DNA from: Mobula hypostoma
Lineage: Eukaryota
Length of the DNA: 64,000 nucleotides
Direction: 5' to 3'
NCBI RefSeq assembly: GCF_963921235.1
Contig: NC_086097.1
Location: forward strand, 57,972,001-58,036,000
The notes under the pieces were generated by a model that worked only from the letters and a program-made list of their open reading frames with translations, searched no databases and was not told where the DNA came from. This document shows positions 1 through 64,000 of this stretch, piece by piece (the first letter of the stretch is position 1; each line of letters starts with the position of its first letter). The position numbers and the translations under genes were made by a program.

Positions 1-936
1 CTTCATGCATTGAATGGATGACACTTGCTGGTATTTTCTTAAAAAAAAGTGAACAGCGGATTTCAATAATTGCATTTGTTTTTTTCTAAAAATTAACAAA
101 CAAAAATAAAAAGGCTTAGGAAACTACCAGGTGGTCCACCTAGCTGGTGCCATTTTGGTGTCCACAGACTTGCTTGACTCCACAGTCATCTAAATTCCTC
201 ATAGAAGCAAAGTTCAAAAAGACTACAGCAAAAATGTGAAAAGAAACTAGGGCGATTCCTTCCCCATTTCTCCAGCTGATCAAAACCAGGCCAGCTCGGC
301 TAATTGTTAAGCCATGTATCTTCTGTATGATCTTTGCCCCAGTCAAGAAATGGCCCGGATTATGTCAGAAGACAGGCAGAATAAACACAGAGCGAAGAAG
401 CCCACAGATTTCCTGTATACGTACTCTGAACCTTTGAATCAACCGGGCTTTGTTAACACTTACTGGTCTTATGAATAACTAAAGGAAAAAAAGTTCAATA
501 ACCTCTATTTGTTTATTAGTTGAGATAAGATTTATAATGTTTCACTTTTGCCATTTGATAAAGTGTATTATTCAAAAGATTCATAGACTAATTTGTCTAC
601 AAAATCTATTTTAGAATGCATTCACAATTTTGAGATAAACTTCGAGTATTTTGGGGGGAAAATCCATGTTGAGTATTTCTTGGGATGACTTTATAGCTAG
701 AAATCACTTCTTCTCTTTTGATAATAGTTGCTGTCCACTCCAAGTGTATTGATTGGCCAAGGCCCATTTAAATAAACAATAGAAAGCTGCATATTTCCAA
801 AACCAAAATTTGTTAAATTCTAACATGCAGAGTTAACACATTGTAAAACATCTCCTGTTGTAGTGGATACTGCAAAGAAACTTCCAAAGCTGAGTGTGAT
901 TCAAACAAAATGAAAAAGACAGTGAAAAGATTTATA

Positions 937-1872
937 CAGTAGACTCGGTTAATTGGGACAGATCAGGACCAGTACATTTTGGCCAATTAAGTGGCTGCCC
1001 CAATTAGCCGAAGTTTCATGGAAATAGTTAAAACATATGAAAAAGATAAACTACAATTTAACTGAGAAACATTTATGTATTTAAACGAAATACAGAATGA
1101 GTTAGAACACTACTAATACCTCTACAGTACTATAAAACTGCATGCAAAACACACAAAATGCTGGAGGAACTCATCAGGCCAGGAAGCATTTGTGGAAAAG
1201 AGTACACTTTTCCATGGATGCTCCCTGGCCTCTTGAGTTCCTCCAGAATTTTGTGTGTGTTGCTTGGATTTTCAGCATCTGCAGATTTTCTCTTTCCTAT
1301 AAAACTGTGTATTAGTTCCTAATAGTTATCGTCAACTGTTAGCGAACAGAATCAGGGCAGACTCCTCCTGCAGATAATGGACTGCCTTCATACAATGCTT
1401 TTGATGAATGCACCCTCCAAATCTTCATTTTAATTGTTACATTCAAGGCAGTTAACTTGTTGAATTAGTGAAATCATTTCATTTTCACTCTCAGGTGTTT
1501 CTGGCATCTCCAAGTCTGAATGCTTGAAACTGCGGTGAGGAAACCTGTTCCTAATTGTCTTACTGCTTATATCTCAGCAGTTTGCAGTTACAAAAATCAC
1601 TGTATTTTGAACACAAACACAAGCAACTGGTGCTGTTTAAAAACTGATTGCTCTAAGTACAGTGTATTGTCTATCAGCCACACAAGTGCATGCAACCTAC
1701 ACTAGTGAGAAGTTGTTCGGCAACAACGTCGTGAGACAATTAGGTGGCATAGTGTCCCAAATAAATGATGGGAATCATGGTTATTTTCTCAATTTAGTTT
1801 TGTTCTTTAAGAGTTGTCCCAAATAAACAGTTGCCCTGATTAACCAATGGCCCAGTTTAGCGGAATCCACCG
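937..1872. mobile_element. Internally deleted Tc1/mariner-Tigger(pogo)-like DNA transposon
   Basis: TA at 935-936 and 1873-1874. Imperfect TIRs: CAGTAGACTCGGTTAATTGGG versus reverse complement CGGTGGATTCCGCTAAACTGGG. Sub-terminal TGTCCCAAATAA-like repeats. Interrupted by the insertion at 1141-1296. Confidence 0.75.
1141..1296. mobile_element. Short palindromic (fold-back) derivative of a Penelope-like element end
   Basis: Arms ACACACAAAATGCTGGAGGAACTC...GGAAAAG and CTTTTCC...GAGTTCCTCCAGAATTTTGTGTGT. 11-bp TSD CTATAAAACTG at 1130-1140 and 1297-1307. Similar to the 3' ends of the PLEs at 33080 and 38534. Confidence 0.8.
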
Positions 1873-2559
1873 TATATTCTTTCTAGTTTAAGTATGGATT
1901 AGGTGCCATGAAGTAAATGCATTGCCTTGTTGCATGAACCTTCATTTACACTTACACTGGTTGTGGTACACAGCTGCTCACAGCAGTATAACTATTGCTC
2001 GTTTATATTCCACATACTATTTTCAAGCCAAAGATGGTCATGAGATGTAAAATAATTTGGTACATTTAGGCAAAATGCTTTGAGTATGAAAAAGTACTGT
2101 GTTCATTCATTGAGTATGAACATTGAACAATGGCCTTGTTCAAGGCTTGGAAACAGTGAGCCCCTACTCTGGTAACAAAATAGATGTCCCTGATTAAACC
2201 TCAGCCACCTAACCTCTCAAGGGAACCGTGTCTCAGGCCATGTAATATTAAACAGCTCTAGCTGCAGGCAAATGTCAAATTCCACTGACATTCTGAGCCC
2301 TTTAAAGAAACAGTATCCCCTTTATGTTAACCTATGCAAGCATTTTTAAAAAAATGTAAAAATAAGCCACAAGCAACACTCATCAATATTCCATAACATT
2401 CAATAAATAGATTCAATTGATCAATTCTGAATTATTGCATTTTAAACATCGGTGTTTGAGAAAGAGCTTGTTGTGATGAAGATAGAGAAAATGAAACTGC
2501 CTGACAAAATTCGGTATGAAAATATAAAATTCCTCAAAAATAATTGGGAAAACCAAAAA

Positions 2560-2805
2560 CTATCTGGGAAATTGTACTGCAGCATAAAAGCCAGGCCCAA
2601 TAGCTTCTTCCACCAGGCCATCAGGCTGATTAATTCACGCTGATACAGTTGTATTTCTGTTATATTGACTGTCCTGTTGTACATACTATTTACATTACAA
2701 ATTACTGTAAATTGCACATTGCACATTTAGACAGAGACGTAATATAAAGATTTTTACTCCTCATGTATATGAAGGCTGTAAGTAGGAAAGTCAATTCAAT
2801 TCAAT
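2560..2805 (+). mobile_element. 3' fragment of a Rex1/Babar-like LINE
   Basis: Translates ...SGKLYCSIKARPNSFFHQAIRLIN, a typical Rex1 C-terminus, followed by a 3' UTR and a (TCAAT)n tail. Confidence 0.7.
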
Positions 2806-3129
2806 ATTCAGAAGTATAATTGAGTGCTTGGGCATTAAATAGTACCTTGAATAATGTTATATGTGGATAGTATTTATTTTTAAAAAATGGTTGACTCTCA
2901 ACAATAAAGAAAGTTAATTCTAATGGTTATTCTTGGCTATTTTCAACATTAGGTGTCATGTACTTTCTAACTGTAGAGGTGAATTTGGATTTGGTAGTTC
3001 CTTGGTCTGGCTTCTCCCAGAGAACTCAGGAGATACAAATGCACATGCACACTTATGGTGTCTGGCACAACTTTCCATACTAGTGTTCACAAGAGAGGCA
3101 TTCCTCTTGTAAAGAGGGCACACAGAACA

Positions 3130-5740
3130 GGATAAGATTCTAAAAGAGGTCAAAGGCAAAAGGGCAGCACCATGTTTTTCTTGAAACCATTTTCATCCTG
3201 AATATTCGGGAAGAATTCTTCTGTTTGTTGCAGCCTGAGACAGCAGTGTTCGTGGTTGTCAAGATGTCTACAGCATTTGGAATTTGCCTCATCCCTGTCC
3301 GGAACTGGAGAGATTTGCAACATTTCTAATTGCTTCCTAGAAGTCACTCCAGCTTTTCGTCTGGAGAACATTTCATTATCTATTGCCAGAGACCAGCAGG
3401 AGAGAGAGAACAGAGATTAGATCCAGGTGTATGGATGGGCCAAGGACATTGGGTAACAGAGGAACTGAAACAGATTGACATTAGGAAGGAAACGGTGATG
3501 AGTAGACTGATGGGACTGAAGGCTAACAAATCCCCAGGTCCAGATGGTCTGCATCCTAGGGTACTAAAGAGGTGGCTCTGGAAATTGTGGATGCATTGGT
3601 GATCATTTTCCAATGTTCCTTAGATTCAGGATCAGTTCCTGAGGATTGGCGAATGGCTAATGTTATCCCACTTTTTAAGAAAGGAGGGAGGGAGAAAACA
3701 GAGAACTATCGCCCTGTTAGCCTAACATCAGTAGTGGGGAAGATGCTAGAGTCCATTATTAAAGATGAAATAGCGGCATATCTTGATAGCAGTTTTAGGA
3801 TTGGGCCAAGCCAGCATGGATTTACCAAGGGCAAATCATGCTTTACTAATCTATTGGAGTTTTTCGAGGATGTAACCAGGAAGGTAGACACGGGAGATCC
3901 AGTGGATGTGGTGTACCTAGACTTTCAGAAGGCATTCGATAAGGTACCACATAGGAGATTGGTGGGTAAAATCAGAGCTCATGGCATTGGGGGGAGGATA
4001 TTGACATGGATAGAAAACTGGTTGGCAGATAGAAAGCAAAGGGTAGCAGTGAATGGCAGCTGGTGACTAGTGGGGTGCCACAGGGCTCGGTATTGGGACC
4101 ACAGCTGTTTACAATTTACGTCAATGATTTAGAGGAAAGCATTGTGAATAACATCAGCAAGTTTGCTGATGATACTAAGCTGGGTGGCAGTGTGACATGT
4201 GATGAGGATGTTAGGAGAATTCAAGGTGACTTGGATAGGCTGGGTGAGTGGGCAGAAACTTGGCAGATAGCGTTTAATGTGAATAAGTGTGAGGTTATTC
4301 ACTTTGGGAGCAAGAACAGGAAGGCAGATTATTATCTGAATGGTGTGGAGTTAGGTAAGGGAGAAATACAAAGAGATCTAGGAGTACTTGTTCATCTGTC
4401 TCTGAAGGTGAATGAGCAAGTGCAGCAGGCAGTGACGAAGGCTAATGGAATGTTGGCCTTTATTACAAAGGGAATTGAGTACAAGAGCAAGGAAATCCTT
4501 TTGCATTTGTACAGGGCCCTGGTGAGACCACACCTGGAGTATTGTGTGCAGTTTTGGTCTCCAGGGTTAAGGAAGGACATCCTGGCTGTGAAGGAGGTGC
4601 AGCGTAGGTTCACTAGGTTAATTCCTGGGATGTCCGGACTGTCTTACGCAGAAAGGTTAGAGAGACTGGGCTTGTACACGCTGGAATTAAGGAGATTGAG
4701 GGGGATCTGATTGAGACATATAAGATTATTAAGGGATTGGACAAGATAGAGGCAGGAAATGTGTTCCAGATGCTGGGAGAGTCCAGTACCAGAGGGCATG
4801 GTTTAAGAATAAGGGGTAGGTCATTTAGGACAGAGTTGAGGAGGAACTTCTTCTCCCAGAGAGTTGTGGAGGTGTGGAACGCGCTGCCTCAGAAGGCAGT
4901 GGAGACCAATTCTCTGGATGCTTTCAAGAAGGAGCTAGATAGGTATCTTATGGATAGGGGAATCAAGGGTTATGGGGACAAGGCAGGAACCAGGTATTGA
5001 TAGTAGATGATCAGCCATGATCTCAGAATGGCGGTGCAGGCTCGAAGGGCCAAATGGTCTACTTCTGCACCTATTGTCTATTGTCTATTGTCTATTACAG
5101 ATTTCCCCTTGGTGAAAACTGCTGAGGATTGGGAAGTTGGTTTTTCAGAGAACTGATGTCAGCTCTGTTCTGTAGTAGAATTAAAAGAAATCCCAGTACC
5201 TTAATGCTGTTTTGCTGCTATCAATGAATCATCCAGGTCAGTTTTGGCAACAGTCATGGTGTCTTCATTCTGTGATAATTTACTGTGTTATGTGGAGTCG
5301 AGCCATCATGGCAAAGAACTATAACAGTAGAGCACAATACAGGCCCTATGACTCACAATGTTATTTGGATTTTTTAACCTATTCTTTAGATCAATCTAAC
5401 CCTTCCCTTCTCCATAGTCCTCCATTTTCTATCATCCATGTCCGTCAATGTACCATCACCCCAGGCAGGTTGATCCAAAACCCTATTGACTCTATTATAA
5501 CTGCTGACTGTCCATATATTCCTCAGGTAGTCTGCAACAGTGAAAGCCGTGCTGACATGATAAATGTCATAGAATAGGATAATTGGCTTGTTGAAGGAAT
5601 GTTCCTATTGTCTAGATCTGCCTGGAGAATCCCTGTTGGACACAGTAGAATAGGTACCAAAACCTGTGAAGGTTATCTTTCAAACAGAAAGGCTTGGTTT
5701 TGCATTAGATTTATGCTAGGGAGCAAAAGGAGTTGGAGGC
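3130..5740 (+). pseudogene. Highly degraded PIF/Harbinger (HARBI1-like) DDE transposase, split by CR1 insertions
   Basis: Frame-hopping translation gives, in the expected order: EFFCLLQPE-TAVFVVVKMSTA-FASSLSGTGEICNISNCFLEVTPA (3213-3355), DFPLVKTAEDWEVGF (~5100), PQVVCNSE (~5521), LENPCWTQ*NRYQ (~5622), VIFQTERL..LDLC*GA (~5672). These match Harbinger motifs ALPVAVKVT, FASGSFQ..GDICxISQ, I.FP, VQLVCD, NP...E.RYN and IE..IG.LK.RFRCLD.SGG. Confidence 0.6.
3423..5095 (+). mobile_element. 5'-truncated CR1 LINE (frameshifted RT fragments)
   Basis: ORFs 3572-4066, 4063-4710 and 4737-5000 carry KSPGPDG, NYRPVSLTS, LDFQKAFDKV, GVPQGSVLGP and KFADDTK. (TCTATTG)n tail. Small deletion near 4057. Confidence 0.95.
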
Positions 5741-6065
5741 AAATGAAAGTAACAGAAGAGATCTAGATTGGCAGCCATTCTGTAGATGTTTTCTATGCAC
5801 AGCTCATCTGACTCTGACGGCAAATACAACCCCAGTCCCACAATCACTAGCAGTCCCAACACCTTATCTTCCCATTGTCACATCTATCATCCACCTGCTG
5901 GGCCACAATACAAAAATAAAAGCTATGATACAATAAATATTCCAAAGCAAATGTGTAAAATTAAATCTAACTTACCATATGTATTCATCATGATTTTTAC
6001 GTTCTGGTGTTCTCTCAGTGATCACAATTAAAGCATAGATGTATGGATTCTTGGTTAGTATAGAT

Positions 6066-6249
6066 CACATACAAAATGCTGGAGGAACTCAGCAGGCCTG
6101 GCAGCATCTATGGAAATGAATATAGTCGACGTTTCGGCCTGAAGTGTCGACTGTACTCTTTTCCATAGATGCTGCGTGACCTGCTGAGATCCTCCAGCAT
6201 TTTGTGTGTGTTGCTCAGATTTCCAGCATCTTCAGATTTTCCCTTGTTT
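6066..6249. mobile_element. Short fold-back Penelope-derived element
   Basis: Inverted arms spanning 6066-6210, with apex GTCGACGTTTCGGCCTGAAGTGTCGAC. Same family as 1141-1296. Confidence 0.8.
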
Positions 6250-6290
6250 TTGATCCTGATCAGTAAGAGTGTCAAAGGTTATATGGAGAA

Positions 6291-6702
6291 TCTTCTCCAT
6301 GGATTGTCACCTTGTCATGGTGGAGAGGCTTCAATGGTCCTGTGATCCCGAGAGCAATGCCGTCTGGAGCTATGCTCCTGGTAGGGTCACCCATGGCGGT
6401 AAGGTCGAGGGTGAGGTCCTGGACAAAGAACAATCCAACCAAGACCTCAACGGTGGAACAGGCGGACGAAGTTACTTCAAACTCAACGGTGGATGAAGGC
6501 TGCAACAAATCCATCAGCTCCAATCATCGTTGTTTCCATGCCATTGGAATCAGTTGGTTGATTTGTGAAGTATCGTGTGCTTCTTGGAGTGCAACATCAA
6601 GTACACGTTAAACAAATACACGCACAGGCGTCTTCGCTCTGTGGGCCACTTCTTCAGAATGAAGGCTATCATCCTCGACCTCGAGGGATAGCCACGATGG
6701 CG
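6291..6702 (+). mobile_element. Non-autonomous RTE-derived element (RTE-type 5' UTR joined to a 3' tail)
   Basis: 10-bp TSD ATATGGAGAA at 6281-6290 and 6703-6712. The 5' part TGTCACCTTGTCATGGTGGAGAGG...GGTAGGGTCACCCATGGC...GACAAAG resembles RTE/Expander 5' UTRs. GAT-like tail. Inserted into an old CR1 3' UTR (~6255-6812). Confidence 0.6.
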
Positions 6703-6871
6703 ATATGGAGAAAGGGGTTGAGAGGAATAGGAAGTTGACCATGATGAAATGGCAGAGAAAACTCGATGAGCCAACTAGCCTAGTGCTGCTCTTATGTCTT
6801 ATGGTTTTATGGAAAGGCTGCAGGGAGCATTGTGAGACAACTAAGGCAGCTTTGGGCCTCAAAGCCCCGTA

Positions 6872-7262
6872 TCATGTCCAAGATATCCTGAAGTGGGAGG
6901 GTGAGGAGACAGAGGTCATGGTACATATAGGTATCAATGACATAAGTAGGAAAAGGGATGAGGTCCTGAAAGGAGAATATAGGGAGCTAGGAAGGGAGTT
7001 GAAAAAAAGGACCGCAAAGGTAGTAATCTCGGGATTACTGCCTGTGCCACGCGACAGTGAGAGTAGGAATGCGATGAGGTAGAGGATAAATGCGTGGCTG
7101 AGGGATTGGAGCAGGGGGCAGGGATTCAAGTTTTTGGATCATTGGGACCTCTTTTGGCGCAAGCGTGACCTGTACAAAAAGGACGGGTTACACTTGAATC
7201 CTAGGGGGACCAATATCCTGGCAGGGAGATTAGCGGGGGCTACTGAGGTGACTTTAAACTAG
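6872..7262 (+). pseudogene. CR1 ORF1 SGNH/GDSL esterase-like domain, partial, premature TAG at 7080-7082
   Basis: VHIGINDI, VVISGLLPVP and DGLHLN motifs; the frame continues past the TAG to a stop at 7260-7262. Confidence 0.85.
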
Positions 7263-7267
7263 AATGG

Positions 7268-10200
7268 TTGGGGGGTGGGAATCAAATTAAAGAGGCTAGG
7301 CGTGAGGAGGTTAGTTCACAACAGAGGGATGGGAACCAGTGCAGAGAGACAGAGGGGTGTAAAGTGAGGGTAGAAGCAAAAAGTACAAAGGAGAAAAGTA
7401 AAAGTGGCAGGCCGACAAATCCAGGGCAAGCATTAAAAAGGGCCACTTTTCAACATAATTGCATAAGGGCTAAGAGAGTTGTAAAAGAGCACTTGAAGGC
7501 TTTATGTGTCAATGCAAGGAGCATTCGTAATAAGGTGGATGAATTGAAAGTGCAGATTGTTATTAATGATTATGATATAGTTGGGATCACAGAGATATGG
7601 CTCCAGGGTGACCAGGGATGGGAGCTCAACGTTCAGGGATATTCAATATTCAGGAGGGATAGACATGAAGGAAGGGGAGGTGGGGTGGCGTTGCTGGTTA
7701 AAGAAGAGATTAACGCAATAGAAAGGAAGGACATAAGCCGGGAAGATGTGGAATCGATATGGGTAGAGCTGCGTAACACTAAGGGGCAGAAGACGCTGGT
7801 GGGAGTTGTGTACAGGCCACCTAACAGTAGTAGTGAGGTCGGAGATGGTATTAAACAGGAAATTAGAAATGTGTGCAATAAAGGAACAGCAGTTATAATG
7901 GGTGACTTCAATCTACATGTAGATTGGGTGAACCAAATTGGTAAAGGTGCTGAGGAAGAGGACTTCTTGGAATGTATGCGGGATGGTTTTTTGAACCAAC
8001 ATGTCGAGGAACCAACTAGAGAGCAGGCTATTCCGGACTGGGTTTTGAGCAATGAGGAAGGGTTAATTAGCGATCTTGTCGTGAGAGGCCCCTTGGGTAA
8101 GAGTGACCATAATATGGTGGAATTCTTCATTAAGATGGAGAGTGACATAGTTAATTCAGAAACAAAGGTTCTGAACTTAAAGAGGGGTAACTTTGAAGGT
8201 ATGAGACGTGAATTAGCTAAGATAGACTGGCAAATGACACTTAAAGGATTGACGGTGGATATGCAATGGCAAGCATTTAAAGGTTGCATGGATGAACTAC
8301 AACAATTGTTCATCCCAGTTTGGCAAAAGAATAAATCAAGGAAGGTAGTGCACCCTGGCTGACAAGAGAAATTAGGGATAGTATCAATTCCAAAGAAGAA
8401 GCATACAAATTAGCCAGAGAAAGTGGCTCACCTGAGGACTGGGAGAAATTCAGAGTTCAGCAGAGGAGGACAAAGGGCTTAATTAGGAAGGGGAAAAAAG
8501 ATTATGAGAGAAAACTGGCAGGGAACATAAAAACGGACTGTAAAAGCTTTTATAGGTATGTAAAAAGGAAAAGACTGGTAAAGACAAATGTAGGTCCCCT
8601 GCAGACAGAAACAGGTGAATTGATTATGGGGAGCAAGGACATGGCAGACCAATTGAATAATTACTTTGGTTCTGTCTTCACTAAGGAGGACATAAATAAT
8701 CTTCCAGAAATAGTAAGGGACAGAGGGTCCAGTGAGATGGAGGAACTGAGCGAAATACATGTTAGTAGGGAAGTGGTGTTAGGTAAATTGAAGGGATTGA
8801 AGGCAGATAAATCCCCAGGGCCAGATGGTCTGCATCCCAGAGTGCTTAAGGAAGTAGCCCAAGAAATAGTGGATGCATTAGTGATAATTTTTCAAAACTC
8901 GTTTGATTCTGGACTAGTTCCTGAGGATTGGAGGGTGGCTAATGTAACCCCATTTTTTAAAAAAGGAGGGAGAGAGAAACCGGGGAATTATAGACCGGTT
9001 AGCCTAACGTCGGTGGTGGGGAAACTGCTGGAGTCAGTTATCAAGGATGTGATAACAGCACATTTGGAAAGCGGTGAAATGATCGGACAAAGTCAGCATG
9101 GATTTGTGAAAGGAAAATCATGTCTGACGAATCTCATAGAATTTTTTGAGGATGTAACTAGTAGAGTGGATAGGGGAGAACCAGTGGATGTGGTATATTT
9201 GGATTTTCAAAAGGCTTTTGACAAGGTCCCACCCAGGAGATTAGTGTGCAAACTTAAAGCACACGGTATTGGGGGTAAGGTATTGGTGTGGGTGGAGAAT
9301 TGGTTAGCAGACAGGAAGCAAAGAGTGGGAATAAACGGGACCTTTTCAGAATGGCAGGCGGTGACTAGTGGGGTACCGCAAGGCTCAGTGCTGGGACTCC
9401 AGTTGTTTACAATATATATTAATGACTTGGATGAGGGAATTAAATGCAGCATCTCCAAGTTTGCGGATGACACGAAGCTGGGTGGCAGTGTTAGCAGTGA
9501 GGAGGATGCTAAGAGGATGCAGGGTGACTTGGATAGGTTGGGTGAGTGGGCAAATTCATGGCAGATGCAATTTAATGTGGATAAATGTGAAGTTATCCAC
9601 TTTGGTGGCAAAAATAGGAAAACAGATTATTATCTGAATGGTGGCCGATTAGGAAAAGGGGAGGTGCAACGAGACCTGGGTGTCATTATACACCAGTCAT
9701 TGAAAGTGGGCATGCAGGTACAGCAGGCGGTGAAAAAGGCGAATGGTATGCTGGCATTTATAGTGAGAGGATTCGAGTACAGGAGCAGGGAGGTACCACT
9801 GCAGTTGTACAAGGCCTTGGTGAGACCACACCTGGAGTATTGTGTGCAGTTTTGGTCCCCTAATCTGAGGAAAGACATCTTTGCCATAGAGGGAGTACAA
9901 AGAAGGTTCACCAGATTGATTCCTGGGATGGCAGGACTTTCATATGAAGAAAGACTGGATGAACTGGGCTTGTACTCGTTGGAATTTAGAAGATTGAGGG
10001 GGGATCTGATTGAAACGTATAAGATCCTAAAGGGACTGGACAGGCTAGATGCAGGAAGATTGTTCCTGATGTTGGGGAAGTCCAGAACGAGGGGCCACAG
10101 TTTGAGGATAGAAGGGAAGCCTTTTAGGACCGAGATTAGGAAAAACTTCTTCACACAGAGAGTGGTGAATCTGTGGAATTCTCTGCCACAGGAAACTGTT

Positions 10201-10299
10201 GAGGCCAGTTCATTGGCTATATTGAAGAGGGAGTTAGATATGGCCCTTGTGGCTACGGGGGTCAGGGGGTATGGAGGGAAGGCTGGGGCGGGGTTCTGA
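7268..10299 (+). pseudogene. CR1 ORF2 (APE endonuclease + reverse transcriptase) with one frameshift at ~8356
   Basis: NARSI, GITEIW, YRPP, GDFN and SDH endonuclease motifs; RT FADD. CACCC-TGG here versus CACCCGTGG in the twin copy at ~41015 shows a 1-nt deletion. Confidence 0.95.
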
Positions 10300-10609
10300 G
10301 TTGGATGATCAGCCATGATCATAATAAATGGCGGTGCAGGCTCGAAGGGCCGAATGGCCTACTCCTGCACCTATTTTCTATGTTTCTATGTTTCTATGTA
10401 TGAATAATCTACTGTGAAAAAGGAACAGAAGCCTTCTAAGCCAGCTGGCTGATGGGAAAAATCAAGGGCTCTGAGTAAGGGACAGAGAAGATACGGCAAG
10501 TGTGGTCATCCTGAGCGAGGACAGCAGAGTCATGCCGCATGAAAGTCACTGGAATTCCTCTGAACTGCATCAACTGGAATTGGAATTGCTTCATTATTGC
10601 CACATGCTT

Positions 10610-11005
10610 CAGGGCCTGTACTTGTTGGTATTTACAACAATGAGGAGAGATCTCATTGAAACCTACCAGATCTTGAAAAGTCTTGATTGTGTGGAATTTG
10701 GAAAGGATTTTTCCATCAGTAGAAGTGTCTAGCATCAGAGGGCACAGCCTCAGAATAAAGGGATGTCCCTTTGGAACTGAAATGAGGAGGAATTTCTTCA
10801 GCCTGAGGGTGGCGAACCTATGGAATTTGTTGGGTGTATTTAAGGCAAAGGTTGATAGGTTCTTGATTGGTGCAGGAGCTTAGGGTTATGGGGAGAAGAT
10901 GGGAGAGTGGGGTTGAGGAAAAGAAAATCAGCCATGATTGAATGGTGGACCAGAGTTGATGGGCTGAATGCCTAATTCTGCTCCTATACCTTCTGTACTG
11001 AGGTA
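10610..11005 (+). mobile_element. Degraded CR1 3' fragment
   Basis: MRRDLIETYQILK and RGHSLRIKG..F.TEMRRNFFS, followed by a CR1-type 3' UTR. Confidence 0.85.
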
Positions 11006-11650
11006 CACTAAGCAGCTTGTCATGCATACTGTCCAGACAGATCAGATTATTACAGATTTAAGAGTGGAGTATGATTGTACTAGAAGTAATGAGTGGTTCT
11101 GCAGGGAGCAGCTTGCACTGAGTTGCCAAACATCACTATAATCTGTTGGAGAGAGATTTGCAATAGAGCTCTGAAATCTGTAATCTACAATTCAGATGTT
11201 AGCCATCTGTTCTTCTACAGCTGCACTTAGATGCTGAATGGCCTGTGTGTGTGTTGCTTTGAAACCTCTGATGTTGCATCATAGTTGAGTCCATTAATGC
11301 CTGAACAAAGTTGTCCATCATATCTGAGGTCTGTTCAAAGATTTGTGGCAATTTGTTGTCATCTCTTCACAATGAACATTGAATTCTTGGTGGATATTCC
11401 AATCAAAATTTTCAGCTGACTCTACTGTTAGCTCTCCAGGCACAAGAATGCACATGAATCATGCAGTTTTTCCCCTGCTGTCCTTTAAATCATGTGCAGA
11501 GCAAGTGTCAGATTGCTGCAATTATGAAAATGAGGACAGGTGTGTCTTCAGCATTCTCAAAGTTCAAAGTAAGTTTAATATCAAACTACATATATGTCAC
11601 CATGTACAACCCTGGGCTTCCTTTTCTTGCAGCCAGTCACAGTTATAGCC

Positions 11651-12458
11651 GGGGGTGGTAATGGGGTAAGCTGTCGTCCTTGTTAGGTCGCATCTGGAAT
11701 TTCCAGTTGGTGGATGGTTTCCTTCCACGCCGCTCTGACACATTGGGAAATCATGTTCGCGGCAGGTTACAGCAGTGGTTTGCCTTTGCCTTCTGCCGGG
11801 TGAGTTTAAAGAGATCACTACTTCTTGCAGTGGATGGCCAGGACGTCTAAGTGCCTTGTCGTGCTCTTAGCACGCTTGCTGGCCTGCCTTCTTGACCGTT
11901 AGACCATTAATAGCTGTCACTACCTATTAAATACTTCCAATGGCGTGCACCTCAAGTAGCCTTTGACAAGAAAGTCAAGCTCCTGGTTTTCATGGGTGGC
12001 TTAGCTACTGAGCCCCGTGGATCTGTTTCTACTGACAGCAGAAGGGGCAAAGGTGGGTTACTGGCACCATAAAACTAGTCGCTTTGGGCAGATGGGGCTC
12101 ATCAGCCATGGTTGGCAGCTCATCTAGAAAGAAAACTCTGATCTCAAACCTCCATTGCATGTGGCCATACCCACTCAAAGGGAAGGCTTCGGGAGTAAAC
12201 CCCAAGGGAAAAACTCTGGAGCTGGAGTCTCTAAGGCAGTCCTACATTGAGTTCAATGCTGACTGGCAACTCCTGTGATATTACTGGTACCCAACTGTAT
12301 CAGTCTCTGCTGTTTCTTTTGGTTCGTCAAATGCATGGGAGAGAGGGAGGTTGTTACATGGGCAACAGCTTGCTCTCCATATCGTACTGCCCAGGATTGC
12401 ATATCTAGACACCTGGGACGCAATATCCATGGCCAACTTTGACTGATGCAGGCCCTCA
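11651..12458 (+). mobile_element. Non-autonomous non-LTR element (RTE/Vingi-like UTR motifs) with an inner insertion at 11676-11911
   Basis: GGCAGCTCATCTAG..GAAAACTCTGATCTCAAACC motif. The inner insert has 7-bp TSD AGCTGTC (11669-11675, 11912-11918) and an antisense RTE-like CAGTGGTTTGCC.TTGCCTTC motif. Confidence 0.5.
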
Positions 12459-12459
12459 C

Positions 12460-12848
12460 TAGCCTCAGTAGTATCCAGGGCATCTTCATAGAACGAAGCT
12501 GATGTCCATCATTAAGGACCACCAACACCCAGTTCATGCCTTGTTCTCATTGTTACCATCAGAAAGGAAGCATGAAAGCCTGAAGGCAGACACTCAATGA
12601 TTCAGGAACAGCTTCTTCCTGTCTGCCATCCAATTTTTGAATGGACATTTAAACCATGAATACTGCCTCACAACTTTTTTATTTCTACTTTTTGCACTGC
12701 CTATTTACCTTAACTAGTTAATACACATATACTTACTGTAATTCAGTTTTTGTTCTCTATTATTGTGAATTGTATTGTAGTGCCTCTGCAAAGACAAAAA
12801 TTTCACGACATATGCTGATAATATTAAACCTAATTCAGATTCTGATTC
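12460..12848 (+). mobile_element. Rex1/Babar-like 3' fragment
   Basis: SIIKDHQHPVHALFSLLPS...FRNSFFLSAIQFLN; (GATTCT)n tail. Confidence 0.8.
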
Positions 12849-13905
12849 AAGAAACACAACAGAATCAATGAAAGGCCGCACCCAACAGAACTGACAACAA
12901 CCAGTGTGCAAAAGAAAAGCCAACTAACTGTGCAAATACAAAAAGGAAAGTAAAAAGAAGAAATAATAATGATAATAAATACATAAGCAATAAATACTGA
13001 GATCATGAAATGAACAGTCCTTGAAAGTGAGTCCATTCCAGTGAGAACAATTCAGTGATAGGACGAGTGAAGATATCCCCTCTGATTCAAGAGCTTGATG
13101 GTGGAGGAGTAATAACGGTTCCTGAATCTTGTGGTGTGGTTCATGAGGCTTCTGTACCTTCCTCCTGATGGCAGCAGCGAGAAGGGAGCATGGCCTGGTT
13201 GGTGAGGTCCTTGAAGATGGTTGCTGCTTTCCTGCAACAACACTATTATGTAGATGTGCTCAAAAGTGGGGAGGGCTTTACCCATATCCACTACCTTTTC
13301 TAGGTTTTTCTGTACAAGGGCATTGGTGTTTCCATAGGAGGCTGTGACACAACAAGTCAATATACTCTCCACCACTCATATATAGAAGTTTATCAAAGTT
13401 TTAGATGACAAACTGAATTTCTGCAAACTTCTCAGAAAGTAGAGATGCTGCCATTCTTTTTTTTGTATTGGCCTTTACATGCTGGACCCAGGACAGATCC
13501 TCTGAAATGATAACATGGAGGAATTTAAATTTGCTGACCCTCTCCACTTTTGATTCCCCCGATGTGGTCTGGCTCATGGATTTCAGGTCTCCTGAAGCCA
13601 ATAATTACCTCTTTGATGCTGCTGATATTGCGTGAGGTTGTATTGTGGCACCACTCAGCCAGATTTTCAATCTCCTTCCTCTATCCTGATTCATCACCAC
13701 TCTTGATTTGGCCAACGACAGTGGTGTTGTTGGCAAATTTAAATATGGCATTGGAACTGTGCTTAGCCTCACAGTAATCGATATAAAGCAAGTAGAGCAG
13801 GGAGCTAAGTACACAGTCTTGTGGTTCACCTGTGCTTAGGAAGGTTGTGGAGGAGTTGGTTGGTGATTGATGGTGCATTGGACAGCATAAAGAGCTACTG
13901 ATGCA

Positions 13906-14578
13906 TTTAGATTATGAGAATACTTAGTCCTTTTTTATTGTCATTTAGAAATGCATACATGCATTAAGAAATGATACAATGTTCCTCCAGAGCGCTATCA
14001 CAGAAAAAGGGACAAACCAAAGACTAACATTGACAGAACCACATAATTATAACATATAGTTACAGCAGTGCAAAACAATACCATAATTTGATAAAGAACA
14101 GACCATAGGCACGGTAAAAAAAAAGTCTCAAGTCCTGATCGACTCCCGAGTCCCCGATAGCAGGCGGCAAAAGGGAGAAATTCCCTGCCATAAACCTCCA
14201 AGGCACTGACAACTGCTGATGCCTTGGAAGCAGCCGAACACAGCCGACACCGAGTCCGTCCATCCAAAAACTTCGAGCCTCCGACCAGCCCCTCTGATAC
14301 AGCCTCCCGAGTGCCTTCTACCTAGCCCCGGCTGCCGAAACAAGCAAAGCCGAGGATTTAGGGCCTTCTGCTTCGGAGATTCCGGTTACCACATAGTAGC
14401 AGCGGCAGTGAAGCGGGCATTTCAGAAGTTTCTCCAGATGTTCCTCCATATTCTCACGTCTGTCTCCATCAAATCAGAATTGTGCACGGTCCCCTACTTG
14501 ACAGATTACAGATATCATTCACCGGAGAGGCCGCATACGCTGCTTCGCGCCACCATCTTCTCCTCCTCCTCATTTTGA
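13906..14578 (-). mobile_element. Non-coding non-autonomous retroelement (SINE-like, GC-rich head)
   Basis: 7-bp TSD TGATGCA at 13899-13905 and 14579-14585. Minus strand starts GAGGAGGAGGAGAAGATGGTGGCG; AATAAA and a short TCTAAA tail at the 3' end; no credible ORF. Confidence 0.6.
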
Positions 14579-15952
14579 TGATGCACTCAATTATCACTCC
14601 AGTGAAGCTACTTTACGTCTTATCACGTTGCATCCAGAATCTCATTGGCATCAACCTATTCTCACCACCTTCTGAAGCTGCAGAACATCTTTTCTCCTTC
14701 CTATCTTTTCCATCAAGGCTTTCAATATTTATGGAACCCTCTGAGATATCCAAGTCAGACTGGCTGCAGTCAACCAGTTCAGTCACAATGTTATCTGCAG
14801 ACAGGCTTAAAATAGACCACAGGCATAGCTGCAGGAGTTCTACAGGGCAAGTCCAAGACTCAATTATCTTCATTTGTTTCAATGATCTTTCAATGCTTGG
14901 TATTCAATGGCACAGCTGTTGTTGAATTTCCCATCACCAGTGTTAGGGAAACTACAAAAAAATATTGTGGTTGCAAGAACAGATAAGGAGCTGGGTATGC
15001 TTTAGTGAATGCCTCATCTCCCAATACCTCAGTGGATGCAAGACACAAATCAGGAGCAGAATGAAGTACTCTCTTCTTGCCTGGATGAGTGCAGCTCCAA
15101 CATAGAATATAGAATAGTGCAGCACATTACAGGGCCTTCAGCCTACAATGTTGTGCCGACCCTCAAACCCTGCCTCCCATATAACCCCCCCCCCATATAA
15201 CATCAATTAAAACTCAGCACCTTCAAGGATGAAAACAACATGTTAAATTGTCGTCCCATTCAACATACTAAAAATCAACTTTCTTCACCACTGGGGCATT
15301 GCTATATACAAATGTACTATCCTGACTTGGAATTATCTTGCTGGTCTACTCTAAATCCTGCCCAATAACAATGTGTGCGAAACTTCAACAGAATGGTTGC
15401 AAAAGTACAAGAAGGTAGCTTACCACTGTTTCTGCAAAGGCCGTTATCAATTATGAATGCTCATCTTGTCAGAAATACCCATAACCCATTTAAAATAAAA
15501 TGAGATATTTTTTCTGGGGTGGATCAGATTGCCCTTGGAACATTTTCATAATTACTGTGTGGCCATGCACTAGCACCTTTTAAACAACCATTGATACGAA
15601 ATATTATAGTGTGTGGTGAATTATTTTGCAAAATTGGCTACATTAAAAATATTTTTGAAAGACTTTCATTCATTTCCTAGCAACCAAGAAATGCAGCACT
15701 GCCACAGCAAATCTGTAATGACATACTATGCATGCGAGATTTTATTTAATCTTCCTCTCTAATACATTATACTAAGAAATATTTTTAATAAAGTTTCAAA
15801 TCAACAGTGAAGATATAGTAACCTGCGACAGTGAAAGAAAAAAAAACCCTGTCTATTATTAAAGTTGTGCTTCTTCAAATATTTTCACTTATCCTTCTAC
15901 TCTTCTAAATGGATTAATTAACCTTAAGAATGTTAGGTAGAATACGAACAGT

Positions 15953-16074
15953 GGGTCTCGGCCCGAAACGTCGACTGTACCTCTTCCTAGAGATGCTGCC
16001 TGGTCTGCTGCGTTCACCAGCAACTTTGATGTGTGTTGCTTGAATTTTCAGCATCTGCAGAATTCCTCGTGTTT
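15953..16074 (+). mobile_element. Penelope pseudo-LTR 3' fragment with the 3' half of a hammerhead motif
   Basis: GGGTCTCGGCCCGAAACGTCGACTGT followed by sequence matching the PLE 3' ends. Confidence 0.85.
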
Positions 16075-16427
16075 AAGTCAAAGGCACTGATGGTGCAGTT
16101 CCATGGCAGAGAATGTACTCTCATTTTTTGTTATCTGAGTGATCCATGGACACTACCTCATTGTTCCCGTTTCGCAGAGTTTACTTATTTTGTGATTTTT
16201 AGATTTTTATGTTTTTGCATTGTGCTGCTGTTGTAAAACAACACATTTCACATGACATTTCAGTGATAAATAAATCCGATTCTGATTCAGGTAATCCTAA
16301 ATGTTGAATATCAATAACTTTTCAATTAAATAAATTACCTTCAGCACCTCTGAGTATTTTTTGCAGTCTAGGAAACCTTGCTGGTCTTCATTTTAAAAAA
16401 TGACACCGGAGATAAATTCTAGCTCAG

Positions 16428-16700
16428 ATGGTAGTGTAGTGGTTCGTGCAATCGCTTTGCAGCACCAGTGATCACTGATCGGGGTTCACCGCTGTCTTCA
16501 AGGAGTTTGTACGCTCTCCCTGTGACACCGTGAGTTTCCTCTGGGTGCTCCGGTTTCCCTCCACATTCCAAAAACATGCAGCTAAGGTTAGCGAGTTGTG
16601 AGTTGGTGCTGGAGGAGTGCCCCCAAAACATTGCAAATGATGACACAAATGACGCATTTCACTGTATGTTTCGATGTACGTGTCATAAATAAAGCTAATT
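16428..16700 (+). mobile_element. tRNA-headed V-SINE-like element
   Basis: A-box-like GGTAGTGTAGTGGT, B-box-like GGGGTTCA, V-domain-like GGAGTTTGTACGCTCTCC...GGGTGCTCCGGTTTCCCTCCACATTCCAAA, and an AATAAAGCTAAT tail. Confidence 0.75.
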
Positions 16701-19464
16701 AGTGTCAGCAATAATAGTTCAATTGAAATAGCATCTCTATATATCTAAATGTCTGCTGTGTTTTACGCTAATGTTCGAAACCTAATTAACACTGAGTCAT
16801 GGAAGGGATGTCAAGTTTGTTGATTTTAAGGAGCACCGCACAGGAGGAAAGAGCTGAATATAGTTAGGGAGGACATGGACAGTCAAAGGCTCTGATGTCA
16901 ATGATGGAATGCTTAAATTTAGGAATGAGCAAGTAGAGGAAGATATAGGGCTGGCGGAGATTGAAGAGGTAGGAAGGGGTGATACTTTTGGAAGGACCTA
17001 AATACCCAATGAAGATTTTAAGTATTGCTTAAATAGGGACTTAAGGAGGTCAGCAAGCATATGGTAGGCCAACTGGATACAGGACAATGTGTTGGATGAG
17101 TTTTTGGAAACAGAATGAGGGAAACCAACCAGGAGTACATCGGAATGGATAAGTCTGGCATTATGAAAAACGCTAATGAGGATATCCTATGGCAGCTGAA
17201 GCAGGGAAAGTTATGGCAATGACGAAGAGCTGGCAGCAAACGATTATGATGATGGTGTAAATATCTAATTTGAAGATGGTCACAGGATCAAGCATGATGG
17301 AAGCGTTACAGTCTCTTTCAGTTTCTGGGAGTGTCGTGGATAGTGGGATTTGGTGCAGGGTAGGCTTGTAGTCATGAGAGTTTGGAAAACTGAAAGGTGA
17401 TCTCACTGAAACTTAAAATGAAATCTTCCACAGAGGATCTTTCCAACGGCCCAGCAGTCTACAGCCAGGGGTCATGGTCTCAGAATGTAGCACTGAGAGG
17501 GTGGTGAGCAATCTACACTGAAGGCCCACAGAAGATCAGTTCAGTCAGAGATTTCTGAATATTTATGGAATTCAGGGATAAGAGGAATGTGCAGGAAATG
17601 ATATTGAGATGGAAGATCAGTCATAGTCTATTTCTTATGCTCTGGGGATGAATTCACAGTCTACACTTTTTTTTAATGAGATAAAAAGTCCTGGAATCAG
17701 CAGGTCAGGCCATATATGTGTAGAAAGAAAAAGAATTCTGAGGCAGCTGATCAGCAGAGCTGCTAAACTGCAGTATTTTACTGATTAATACTGTTTTGCC
17801 CTGAGTTTGCTTGTTTACAGTACCTCTATCAAGGATTGACTGAATTCTTTCTATGAAAGATGAGATGTTTGAACCAGAGATATTCTGCCTGTACTGTGAA
17901 TGTCTCAGACTGATTTTGTGTACTTTTGTAACAGTAACTCTGATATCATTATTTTGCATAGATTTTAATGGAGAATGCAATAAATGATTAACTATCCATG
18001 TGAAAGGTAATGACTGATAAAGCCCAAGGCTGGTCTGCCATTTTAGATTTGTCTCCCAATGTGCATGCACCTCTTTCAAATGTCTGATAAATATTTTAAA
18101 TTCTGTTTTTAACATCATGGAAAGAGGCTGGAACGTTGAGAACTATGGGGGAGTTACAGAGAGTTGCAGACTATTCATCTCTCATTTTTGCGTTTTGGAG
18201 TCTGTGCTGTGATAAAACACACAGTCTCCTATCTCAGCCTTCTGCATGGTAATGCTGAAGGTTAAAACTCTGCAGAGATTTTTATCTCTTTCTGCACAGA
18301 TAACTTTGAAAGTGATCTAAATGGATTCTGCAGCTAACTAGATTGATTTTCCTCGTGTAAAATAATGGCACATTTGCAATATAGCATCTGGGAAAGCTTT
18401 TAAATAGAATTGTGCAAAAGCAATCTCTCTCTCCAATCACAGATAAAAAAGTTAGAAGTCAGTTAATTGCCACCTGTCATTACGAACTGAAAGGCAATTT
18501 GTGTTAGCCAGCTAATATTATCCTCTGTTTTTTTAAATTAAATAAAAAGGCAACTATCTCCAGCTTTCCTTGACTGATAATGAAGAGGGTCATGATAAAT
18601 CTGATTTTTGAAACCCACCATGTGGAAAATTGTCAGTAGTGGAAATGAGCCAGAAGATTTAAGGATATTTTTCAAATAAAAGCTGACAGTTGACATGATG
18701 GTGATGTACTGAGTTAATGTTGAAGCTGCCAAGCACAGCTGCTGTCTTTCCACAGTCAGACTTAGTTGAACAGTGCAGACCAAGGCTGGTCCTGTGTTTG
18801 GATAGATGACTGCCATTGTTTACCAGAAGCTTCAAGAGGCTGCTTAAGTAAACATAGTATCTGGGAAAATAATGCAATAGGGGTTCTTTGGTAAAGCAAT
18901 CATGTTAAGGCCCAGTCTAAACAAAGAACTTTCTGTTAAGATTTTGATACTTAACCCCCTAGTTCCCACAAATTTTTTGACTGTATTTTGGCTTTCCTTT
19001 TTAAAACTGTTTCCGTTATTATTGACAAGCTACTTGGTTTGTGGATAATTGGGCTGTTCCCCAAATACTGATAAAATACCTCTATTCCCACATAATAAAA
19101 ATCTTAATTTGTATAATCAACAGGTCAGTAGACCAGAGCAGTTTATGTTTTCCTTAATGACCAATTATCTAAGATTTACTTCTTCAATAAATTATGTTCT
19201 CATGATTACCAAATTTAATGGTCAGTTTAATATTGTGTCTATTATATGATTCCTTTTCTTTAGCCTGTCTCATGGAAAGTAGCTTTGTGTGGTGCAAAGA
19301 TGTGGAATAATTGCATTTTTTTCTCCTACAGTGATCCAATAGACTTACTGTATCATTTGCTGTCAGCTAATTAATTACAGTCTGGAAACTAAACCTGCAG
19401 TTTTCCTGATATGCAGTACCATACTAGATACTATTTTTAGTCACTGTTAAAGAATACTTTTAAG

Positions 19465-19805
19465 AAGAGTGACATTGATAAGGTGGATGGCCACAGTCTT
19501 TTCCCCAGGGTCGAAGAGTCTAAAACTAGTGGGCAGAGGTCAAAGGTGAGAGGGGAAAGATTGAAAGAGAGGCCAAGGAGTGGCATTTTTCACACATAGA
19601 CTGGTGGGTAAATGGAACAAGCTGCAAGACAAAGTGATAAAGGCAGGTGTGACTGCAATGTTTAAAAGACATTTCAACAGGTTCACAAATAGTAACTGTT
19701 TAGAAGGATATGGGCCAAATGCAGACAAAAAGGACTAGCTTAGGAAGACACCTTTGCTGGTAAGAATGGTCTGGGCTGAAGGGCCAGTTTCCCTATGACT
19801 CTAAG
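19465..19805 (+). mobile_element. Degraded CR1 3' end
   Basis: SLFPRVEESKTSGQR..FFTHRLVGKWNKL plus a CR1-like UTR. Confidence 0.75.
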
Positions 19806-20024
19806 AAAGTATTCAACTAAAGACATGGACTGCACATCATGGGTCAACTGTTAGAGACACAGACTACCAATTGGTGAAATTGCATTGGCCAATGAAGTGG
19901 ATAATGAGTGAGTGTGATTCACAATCAGCACTGTGCTGTACAGAAAACACAATGCATTTACATAGAGTCTAGAATGGAGAGGAAACTGAAGTTACAGCAA
20001 CCTCTCCCAATAAAAGAAGGGTAT

Positions 20025-20520
20025 ATAGAACATAGACCAGGACAACACAGGAACAGGCTCTTTGGCTCATGATATATGGGCTGACCATGATGCCAAATTG
20101 AACTAATCCCATCTGCCAGCACATAATCTCTTCATTCCCTGCATGCTGATGTGCCTGTCTGAATACTTCTTCATCTCCATTATTGCATTTGCTTCCACCA
20201 GCACCTCTGGCAGTGTACTCCAGCCACCTACCAGCCCCTGTGTTTCAAAAAAAGATTGCCACAGAAATCTCCTGTAAACTTTTCCCCTCTAATATTTGAC
20301 ATTTAAAGACTGGTGAAAAAGTATCTATCCTGTCTATGCCTCTTTATACATTTCTATTAGGCCTCTGCACGGTCTCTGACTTCCAGAGAAAACATTTATT
20401 CAGCCTCACCTTATAATAATACCATCTAATCCAGGCAGCTTCCCTGTGAAACTCTCTGCACCCTCTTCAAAGCCTACACAATTTGTGTGATGTGGTGACC
20501 AGAACTACACACGATCTCAA
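20025..20520 (-). mobile_element. Degraded CR1 3' end
   Basis: Antisense CR1 tail (ATAGAACATAGA) and remnants of the FWSP and RLPGL motifs. Confidence 0.7.
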
Positions 20521-21294
20521 CCAATGAGGTGCACACTAGTTTCTAAAATAAAAATTACAGTGAGTGGAGGACAGATAGACCTTTTTTGCATAAATTCAAT
20601 TGCAGTCGCTTACAAATGTATAGTTGCAAGCTTGTTTGATGGGAGAATTACTCAGCTAGCTATTCTCTGCCTGATAAAAAGTAACAAGAAATTTCAAATC
20701 CTGTTAGTGTGGGGAACTAAGTATGTATCATAATTGAATTTTATGCAATCTTATTCATTATAATGTGACTACTAAATCAACACCTACACACTAATAGACA
20801 CTTGTATTTTTATTATCCATCTATACTAATGAAGTTGATTACTGTTTAATCAAAACTATTCAAATGAATGCAGGCATTTTCTTTTTTTGGACGACTGGGG
20901 AATCAAGTGTTACGGGGACCAGGCTGGATTTGATGCCAAGAGCTGATCATCAGTGACCTTATAAAATGGGAGACCAGGCTTGAACTGCATGACCTACTCC
21001 TGTTTCTTTTCCCTTATGTTGCTAGAGCTTTGTAATATTTATTTACTGGGTCTAATGTTAGCTCTTCAACAGAACTCCCAAAGAGCAGGTGAATGGAGTC
21101 ATAGTGGTCATTAGAATGCAAAAAGAAAGCTCAAATGCTGAAGGTGAAATGGAGCCTGATAGCCAACTTCTTCTGCAAGATGGGTTGGTGACTTCTAATT
21201 TTTCATTTTAACACTTCTGTTTTTAAAACGAAGCAGATGGGTTTCTCAGGTTTCAAGAAACACAAGATCTGAAAGCAGATGAGAGTCATAGAAG

Positions 21295-21700
21295 ATTTAT
21301 AGAAACATAGAAAACCTACAGCACAATACAGGCCCTTCAGCCCTCAAAACTGTGCCAAACCTTAGAACTACCTAGGCTTACCCATAGCCCTCTATTTTTC
21401 TAAGCTCCATGTATCCATCCAGGAGTCTCTTAAAAGACCCTCTCGTTTCCACCTCCACCACCGCTGCCGGCAGCCCATTCCAAGCACTCACTACTCTCTG
21501 CATAAAAAACTTACCCCTGACATCTCCTCTGTACCTCCTTCCAAGCATTTTTAAATTATGCTCTCTCGTGCTAGCCATTTCAGCCCTGGGAAAAGCCTCT
21601 GACTATCTACACGATCAATGCCTCTCATTATCTTGTACACCTCTGTCAGGTCACCTCTCATCCTCCGTTGTTCCAAGGAGAAAAGGCCGAGTTCACTCAA
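21295..21700 (-). mobile_element. CR1 3' fragment
   Basis: LGLFSLEQRRMRGDL...FFMQRVVSAWNGLP; CATAGAAA tail. Confidence 0.9.
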
Positions 21701-22336
21701 CAACATGACTATGACATAAAAGGATGCTATTTGGCTCATTGTGTCTGAGCCAGTTGAAAAATACTTGACCAACCTGATTTGCCTTCCAACAGCAAGTTGC
21801 CGACCCTGCAAGATGCTTAACTGCAAATCTAAGCACGGTTTGAACGTGGTTAGCTTTCTGCCTCTACAACCCTTTAGGCAGTGAGTTCAAGACCCTTGCC
21901 ATTCTGTATGTGAAGCACTCTTTCTTTGTCTCCCCCCAATACTTATGTTGGTTATTTTAATGCATGCTCCCAGTTTTTGACATATTTGCTGGGGAAATAT
22001 ATCTTTCCTTGGTCCCTCTTAATTTTATACTCAAAGTCTTCCCAAAAATCCCTAGCTTATCCAATGGCTCCAATTTTCTATTCTTTGCAACATCTTTGGA
22101 AAAGTGCCTTGAACCAATCCCTGTGCTGCCACATTTTTCCTTGCTAGAGTTGTATGCAGCACTCAAACTGTAGCTAATACTAATATTTAACTAGTGTTAT
22201 GAGCCATGCAGTATAACCTCCTTGATCTTACTCTCTATGCTTCAAATAATAAAAGAAGGAATCCCATGCCATTCATGTACTTTTACATATGGCCCATATA
22301 ATCTTCTACGTGCTAAGGAATACAGTCCTAACCTAT

Positions 22337-22797
22337 TGTCGAAGAATTTTGTCGGCAATTTACTGTAAGAGACTTTACCCCGTTATCAAACGGAAATAAA
22401 GATACAGACCTCGGTGTTTGGTTAACCCTTTAATATGTGATCATGGACAGCCGTTCCAAGGATCTGCCATCTTTAATTCATGCAGTAAATTTTCATCAAT
22501 AGCCAATAGCTAAACATACTTGGTTGGTGATTTCAAGAAACGCTTGTTAGGTATCAGCCAGTCTACAAATGTTTCCTCATGGTGCACAGAATTAGAACAG
22601 CATATCCACATTCACTTCCTCTGTTAGCCAGACAGACTCAGAAGAAGGTTAGCAATACCTCATTATTAGCAAAAATCTATTGTTCGCTGGGGCTAGGCAA
22701 GACTGAGTCTGTGTCTGATCCTGTCTCCCTCATGACCTAAATCTTAGACAATACTTAACTAGTCAAGCTTGACAACAAAATTTAATTTTCTTCCACA
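22337..22797. mobile_element. Solo LTR (461 bp)
   Basis: TG...CA ends; terminal inverted match TGTCGAAGAA/TGTGGAAGAA; perfect 5-bp TSD CCTAT at 22332-22336 and 22798-22802, inside a CR1. Confidence 0.8.
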
Positions 22798-24254
22798 CCT
22801 ATTCAATCTTTCCTTATAACTCAGGTCCTCGTAAATTTTCTCTTTACTTTGTCAACCTTGTTTACATCTTTCCTGTAGGTAGGTGACCAAAACTGCATAC
22901 AATACTCCAAATTAGGCCTTACCAAAGTCTTATTCAACTTCAACACAACATCCCACCCCCTGTACTCAATGCTGTGACTTATGAAGGCCAATGTGCCAAA
23001 AGCTTTCTTTACAACCCTGTCTACCTGTGATGCCACTTTCAATGAATTATGGACCTGTATTCCCAGATCCATTTGTTCTACCACACTCCTCAGTGCCCTC
23101 CTGTGTAAGATCTACCCTGGTTGGTCCTACCAAAGTGCAAAACCTCACACTTGTCTGCATTAAATTGCATCTGCTATTTTTCAGCCCATTTTTTCAGCTG
23201 ATGCAGGTTCTTCTGCAAGCCATGACAGACTTCCTCACTGTCCACTACTCCCCCAATCTTGATTCCACAAATTTGCTGATCCAGTTAACCACATTATCAT
23301 CCAGAGGTGACAAATAAGAACAGACCCAGCACTGATCCCTGTGGCACACCACTAGTCACAGGCCTCCAGACAGAGAGGCAACCATCTACTACCACTCCCT
23401 TGGGTCTCTCACCCAATGGCGAATCCAATTTACTACCTCATCTGGAATGCCGAGCGACTGAATCTTCTTGACGAACCTCCCATACAGGACCTTCTCAAAT
23501 GACTTGCTAAAGTCCATTCTCTACCTTACCTACATACACTTCCCTGGTAACTTCCTCAAAAACGCTACAAGATTGGTTAGACATGACCTACCATGCACAA
23601 AGCCATGCTGACTATCCTTAACCCGTCCATGTCAATCCAAATACCTATATATCTGGTCTCTTAGAATACCTTCCAATAACTTTCCCACTACTGATATCAG
23701 ACCCGGTGGCCTATAATTTCCTGGTTTATGTTTAGAGATTTCTTAAAACAGCGGAACAACATTGATAATCCTCCAATCCTCTGGTACCTCTCCTGTTGCT
23801 AAGGATGATTTAAATATCTGTGAGGGCCCCTGCAATTTTGTATGCCTCTTGTAGGGTGGGAGGGGACAGCTTGTCAGGCTCTGGGGATTTATCCACCCTG
23901 ATTTGCCTCAGGATAACAAACACCCCCTCCTCTGTAATCTGAACAGGGTCCATGAAGTTGATGTCTCTTTGCCTCACTTTGAGAAACTCTGTGTCCATCT
24001 CCTGAGTAAATACAGATACAAAAAATATATATATTTAAGATCTCCTCCATCTTTTTTGGCTCCACACATGGCTTACCATTCTGATTTTCCAGAGAACCAA
24101 TTTTGTTCCTTGCAATCCCTTTGCTCTCAATATATGCCAGAATCACAATCAGGTTTAAAATCACTGGCATATGTCAGAGATTCAAGACTCAAAGATTCGA
24201 GCACATTTATTATCAAAGATTGTATAAATTATGCATCTTGCTCAGAGAAAGAGA

Positions 24255-26290
24255 GAGAGAAAAAACATACATTGTGGGGATGACTTACAGCGGACTGAAA
24301 CGCTTGAGCATATAGACATTAAGAAAGAGGATATGCTAAAGATTTTGAAAAGCATTAAGTTAGATAAGTCATTGGGACTGGATAAGATATACCCCAGGCT
24401 ACTGTGGGAAGAGAAGGAGGAGATTGCTGAGCCTCTTGCGATGATCTTTGCGTCATCAATAGGGACGGGAGGAGTACTGGAGGATTGGAGGTTTGTAAAT
24501 GTTGTTCCCTTGTTAAAGTAAGGGAGCAGAGATAACCCAGGAAATTATAGACCAGTGAGTCTGACTTCAGTGGTGGACAAGCTGTTGGAGAAGATCCTGA
24601 GAGGCAGGATTTATGAGCATTTGGAGAGACATAATCTGATTAGGGATAATCAACATGACTTTGTCAAGGGCAGGTCATGCCTTAATTGAATTCTTTGAGA
24701 ATGTAACAAAACACATTGATGAAGGTTGAGCAGTGGATGTAGTGTATATGGATTTCAGTAAGGCATTTAATAAGGTTCCTGATGCCAGGCTCCTCCAGAA
24801 AGTAAGAAGACATGGGATCCTTGCTTTGTGGATCCAGGATTGGCTTGCCCATAGAAGGCAAAGGGTGGTTGTAGATGGTTTGTATTCTGCATGGAGGTCA
24901 GTGACCAGTGGTGTTCCGCAGGGATCTTCTTCTGGGACCTCTCCTCTTTGTGATTTTTATAAGTGACCTGGATGAGGAAGTAGAACGGTGGGTTAGTAAA
25001 TTTGCTGATGACACAAAGGTTGGGGGTGTTGTGGATAGTCTGGGGTTGTCAGAGATTACAGCGGGACGTTATAACCATATAACCATATAATAATTACTGC
25101 ACCGAAACAGGCCATCTTGGTCCTTCTAGTCCGTGCTGAACTCTTACTCTCACCTAGTCCCACCGACCCGCACTCAGCCCATAACCCTCCATTCCTTTCC
25201 TGTCCATATAGCTATCCAATTTAACTTTAAATGACAACATCGAACCTGCCTCAACCACTTCTGCTGGAAGCTCGTTCCACACAGCTACCACTCTCTGAGT
25301 AAAGAAGTTCCCCCTCATGTTACTCCTGAACTTTTGCCATTTAACTCTCAACTCATGTCCTCTTGTTTGAATCTCCCCCACTCTCAGTGGAAAAAGCCTA
25401 TCCACGTCAACTCTATCTATCCCCCTCATAATTTTAAATACCTCTATATTGATAGAATGCAGAATCGGGCTGAGAAGTGGCAGATGGACTTCAACTCAGA
25501 TAAGTGCAAAGTGGTTCATTTTGGTAGGTCCAATTTGAAGACAGAGTAATATAAATGGTAAGACTCTAGGCAGTGTGGAGGATCTGAGAGATTTTGCAGT
25601 CTGTGTCACTAGGACACTCAAAGCTGCTGCACAGGTTGACAGTGTTGTTAAGAAGGCATATGGTGTGTTTATTCAGCAACTGTGGGATTGAGTTCAAGAG
25701 CCATGAGGCAATCTTACAGCTATGTAAGACCTTGGTCAGACCACACTTGGAGTACTGTGTTCAGTTCTGGTCACCTCACTACAGGAAGGATGTGGATACT
25801 ATAGAGAGAGTGCAGAAGAGATTTACAAGGATGTTGCCTGGATTGGAGGGTGTACCTTAAGAAAATAGGTTGAGTGTACTTGGCCTTTTTTCCTTGGAGC
25901 GACGGAGGATGAGAGGTGATCTGATAAAGGTGTGTAAGATGATGAGGAGCATTGATCATGTGGATAGCCAGAGGCTTTTCCCCAGGTTTGAAATGGCTAA
26001 CACGAGGAGGCATAGTTTTAAGGTGCTTGGAAGTAGGTAGCAAGGTGATGTCAGGCGTAAGTTTTTCACACAGAGAATGGTTGGTGCGTGGAATGCATTG
26101 CCAGAGGCAATAATGGAAGTGGATACAAAGGATCTTTTAAGAGCCTCTTAGATAGATACATGGAACTTAGAAAAATTCTAAAATACGTGCTAGGGAAATT
26201 CTAGGCAGTTTCTAGAGTAGGTTACATGGTCAGCACAACATTGTGGGCCAAAGGGTCTGTAATGTGCTGTAGATCTCTATGTTCTATGTT
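24255..26290 (+). mobile_element. 5'-truncated degraded CR1 containing an antisense CR1 3' end at ~25071-25447
   Basis: MDFSKAFNKV, KFADDTK and VRPHLEYCVQFWSP motifs; (TCTATGT)n tail. The inner element has a (ATAACCAT)n antisense tail. Confidence 0.9.
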
Positions 26291-27522
26291 CATTATGCAA
26301 ATAGAAGCAAGCCAACAGCATCTCAGATCAGACTGTGTAACACAGCCACTTCTGGAGCAGCTGGAGCAGGTCCAAAACCTCAGTCAGAAACGCAAGGCAG
26401 CTGGAACAGATTACAGCCTCAGCACCATGCAGAAAAGAATAAATATTTGTGGGAGAGTGAGCGAAATCAGCCTGACCCTCACCTCCGTACCCGATACTCA
26501 GGCTTCCAGTCTATCTGGGCCGACGTTTGTATTGTTCAGGCACTGAGTAGTGCTACGTTCTAAGACCTGGATCCTGGCAGCCCAATACACTTGGTGTGCC
26601 CAGCCCGAAACCGTTGTTGATCTCACCAAATCGGCGCGGCGCTTGAAGTGGTCCAGCCTCTCACCCGGGTTAAGTGGACAGGCATCAAAACTCTTCCACA
26701 TCAACTCTTCTCCAAATTGGTCGCTCCATCTCCTGCAGTAATACGAACTCCGCCTGTGAATCCAGAGGCTCAAAATCATTGCGCCTCACAATGCTCCAGC
26801 ACAGCTCACCAGCAATCCAGCCTCAACTCCACCTGCCTCCTCAACGTCAGATAATTCACCACAATTTTCTTCAGAAAAGATATAATGTTTTTAGTCAAAT
26901 CTCCTCCCTTGTTTCACCAGTAAGCTGACGCACACCTTCTGTAGTGCTAACTTTATGAGCAGTACAATGAAATATATAATAAATATAGAGAAAAAACTGA
27001 GTTACATTAAGTATATATATGTCTATTAAACGTATGTTAAACTATGTAGTGCAAATAAAAAACAGAAATAAAAAAATCTGTACAATCCCTTGGATTCTCC
27101 TTCACCTCGTCTGCTAGAACAACTTCATGCCTTCTTTTAGCCCTCTTGATTTCTTTCTTAAATGTTCTCTTGCATTTCTTGTACTCCATAAGCACCTCAT
27201 TTGTTCCAACTTGCCTATACCTTCTATGCACCTCCTTTTTTCTCTGAACCAGGGCTTCAATATCTCTTCAAAACTAAGGTTCTCTACAATTGTTTGCTTA
27301 ACCTTTTATTCTGACAGGCACATACAATCTTTTTACTCTCAAAATTTTGCTTTTGAAGGCTTCCCACTTACCAAGTACAACTTTTGCCAGAAAATGGTCT
27401 GTCCTAGCCTACACTTGGCAGATCATTTCCGATACCATCAAAATTGGCCTTTCTCCAATTTAGAATCTCACCCATGGACCAGACTTATTTTTTTGCATAC
27501 TTACTTTGAAATTTAATGGCAT

Positions 27523-28906
27523 ATTTGATGTTTAATTGCATATATGAGACTGGTGTATTGCCGGACGACCTCTTGAAATCAGTATTTATAACTCTGCCAA
27601 AAATTCCTGGAATGATTGACTGCGAAAATTATAGAGCAATCAGTCTTATGAGTCACATAATAAAGATTTTGTTGAAAGTTGTTCTGAGTCAAATTAAAAA
27701 CAAGTTAAGACCAGAAACTTCTAAACTGCAATAAGGATTTATTGAGGATAGAGGAACTAGGAACGCAATTTTCATACTACAAATGCTTTCAGAAAGGGCA
27801 ATTGAATATGAAAATGATATCTTTTTATGTTTTATTGATTTCACTAAAGCATTCGACAAAGTGCAACATGAAAAATTATTTCTAATTCTCGCTAAATTAA
27901 ACATTGACGGAAGGGACCAACAACTGCTTCAAAATTTATATTGGAATCAAATGGCAGCAGTAAAAATTGATGATAATGTAAGCAGTTGGACTAAAATTCA
28001 AAGAGGAGTTAGACAGGGATGCGTTGTCTCACTGGAATTATTTAATATCTATAGTGAAATGATTCTCAGAGAAATAGACCTAGATGGGATAAAAATTGGA
28101 GGTGTTAACATCAACAATATAAGTTATGCAAACGATACCACCCTAATAGCAAGTGCTGCAGAAGACCTTCAAATCCTCCTAGACAAAGTAGTACAATCAA
28201 GTGCAGATTTTGGTCTAACCATCAACTGTAAAAAAACCAAATGTGTGGTAATATCAAAACAGCAGGATACTCCCAACTACCAATTGAACATCAGTAACCA
28301 AGAGATTGAACAAAAGACCAGCTTTAATTACCTTGGTAGCTTTATATCACAAGATGCTAGAAGTAAAGTAGAAATAAAAAGAAGAATTGCCATCACCAAA
28401 ACCAACTTCCAAAAAATGAAACACATTTTTACCAACAGACACATCTCTATGACAACAAGGCTGAGGCTACTAAAATGTTACATATGGTCAATCTTGCTGT
28501 ATGCTTCCAAAAAAACATGGATTATAACACCAGAACTCCAAAGAAACTTAGAAGCAACAGATATTTGGTTTCCTAGAAGAATGCTGAAAATATCATATAG
28601 AGATAGGGTAACCAGTGAGACAGTACTCCAACGTGCCCATACCAAAAGCTCTTTAATGAGAACATTAAATGAGAGAAAAGTTAAATTCCTGGGCCATGTC
28701 ATCAGAAAGGGAGAAATAGAATACCGTACATTACAAGGCCGTATGCCTGGGAAACGCGGAAGAGAAAGGCACAGAAGAAACATTGTCACTGCGAAAGAGC
28801 TAACAAATCTAAATGTGCAAGATATCATTGATGTTGCGAGGGATCGTTCGATGTGGAGAGCCATGATCACCCAAGCATGTAACGCACAAGGCACATGAAG
28901 AAGAAG
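27523..28906 (+). mobile_element. 5'-truncated RTE-clade LINE (RT, disabled)
   Basis: CENYRAISLMSH, FIDFTKAFDKV, RGVRQGC, YAND (catalytic YADD mutated), GRMPGKRGR; stop at 27732; (GAA)n tail; ~19-bp TSD ACTTTGAAAT(T)TAATGGCAT at 27503-27522 and 28907-28925. Confidence 0.92.
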
Positions 28907-29997
28907 ACTTTGAAATTAATGGCATTGTGGTCACTAGGTGCAAAGTGTTCCCTACACAAACTTCTGTCACCTGCCCTGTCTCACTCCCTAATAGGAGACC
29001 AGTACCGCATCTCATTCATTTTGATTTGCATTACGGGGAATACGTCAAGAGGAGTGTCCTGTCTCATAAATTTTTCATGTATTTCCTTTTCCAAGGGTAA
29101 AGGGACATCCATCAGCATTTCCATGATTAGTCAGCCTCTTGAATTCAATCTTGTAATTGTGTCCTCCAAGAAACAGAGCCTCATCTCTGCATTCGTGCTC
29201 CTCCTGTTAGTGGAACTTCCTTCTGTGGATTGAAAATGGACATTAGTGGTTGATGATCAGTAACAAGGGTAAATTCTCTTCCATACAAATACTGGTTGAA
29301 AAGTTTTACCCCCAAAACGAAACTCAAGGTCCCTTTATCAATCTGTTTCTGTGCAGTGGCAGGGGAACATGAGGCAAAGACCATAAATAAAGGTCTTTTA
29401 TTGCAATCACTCATATCATGTGTCATGACTGCACCTATACCCTAAGGTGACCCATCACAAGCAAGCTTCGCTGGATGATGTGGATCACAATGTGTGAGTA
29501 CAGTGTCTGATGCCACTATTTCCTTTACATTGCTTTATCCATTGCCATTTCTTCCCGATCTGCAGTGTTGAGTTCAAGGGGTGGAGTACAGTAGCCAGGT
29601 TTGGCAGGAACCTGTTAAACTAATTGACAAGTCCTAAAAAGGACCATAACTGTCCTCTGAGCAGCCTTACAGTACCTGGTCCATAAATTTCTGCCAGAGT
29701 GCAGGTGCAGATGCTACTCCAAAAATAAGCCTAATAAAGCAATAAAGTCCTTTATAAGTGTTTATGGTGGGAAACACTTTAGTTGTTCATTATGCTCTAT
29801 GTCGTATGACTTGGACAATCATGCTCTTTCCATGACCATGATTGTTTCTGGCAAATATTTCTACAGAAGTTGTCATTGCCTTCTTCTGGGTAGAGTCTTT
29901 GCAAGACGGGTGATCTGAGCCATTATCAATACTCTTCAAAGAATTTTTTCAAAGATAGATTTCATATTGTAAATTTAAAGACTAACAATAGACAAGC

Positions 29998-30145
29998 AAA
30001 CAAGAGAAAATCTGTAGATGCTGGAAATCAAAGCAACACACAAAAAATGCTAGAGGAACTCAGCAGGCCAGGCAGCATCTATGGAAAAGAGTAAACAGTC
30101 GAAGATTTCGGCCTAGACCTTTCAACAGGATGGGAAAAAAGATGA
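29998..30145 (-). mobile_element. Penelope pseudo-LTR fragment with a decayed hammerhead motif
   Basis: Minus strand reads CTGTTGA-AAGGTCTAGGCC-GAAATCTTCGACTG followed by the PLE 3' end. Confidence 0.8.
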
Positions 30146-30214
30146 GATTAGGTTGTAAATCACCCCCATCATTGCAAAGTGCTTTGAGAGACTAGTTTAT
30201 CACATCTGAAATCT

Positions 30215-32376
30215 TGTCTGCCCACTACCCTGGACCCCCATCAATTTGCCTATCACACCAACAGGTCAACAGAGGATGCTATTGTTGTGGCGTGGATGAA
30301 ATCACTGGAGAGACACAGTCACTGGTAGATACAAAGCAGCTTCTTTATTCGACACAAGGTACAGCAGGCATCATATGGATGGAGACGCTTTCTGTAGAAA
30401 GGTCTGCTAGCCCAATGTGGGCTCTGTATTTATATGCTAAACACAAAAGGCAATTGCTACTTTCAAAGTTATAGATAATGCATAGACAATGCTTCCTTTT
30501 GAAGCTACATACAAAACATCACACCTTCTGACTTCATCCTTTCCTCCTGACGCCAACATGTCTGGGTTGGTACTCCCAGCCTTTAGGAATGCAAGTTAAA
30601 TCCACAGTACATTTATTTGGTATTTTATGTGCTACATAGAGGACAATTAATATTTATAACGTATAGATAATACTGTCTTCAAAACTACAGCATCTGGTCA
30701 ACCTACGGCATCAGCAGCATCTGGTATTCACAGCTTTTAGGAAATACATTGTTATGAAGTCAATCCACAGTACTTTGTCAAACAGAAGACTGGTGGCCAG
30801 AGTCAGTTAAGTGTAAATGAATCATCTACCCAAAACTCACTCTAACACCATCTCCACGGCACTTCACTCTGCCCTGACCCACCTGGACAGCCCCAACTCA
30901 TTGACTTTAGTTCAGCATTCAATACTGTGATCCCCGCCAAGCTGGTTGCCAAACTTCGCCAGCTTGGTATCAGCTCATCCCTTTGCAATTGGACCTTGGA
31001 CCTTCTGACTAACAGACCCCAATCAGTTAAGTTAGACAACCTCTCCTCCTCCACTCTCACCCTGAACACCGGTGTGCCTCAAGGCTGTGTGCTGAGCCAT
31101 CTTCTGTACTCCCTTTTCACCTATGACAGTGTTCCTGTACATGGTTCTAACTCCATAATCAAGTTTGCAGATGACACCACGGTGGTTGGCCTGATCGGCC
31201 TACAGGGACGAGGTCCAGCACCTGACCGCATGGTGTGCCGACAACAACCTGGCCCTTAACGCCCAAAAGACAAGGAGATCATTGTGGACTTCAGGCATGC
31301 TAGGAGCCACACTCACGTCCCCATCTACATCAACAGAGCTGTAGTGGAGCGTGTATCAAGTTTCAAATTCCTTGGTGTCCACATTTCCGAGGATCTCACC
31401 TGGTCCCTGAACTCCTCCATCCTGATCAAAAAAGTGCAACAGCGCCTTTATTTCCTGCGGAGCATCAAGAAAGCTCACCTCTGTCCCAGGATACTGATGG
31501 ACTTTTACTGCTGTACCACTGAGAGCATACTCACCAACTTCATCTCAGTGTGGTATGGAAATTGTCCCGTATCGGACTGCAAAGCACTCCAGCGTGTGGT
31601 GAAAACTGCCCAGCGGATTATCTGCACCCAATTGCCCACCATTGAGAATATCTACCATAAACGCTGCCTGGGCAGGGCGAAAAGCATTATCAAGGATGCA
31701 TCTCACCCTAACCATGGACTTTTTACTCTCCTCCCATCTGGTAGGCGCTACAGGAGCCTCCACTCCCGCACCAGCAGGCACAGGAAGAGCTTCTTCCCTG
31801 AGGCTGTGACACTGCTGAACCTCACATCACAGTGCTAAGCTGTATTGCATCCATATTGTACTGTTTCAGTACTCATACTTTACTTTATTGTCGTCAAACA
31901 ATTGATACTAGAGCGTACAATCATTACAGCGATATTTGATTCTGCGCTTTGCGCTCCCTGGAGTACAAGTCGATAGTAAATAGCAAACATTTAAATTATA
32001 GATCATAAATAGAAATTAGAAAAGAGAACGTAAGGTAGTGCAAAAAAACCGAGAGGCAGGTCCGGATATTTGAAGGGTACAGTCCAGATCCAGGTCAGGA
32101 TCTGTTCAGCAGTCTTATCACAGTTGGAAAGAAGGTGTTCTTAAATCTGGCCGTACGAGTCTTCATGCTCCTGAGACTTCACCCGGAGGGAAGAGGGACG
32201 AAAAGTGTGCTTTATATTTGTGTGCTGTAGCACTTAATTTTTATTCACAGTTATTTTGTAAATAACACTATTCTTTGCTTTTCTGGTTAGATGCTAACTG
32301 CATTTCATTGGCTTTGTATCTGTACTCGGCACGTTGACAATAAAGTTGAATCTAATCTGATCTAATCTAAATCTAA
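30215..32376 (+). mobile_element. Rex1/Babar-like LINE (RT + C-terminal region) interrupted by a solo LTR and an antisense Rex tail (~31875-32208)
   Basis: [56 protein letters not shown]; (TCTAA)n tail. Confidence 0.9.
30283..30847 (-). mobile_element. Solo LTR (565 bp)
   Basis: TG...CA ends; 4-bp TSD CTAT/CCAT (one mismatch) whose removal restores the Rex frame STEDAIST; minus-strand TATA (~30430) and AATAAA (~30345); internal imperfect repeats. Confidence 0.75.
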
Positions 32377-33079
32377 AGAGTAACTACTCCTGTGTCACTC
32401 TCATCATTATCAGATTTTTCATCAACAACATGCAGATTAGTGCTCTTCCGTGCTCTGCAACTTGACTTTTTATCTTTTTCTCTTCCCTGTGCAGTCCATT
32501 TATTTTTGCTTGCCTGACATGGTCTTTGTATGAGTCCTACTTTGTAGCATTTTCTGCAAGTTTCACCTTAAAAATCTGCATTGGTCTGGTGTATGTGAAT
32601 CCCTGCCACAACAGTAACACAATTTGTTTTGCCAGGCTGGCTTCTTTTAATACGTTGCAATTTTGTTCACGCTCACTTTCATTCCTGATTGCAATTCAGT
32701 TGCATCTCAGTTATTTCCATTGATACAGCTATTCCAGCTTCTCTTTGAAATGTGAGTTGTGCTTCAATTAGGAGCCATTTTTAAATGCTTCCTTGTAAGA
32801 TTCCACAAATAAACAATCTCTGTGCATCATTAAGCCCATCACTGAACTGACAATGCTGAAATAATTTCTTCAATTCAGCATGTATGCTGAAATGGACTCC
32901 CTCTCCTTTTGATTCTGTTTATGAAACCGAAAGCATTTTGCAGTCAACAATGGTTCTAAAAGTTCCTGCATTACTTACACGATATTAGCAAAGCTCGTTT
33001 GGTTGGAGCAGGTAAACTTCTAAGCAAGCTGTATGCTCTTCCATCTAATACACTCTGCAAAGCTGGCACTCACTTTGCA

Positions 33080-35652
33080 TGCAACACCCATAAAAATTGC
33101 TGGGGAACACAGCAGGCTGGGCAACATCTATAGGAAGAGGTACAGTCGATCTTTCGGGCCGAGACCCTTCGTCAGGACTAACTGAAGGAAGAGCTGGTAA
33201 GAAATTTGAAAGTGGGAGAGGGAGGGGGAGATCCAAAATGATAGGAGAAGACAGGAGGGGGAGGGATGGAGCCAAGAGCTGGAAAGTTGATTGGCAAAAG
33301 GGATATGAGAGGATCATGGGACAGGAGGCCTAGGGAGAAAGAAAGGGGGAGGGGGGAAGCCCAGAGGATGTCAGGGAGTATAGTGAGAGGGACAGAGGGA
33401 GAAAAAGGAGAGAGAAAAAAAATAAAATTATATCTATATATATAATAAATGAATAATGGATGGGGTACGAAGGGGAGGTGGGGCATTAACAGAAGTTAGA
33501 GGTCAATGTTCATGCCATCAGGTTGGAGGCTACCCAGACGGAATATAAGGTGTTGTTCCTCCAACCTGAGTGTGGCTTCATCTTGACAGTAGAGGAGGCC
33601 GTGGATAGACATATCAGAATGGGAATGGGATGTGGAATTAAAATGTGTGGCCACTGGGAAATCCTGCTTTCTCTGGCAGACAGAGCGTAGGTGTTCAGCG
33701 AAACCTGCGTCGGGTCTCGCCAATATATAAAAGGCCACATCGGGAGCACCGGACGCAATATATCACCCCAGCCATATCACAGGTGAAGTGTTGCCTCACC
33801 TGGAAGGACTGTCTGGGAACCTGAATGGTGGTGAGGGAGGAAGTGTAAGGGCATGTGTAGCACTTGTTCCGTTTACAAGGATATGTGCCGGGAGGGAGAT
33901 CAGTGGGAAGGGATGGGAGGAACGAATGGACAAGGGAGTCACATAGGGAGCGCTCCCTGTGGAAAACAGAGAGAGGGAGGGAGGGAAAGATGTGCTTAGT
34001 GGTGGGATCCCATTGGAGGTGGCAGAAGTTGCGGAGAATTATATGTTGGACCCGGAGGCTGGTGGGGTGGTAGGTGAGGACAAGGGGAACCCTATTCCTA
34101 GTGGGGTGGCGGGAGGATGGGGTGAGAGCAGATGTGTGTGAAATAGGAGTGATGCGTTTGAGAGCAGAGTTGATGGTGGAGGAAGGGAAGCCCCTTTCTT
34201 TAAAAAAGGACATCTCCTTCATCCTGGAATGAAAAACCTCATCCTGAGAGCAGATGCGGCGGAGATGGAGGAATTGTGAGAAGGGGATGGAATTTTTGCA
34301 AGAAACAGGGTGAGAAGAGGAATAGTCCAGGTAGCTGTGGGAGTCCATAGGCTTATAGTAGACATCAGTAGATAAGCTGTCTCCAGAGATAGAGACAGAA
34401 AGATCCAGAAAGGGGAGGGAGGTGTCGAAAATGGACCAGGTAAACTTGAGGGCAGGGTGAAAGTTGGAGGCAAAGTTAATGAAGTCAATGAGCTCAGCAT
34501 GCGTGCAGGAAGCAGGGCCAATGCAGTCGTCGATGTAGTGAAGAAAAAGTTGGGGACAAATACCAGTATAGTTTTGGAACATGGATTGTTCCACAAAGTC
34601 AACTAAAAGGCAGGCATAGCTGGGATCCATACAGGTGCCCATGGCTACACCTTTAGTTTGGAGGAAGTTGGAGGAGCTAAAGGAGAAATTATTAAGAGTA
34701 AGGACTAATTCTGCTAGACGGAGCAGATTGGTGGTAGAGGGGATCTGGTTAGGTCTGGAATCTAAAAAGAAGCGGAGAGCTTTGAGACCTTCCTGGTGGG
34801 GGATGGAAGTATACAGGGACTGGACATCCATGGTGAAAATAAAGCGGTGGGGGCCAGGGAACTTAAAATCATTGAAAAATTTCACAGCGTGAGGGGTGTC
34901 ACGAACATAGGTAGGAAGGGATTGGACAAGGGGTGATAAAACAGTGTCGAGGTATGCAGAAACGAGTTCGGTGGAGCAGGAGCAAGCTGAGACAATAGGT
35001 CGGCCAGGACAGGCGGGTTTGTGGATCTTGGGTAGGAGGTAGAAACAGGAAGTGCGGGGTGAGGGAACTATAAGGTTGGTAGCAGTGGATGGGAGATCCC
35101 CTGAGCGGATAAAGTCGGTGATGGTTTGGGAGACAATGGTCTGGCGCTCCTTAGTGGGGTCATGATGGAGGGGTAAATAAGAAGAGGTATCCGCGAGTTG
35201 TTGCTGTGCCTCGGTAGAGGTCAGTGCGCCAGACTACAACAGCACCCCCCTTATCGGCGGGTTTTATAGTACGGTTAGGATTAGTGCGGAGGGAGTGGAG
35301 AGCAGAGCGTTCCAAAGGAGTGAGGTTGGAATGGGGACATGGTGCGGTGAAGTCGAGACAGTTGATGTCCCATCGGCAATTAGTGATAAAGAGATCCAGA
35401 GCAGGCAGAAGACCAGAGCGGGGTGTTCATGAAGAAGAGGAGGGTTGAAGATGGGAGAAGGAGTCACCGATGGGGGTGGGAGAGTCCTTGCCGAAGAAGT
35501 AGGCTCGAAGATGGAGCCAGTGGAAGAAGAGTTCAGCGTCATGGCGAATGCGGAATTTGCTGAGGTGTGGGTGAAGAGGGACAAAGGTGAGGCCCTTACT
35601 GAGGACAGAGCATTCTGCCTCAGAGAGTTGAATGTCAGAGGGGATGGTAAAG
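33080..35652 (-). mobile_element. Penelope-like element (probably Neptune group): RT + GIY-YIG endonuclease, 5'-truncated
   Basis: KPADKGGAVV, LPKIHK..PGRPIVS, MDVQSLYTSIP, KGVAMG, YIDD, Cys linker CKRNKCYTC and VIYCVRCSRCGLLYIGET. Inserted into Gypsy gag. Confidence 0.93.
33143..33180 (-). ncRNA. Minimal type I hammerhead ribozyme motif (mutated stem III)
   Basis: UAGUC-CUGACGA-A-GGGUCUCGGCCC-GAAA-GAUC-GACUG: conserved core boxes, GGG/CCC stem II, AGUC/GACU stem I. Confidence 0.75.
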
Positions 35653-36023
35653 ACCTAGCGCAGATGAGGTTTGTGATTGGCTGTTTAATTTGCTTTAAAA
35701 TACTGCTCAATTAACTCTGTATACAATATTCAGTTATCTTTTCTATAATCAAATGTATTTACCTTTCCAATGTAGCCATCTATTTCTTATTTTTTAAATT
35801 TATTATTATTGTCACCCAGTACTCACTGTTTATGAATCTGTGAACCATTCATTTCTGCCTTTTTTAAAATTTGACCATCTCTGTCTCTTCTTGATGAAGC
35901 ATGTGCTGCATTTTTTTTTCACTTGACCATTTCTTACTACACTTTTTAAAAACTTGAACGTCTCGCTGCACTTTAACAGGTAAGTGGTCGTCTCAGGTTC
36001 ATTTAAAACCTCCTTGTCGCCGC

Positions 36024-36264
36024 TGTAATGTGTTTTTATCTCCAAAACATAAAACCTAATCGAAAGAAAAATATGGAGCCAGGAGATGTGTGTCTTAATT
36101 TTGCTTTCACTTTTAGCTTGATGTGCACATATGACATGATGGCATGATGACGTATGCCATTCACATACTTTTGCATATAACCTGTAATAAATTATTTCAA
36201 CGAACAAAGAATGCCGAATCAAACAATATATTTACAATATTACTGGAATATTAAATACACAATA
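36024..36264 (-). repeat. 5' LTR of Gypsy copy A
   Basis: Begins TGT next to a PBS-like motif; clearly similar to the LTR at 61614-61874. Confidence 0.8.
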
Positions 36265-36807
36265 ATTCTGTCAGTAAATTGAGATTCTCTTGGGGTTTCT
36301 TTGACTCCTGAAGGCTTGCCATGTGAATAAAGACTTTTATGTTTCCCAGTTACTGCTTTTGAGTGACTTAGTTTTACTTCAGTCACAATACCTATGACAA
36401 CATACAGTTCTCTTGGGTGATCCTTTTTCCACATCCGACTCCCCCAAAATACTAAATAAATGTTTTTCTAAGAGATATTAAGTACCTTTGGATGTTGCTC
36501 AGGGAAGCTGTCTAGGTCCCTTACTCTTCTTCTTATACATGCTTTCCTTAGGAGGCATTATTACCACAGTTATGCAGATGACACACCATTGTATAACTCA
36601 TTTGAGACTGATGACAATAACACCATATCTTCTCTGACTTTTGGTACAGCTGCAATAAACAAATGGATGAGCAATAGTTTCCTAAAACTAAATGAAGAGA
36701 AAACTGAGATACTCTGGTTGGTCCAAAGCCAAAGGAGATAAACTTCTTCACAAACTTGGGAGCTTGGCTTCTTTTGTAAAATTAGAAGTAACAAGTTGGG
36801 TGTTACC

Positions 36808-38534
36808 TTTGCTTAGCTTTGAAGGTCTCAAAGCTCTACGCTTCTTTTTGGATTCCAGACCTAATCAGTTCCCCTCTACCACCACTCTGCTCCGTCTAGC
36901 GGAATTAGTCCTTACTCTTAATAATTTCTCCTTTGGCTCCTCCCACTTCCTCCAAACTAAAGGTGTAGCTATGGGCACCCGTATGGGTCCTAGCTATGCC
37001 TGCCTTTTTGTTGGCTTTGTGGAACAATCTATGTTCCGTGCCTATTCTGGTATCTGTTCCCCACTTTTCCTTCGCTACATCGACGACTGCATTGGCGCTG
37101 CTTCCTGCACGCAAGCAGAGCTCGTTGACTTTATTAACTTTGCCTCCAACTTTCACCCTGTCCTCAAGTTTACCTGGTCCATTTCCGACACCTCCCTCCC
37201 CTTTCTAGATCTTTCTGTCTCTGTCTCTGGAGACAACTTATCCACTGATGTCTACGACAAGCCTACTGACTCTCACAACTATCTGGAGTATTCCTCTTCT
37301 CACCCTGTCTCTTGCAAAAACGCCATCCCCTTCTCGCAATTCCTCCGTCTCTGCCGCATCTGCTCTCAGGATGAGGCTTTTCATTCTAGGACGAGGGAGA
37401 TGTCTTCCTTTTTTAAAGAAAGGGGCTTCCCTTCCTCCACTATCAACTCTGCTCTTAAACGCATCTCCCCCATTTCACGTACATCTGCTCTCACTCCATC
37501 CTCCCGCCACCACACTAGAAATAGGGTTCCCCTGGTCCTCGCCTACCAACCCACCAGCCTCCGGGTCCAACATATTATTCTCCATAACTTCCGCCACCTC
37601 CAACGGGATCCCACCACTAAGCACATCTTTCCCTCCCCACCACTCTCTGCATTCCGCAGGGATTGCTCCCTACGCAACTCCCTTATCCATTCGTCCCCCC
37701 CCATCCCTCTCCACTGATCTCCCTCCTGGCACTTATCCGTGTAAGCGGAACAAGTGCTACACATGCCCTTACACTTCCTGCCTTACCACCATTCGGGGCC
37801 CCAAACAGTCCTTCCAGGTGAGGCAACACTTCACCTGTGAGTCGGCTGGAGTGATATACTGTGTCCGGTGCTCCCGATGTGGCCTTTTATATATTGGCGA
37901 GACCCGACACAGACTGGGAGACCGCTTTGCTGAACACCTACGCTCTGTCCGTCAGAGAAAGCAGGATCTCCCAGTGGCCACACATTTTAATTCCACATCC
38001 CATTTCCATTCTGATATGTCTATCCACGGCCTCCTCTACTGTAAAGATGAAGCCACACTCAGGTTGGAGGAACAACACCTTATGTTCCGTCTGGGTAGCC
38101 TCCAACCTGATGGCATGAACATCGACTTCTCTAACTTCCGCTAAGGCCCCACCTCCCCCTCGTACCCCATCTGTTACTTATTTTTATGCACACATTCTTT
38201 CTCTCACTCTCCTTTTTCTCCCTCTGTCCCTCTGAATATACCTCTTGCCCATCCTCTGGGTCCCCCCCCCACCCTTGTCTTTCTTCTCGGACCTCCTGTC
38301 CCATGATCCTCTCGTATCCCCTTTTGCCTATCACCTGTCCAGCTCTTGGCTCCATCCCTCCCCCCCACCGTCTTCTCCTATTATTTTGGATCTCCCCCTC
38401 CCCCTCAAACTTTCAAATCCCTTACTCACTCTTCCTTCAGTTAGTCCTGACGAAGGGTCTTGGCCTGAAACATCGACTGTGCCTCTTCATGGGGATGCTG
38501 CCTGGCCTGCTGCGTTCACCAGCAACTTTTGCGT
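36808..38534 (+). mobile_element. Penelope-like element, 5'-truncated, frameshifted in a C-run near 37700
   Basis: RT (KGVAMG, RYIDD) and GIY-YIG domain ending at 38144; 8-bp TSD GTGTTACC at 36800-36807 and 38535-38542. Confidence 0.93.
38442..38479 (+). ncRNA. Minimal type I hammerhead ribozyme motif
   Basis: UAGUC-CUGACGA-AGGGUCUUGGCCU-GAAA-CAUC-GACUG. Differences from the copy at 15953 are all CpG-type transitions. Confidence 0.75.
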
Positions 38535-38974
38535 GTGTTACCCTATATTCAGATTTGAATTTTAAATCCCAGGTAAAGAAAGTGACCAGAGCAGCATTAC
38601 TACAGTTAAAAAATTGTAAAGCTGTGTCTGTTCCTGTCATGCAATGATGCTGAAAAGCTAATTCGTGCCTTTATATCGAATAGACTAGATTACTGCAAAG
38701 CACTTTTTAAGTCCTTCCAAAGCAATCTATTAACAAACTTCAACACATTCAGAACACCCCACTTTTAACTAAAACCAGGAAGAGGGAACACATCACTCTC
38801 ATTTCCACTACTCTGCATTGGCTTCCTGCATCTTTTTGAATTGATTTGAAGTTCTCTTAATTGTTTTTAAAGCTTTGAATGGTCTGGTATTGGAGTACAT
38901 CACCGAATGACTTTCATTTTATAATCCTGCTTGTGCTCTCAGGTCCTCTTCTGCCGGTCTCTTAAACTTAAACA

Positions 38975-41376
38975 TAGAAACATAGAAACATAGAAAATAG
39001 GTGCAGGAGTAGGCCATTCGGCCCTTCGAGCCTGCACCGCCATTTATTATGATCATGGCTGATCCTCCAACTCAGAACCCCGCCCCAGCCTTCCCTCCAT
39101 ACCCCCTGACCCCCGTAGCCACAAGGGCCATATCTAACTCCCTCTTAAATATAGCCAATGAACTGGCCTCAACTGTTTCCTGTGGCAGAGAATTCCACAG
39201 ATTCACCACTCTCTGTGTGAAGAAGTTTTTCCTAATCTCGGTCCTAAAAGGCTTCCCCTCTATCCTCAAACTGTGGCCCCTCGTTCTGGACTTCCCCAAC
39301 ATCGGGAACAATCTTCCTGCATCTAGCCTGTCCAATCCCTTTAGGATCTTATACGTTTCAATCAGATCCCCCCTCAATCTTCTAAATTCCAACGAGTACA
39401 AGCCCAGTTCATCCAGTCTTTCTTCATATGAAAGTCCTGCCATCCCAGGAATCAATCTGGTGAACCTACTTTGTACTCCCTCTATGGCAAGAATGTCTTT
39501 CCTCAGATTAGGGGACCAAAACTGCACACAATACTCCAGGTGTGGTCTCACCAAGGCCTTGTACAACTGCAGTAGTACCTCCCTGCTCCTGTACTCGAAT
39601 CCTCTTGCTATAAATGCCAGCATATCATTCACCTTTTTCACCGCCTGCTGTACCTGCATGCCCACTTTCAATGACTGGTGTATAATGACACCCAGGTCTC
39701 GTTGCACCTCCCCTTTTCCTAATCGGCCACCATTCAGATAATAATCTGTTTTCCTATTTTTGCCACCAAAGTGGATAACTTCACATTTATCCACATTAAA
39801 TTGCATCTGCCATGAATTTGCCCACTCACACAACCTATCCAAGTCACCCTGCATCCTCTTAGCATCCTCCTCACTGCTAACACTGCCACCCAGCTTCGTG
39901 TCATCTGCAAACTTGGAGATGCTGCATTTAATTCCCTCATCCAAGTCATTAATATATATGGTAAACAACTGGGGTCCCAGCACTGAGCCTTGCGGTACCC
40001 CACTAGTCACCGCCTGCCATTCTGAAAAGGTCTCGTTTATTCCCACTCTTTGCTTCCTGTCTGCTAACCAATTCTCCACCCACACCAATACCTTACCCTC
40101 AATACCGTGTGCTTTAAGTTTGCACACTAATCTCCTGTGTGGGACCTTGTCAAAAGCCTTTTGAAAATCCAAATATACCACATCCACTGGTTCTCCCCTA
40201 TCCACTCTACTAGTTACATCCTCAAAAAATTCTATGAGATTCGTCAGACATGATTTTCCTTTCACAAATCCATGCTGACATTGTCCGATCATTTCACCGC
40301 TTTCCAAATGTGCTGTTATCACATCCTTGATAACTGACTCCAGCAGTTTCCCCACCACCGACGTTAGGCTAACCGGTCTATAATTCCCCGGTTTCTCTCT
40401 CCCTCCTTTTTTAAAAAGTGGAGTTACATTAGCCACCCTCCAATCCTCAGGAACTAGTCCAGAATCTAACGAGTTTTGAAAAATTATCACTAATGCATCC
40501 ACTATTTCTTGGGCTACTTCCTTAAGCACTCTAGGATGCAGACCATCTGGCCCTGGGGATTTATCTGCCTTCAATCCCTTCAATTTATCTAACACCACTT
40601 CCCTACTAACATGTATTTCGCTCAGTTCCTCCATCTCACTGGACCCTCTGTCCCTTACTATTTCTGGAAGATTATTTATGTCCTCCTTAGTGAAGACAGA
40701 ACCAAAGTAATTATTCAATTGGTCTGCCATGTCCTTGCTCCCCATAATCAATTCACCTGTTTCTGTCTGCAGGGGACCTACATTTGTCTTTACCAGTCTT
40801 TTCCTTTTTACATATCTATAAAAGCTTTTACAGTCCGTTTTTATGTTCCCTGCCAGTTTTCTCTCATAATCTTTTTTCCCCTTCCTAATTAAGCCCTTTG
40901 TCCTCCTCTGCTGAACTCTGAATTTCTCCCAGTCCTCAGGTGAGCCACTTTCTCTGGCTAATTTGTATGCTTCTTCTTTGGAATTGATACTATCCCTAAT
41001 TTCTCTTGTCAGCCACGGGTGCACTACCTTCCTTGATTTATTCTTTTGCCAAACTGGGATGAACAATTGTTGTAGTTCATCCATGCAACCTTTAAATGCT
41101 TGCCATTGCATATCCACCGTCAATCCTTTAAGTGTCATTTGCCAGTCTATCTTAGCTAATTCACGTCTCATACCTTCAAAGTTACCCCTCTTTAAGTTCA
41201 GAACCTTTGTTTCTGAATTAACTATGTCACTCTCCATCTTAATGAAGAATTCCACCATATTATGGTCACTCTTACCCAAGGGGCCTCTCACGACAAGATC
41301 GCTAATTAACCCTTCCTCATTTCTCAAAGCCCAGTCCAGAATAGCCTGCTCTCTGGTTGGTTCCTCGACATGTTCC
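38975..41376 (-). mobile_element. Young 5'-truncated CR1, near-identical to 6871-10398
   Basis: (CATAGAAA)n antisense tail; TAAACA duplication at 38969-38974 and 41377-41382. Confidence 0.97.
39072..41327 (-). CDS. CR1 ORF2 open reading frame (751 aa; RT intact, endonuclease truncated, no native start)
   Basis: Uninterrupted ORF with all RT motifs (FADD), but the element is 5'-truncated inside the endonuclease, so expression is unlikely. Confidence 0.6.
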   Translation of the reverse strand: MRNEEGLISDLVVRGPLGKSDHNMVEFFIKMESDIVNSETKVLNLKRGNFEGMRRELAKIDWQMTLKGLTVDMQWQAFKGCMDELQQLFIPVWQKNKSRKVVHPWLTREIRDSINSKEEAYKLARESGSPEDWEKFRVQQRRTKGLIRKGKKDYERKLAGNIKTDCKSFYRYVKRKRLVKTNVGPLQTETGELIMGSKDMADQLNNYFGSVFTKEDINNLPEIVRDRGSSEMEELSEIHVSREVVLDKLKGLKADKSPGPDGLHPRVLKEVAQEIVDALVIIFQNSLDSGLVPEDWRVANVTPLFKKGGREKPGNYRPVSLTSVVGKLLESVIKDVITAHLESGEMIGQCQHGFVKGKSCLTNLIEFFEDVTSRVDRGEPVDVVYLDFQKAFDKVPHRRLVCKLKAHGIEGKVLVWVENWLADRKQRVGINETFSEWQAVTSGVPQGSVLGPQLFTIYINDLDEGIKCSISKFADDTKLGGSVSSEEDAKRMQGDLDRLCEWANSWQMQFNVDKCEVIHFGGKNRKTDYYLNGGRLGKGEVQRDLGVIIHQSLKVGMQVQQAVKKVNDMLAFIARGFEYRSREVLLQLYKALVRPHLEYCVQFWSPNLRKDILAIEGVQSRFTRLIPGMAGLSYEERLDELGLYSLEFRRLRGDLIETYKILKGLDRLDAGRLFPMLGKSRTRGHSLRIEGKPFRTEIRKNFFTQRVVNLWNSLPQETVEASSLAIFKRELDMALVATGVRGYGGKAGAGF

Positions 41377-41532
41377 TAAACAATCTCCCTCAAAACATAA
41401 TTTGCAGGTCAGCTCTTTTGAACTCTGCTCCTAAGCTGTGGAACTCAATACAGGCTGCATTACAGCCTGGTATGGGAACACCAATGCCTTTGAGTGGGAA
41501 GTCCTACAGAAGGTAGTGGATTCAGCCCAGTA

Positions 41533-42759
41533 CAGGGGTCCCCAACCTTTTTCCCACTGTGAACCCATTTCATATTGACAATATTCTTGCGGACCGGCCG
41601 ACCGGGGGGTGGCGGGGGGCGCGGTTTGCCAACAGACAAAATTAGCAGTCAAATACGTTGTGTTTACCCTGAGAAAGACTACAATGACCATGAAGCCTTG
41701 CGCGGGCACCAGTGTGCAGGCGTAACTTGCGTATGCGTGTACTTCCCGATTTCTTAAAAATCATTTTTGCTGATTCTGTTGGCGGTGGCGGGGGTGGGGG
41801 GGGTGTTAATCACGACCGGAATATAAGTGATAAGTGTCTAATACACTCAATTTCGTTTCTAAAAGGGTTTATCTAACGAATTTAATATTAAACACGCAGC
41901 GCATATTTTCCTCACATGAATATAGCGATAAGACAATTGTCAGGGGAGGACAGGGGAGCTTGAAGTAAGTGTTGAACAAACTTCCAGTAGAAGTGGTAGA
42001 AGCAGGTTCGATATTATCATTTAAAGAAAAATTGGATAGGTATATAGACAGGAAAGGAATGGAGGGTTATGGGGCTGAGTGCAGGTCGGTGGGACGAGGT
42101 GAGAGTAGCGTGGGGACGGACTAGAAGGGCTGAGATGGCCTGTTTCCATGTCGTAATTGTTATATGGTTATATAAGTCACTTATAATAGCATCATAACAT
42201 TTTAAGTAACGTTTGGATATTAAACATACAACACATATTTTCCTCGTACGAACATATAAAATCATTGCAATGCACCAATATCACTGAATCAGTGGGAGCC
42301 CTGGGCTTGTTTCCCTGCAACAAGACGGTCCTATCGAGGGGTGATGGGAGACAGCGATACGTGAACGGGGTTCCTTATGTCCAGTCTAATCCGCAATTTA
42401 GTTTTTGTTACATTCATCGCAAAGATATGTTGGAAATGGAAGCAACGTTTTCAGTGCTTCCGTAGCTATCTCAGGATATTCAGCCTTGACTTTGATCCAG
42501 AATGCCGGCAGAGATGTTAGTCAAACGTACTTTTCAGCCCGCCGTCATTTGCAAGCTTGAGGAGTTGATCTCCTTCCGCGCTGACACAGATGAGGCGCGG
42601 GTAATGAGCTCGTGTGTGTTCAAGCTCAACAGTGGGTGTGACAGGGAATGAGGAAAGGTGCAGCTGACTCATCACCAAATCATATCGTTTCCTCGCGGCC
42701 CAGTAGCGCATGCCTTGCGGCCCGGTACCGGTCCGCGGCCCGGTGGTTGGGGACTGCTG
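41533..42759 (-). mobile_element. Internally deleted hAT-Charlie/Buster transposon (MER1/Charlie3-like)
   Basis: TIRs CAGGGGTCCCCAACC / CAGCAGTCCCCAACC; 8-bp TSD GCCCAGTA/GCCTAGTA; minus-strand dimerisation-domain remnant FWIKVKAEYPEIATEALKTLLPFPT...SLSPITPR*DRLVAGKQAQGSH* at 42289-42590. Confidence 0.9.
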
Positions 42760-42827
42760 GCCTAGTACATCACGGGTAAAAGCCTCCCAACCATTGAGCA
42801 CATCTACTTGAAATGTTGTCGTAGAAA

Positions 42828-45815
42828 CATTTGGTTTAAACTAGATTTGCAGGGGGATGGGAACCAGAGTACCAGAGCAGATAGTGGAGCAGTGGTGAAA
42901 ATAAATGATGTTAAAAGTTCATGCAAAGACACAAATAGAAGGGTTGTGTGTGGTGGTAATAATCTTCTGAGGTGTGTCCATTTCAATGCAAGGAGTATTG
43001 TGGGGAAGGCGGACGAGCTGAGGGCGTGGATTGACACATGGAATTATGACATTATAGCCATTAGTGAAACTTGGCTGCAGGAGGGGCAGGACTGGCAGCT
43101 TAATGTTCCAGGGTTCTGATGTTTCAGACGTGATAGAGGCAGAGGAATGAAGGGTGGTGGGGTGGCATTGCTTGTCAGAGAAAATATTACAGCAGTGCTC
43201 AGGCAGGACAGATTAGAGGGCTTGTCTACTGAGTCCTTATGGGTGGAGCTGAGAAAAAGGAAAGGTATGACCACATTAATGGGGTTGTATTATAGACCAC
43301 CCAATAGCCAGTGAGAATTGGAGGAACAAATCTGCAGGGAGATAGCAGACAGCTGTAGGAAACATAAAGTTGTGATAGCAGGGGATTTTAATTTTCCACA
43401 TATTGATTGGGACTCCCGCACTGTTAAAGGCCTAGACGGGTTAGAGTTTGTAAAATGTGTTCAGGAAAGTTTTCTAAATCAATATATAGAGGTACCAACT
43501 AGAGAGGATGCAATATTGGATCTCCTATTAGGATACGAGTTAGGACAGGTAACAGAAGTGTGTGTCGGGGAACACTTTGGTTCCAGTGATCATAACACCA
43601 TTAGTTTCAACTTGATCATGGATAAAGGTAGATCTGGTCCTCAGATTGAGGTTCTAAACTGGAAAAAGGCCAAATTTGAAGAAAAGAGAAAGGATCTAAA
43701 AAGCATGGATTGGGACAGGTTGTTCTCTGGCAAGGATGTGATTGGTAAGTGGGAGGCCTTCAAAGGAGAGATTTTGAGAGTACAGAGTATGTACGTTCCT
43801 GTCAGGATTAAAGGCAAAGTGAATAAGAATAAGGAACCTTGGTTCTCAAGGGATATTGGAACTCTGATAAAGAAGAAGAGAGAGATATATGACATGTATA
43901 GGAAACGGAGCAAATAAGGCACTTGAGAAGTATAAAAAGTGCAAAAAAATACTTAAGAAAGAAATCAGGAGGGCTAAAAGAAGACATGAGGTTGCTTTGG
44001 CAGTCAAGGCGAAGAATAATCCAAAGAGCTTCTACAGGTATATTAAGAGCAAAAGGATAGTAAGGGATAAAATTGGTCCTCTTGAAGATCAGAGTGGTCG
44101 GCTATGTATGGAACCAAAAGAAATGGGGGAGATCTTAAATGGGTTTTTTGCGTCTGTATTTACTAAGGAAACTGGCGTGGAGTCTATGGAAATAAGGCAA
44201 ACGAGTAGTGAGGTCATGAAACCTATACAGATTGAAGAGGAGGAGGTGCTTGCTATCTTGAGGCAAATCAGAGTAGATAAATCCCCAGGACCTGACAGGG
44301 TACTCCCTTGGACTTTGAAGGAGACTAGTGTTGAAATTGCAGGGGCCCTGACAGATATATTTTAAATGTCGGTATCTACGGGTGAGGTGCCGGACGACTG
44401 AAGGATAGCTCATGTTGTTCCATTGTTTAAAAAAGGCTCTAAAAGTAATCCGGGAAATTATAGGTCGGTAAGTTTGACATCAGTAGTAGGTAAATTATTG
44501 TAAGGAGTACTAAGAGATAGGATCTACAAGTATTTGGATAGACAGGGACTTATTAGGTAGGTTCAACATGGCTTTGTGTGTGGTAAGTCATGTTTAACCA
44601 ATCTATTAGAGTTTTTCGAGGAGGTTACCAGGAAAGTGGATGAAGGGAAGGGAAGGCAGTGGATGTTGTCTACATGGACTTCAGTAAGGCCTTTGACAAG
44701 ATCCCACATGGGGTTTAGTTAGGAAGATTCAGTCGCTAGGTGTATATGGAGAGGTAGTAAATTAGATTAGACATTGGCTCAATGGAAGAAGCCAGAGAGT
44801 GGTAGTGGAGGATTGCTTCTCTGAGTGGAGGCCTGTGACTAGTTGTGTGCCGCAGGGATCAGTGCTGGGTTCATTGTTATTTGTCATCTATATCAATGAT
44901 CAGGATGATAACGTGGTAAATTGGATCAGCAAATTTGCTGATGATACAAAGATTGGAGGTGTAGTAGACAGTGAGGAAGGTTTTCAAAGCTTGCAGAGGG
45001 ATTTGGACCAGCTGAAAAAATGGGCTGAAAAAATAGCAGATGGAATTTAATACAGACAAGTGTGAGGTATTGCACTTTGGTAGGACAAGCCAAGGTAGAA
45101 CATACAAGGTAAATGGTAGGGCACTGGGGAGTGCAGTAGAACAGAGGGATCTGGGAATACAGATACAAAATTCCCTAAATGTGGTGTCACAGGTAGATTG
45201 GGTCATAAAGAGAGCTTCTGGTACATTGAGTGTAAGAGTTGGAATGTTATAAGGCATTGGTGAGGCCGAATTTGGAGTATTGTGTGCAGTTTTGGTCACC
45301 AAATTACAGGAAGGATATTAATAAGGTTGAAAGAGTGCAGAGAAGGTTTATAAGGATGTTGCTGGGACTTAAGAAACTGAGTTACAGAGAAAGGTTGAAT
45401 AGGTTAGGACTTTATTCCCTGGAGCGTAGAAGAATGAGGGGAGATTTGATAGAGGTATATAAAATTATGATGGGTATAGATAGAGTGAATGCAAGCAGGC
45501 TTTTTCCACTGAGGCTAGGGGAGAAAAAAAACAGAGGACATGGGTTAAGGGTGAAGGGGGAAAAGTTTAAAGGGAACATTAGGGGAGGCTTCTTCACACA
45601 GAGAGTGGTGGGAGTGTGGAATGAGCTGCCAGATGAAGTGGTAAATGTGGGCTCACTTCTAAGATTTAAGAAAAACTTGGACAGGTACGTGGATGAGAGG
45701 TGTATGGAGGGATATGGTCCAGGTGCAGGTCAGTGGGACTAGGCAGAAAAATGGTTCGGCACAGCCAAGAAGGGCCAAAAGGCCTGTTTCTGTGCTGTAA
45801 TATTCTATGGTTCTA
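42828..45815 (+). mobile_element. CR1 LINE, near-complete ORF2 with many stops and frameshifts
   Basis: NARSI, ISETW, YRPPN, GDFNFP, SDH and RT motifs; TTCTATGGTTCTA tail. Confidence 0.95.
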
Positions 45816-45883
45816 AAAGCAGCATCCATTATCAAAGATCCTTACCACCCAGGCCATGCTCTTTTCTCGCTCCTGCCATCAGG

Positions 45884-46076
45884 CAGGGGTGACCAACCTT
45901 TTACATTCCATGCATCAATTTTTTCACGCACTAGTTCAGATGCGATTTTTTCATGCACGATTTCTATATTATCATATCTTTACAAGAATTGAATGGGGGT
46001 ACAAGAGTAGTATGGCACATCTGAACTCATGAATGAAAAAATTGATGCATGGAATGTAAAAGGTTGGCCACCCCTG
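45884..46076. mobile_element. hAT-type MITE (193 bp) with long TIRs
   Basis: ~43-bp near-perfect TIR CAGGGGTG(A/G)CCAACCTTTTACATTCCATGCATCAATTTTTTCA, extending imperfectly to ~60 bp; no TSD seen. Confidence 0.85.
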
Positions 46077-46757
46077 AAGTAGGTACAGGAGCCTCAGCAT
46101 TCACACCACCACATTCAAGAACAGTTACTACCCTTCAGCCATCAGGCTATTGAACAAAAGCAGATAACTGCACTCATTTAAGCATTCTTTTATCTTGTTA
46201 TTTCATGCTTGTTATTTATTGCTAATTTTTATATCTGCACTTACACAGGTTGTTGTCTATTGATCCTGTTTACACTTATTGTTCTATAGATTTGATAAGT
46301 ATGCCTGCAGAAAAAGAATCTCAGGGCTGTATGTGGTGACATGTATGCACTTTGATAATAAATTTTACTTTGAACTCTAAACTTTTGAACTTCAATACCT
46401 AAAACTGTAAGTGAAGCAGGCTCACTTGACACTTTTAAACACCTATTTACTTAACCTTGCTTTTAACCTTGCTTTAAAGACAGCATTTTCTCTTTTATTT
46501 TCATGTCTGCGCTTTATCCCATTGAAAAGCACTTTGAACTACATTGTTAGTATGGAAAGTGCTCTGTAAATAATTGTTATTATTATTATTATTGCATGTC
46601 AGCTGGTAGGTAAATTGGCTGCTGTAAATTGCTCAGAGTTCAGAGTACAGGAGAAATGAAGGAAGCGGGTGGTGAAATGACGGGGATGCAAGTGGGATCA
46701 CCATGGATAGGTGCTGGACAGTCAGCACAGGCACCTGGCCAAAGGGCTTAGTTCTTT

Positions 46758-47676
46758 ACATTGGCAAATTTGCAGATGACACAAAGCTGAGTGGCAGTGT
46801 GAAATGTGAGGAGGATGTTATGAGAATGCAGGGTGAGTGGGCAGATGCTTGGCAGATGCAGTTTAATGTGGATAAATGTGAGGTTATCCACTTTGGTGGC
46901 AAGAACAGGAAGGCAGATTACCATCTGAGTGGTGTCAAGTTAGGAAAAGGGGAAGTACAACGAGATCTAGGTGTTCTTGTACATCAGTCACTGAAAGTAA
47001 GCATGCAGGTACAGCAGGCAGCGAAGAAAGCTAATGGCATGCTGGCCTTCATAACAAGGGGAGTTGAGTATAGGAGCAAAGAGGTCCTTCTGCAGTTGTA
47101 CAGGGCCCTGGTGAGACCACACTTGGAGTACTGTGTGCAGTTTTGGTCTCCAAATTTGAGGAAGGACATTCTTGTTATTGAGGGAGTGCAGTGTAGGTTC
47201 ACAAGGTTAATTCCTGGGATGGCGGGACTGTCATATGTTGAAAGATTGGAGTAACTGGGCTTGTATACACTGGAATTTAGAAGGATGAGAAAGGATCTGA
47301 TTGATACATATAAGATTATTAAGGGATTGGACAAGCTAGAGGCAAGAAATATGTTCCCGATGTTGGGGAGTCCAGAACCAGAGGCCACAGTTTAAGAATA
47401 AGGGGTAGGCCATTTAGAAAGGAGTTGAGGAAAAACTTTTTCACCCAGAGAGTTGTGGATCTGTGGAATGCTCTGCCTCAGAAGGCAGTGGAGGCCAAGT
47501 CTCTGGATGCTTTCAAGAAAGAGTTCGATAGAGCTCTTAAAGATAGCGGAGTCCAGGGATATGGGGAGAAGGCAGGAACGGGGTGCTGATTGTGGATGAT
47601 CAGCCATGATCACAGTGAATGGCGGTGCTGGCTCGAAGGGCTGAATGGCCTACTCCTGCACTCTATTGTCTATTCT
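46758..47676 (+). mobile_element. 5'-truncated CR1
   Basis: KFADDTKL through the RT C-terminus; premature TAA at 47252; TCTATTG tail. Confidence 0.93.
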
Positions 47677-48608
47677 AAGCTACACGACTCAATAACTATG
47701 ATATTTCATATAACTTGCTAATTCTCAAGCTTAGAATGAGAAGCTATGTTAAAATGGATAAAAGTGGCACTGATTTCCATGGCAATTGGTGGACTATACT
47801 AGTACTAATAAAAAGGAGGCTTAAAGAATTGAGTGAGATCTTGACACATTGCTGTATCAGACATAGATTTTAGCAATGAGTTGACTGCCATTGATAATGG
47901 ATGTTTTGTTTTTATCTCTGCCTCTGTGTTTGCCTTGTGCAAGCATCCGCACCAATGAGCCTGCTGTGAATTTGGATAGGGCTTTCAGCATAACCACAGA
48001 CAATTAGCCAAGGTCTCCCTTCAACTTTAGACATGAAGAATTTAAAGAAAAGCAGTTTTTACCTCTAATAAACACATCGACCCTCTGTAGTTGCCAAAAA
48101 CATTATGCTGTAGTGTAACATCTGACATGTACATCCCATGACATCCTGCCTGGAGGGAAAAGTACAAAGAATGTAATGCTGGTCATGAGCTATGATACAT
48201 GTCAAATATTTCTAGGAACCAAAACTAAATAACTGGAAAGAATCCATCAGTTTATAGACCACACACAGAAACTGAAAGAAAGCAACTGAAATGGAGACTT
48301 TACAAGTTTACTCAGTAAATATTTTAGCCACCCACACTTGAACATTTCCAGGCTTAATTCCCAATTTGTGCTGCTAAATGGTCACAATTTGGAATGTTTG
48401 TGCTTTCAGTCTTCTCGACACTAAACTAAACTCTTTGCACCTCTCTCTCTCTCTCTCTGTCTGTGCTCAAATGCAAAAGTTGAAGTCAGTAACATAAGTT
48501 TCACTGTCAAAAATCACAGATAAACAAAAGTCAAATTGAGAAGGAGAACTTTAAGCAGTCATAATGGCATACTCAAAACAAGAAATTGATATTCTTCTGA
48601 AGGTGGTA

Positions 48609-49166
48609 AGAATCAGAATCAGAATCAGGTTTATTATCACCGACATGTGACGTGAAATTTGTTAACTTAGCAGCAGCAGTCCAACGCAATACATAATCTA
48701 GCAGAGAAAAAAATTAATAATAATAAATAAGTAAATCAATTACAGTATGTGTACATTGAATAGATATTAAAAAACATGCAAAAACAGAAATACTGTATAT
48801 TAAAAAATAGTGAGGTAGTTCCAAAGATTCAACGTCTATTTAGGAATGGGATGGCAGAGGGGAAGAAGCTGTTCCTGAATCGCTGAGTGTGTGCCTTTAG
48901 GCTTCTGTACCTCCTACCTGATGGTAACAGTGAGAAAAGGGCATGCCTTGGATGCTGGAGGTCCTTAATAATGGATACTGCCCTTCTGAGACTCCGTTCC
49001 TTAAAGATGTCCTGGGTACTTAGTAGGCTAGTGCCCAAGATGGAGCTGGCTAGATTTACAACCTCTTGCAGCTTCTTTCAGTCCTGTGCTGTAGCCCCTC
49101 CATACCAGACAGTGATGCAGCCTGTCAGAATGCTCTCCATGGTACAACTATAGAAGTTTTTGAGAG
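48609..49166 (-). mobile_element. Rex1/Babar-like 3' fragment
   Basis: ALFSLLPSGRRYRSLKAHTQRFRNSFFPSAI; (AGAATC)n antisense tail. Confidence 0.88.
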
Positions 49167-52100
49167 TAAATTGTGGCAAAAACTCTGAAAGAAATCGGAT
49201 TTTACAGATATTAAAACTTTATTCTACCAATATGTCACTGATTTTATTGTAGTTTTGTGTTGATAAAATGTTTGCACTGAACTTCCATTATAAACAGCCA
49301 CTTAAATGCATTTATGCAAAAATACATGAAGGAAGCTGCACCATATGGAAGAGAAACCAAAAACCTACCGTGTGTCAGACTCCAACCATTGTGGTGAAGG
49401 CTATTAAATGTTAAAGAGTTCATGTTAAGAGTCACAAGATGGATTAAAGCGATTTCGTATCTCACTTTGCAACATTTCACATTATATATAGAAAATGTGA
49501 AATCAGCCACTCTGGGCCAGTTCAAGCTGATGGCTAGCCAGCATTTTCATAGAGAATCATCAGCTGGCTCTTGTGTGCAAGAAGCACATTCTTTACTAGC
49601 ACAGATGTAGGGAACAGTGCGAGTCAGATTCCACCACGGCTCCAGTACCTTAAACTGGACTGAAAAACCACACATCTACAGTAAATGCACATATTTTATT
49701 TAGTATTCACATTCAGATACTTGTACGTGAATGTTTTTAAATTAGTTTACTTTTTAAATTTTTTGCCATTTGCAATATATTTAAATATACTTCAATTGCT
49801 TCTAAATCTCTCTGAACTTTGAAAGAATGGACAAGTCCTCTGATGACGCAAGCTGTCAGATCCCATCTTGCAGCTTTGGATCAAGGCCCCTGTTTGCACT
49901 ACTTGATGCTAGTCACCACTTCCAGACTGTGTCACCTCACAGTAAAGCTGGAGCAGTGAGGTGCCAGATTTCTGGGATTTGTGAGACTGCAACAGAAGTA
50001 GGCAAATGCAATCATGGGAATCCATAGGACCCGACTGCAAGGCATGGGGCATGAACTGGCCTTTTAATATTGAGCAATCCTTATTAAATCAGTTAGTTTA
50101 AATAAATATACAGTCATATACTGTTATGACCTTCAGAAAGAAATTACATTACGTAAATACACCTGACTGAATAATTGATGGGAAGACAATATTTTGAGTT
50201 GGTTATGGCTGTTCTCTTCTTCAGAAATATTTATCATATATTATTACTGTAAGTGACATGCCAGATCTACAACAATGAAGTACACTTATAACCAAGAAGT
50301 AAATAGTTTTACATATATATTTGTAAGTTTTCGTCCATACCAAGAAAAGGAAAGTCGGGGATCATTCTGGCTGAGTATCTATCCTTCCAATATATTATTA
50401 AAGGAACATTTCTTCTCAGTGTTATTTCTTTTATAGTCTCAAAATTGAAATACAGTAGACTCCTTCATAAAATTCTCCAACACAGCTTGGCTTTTATGTA
50501 CTTCGCAAAAGGAAGATTTATAAATGGGATCTATTGTATTTTCATTCACTGCAATGTAGCACTTGCAATGAATTACTAGGCTACCTTAGCATGTGAGCAG
50601 TTACTTTTCAACTTAGTTGACATTAACTCAATTGCAATGTAATATTAGAGAGCGATGGCAGAATTAGACAGCACTAAATTCCTGTGATAGTTGAAATATA
50701 AACCATCTCACGTTTGCTTTCAGCTTTTTACCATTAATTACGGATTAAATGAGAATGGTTCCTGGATAAATATATCCCTCTTATTCTGAGTTTTTCCCAT
50801 TACTAAAAATGAGAAAAGTAATATTTTTAACAGCTATGTGGCTTAAGAAACCTCTCTACATTAAGTTCCTAAACCCTTCTTCCTTTCTCCCCTGCAGACA
50901 TATTTCTTTGACCACGATTTTGACACCTGTCCCAATATCTCTCTTTATGCCTCAGTGTCAAATTTATTATTACCATCACTTCTCTATACTCTCATGGCAT
51001 TTTTGATCCTCCACTGAAGGCAAAGTATAAGTTTTTTTATTATTAGGCACTTTGCATATGGAGCTATTGTCAAGTTTACAAATTATCAGTTTTTGTGGCT
51101 ATGCTTGCATTGGTAAGCACATCCTGCCATTGAAGAACACGAATATGATTATAGCATGTCCAAATATTTCCTGGAAGCATTGTGAAAAAAGAATAAGAGC
51201 AATATATTTTAATTAGGTGAAAAAACACTAAAAAGGAAGCATAACAATTCCTCTGCCAGCTTTAATACCAGATGGCATCAATAAGAGGTAGAATTACTTC
51301 TGTAGTCATTGTTGAAATATGCACCAGAAAAAGGATTCAAAATCATTTGTGTAAGTATAAACAGGATTCTCATTGTTGCTGCGGGATTTAGTTGGTGTAT
51401 GCAAAATTTGCATTTAAACTATTTTAATGACACCAGAGATTTCTTCATAAAGGCTTTAGAAAGGTATTCACACACTTCGAAAACAGCTGCAGGCCCAAAT
51501 CCACTCTTACTTACCAGGAACTTTATTACACTGCAGATGTTCATCTGGAAAATGGATTGTGTTACCAAAAGGATGTGAGTCTGGTCAAAATGTCTGGCTG
51601 GTTACTGTACATCAAGGGAAGCTCTGTCTGCGGGAGAATGGACTTGAGGCAGCAGTTGTATACTTAAAGTGTGTAGTTGACGGCGATTGAGAAACTAATG
51701 ACCCAGTGTGTGATTTATGGACCCACAAGCTGACTTATATTTCATGCAGTAAGTAAAAAGCAGGTAAAGCTGCTACTGTGACCGAAAACATGAAGTGTTG
51801 CATCATCGTTGCCCAACAGTCAGATCTGCATTCAAGTATCTGCTGACAGTCTGAGTGTATTGCTAAAGTCTGATCTGAAGGAAAGCTTTTGCCAGACTGT
51901 TCACTGTTGGAAATTTATATCGCACTGACAATATGCCACTAATATCTTGACAATGGCAGCTTCAAAGAACCCCCTAAACTGAAGGTTCATTTCCCTAATC
52001 TTCTATTTAAATGTTCTCAGATAAAGCAAACAATATTTAATAAAATGAGTCATAAATATACTTCCAATAAAGCAAGAATGAAGGAAGTGCCCAAGGAACT

Positions 52101-53911
52101 ATGAGCAAGATATATTCCCCCACTGTTCTCCCTCAACACACACATACCAGGAAGCAAATCCATTTCCTCCCTCTTTCATTATTAGTTTTTCTGTGGCTAA
52201 ATGATGATGATTTTACTGAAACATGAAAGATTCTGGGCTGGAGGGGGACAGTATTCTCAGGTTAAATGCTGCAAAGATGTTTCTCCTTGTTAGGGGTACC
52301 TAAAATTAGTAAGGATAGTTTTAGAAAGAAGGATCAAGAATTTAAAATAGACCTCGTCTCTAAGGTTGTGAATTCTTGGAATTTCCTACCCTATGGGGCT
52401 TTGGAGGACTAATCTTTGAAATTAGTCAGAGCCACTATGGACAAATATTTGATGTACAGGAGGGTCAAGAGTTGTAGCAAACAGACTGGAAAATGATGCT
52501 GAGGGCCAGATTAAATCAGACACAGTCTTATTGAATGGCAACATATGTTCAGGACTTTGAGGCTTAATCCTGCTCTTATATTTTGTGATTTATGTTTTTG
52601 GTCTTAACGTAAAACTAATTGAACAATGGACAATAACATCCAGCATCCTTTACGAAGTCACTGCAAATGAAATCCCTTCTGTGGGCTTGCTTAGAAGAAG
52701 CAGATTATATTTGAGAAATGTTGAAAATCTGGAACTCACTCTCCAAAGTCTGGCGGCTACCTAGTCAAGTAAACTACTTATTTTAGCTATTTAGGTATTA
52801 GGAGATAAGGAGCAAAAATGGCTGTTGTAGTTTTCAGCAATGTCTTTAATAATTTAAAATGACATGTTGAAAGTTATGCAATTAAACTTAAATTGAGGTA
52901 TACCCTAACCCCGATCATGCTAAATACACGGAGTTTGATGATTAGTTTGCTATATGAAGAGTTTCGTTCACATTCACATGTTTTAGATATCACAGTAAAA
53001 TAAAATGAAACATAATCTCCTACAGCATGGAGCTATGTAGCCATTTCTGCAGTTCTAATAGTGATTTACATACTGATAAAACATGCCTTAATTTGCCATT
53101 AATTGTAGGAATAAATTCAAACTCATCTTTTAAATAGGAGCTCTGCACCTTTGCACTTTATTTATTTCGTACTACTGGTGATGTGCTATCACAGTGCTGG
53201 AGAATGAAACAATTTTACTTCTTAACATCTTTCCCCATATTGAGTTATTGCATTTCAGAGATATAACACAGCCATGCGAAGTGTAAAGCTTTCAAAACAG
53301 TGCACCCTATTTATGACATCTGAAAACGATTCCAACTGCTCCAGAATGATTTCTTTTCTCTATTCTTGTTCTAACAGTCCCATTTAACAATTCCAAGTGG
53401 GATCAGTAATTTAGTGCCTTATTATGGGTTACATTCAAGGTCCCACTTCTAGCAGAGCCTTTGTTGAGACTGGTTAAATTCATGGTACTGTGTGCTTTTG
53501 CAGTCAGCAGACAAAGCAGATCTTTATCCCATTACAGAAGCCCATGCTTGAACCCTTAATTCTGAAGCATTGACATACTAGACTACTCTGTTACTCTGTC
53601 CGCAGTATATATTGTCATTATTTTCCCCCAAAATTTAATTGAATATATATATTGTTCTCAGAGCAAACCCAAAGGTGCGTATAAACAGATAGTGTTGTGT
53701 TAATAACAAAAGACCAACTTCAAGACTGAAGAGAATGGAAGACTTAACTGAATGAGATGGATCCTAGTGCTGAAAGAGAAGCCAAAACTTATGTTCTACA
53801 ATGACTTACACAAACCGTTGCATTGATTTCAAGTACGTACACTGATTGTGAAAATCAGCATAACCGTACTGCTGCTTGATTTGTATCAATATTGTTCAGT
53901 CATCTGTGTTA

Positions 53912-56280
53912 GGCCATAAGACCGTAAGATTTAGGAGCAGAATTACGCCATTTGGCCCGTCGAGTCTGCTCTGTCATTCCATCATGTCTGATTTACTTGC
54001 CCTCTCAAACTCATCCTGCTGCCTTCTCCTTGTAACCTTTGCCGACCTTACTAATCAGGCAACCACCAACCTCCATTTTAAGTATAGCCAATGACTTTGC
54101 CTTTATAGCCTTCTATGGCAATAAATTCCATGGATTAGCTACCCTCTGGTTACAGAAATTCCTCCTTATCTCTGTTCTAAAGTGATATGCTTCTATTCTG
54201 AGGCTGCGCTCTCTAGTCCTAGGTTCTCCCAGTACTGAAAACACCCTTTCCAAATCCACTCTATCTAGACCTTCCTGGGTTTCAATGAGGTTGTCCCCCT
54301 CACCACCCCTCATTTTTCAAAACTCCAGTGAATACAGGCCCAGAGCCATCAAATGCGGCTTATTCCCAGGATCATTTTCACAAACCTCCTCTGGACACTC
54401 TCCAGTGCCAACATAATCTTCTTTCAAAATGCGGCCCAAAATTACTCACAATACTCCAAATATTTTCTGACCAAGGCCTTACAAAGCCTCAGTATTATAT
54501 CCTTGCTTTTATATTCTAGTTCTCTCAAAATGAATGCTAACATTGCATTTGCCTTCCTTTACTACCGACTCAAGCTGAAAGTTAACCTTTAGGGAATCAT
54601 GCCATAGGTCTCCTAAGGCCTTTGTACCTCTGATTTATCAATTCGCTCCCTATTTTGGAAATAGTCTACACCTTTATTCCTTCTACCTAAGTGTATAACT
54701 GCACTTCCCAACAAGATATTTCATCTGGTATTTCTTTGCCCATTCTCTTAATCTATTCAAGTCCTTCTTCAGCATACTTGCTTCCAACATTATCTGTCCG
54801 TACTTATTTGCATAATCCACAAAACTGGCCACAAAACCATCAACTCCATCATCCATATTATTAACATACAACATGAAAGGCAAAGGACCTGTTGGAACCC
54901 TGTGGAACACCAGTGGCAGCTAACTAGAAAAGTCCCTCTTTAATTCAACTCTTTGTCTTCTGCCTGTCGGCTAATATGTTCATGCCAATATTTTTCCTGT
55001 AATACCATGGACTCTTATACTGTTCAGCAGCCTTATGTATAACTCCTTGCCAAAGGCTGCTAAACAACACCCAAATCCAAATCCAGATGAAAATCCAAGT
55101 AAACAACACCCACTGATTCTCCTTTTTCTAACCTGCCTGTTACTTTCGCAAAGAATTCCAACAGATTTGTCAAGGCAAGATTTCCCCTTAAGGGAACCAT
55201 GCCGACTTCAAGTATCCCAAAATCATGTGCTTCCAGGTACCCCAAAATCTCTTTCTTAATAATGGATTCCAACTTCTTCCTAACCACTGAAGTCAGGTTA
55301 ACTGGTCAATTATTTCCTGACCTTTGCCTCCCTCCTTTCTTAAAGCACAGAGTAACATTTCAATTTTCCAGCCTTAGGAACCATTTCAGAATGTAGTGAT
55401 TCTTGAAAGATCACAACTAATGCCTCTATAATCTCTACAGCTACCTCTTTCAAAACCCTGGAGTGTACCATCTGGTCCAGGTATCTCATCTACCTTCTGA
55501 CCTTTCATCTTTCCAACCATCTTCTCCTCAGTAATTGTGGCTACACTCACTTCTGTCCCCAATGAATGCATCTCTCACACCGTTTTCTAGCAGTCACATG
55601 TCCACTCTTGCTTTTCTTTTATTCTTTATATATCTAAAAAATCTTTTGGTATCCTCATTTATGTGATTGGCTAGCTTACCTTCATACTTAATCTTTTTTT
55701 CATTGTATTTTTAGTTGCTCTCTTTTGGTTTTTAAAAGCCTCCCAATTCTCTAACTTCCCACTAATTTTTGCTATATTGCATGCCTTCTTTTTTACTTTT
55801 ATACTTTACCTGTTTTAGCCCTCCCTTTTGAATGCTCCTTCTTCTTTGGGATGAGACAATTCCGCATCTTTCAATTTATTCCCAAATAGTCCAGTCATTG
55901 CTGCTGTACCGATGCTCGTGTCCCCTTCTAATTAGCTTTGGCCAGCTCCTTCCTCGTGCCTCTGTAGTTACATTTACCCAACTGCAATACCAATATATTT
56001 GATTTCAAACTGCAGGGTGAATTCTATTATATTATGACCACTGCTTCCTAAGGTTTCCTTCACCTTAAGTTCACTAATCAAATCTGGTTCATTATGCAAC
56101 ACCAAATCCAGAATTGCCTTTTCTCTAGTGTGCTTGACCACAAGCTACTCTAAAAACTATCTTGTAGGCAATCCACAAATTATTTCTCTTGGGATCCAGC
56201 ACCAACCTGATTTCCTAATCAACTGTATATTGAAATCCCCCATGATCATCATAACATTTTGAACTTTTATGCCTTTTCTG
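53912..56280 (-). mobile_element. Old degraded CR1
   Basis: Collinear remnants of PGPDG, LTNLLEFF, VVYLDF and FRTEIRRNF; CATAAGAC tail. Confidence 0.85.
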
Positions 56281-57939
56281 TCTATAATAGGAAAAGTAAG
56301 AGGGAACTAGCAGATATACTCTATAGGACGAATTCTTGCTAGCACAGTACTACTGCCTGAAATCATCACCCATTGTCACACCATATTGGAACGTAACCCA
56401 TCCAGAGGAGCAGAACCTACCCTAGTGGATAAACGCACCCAAAACCTCAGTGCTTTGGCTTAAGGGGGCGGGGGGGGGGTGGGGGTGGTTAGAGATTCAA
56501 ACAGTACACTGTAGGAGCCCCACTCACCAGGTTCTCAAATATTTTGACAGCCAGCAAAGCCTAGTCCTCAGTATGCCCATATTAAATTTGGCGAGGTTCT
56601 CAAGTGTCTCTGATTTTGAGAAACAGCTTAAATTTTAAGACGAGCTAGGCACTTTACCAGCATTAAATGAACAACATGACTACCAAACACATTTTGGTGC
56701 TGCTACCAAAAATGCATTGAAAACTGAGTATTTTATATCTTCAAATGGAGTAATAATTTTTGTTGTTGATCCTACACAACTTGGAGTGAGAGTGTCAAGT
56801 TTTAACTTCTATACATTTGGGGTGGGGTGGGGTGAGGCATTACTTAAATTATTGCTTCCATTTTCAATTGAAATCTTACATGTGCATACCAGTTTTATTT
56901 CTGACACTGGCTCTTCACATCTTGTCCACCACTTTGCTTATTTCCTCTTCCACTGCTCATTGCCTCTCAGTACCAGGAATATTTGCAAGGGTATTGTAGA
57001 GCAACTATCAATACACTACAAATTATAGGTGTTCACTACATCTGCTATTTTTACAGAACTTAACAAAAGTCAAAAAATCACAAGATCTCCATTAATGGTG
57101 CTCGTATTTCCTAATCATTTTGGTTCATTACCTTCCTAAGGGGCACATCACTCTTGGTTTATCCAAGTCAATAATTTTTGGCTAAAGATGTCTTCTCTCA
57201 AACAACATCTCTCTCAATCTTCCATTTGTCTAGATTATGGTAGCGCTACAGTCTGTCTGAATTTTTTTGGTATAATATAATTTTGTGTTTACCTGGTTAC
57301 TGCGCTGAATGTTTAAATGATTCATAATTCTGTCAGCTTTCCAAAGTATCCTAGTTATATATTCATCTAAAAGTTCTTTTCCAATTTGCATGCACAGTCT
57401 GACAGCATAGTTATTTATTGTCTCAGGCTGCTTTTAAATAATTAAATCAAAACAAGTAACTTGTATTTTTAAAGAAGACTAGTTCAGAAAAGAATTATTT
57501 TATGGTTTCTTTCTGTTCCAGTACCAATTTAGCTATTGCTGTTACTATGGTTTTAAGTTCCTGTCACATTATCCTGCATAATTTCAGCCATCTGCAAGTT
57601 CCTTGATCCAGGAAGATTTATTGCAGGATTACAGTGACAATATTATGTGCATGGGTAAAGTTCATCAAGTTATCAAATAAATAATCAGAGATGAAAAGAA
57701 AAGGAAAAAAGACACCAGTAATACTAGGAGACACAGGAAAAATAGAAGTGCAAAGATTTAAACAAAATTACTTTTCTGGATAAAAAAAATGAGATTGTTG
57801 CCTCAAGGCACTCATAGTCATATTAGTAATCACATACTGAAAGAATGCATTACATTAAGAAGTCAGAATCAAAACAGGTTAACACAATGGAGATATACAA
57901 TTATTTTTTTTCTACACAGCACAGACCTACGTATTATAA

Positions 57940-59768
57940 AACTATAAGACATGGGAGCAGAATTAGGCCATTTGGTCCATAGTGAATGCTAGGCCATTCC
58001 ATCATGGCTGATTTATTATCCCTCTCAACTCCATTCTCCTGCTTTCTCCCCATAACTGTTGATGCCCTGACTAATCAAGAACCTCCACTATAAATATATC
58101 CAACGACATGGCCTCCACAGCTGTATGTGACAATGAACTCCCAGATTCACCACTCTCTGAATAAACAAATCCCTCCACATCTTTGTTCTAAATAGACAAC
58201 CCTCTATTATGAAGCTGTGGCCTCCAGTCTTAAATTTCCCCATGATGGGAAATATTCTCTCCACATCCACTCTATCTAAACCTTTCAATATTTGATAGGT
58301 TTCAAAGAGACCACCCCTCCTTCTTCTAAACTCCAGTGAGTTCATGGCCCAGAGCCATCAAATCCACCTCAGACATTAACCCTTTCAGTTCTGGAATCAT
58401 TCTTGTGAACTTCCTTTGGACTCTCTCCAATGCCAGCACAATTTTGATTAGATAAGGGCCCAAAACGCTCACAATACCAAGTGATCTGACCAATGCCTTA
58501 CAAAGTCTCAGCATTAATTCCTGGCTCTTATATTTTAGTCCACTTGAAATAAATGCTAACATTGCATTTGCCTTCCTTACTACTGAGTCAACCTGCAAGT
58601 TAAGCTTCTGCAGATCCCAAACAGGGATTCCATAGTTTCCTTACACCTCTGATTTTCGAATTGTCTCCGTTTACAAAATAGTCCGCACCTTTATTTCTTC
58701 TACTGAAGTGCATGACCATACACTTCCCTACACTATATTCCATCTGCCGCTTCTTTGCCTATTCTCCTAATGTGTAACACTACCTGCCCCTCCACCTACC
58801 CTCGTATCATCCACAAACTTGGCCACAAAGCCATTGACTCCATCATCCAAATCACTGACACATAATGTGAAAAGAAGCAGTTCCAAAATCGACCCCTGCA
58901 GAAAACCACTGGTCACTGGTCACTGGCAGCCAAACAAAATAGGTCCCCCTTATTACCACTCTTTGTTTCCTACCAGTCAGCCAATCTTCTATCCATGCGA
59001 ATACCTTTTCTGTAATACCGTGGTCTCTTATTTTGTTAAGAAGTCTCATGTCAAAGGCCTTCTGAAAATCCAACTAAACATCCACTGTCTCTCCTTTGTC
59101 TATCCACCTGTTATTTCCTCAAAGAATTCCAACAGATTTGTCAGGCAAGATTTCCCCTTAAGGAAACCATGCTGACTTTGGCCCATGTTATCATGTGCCT
59201 CCCAAGTATCCAAAACCTCATCATTAACAGTGGACTTCAACATCTTCCCAACCACTAAAGTCAGACGAACTGGCCTATAATTTCCTTTCTTTTGCCTCCC
59301 TCCCTTCTAAAAGAGTTGAGTGACATTTGCAATTTTCCAGCCTCTGGAACCATTCCAGAATGTAGTGATTCTTGAAAGATCACTACGGATACCTCCACAA
59401 TTTCTTCAGCCACCTCTCTCAAAACCTAGTGATGTAGTCCGTCTGTGTCAGTGAACAACAACCACTACCTTCTGACCTTTCATCTTCCCAACCATCTTCT
59501 CCTTAGTAATTGTGACTGCACTCACTTCTGCCCCGTTGACACTCTTGAATTTCTGGCACACTGCTGGTGCCTTCCACAGTGAAATCTGATGCAAAATACT
59601 TATTAAGTTTGTTCGCCATTTCTGTGTCCTACATTACTACGTTTCCAGTGTCATTTTTTCAATGGTCTGATATTCATTTCCACCTCTCTTTTACTCTTTA
59701 ATTATCTGAAAACTCTTTTTGTATCGTCTTTTATATTGTTGGAGAGCTTACCTTCATATTTCATCTTT
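57940..59768 (-). mobile_element. Old degraded CR1
   Basis: MDFQKAFD, WIEDWLTGRKQRV and LERVQRKFTRMIP; ATAAGAC tail. Confidence 0.85.
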
Positions 59769-59889
59769 ATGTGTGTTGTTTCCCTGTCAGTCCACTCCTT
59801 GGTATAGATCTGGGCTTGAAATTTCTTTGTAGATGCTAACCAGGAGTTAAATGTGAAAATGTACCTGATACAATGTGTTTATGTCACTT

Positions 59890-61055
59890 TACATTATTAG
59901 TGTTTGAATGGAGATCTGAAGAGAAAGGGAGAGGGGCAATGTGACATGGGATTCTTTGTAATCAGTTGCAGAAAGCAAGCAGTAAGTTGGGCAATTGGTA
60001 GGTTGACCTTCAATACAAAAGTACTTGAGTACAGCAGCAGGGTGTCTTGCTGCAGCTGTACTGAGCCTTAGTGATCCTCAGGAATTTAAAATGCAGCTTT
60101 GATCTCCTTATCTACAAAAAGATGATCTTAGCATGGAGCGAGAGCATTGAAGTTTAGTAAACTGACTTCTGTGGAAAACATGACTAATGTATTGCTTAAG
60201 CCGACGTTCACTAGTTTAGAAGAATGAAAGGGGACTTCACAGAAACCTATAACATTTTTAACAGTTCTATACACACTCCAATGGCTTGAGAGCCCAGAAG
60301 CCAGGATGGAATGGCAAAGCAGACTTGATGGGCCAAATGATGTAATTTTGCTCCTATGCCTTATAAGACTGTAAGATCATAAGATATAGGAGCAGAAGTA
60401 GGCCATTCGGCTCATCGAATCTGCTCCAGCATTCTATCATGGGCTGATCCAATTTTTTCAGTCATCTCCACTCCCCTGCCTTCTCCCCATACCCTTTGAT
60501 GCCCTGGCTAATCAAGAACCTATCTATCTCTGTCTTAAATAAACCCAATGACTTGGCCCCCACAGCCACTCGTGGCAACACATTCCACAGATTTACCACC
60601 CTCTGACTAAAGTAATTTCTCCACATTCCTGTTCTAAATGGACGTTCTTCAATCCTGAAGTAGCGCCCTCTTGTCCTAGACTCCACTACCATGGGAAATA
60701 ACCAGAATATGATCTTATGTTCTTTACAGAAACATGTAAAATTCTGGATTGAGAGCCTAGAAGGAGGGGTCACAGCCTCAGGATTGGAAGAATACCATTT
60801 AGAAGTAAGATCAGGAAAATGTCTTCATCCAGAAGGTAGCGTAGCTCTGAGATTCTCCAGCACAAAACTTAGGGTAGGTCATCATTAAATATAGGTTAAG
60901 GATGAGATGGGTATATTTCTTAATGCTAAAGAAATTTAGGGATATGGGGAAAATACAGGAACATAATACTGAAATGAATGGTGAGCAAAGATTATGTTCT
61001 CTGGTAGAGCAGGTCTACAGGGCTGAATGGCCTACTCTTGCTTCCTTTTTATGTT
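59890..61055. mobile_element. Old plus-strand CR1 remnants with a younger minus-strand CR1 3' end at ~60362-60697
   Basis: ORF 60462-60773 (ESRTRG...FSQRVVNLWN); flanking degenerate CR1 RT C-terminus and UTR. Confidence 0.75.
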
Positions 61056-61613
61056 TGTGCTTCTTGCTACTCTCTTTAAATGCTTTGAAATTTAAAAATA
61101 AACAGAAACAATCAAAAAAATCAAGAAATATGCTGAACATATCCATAGCCTGGAAATTAATTGACCATTTGAATGAAATTAAAACAATGTTATCTTTTGT
61201 CATAATCTTGTTATTAAAATTCCATTAAAATCATAATCTTCAGTTACAAGTGTCATAAATTACCCTGGTCAAGCTCTCCTGTGTAACATCACCCTGTGAC
61301 AGTTTCCATACATGGTATTTTGTTAACAAATATATATCTCATTGCAGTCAGCACTCAGCATCACAGTATGACTATAGCAGACATCTCTTAAAGAATATTA
61401 CACACAACAGAGGTCACACCTTCAGCAAAGTGTTTGTCCTTCAGGGATAGATGCTGCAAGGTTGGAAATGTATTTGGAGAGTACTTTTCTGGCTGGAAAA
61501 GGTCTTGTGTGAGCTTATAGAGAACAGTTCCAACAAGTCCTCAGGCAAGAAACTGTACCAAGAAAGATTAGAATGAATAATAGTCCAGCATTCACAGATA
61601 AGACAGTCAGGAC

Positions 61614-64000
61614 GGTTTATGTTTTGTAACTTCAAAACACTAACCTAATTAGAAAACAAAAGCAATGGTGTCCTAAATGATGTGAGTTTTAGTTTGTTCT
61701 TTACTTTATAAAGCGAGGCGTGCATGTTTCATGTGGTAGTGCGATGATGTATGTAGCTCGTGTATTTATATATATATAACCCGTAAGAATTATTTAAATG
61801 AATAAGAGTCCTTAATCAACCAATATATACATATGAGATTACTCAAATATTATTGAAATATTAAATGCACAACACTCCTCCCTGCCTGGCTATAAACCCC
61901 AACTCAATAGAAATTTCAACTATATACACAAAATACCATACAATACAACTACTATACAGTCATCCACAGGATGGTAAACTTTCAATTGTCCCATTCAGTC
62001 CTAAAGATTTAATCATTGTGGAGGATTTCTTACTCTTGTGGGATAACATCTTTCCTGACAAGGGGGTTGGGGGGGCCACTCTGTTTGGCAGGTGAGACCT
62101 GTGGCTGTGAAAACTATCTCAGGTTCCGGGGCTTCCTCCATGATGGTTGTAGGAGCTGATTCTGACAATGCATGAAATAGTTCTGACAGCTTTGGACACC
62201 TTTCTTTTCCTTCTTTCTTCTTCTTCTTCCTCCAGTTTATGCATCTTGATCTTCGGAAGGTACTTGTAGGTCACTGGAGTATTTGTCCTTCTATCACTCT
62301 CTTTAATTTCTGATCTCTCCTCTTTGTTTCCACATCTGCAATATCATTTGATGAATCCTCTATTTTCATATCTTCTTTGACTCCTTTCTTTTTGACCTTC
62401 CAGTCACCCAGGTGAGCTTTGGTCTTTGCATTCATTTTACAAGCAGCTTTTTGTCTCCTGCTTGAAGTTCACGCAATAACCTTAAGGTACACAGAGTAGA
62501 TTCTGGTTTTTTGAACTCACAAAAGCTGAATGTTTGCAACATTCCTGAAGCTCCTTGAGCTCTATTCCAGCTTAAAACCAAGACACATTTTGCAATGTGT
62601 AACTGCCTGATTAACATATCAGAAGCTTTCTCAAATATGTTGCATATGCAAGCTGTTGTAGTTGGACCCCATTTCTTTTGTCACTTCTATGATTCCTCTG
62701 AGCAACATGGCTCTTCCTTGGTCCAATATGCCTTCCTACCAGAGGTACAGAAGTTGGCACCAACATCTGTTGGCTCCCTTTTTGGTAATAGTTCATGATG
62801 TACAACAGGGAGACTGTTGTGGCATCATCCAATACTGCTCTTCATTCACTTTCAGTTGACTGTATTGCAGGGGATGTGGCACCGAAATGGTGGATGGATC
62901 TCCAACCAAGTTGTAGTTGTCTCAGCCACTCATGACCCTACAATGCAGGCCCATTGTGGCTTGCTGGTTGTTGTAGTTCACTGTCATGAATGCCTTTCCC
63001 ACAGGAGTTATCTTTTCTCCAGTATAAGTTCTCAGTTGGATATCTGTAGGCTTCAGTTTAGTATCTTGGAAATGCCATTCAAACTCATTTTGTGGAATGA
63101 CTGAAGCCACCAAGTCAGTGTCCAATTACATTTTAATTAATTTGCCATTCATTTCTGGTGTAAGCCATATTGCTTGTCTACTGTTAGCTTTTACATTGTA
63201 ATCCTCAAGATTAGCCAGTCCTATGTCACTCTCATCATTATCAAATTTTTCATCAACAGCATGAAGATTAATGCTTTTTTGAAGCTGCAACTGACTTTTT
63301 ATCTTTTTCTCTTTCCTATGCAGTCCATTTATTTCTATCTGCCTGACATACTTTTCATATGTCCTACTTTGCTGCATTTTCGGCAAGTTTCACCTTCAAA
63401 TCTGCATTGGTCTGGTGAATGTGAATTCCTACCACAATGGTAACACAATTTGTTTGGGCAAGCTAGCTTCTATTTAACACTGCAATTTTGTTCACACTCA
63501 CTTTCATTTCTGACTGCAACACTATTGCATCTCTGTCTGCTGTTTCTATTGGTACAGCTATTTCAACTTCTCTTTTAAATGTAAGTTGTGCTTCAGTTGG
63601 AAGCCGTTTTGAATGCTTTCTTGTAAGATTCTGCAAACTAAATGGTCTCTCAATGCATCACTAAGCCCATTGCCAAACTGACAAAGCTGAGACAACTTTT
63701 TCAATTCAGCCACATATGCTGAAATGAACTCACCTTCCTTTTGATTTCACTTATGAAACCTAAAGCATTCTGTAATCAACAACAGTGTTCCCGCATTATT
63801 TTCACAATATCAGCAAAGCTCATTTTGGCTGGTTTGGTTGGAGCAGTCAAACTTCGAAGCAAACTGTATGCATTAAAACCAAATACACACAGTAAAATTG
63901 GTACTAATTTCTTATTGGCTATTTCATTTGCTACAAAATTCTGTTTAATTAGCTCAGTACACATGAGCAAGTTACCCGCTGAGCAATCAAATGTGTCTAC
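61614..64000 (-). mobile_element. Gypsy LTR retrotransposon, copy B: gag, protease, captured insert, 3' region, PPT, 3' LTR; runs off the window
   Basis: Gag AYSLLRSLTAPTKPA, knuckle CYHCGRNSH..QCRF..ETCRKC.KVGH, protease-like IKM*LDTD..ASVIP and GHEWLRQLQL; PPT AGGGAGGAG at 61875-61883; LTR 61614-61874. RT, RNaseH and integrase are absent. Confidence 0.88.
62201..62766 (-). pseudogene. RBM25: Intronless partial retrocopy of RNA-binding protein 25 (RRM and flanks), disabled
   Basis: Reads MLVPTSVPLVGRHIGPRKSH / GPTTTACICNIFEKASDMLIRQLHIAKCVLVLSWNRAQGASGMLQTFSFCEFKKPESTLCTLRLLRELQAGDKKLLVK / AKTKAHLGDWKVKKK...ETKRRDQ...IE / YSSDLQVPS...RKKKKE. Collinear with recalled vertebrate RBM25 (GPTTTVFVGNISEKASDMLIRQLLAKCGLVLSWKRVQGASGKLQAFGFCEYKEPESTLRALRLL). 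Several frameshifts and a stop. Confidence 0.9.

Follow-up and report, generated by a model that had tools for sequence, protein, structure and literature searches.

Acutely transforming retroviruses with gag-onc fusions carry a spliced host piece in frame downstream of gag, are replication-defective and depend on helpers, and the maize LTR retrotransposon Bs1, another carrier of host sequence, is present in low copy number. The transduced host gene sequence of Bs1 has been described (PMC7264820, PMC5131818). Tan et al. (2016) reported LTR-mediated retrocopies in flies, mosquito, zebrafish, chicken and mammals and proposed their re-mobilisation as non-autonomous elements; the nine fly retrocopies described there occupied 18 insertion sites, and two of them were present at more than one site (PMC5131818). 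In crocodilians, Chong et al. (2014) described the endogenous retroviruses CrocERV29, with KIT-ligand in nine copies, and CrocERV31, with nectin3 in six, the captured ORFs being under purifying selection; RSV src and v-Kit are named in the same report as retroviral captures of host genes (PMC4299795).

Here we analysed a 64,000-nucleotide stretch of DNA from Mobula hypostoma (the window), at the end of which lies what is very probably a decayed, 5'-truncated Gypsy copy whose pol region was replaced by a piece of spliced RBM25 mRNA, likely via template switching of the reverse transcriptase (RT), and whose family presumably spread in trans. As in the retrocopies of Tan et al., a partial mRNA without either of its ends stands in place of part of an internal ORF, the LTRs are kept and neither poly(A) nor a target site duplication (TSD) accompanies the insert; microsimilarity at the switch points has a median of 6 bp in that report and amounts to 7 and 9-10 nt in the RBM25 chimera (PMC5131818). 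Unlike those retrocopies, the chimera is present in about 2,100 copies (an estimate), is old (LTR K2P 0.23), shows a series of internal deletions and occurs in a cartilaginous fish (PMC5131818). With the crocodilian elements it shares an ancient capture of host mRNA by a vertebrate LTR element followed by multiplication, and nectin3 likewise replaced a viral gene; those elements are ERV4 retroviruses, whereas the chimera is a Gypsy element in which RT, RNase H and integrase were all replaced, its copies outnumber theirs about 200-fold and it gave no sign of selection (PMC4299795). Host sequence was transduced to form a chimeric gene in Bs1 as well, but this is a plant element with pieces of several host genes (PMC7264820, PMC5131818). 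Unlike the gag-onc retroviruses, the chimera shows no env or infectious stage, and an importance of the fusion protein is unsupported. Among the papers that our literature searches listed, none reported an RBM25-Gypsy family; a Repbase or Dfam entry may exist.

Layout of the chimeric copy in the window

Read on the minus strand, the window copy consists of gag, zinc knuckle, protease, RBM25 insert, Gypsy 3' tail, polypurine tract (PPT) and 3' LTR. Its features are as follows.

62825..64000, minus strand: Gypsy gag (5'-truncated), CCHC zinc knuckle, aspartic protease and linker; stops and frameshifts throughout
about 63338-63469, minus strand: CCHC zinc knuckle (zf-CCHC E=0.004, under the curated cut-off)
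about 62925-63262, minus strand: aspartic protease (tblastn of the Gypsy polyprotein P0121)
62818..62824, minus strand: 5' switch point, at the 7-nt microhomology TGCCACA that the tail of RBM25 exon E3 has in common with the beginning of the Gypsy RT region
62815..62824, minus strand: RBM25 exon E3, last 10 nt (comparison with the parent gene)
62767..62814, minus strand: RBM25 exon A, complete 48-nt in-frame cassette (parent-gene match)
62591..62766, minus strand: RBM25 exon B, where the RRM begins (parent length 171 nt; parent-gene match)
62533..62590, minus strand: RBM25 exon C (58 nt; RRM; parent-gene match)
62373..62532, minus strand: RBM25 exon D, where the RRM ends (parent length 161 nt; matches to the parent gene and to RBM25 proteins)
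62240..62372, minus strand: RBM25 exon E, 5' part (parent-gene match)
62201..62239, minus strand: purine run, in which internal deletions of a longer capture have joined the start of exon G to part of exon H (comparison with longer copies)
62201..62210, minus strand: 3' switch point, where the Gypsy post-integrase tail and RBM25 exon H have the 9-10-nt microhomology (G)GAGAAGAAA in common; the window copy has one mismatch
61888..62200, minus strand: 3' end of the Gypsy pol frame and 3' untranslated region (partner-family alignment)
61875..61887, minus strand: PPT, directly before the 3' LTR
61614..61874, minus strand: 3' LTR of about 260 bp, TGTT start, terminal bases decayed (comparison with family LTRs)

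An initial annotation, made from the letters of the window alone, had placed a Gypsy gag, protease and linker on the minus strand. They were recovered at about 62925-64000 by tblastn with P0121, a Gypsy polyprotein retrieved with the family gag ORF that carries the Pfam domains Retrotrans_gag, aspartyl protease and RVT_1. P0121 aligned to 63781-63608, 63450-63346 and 63262-62892, and its RT part gave zero tblastn matches in the window. Matches to the uncaptured parent of the family (the partner family, see below) end at 62813 and restart at 62209; RT, RNase H and integrase are thus absent, as annotated, and about 3 kb has been replaced. The frames are broken by stops and frameshifts, which agrees with the earlier view of a disabled copy. 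Extension past position 64000, proposed there as a way to find the 5' LTR, did not yield one. Homology to the family ends about 13 bp beyond the window end, so that the copy is 5'-truncated, and the 47 kb upstream contained no same-strand LTR, only LTRs on the opposite strand. Since the window copy has no 5' LTR, neither a TSD nor a date can be obtained for it.

Another element from this Gypsy family, fragmented and of uncaptured type, occupies 29019-36262 of the window on the minus strand; it has an LTR at about 36262-36010, gag pieces down to 32368 and pieces matching partner pol at 29780-29019, with other repeats in between. Its LTR is flanked by inverted repeat arms (33083-34792 and 36821-38539) that are 84-96% complementary. 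Moreover, two LINE-like copies in opposite orientation (7998-10399 and 38972-41374) are 99% identical over about 2.4 kb, which points to recent activity.

The insert derives from a spliced RBM25 mRNA

The insert is a 624-bp intronless stretch of RBM25 (62824-62201, minus strand) with 83% identity to the parent gene in the same genome. The initial annotation was right about the identity and the missing introns; its extent, with one limit at 62766 or possibly about 62810, was too short. The parent gene was found by a search for the PWI domain, which gave four matches in three genes, and examination of 200 kb around one of these matches. It lies at G000:C1:99,819,258-99,832,633 and carries a C-terminal PWI exon, full-length RBM25 proteins map over the locus exon by exon, and the ten modelled exons are all bounded by AG and GT and form a single open frame. 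Five separate exons match the insert at 73-88%, and the introns of 1.7-4.8 kb between parent exons are missing from it. This answers the proposed intron check, as the parent in this genome is a multi-exon gene. Over E3 to E, the window copy is identical to the parent gene at 482 of 580 positions (83%), with indels near 62672, 62598, 62434 and 62285. It retains five exon-exon joins, E3 through E, and hence represents a piece of spliced mRNA. Related copies likewise lack the introns; exons B-E were present in 30 of 30 of them and exon A in 27 of 30.

Searches with exon D of the parent gene returned 345 protein matches, most of the named ones RBM25, with RBM25 proteins matching at 87-100% identity; the best was a shark protein at 100%, which points to a cartilaginous-fish host. 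Pfam gave zero RRM matches on the window's own insert ORFs. Weak PDB matches to the U2AF65 RRM (E 0.007-0.06) were set aside, and the identification as RBM25 comes instead from the genomic parent and the exon D protein matches. The insert runs in the sense of the element, and in the window copy its ends show neither poly(A) nor a target duplication, as first described; 3' anchoring is absent too.

A dispersed family of chimeric elements

A pattern spanning the 5' junction matched 363 places in the genome with at most one mismatch, 80 of them exactly, and the reversed control matched none; the search for further loci with the same junction, proposed at the outset, was thus productive. The ratio of exact to one-mismatch places corresponds to about 14% decay and about 2,100 chimeric copies, an estimate that takes no account of indels or rate variation. 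With the insert as a DNA query, 2,789 candidates were obtained, and the 40 that were scored were 78-80% identical over most of the query, both junctions included. The copies are spread over many contigs, with flanks that differ between them.

Uninterrupted chimeric copies measure 2.4-3.0 kb and have the order LTR-gag-protease-RBM25-tail-LTR. After removal of one duplicate locus (L167 = L012) prior to counting, 22 of 59 chimeric loci retained both LTRs, with TG..CA ends, a primer-site-like sequence and a PPT. The median LTR-LTR K2P distance in these 22 was 0.227 (0.17-0.29). With alignment-guided ends, 19 of the 22 two-LTR copies could be scored for a 5-bp TSD, three being left out for poor ends; the mean was 3.32 of 5 matches versus 1.34 in shuffled pairings, and none of 20,000 shuffles scored as high. 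With ends set by regex, the test had just 5 of the 59 copies to work with and was not significant (p=0.07). The TSDs found per copy indicate that the chimeric copies are independent integrations. Hundreds of dispersed copies that share a junction, paired LTRs and 5-bp TSDs bear out the earlier suggestion of a non-autonomous chimeric LTR family. The arrangement of gag and protease, together with the 5-bp TSD, would make the family a candidate member of the Mag-like clade of Gypsy elements. Diverged joins of exons A and B in contigs of two other organisms hint that the chimeric family may be shared.

The uncaptured partner family and the two switch points

We located the partner family by its junction pattern, which has the same left half as the chimeric one followed by the Gypsy continuation. 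This pattern matched 1,140 places (reversed control 0), so that by matched patterns the chimera is rarer than its parent (363 vs 1,140). Between the same two switch points, the partner interior measures about 3.0 kb (L198, L202). Seven of 11 interior ORF pieces match RVT_1, RT_RNaseH, Integrase_H2C2 or rve in Pfam, and the domain order gag-PR-RT-RNase H-integrase was found in L198, L202 and L207. Partner and chimera have LTR, gag and protease in common, and a comparison of gag-pro in 99 chimeric copies with that in 30 partner copies showed differences at only 5 of 872 columns. The median LTR-LTR K2P distance of the partner is 0.237, with just three of 20 loci datable. None of these 20 partner loci holds an intact autonomous copy; all are decayed, with a longest ORF of 265 aa. 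Four partner-type loci (L195, L199, L209, L214) have interiors of about 0.5-1.9 kb rather than 3 kb, and they are further deletion derivatives or possibly other captures.

Two other search routes led to other Gypsy families. Among 30 loci found via Pfam Integrase_H2C2, none had the tail or LTR of the chimera; among 30 found via P0121, one held a copy of the family as a neighbour and three showed weak gag similarity.

At the 5' junction, TGCCACA is common to Gypsy and the tail of RBM25 exon E3, and the frames of both parents are joined in phase. At the 3' junction, (G)GAGAAGAAA occurs both in exon H of RBM25 and in the Gypsy tail that follows integrase. The initial annotation had noted a purine run here that could belong to either parent; most of it is RBM25 (exons G and H), and only the last 9-10 nt are common to both. 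For a random switch, the chance of a match of at least 7 nt is p=6.7e-4 and that of at least 9 nt p=5e-5. Among the 8 of 20 partner loci inspected here, the full 10-nt 3' match occurs only in the best-preserved copies, and the partner 3' context varies among old copies. The microhomologies at both junctions, of 7 nt and 9-10 nt, support capture by RT template switching, as had been proposed from the window alone.

A series of deletions after the capture

The longest copies (L185, L224, L252) hold about 1.07 kb of mRNA, from the tail of E3 to exon H, which corresponds to position 162 to about 1233 in a model of the mRNA from E2 to H. Other copies have lost differing portions of the purine-rich stretch from exon E to exon H, and those that could be resolved meet at the same junction between exon H and the tail. 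Among 69 copies selected by junction, 19 were short, 13 intermediate and 13 contained exon F (one of them lacking a resolved tail); 24 were unresolved because of later insertions or truncation. The window copy is of the short type. A variant of the Gypsy tail stands right behind the 3' junction in L012, L014, L018, L021, L023, L024 and L232, which include short and intermediate deletion types; its presence in both suggests recombination between co-packaged variants or repeated deletion.

A fossil splice form of RBM25

Two small in-frame exons of the parent gene bear on the form of the captured mRNA: exon x, of 30 nt (L255:8677-8706, corresponding to G000:C1 about 99,837,476-99,837,505), and exon y, of 63 nt (L256:7824-7886, corresponding to G000:C1 about 99,839,823-99,839,885). 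In contigs of eight of eight public runs, whose RNA nature is presumed or unknown, E3 was joined to exon x and then to A or B, and exon y was found in contigs of four of four runs. No E3-A or E3-B join was present among the contig joins listed; contigs drop rare forms, and they reveal exon joins rather than expression levels. The captured mRNA, on the other hand, had E3-A-B without exon x in 29 of 30 copies picked irrespective of junction, the remaining one (L022) being interrupted at this place. The exon x peptide motif was found in none of 121 retrieved proteins. Exon x was either skipped in the germ line or born after the capture. Exon A (L059:7586-7633), a 48-nt cassette, occurred in included and skipped forms in contigs, and a shark RBM25 model (P0001) agrees with it at 14 of 14 aligned residues.

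Origin and spread of the chimera

We propose that the RT of a Gypsy element jumped to a co-packaged host RBM25 mRNA and then back, at two short matching sequences, in what would have been a single germ-line capture of about 1.07 kb. Besides its LTRs, the hybrid would have retained the primer site, the packaging signals and the PPT; RT and integrase supplied by the equally old parent family may have copied it to about 2,100 places. As no intact autonomous copy was seen, it is by inference that we place this mobilisation in trans. Repeated RT slippage in the purine-rich exons with RE repeats would then have produced the shorter variants, including the window copy.

Microhomology-mediated repair that uses cDNA can produce such junctions. 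A tailless retrocopy made by a LINE (RTE- or CR1-primed), or a cDNA patch in the repair of a double-strand break, could therefore have entered a genomic Gypsy copy together with a 3-kb deletion and been mobilised by the LTRs afterwards, in a genome that is rich in LINEs. The insert, however, has no poly(A), TSD or 3' anchoring, and a sense insert that replaces pol with microhomology at both ends is the template-switching pattern described by Tan et al. (PMC5131818). We consider this origin very unlikely, and the RTE-primed retrocopy raised in the initial annotation gained no support; it would in any case alter the first step only, since the subsequent spread was of the LTR type. It is hardly credible that the copies arose by DNA-level segmental duplication of one chimeric locus, a process that would explain the shared junctions and nothing further and is refuted by the TSD of each copy, the differing flanks and the many contigs. 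Template switching followed by retrotransposition of the hybrid remains our preferred account.

Passive or functional cargo

A master copy might have made a Gag-protease-RBM25 polyprotein containing the RRM and the RE-rich region, the protease cutting the RRM part free where protease and RT once met, and this product might have aided RNA packaging, export or the avoidance of splicing. The insert is in sense and its 5' junction in frame; natural ORFs lead from the protease linker into RBM25 in L007, L016, L025, L026 and L030, the RRM is complete (Pfam RRM_1 E=5e-8 in L026) and mostly spared by the deletion variants, and the differences from the present gene that are found in the majority of copies comprise 22 synonymous and 2 missense changes. 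An in-frame 5' junction, though, is expected by chance in one of three cases. The synonymous excess, too, is expected from purifying selection on the parent gene itself: among its four-fold sites 13 of 82 differ, where the rate per copy is 0.099 (p=0.09), and among its zero-fold sites 3 of 365. The deletions lie at repeats that favour slippage, parts of the RRM were lost in L218 and L250, and the chimera did not become commoner than its parent. The family is, moreover, star-like, with nearly no changes shared by sub-lineages, so that selection on a master would be invisible. We regard a functional cargo, favoured by frame and orientation alone, as quite unlikely.

Rare changes in the 99 copies had rates of 0.036, 0.045 and 0.063 (synonymous, missense and stop, respectively) for transitions and 0.018, 0.017 and 0.014 for transversions. 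Such similar rates across site classes indicate that the examined copies are dead and decay neutrally. Changes at intermediate frequency are few; they include three adjacent pairs that resemble ancient CpG sites. No purifying selection on the captured ORF within the chimera was detected in these 99 copies, in which few lineage changes are shared. Nothing in the analysis pointed to a role for the captured RBM25 piece, which was most likely passive cargo. A bolder version, in which the master expressed Gag-protease-RBM25 and packaged or released a host RRM, as a helper-dependent, gag-onc-like Gypsy whose RRM aided the burst to about 2,000 copies and which also preserves a fossil RBM25 splice form without the 30-nt exon, seems to us unlikely.

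Implications

LTR-mediated retroposition was already known (PMC5131818); the copy number and the deletion series are what is unusual here. As both parents are present in one genome, the switch points and the later deletions can be read directly, which makes the family a clean teaching case of template switching. About 2,000 RBM25-like fragments will confuse both the annotation of the RBM25 gene and read mapping. At the same time, the chimeric family records an old RBM25 transcript and helps to date the gain or the tissue-specific skipping of small exons. The vertebrate examples compared here, the crocodilian ERVs, have under ten copies each (PMC4299795); a repeat family of thousands can grow in a vertebrate from one Gypsy capture of host mRNA.
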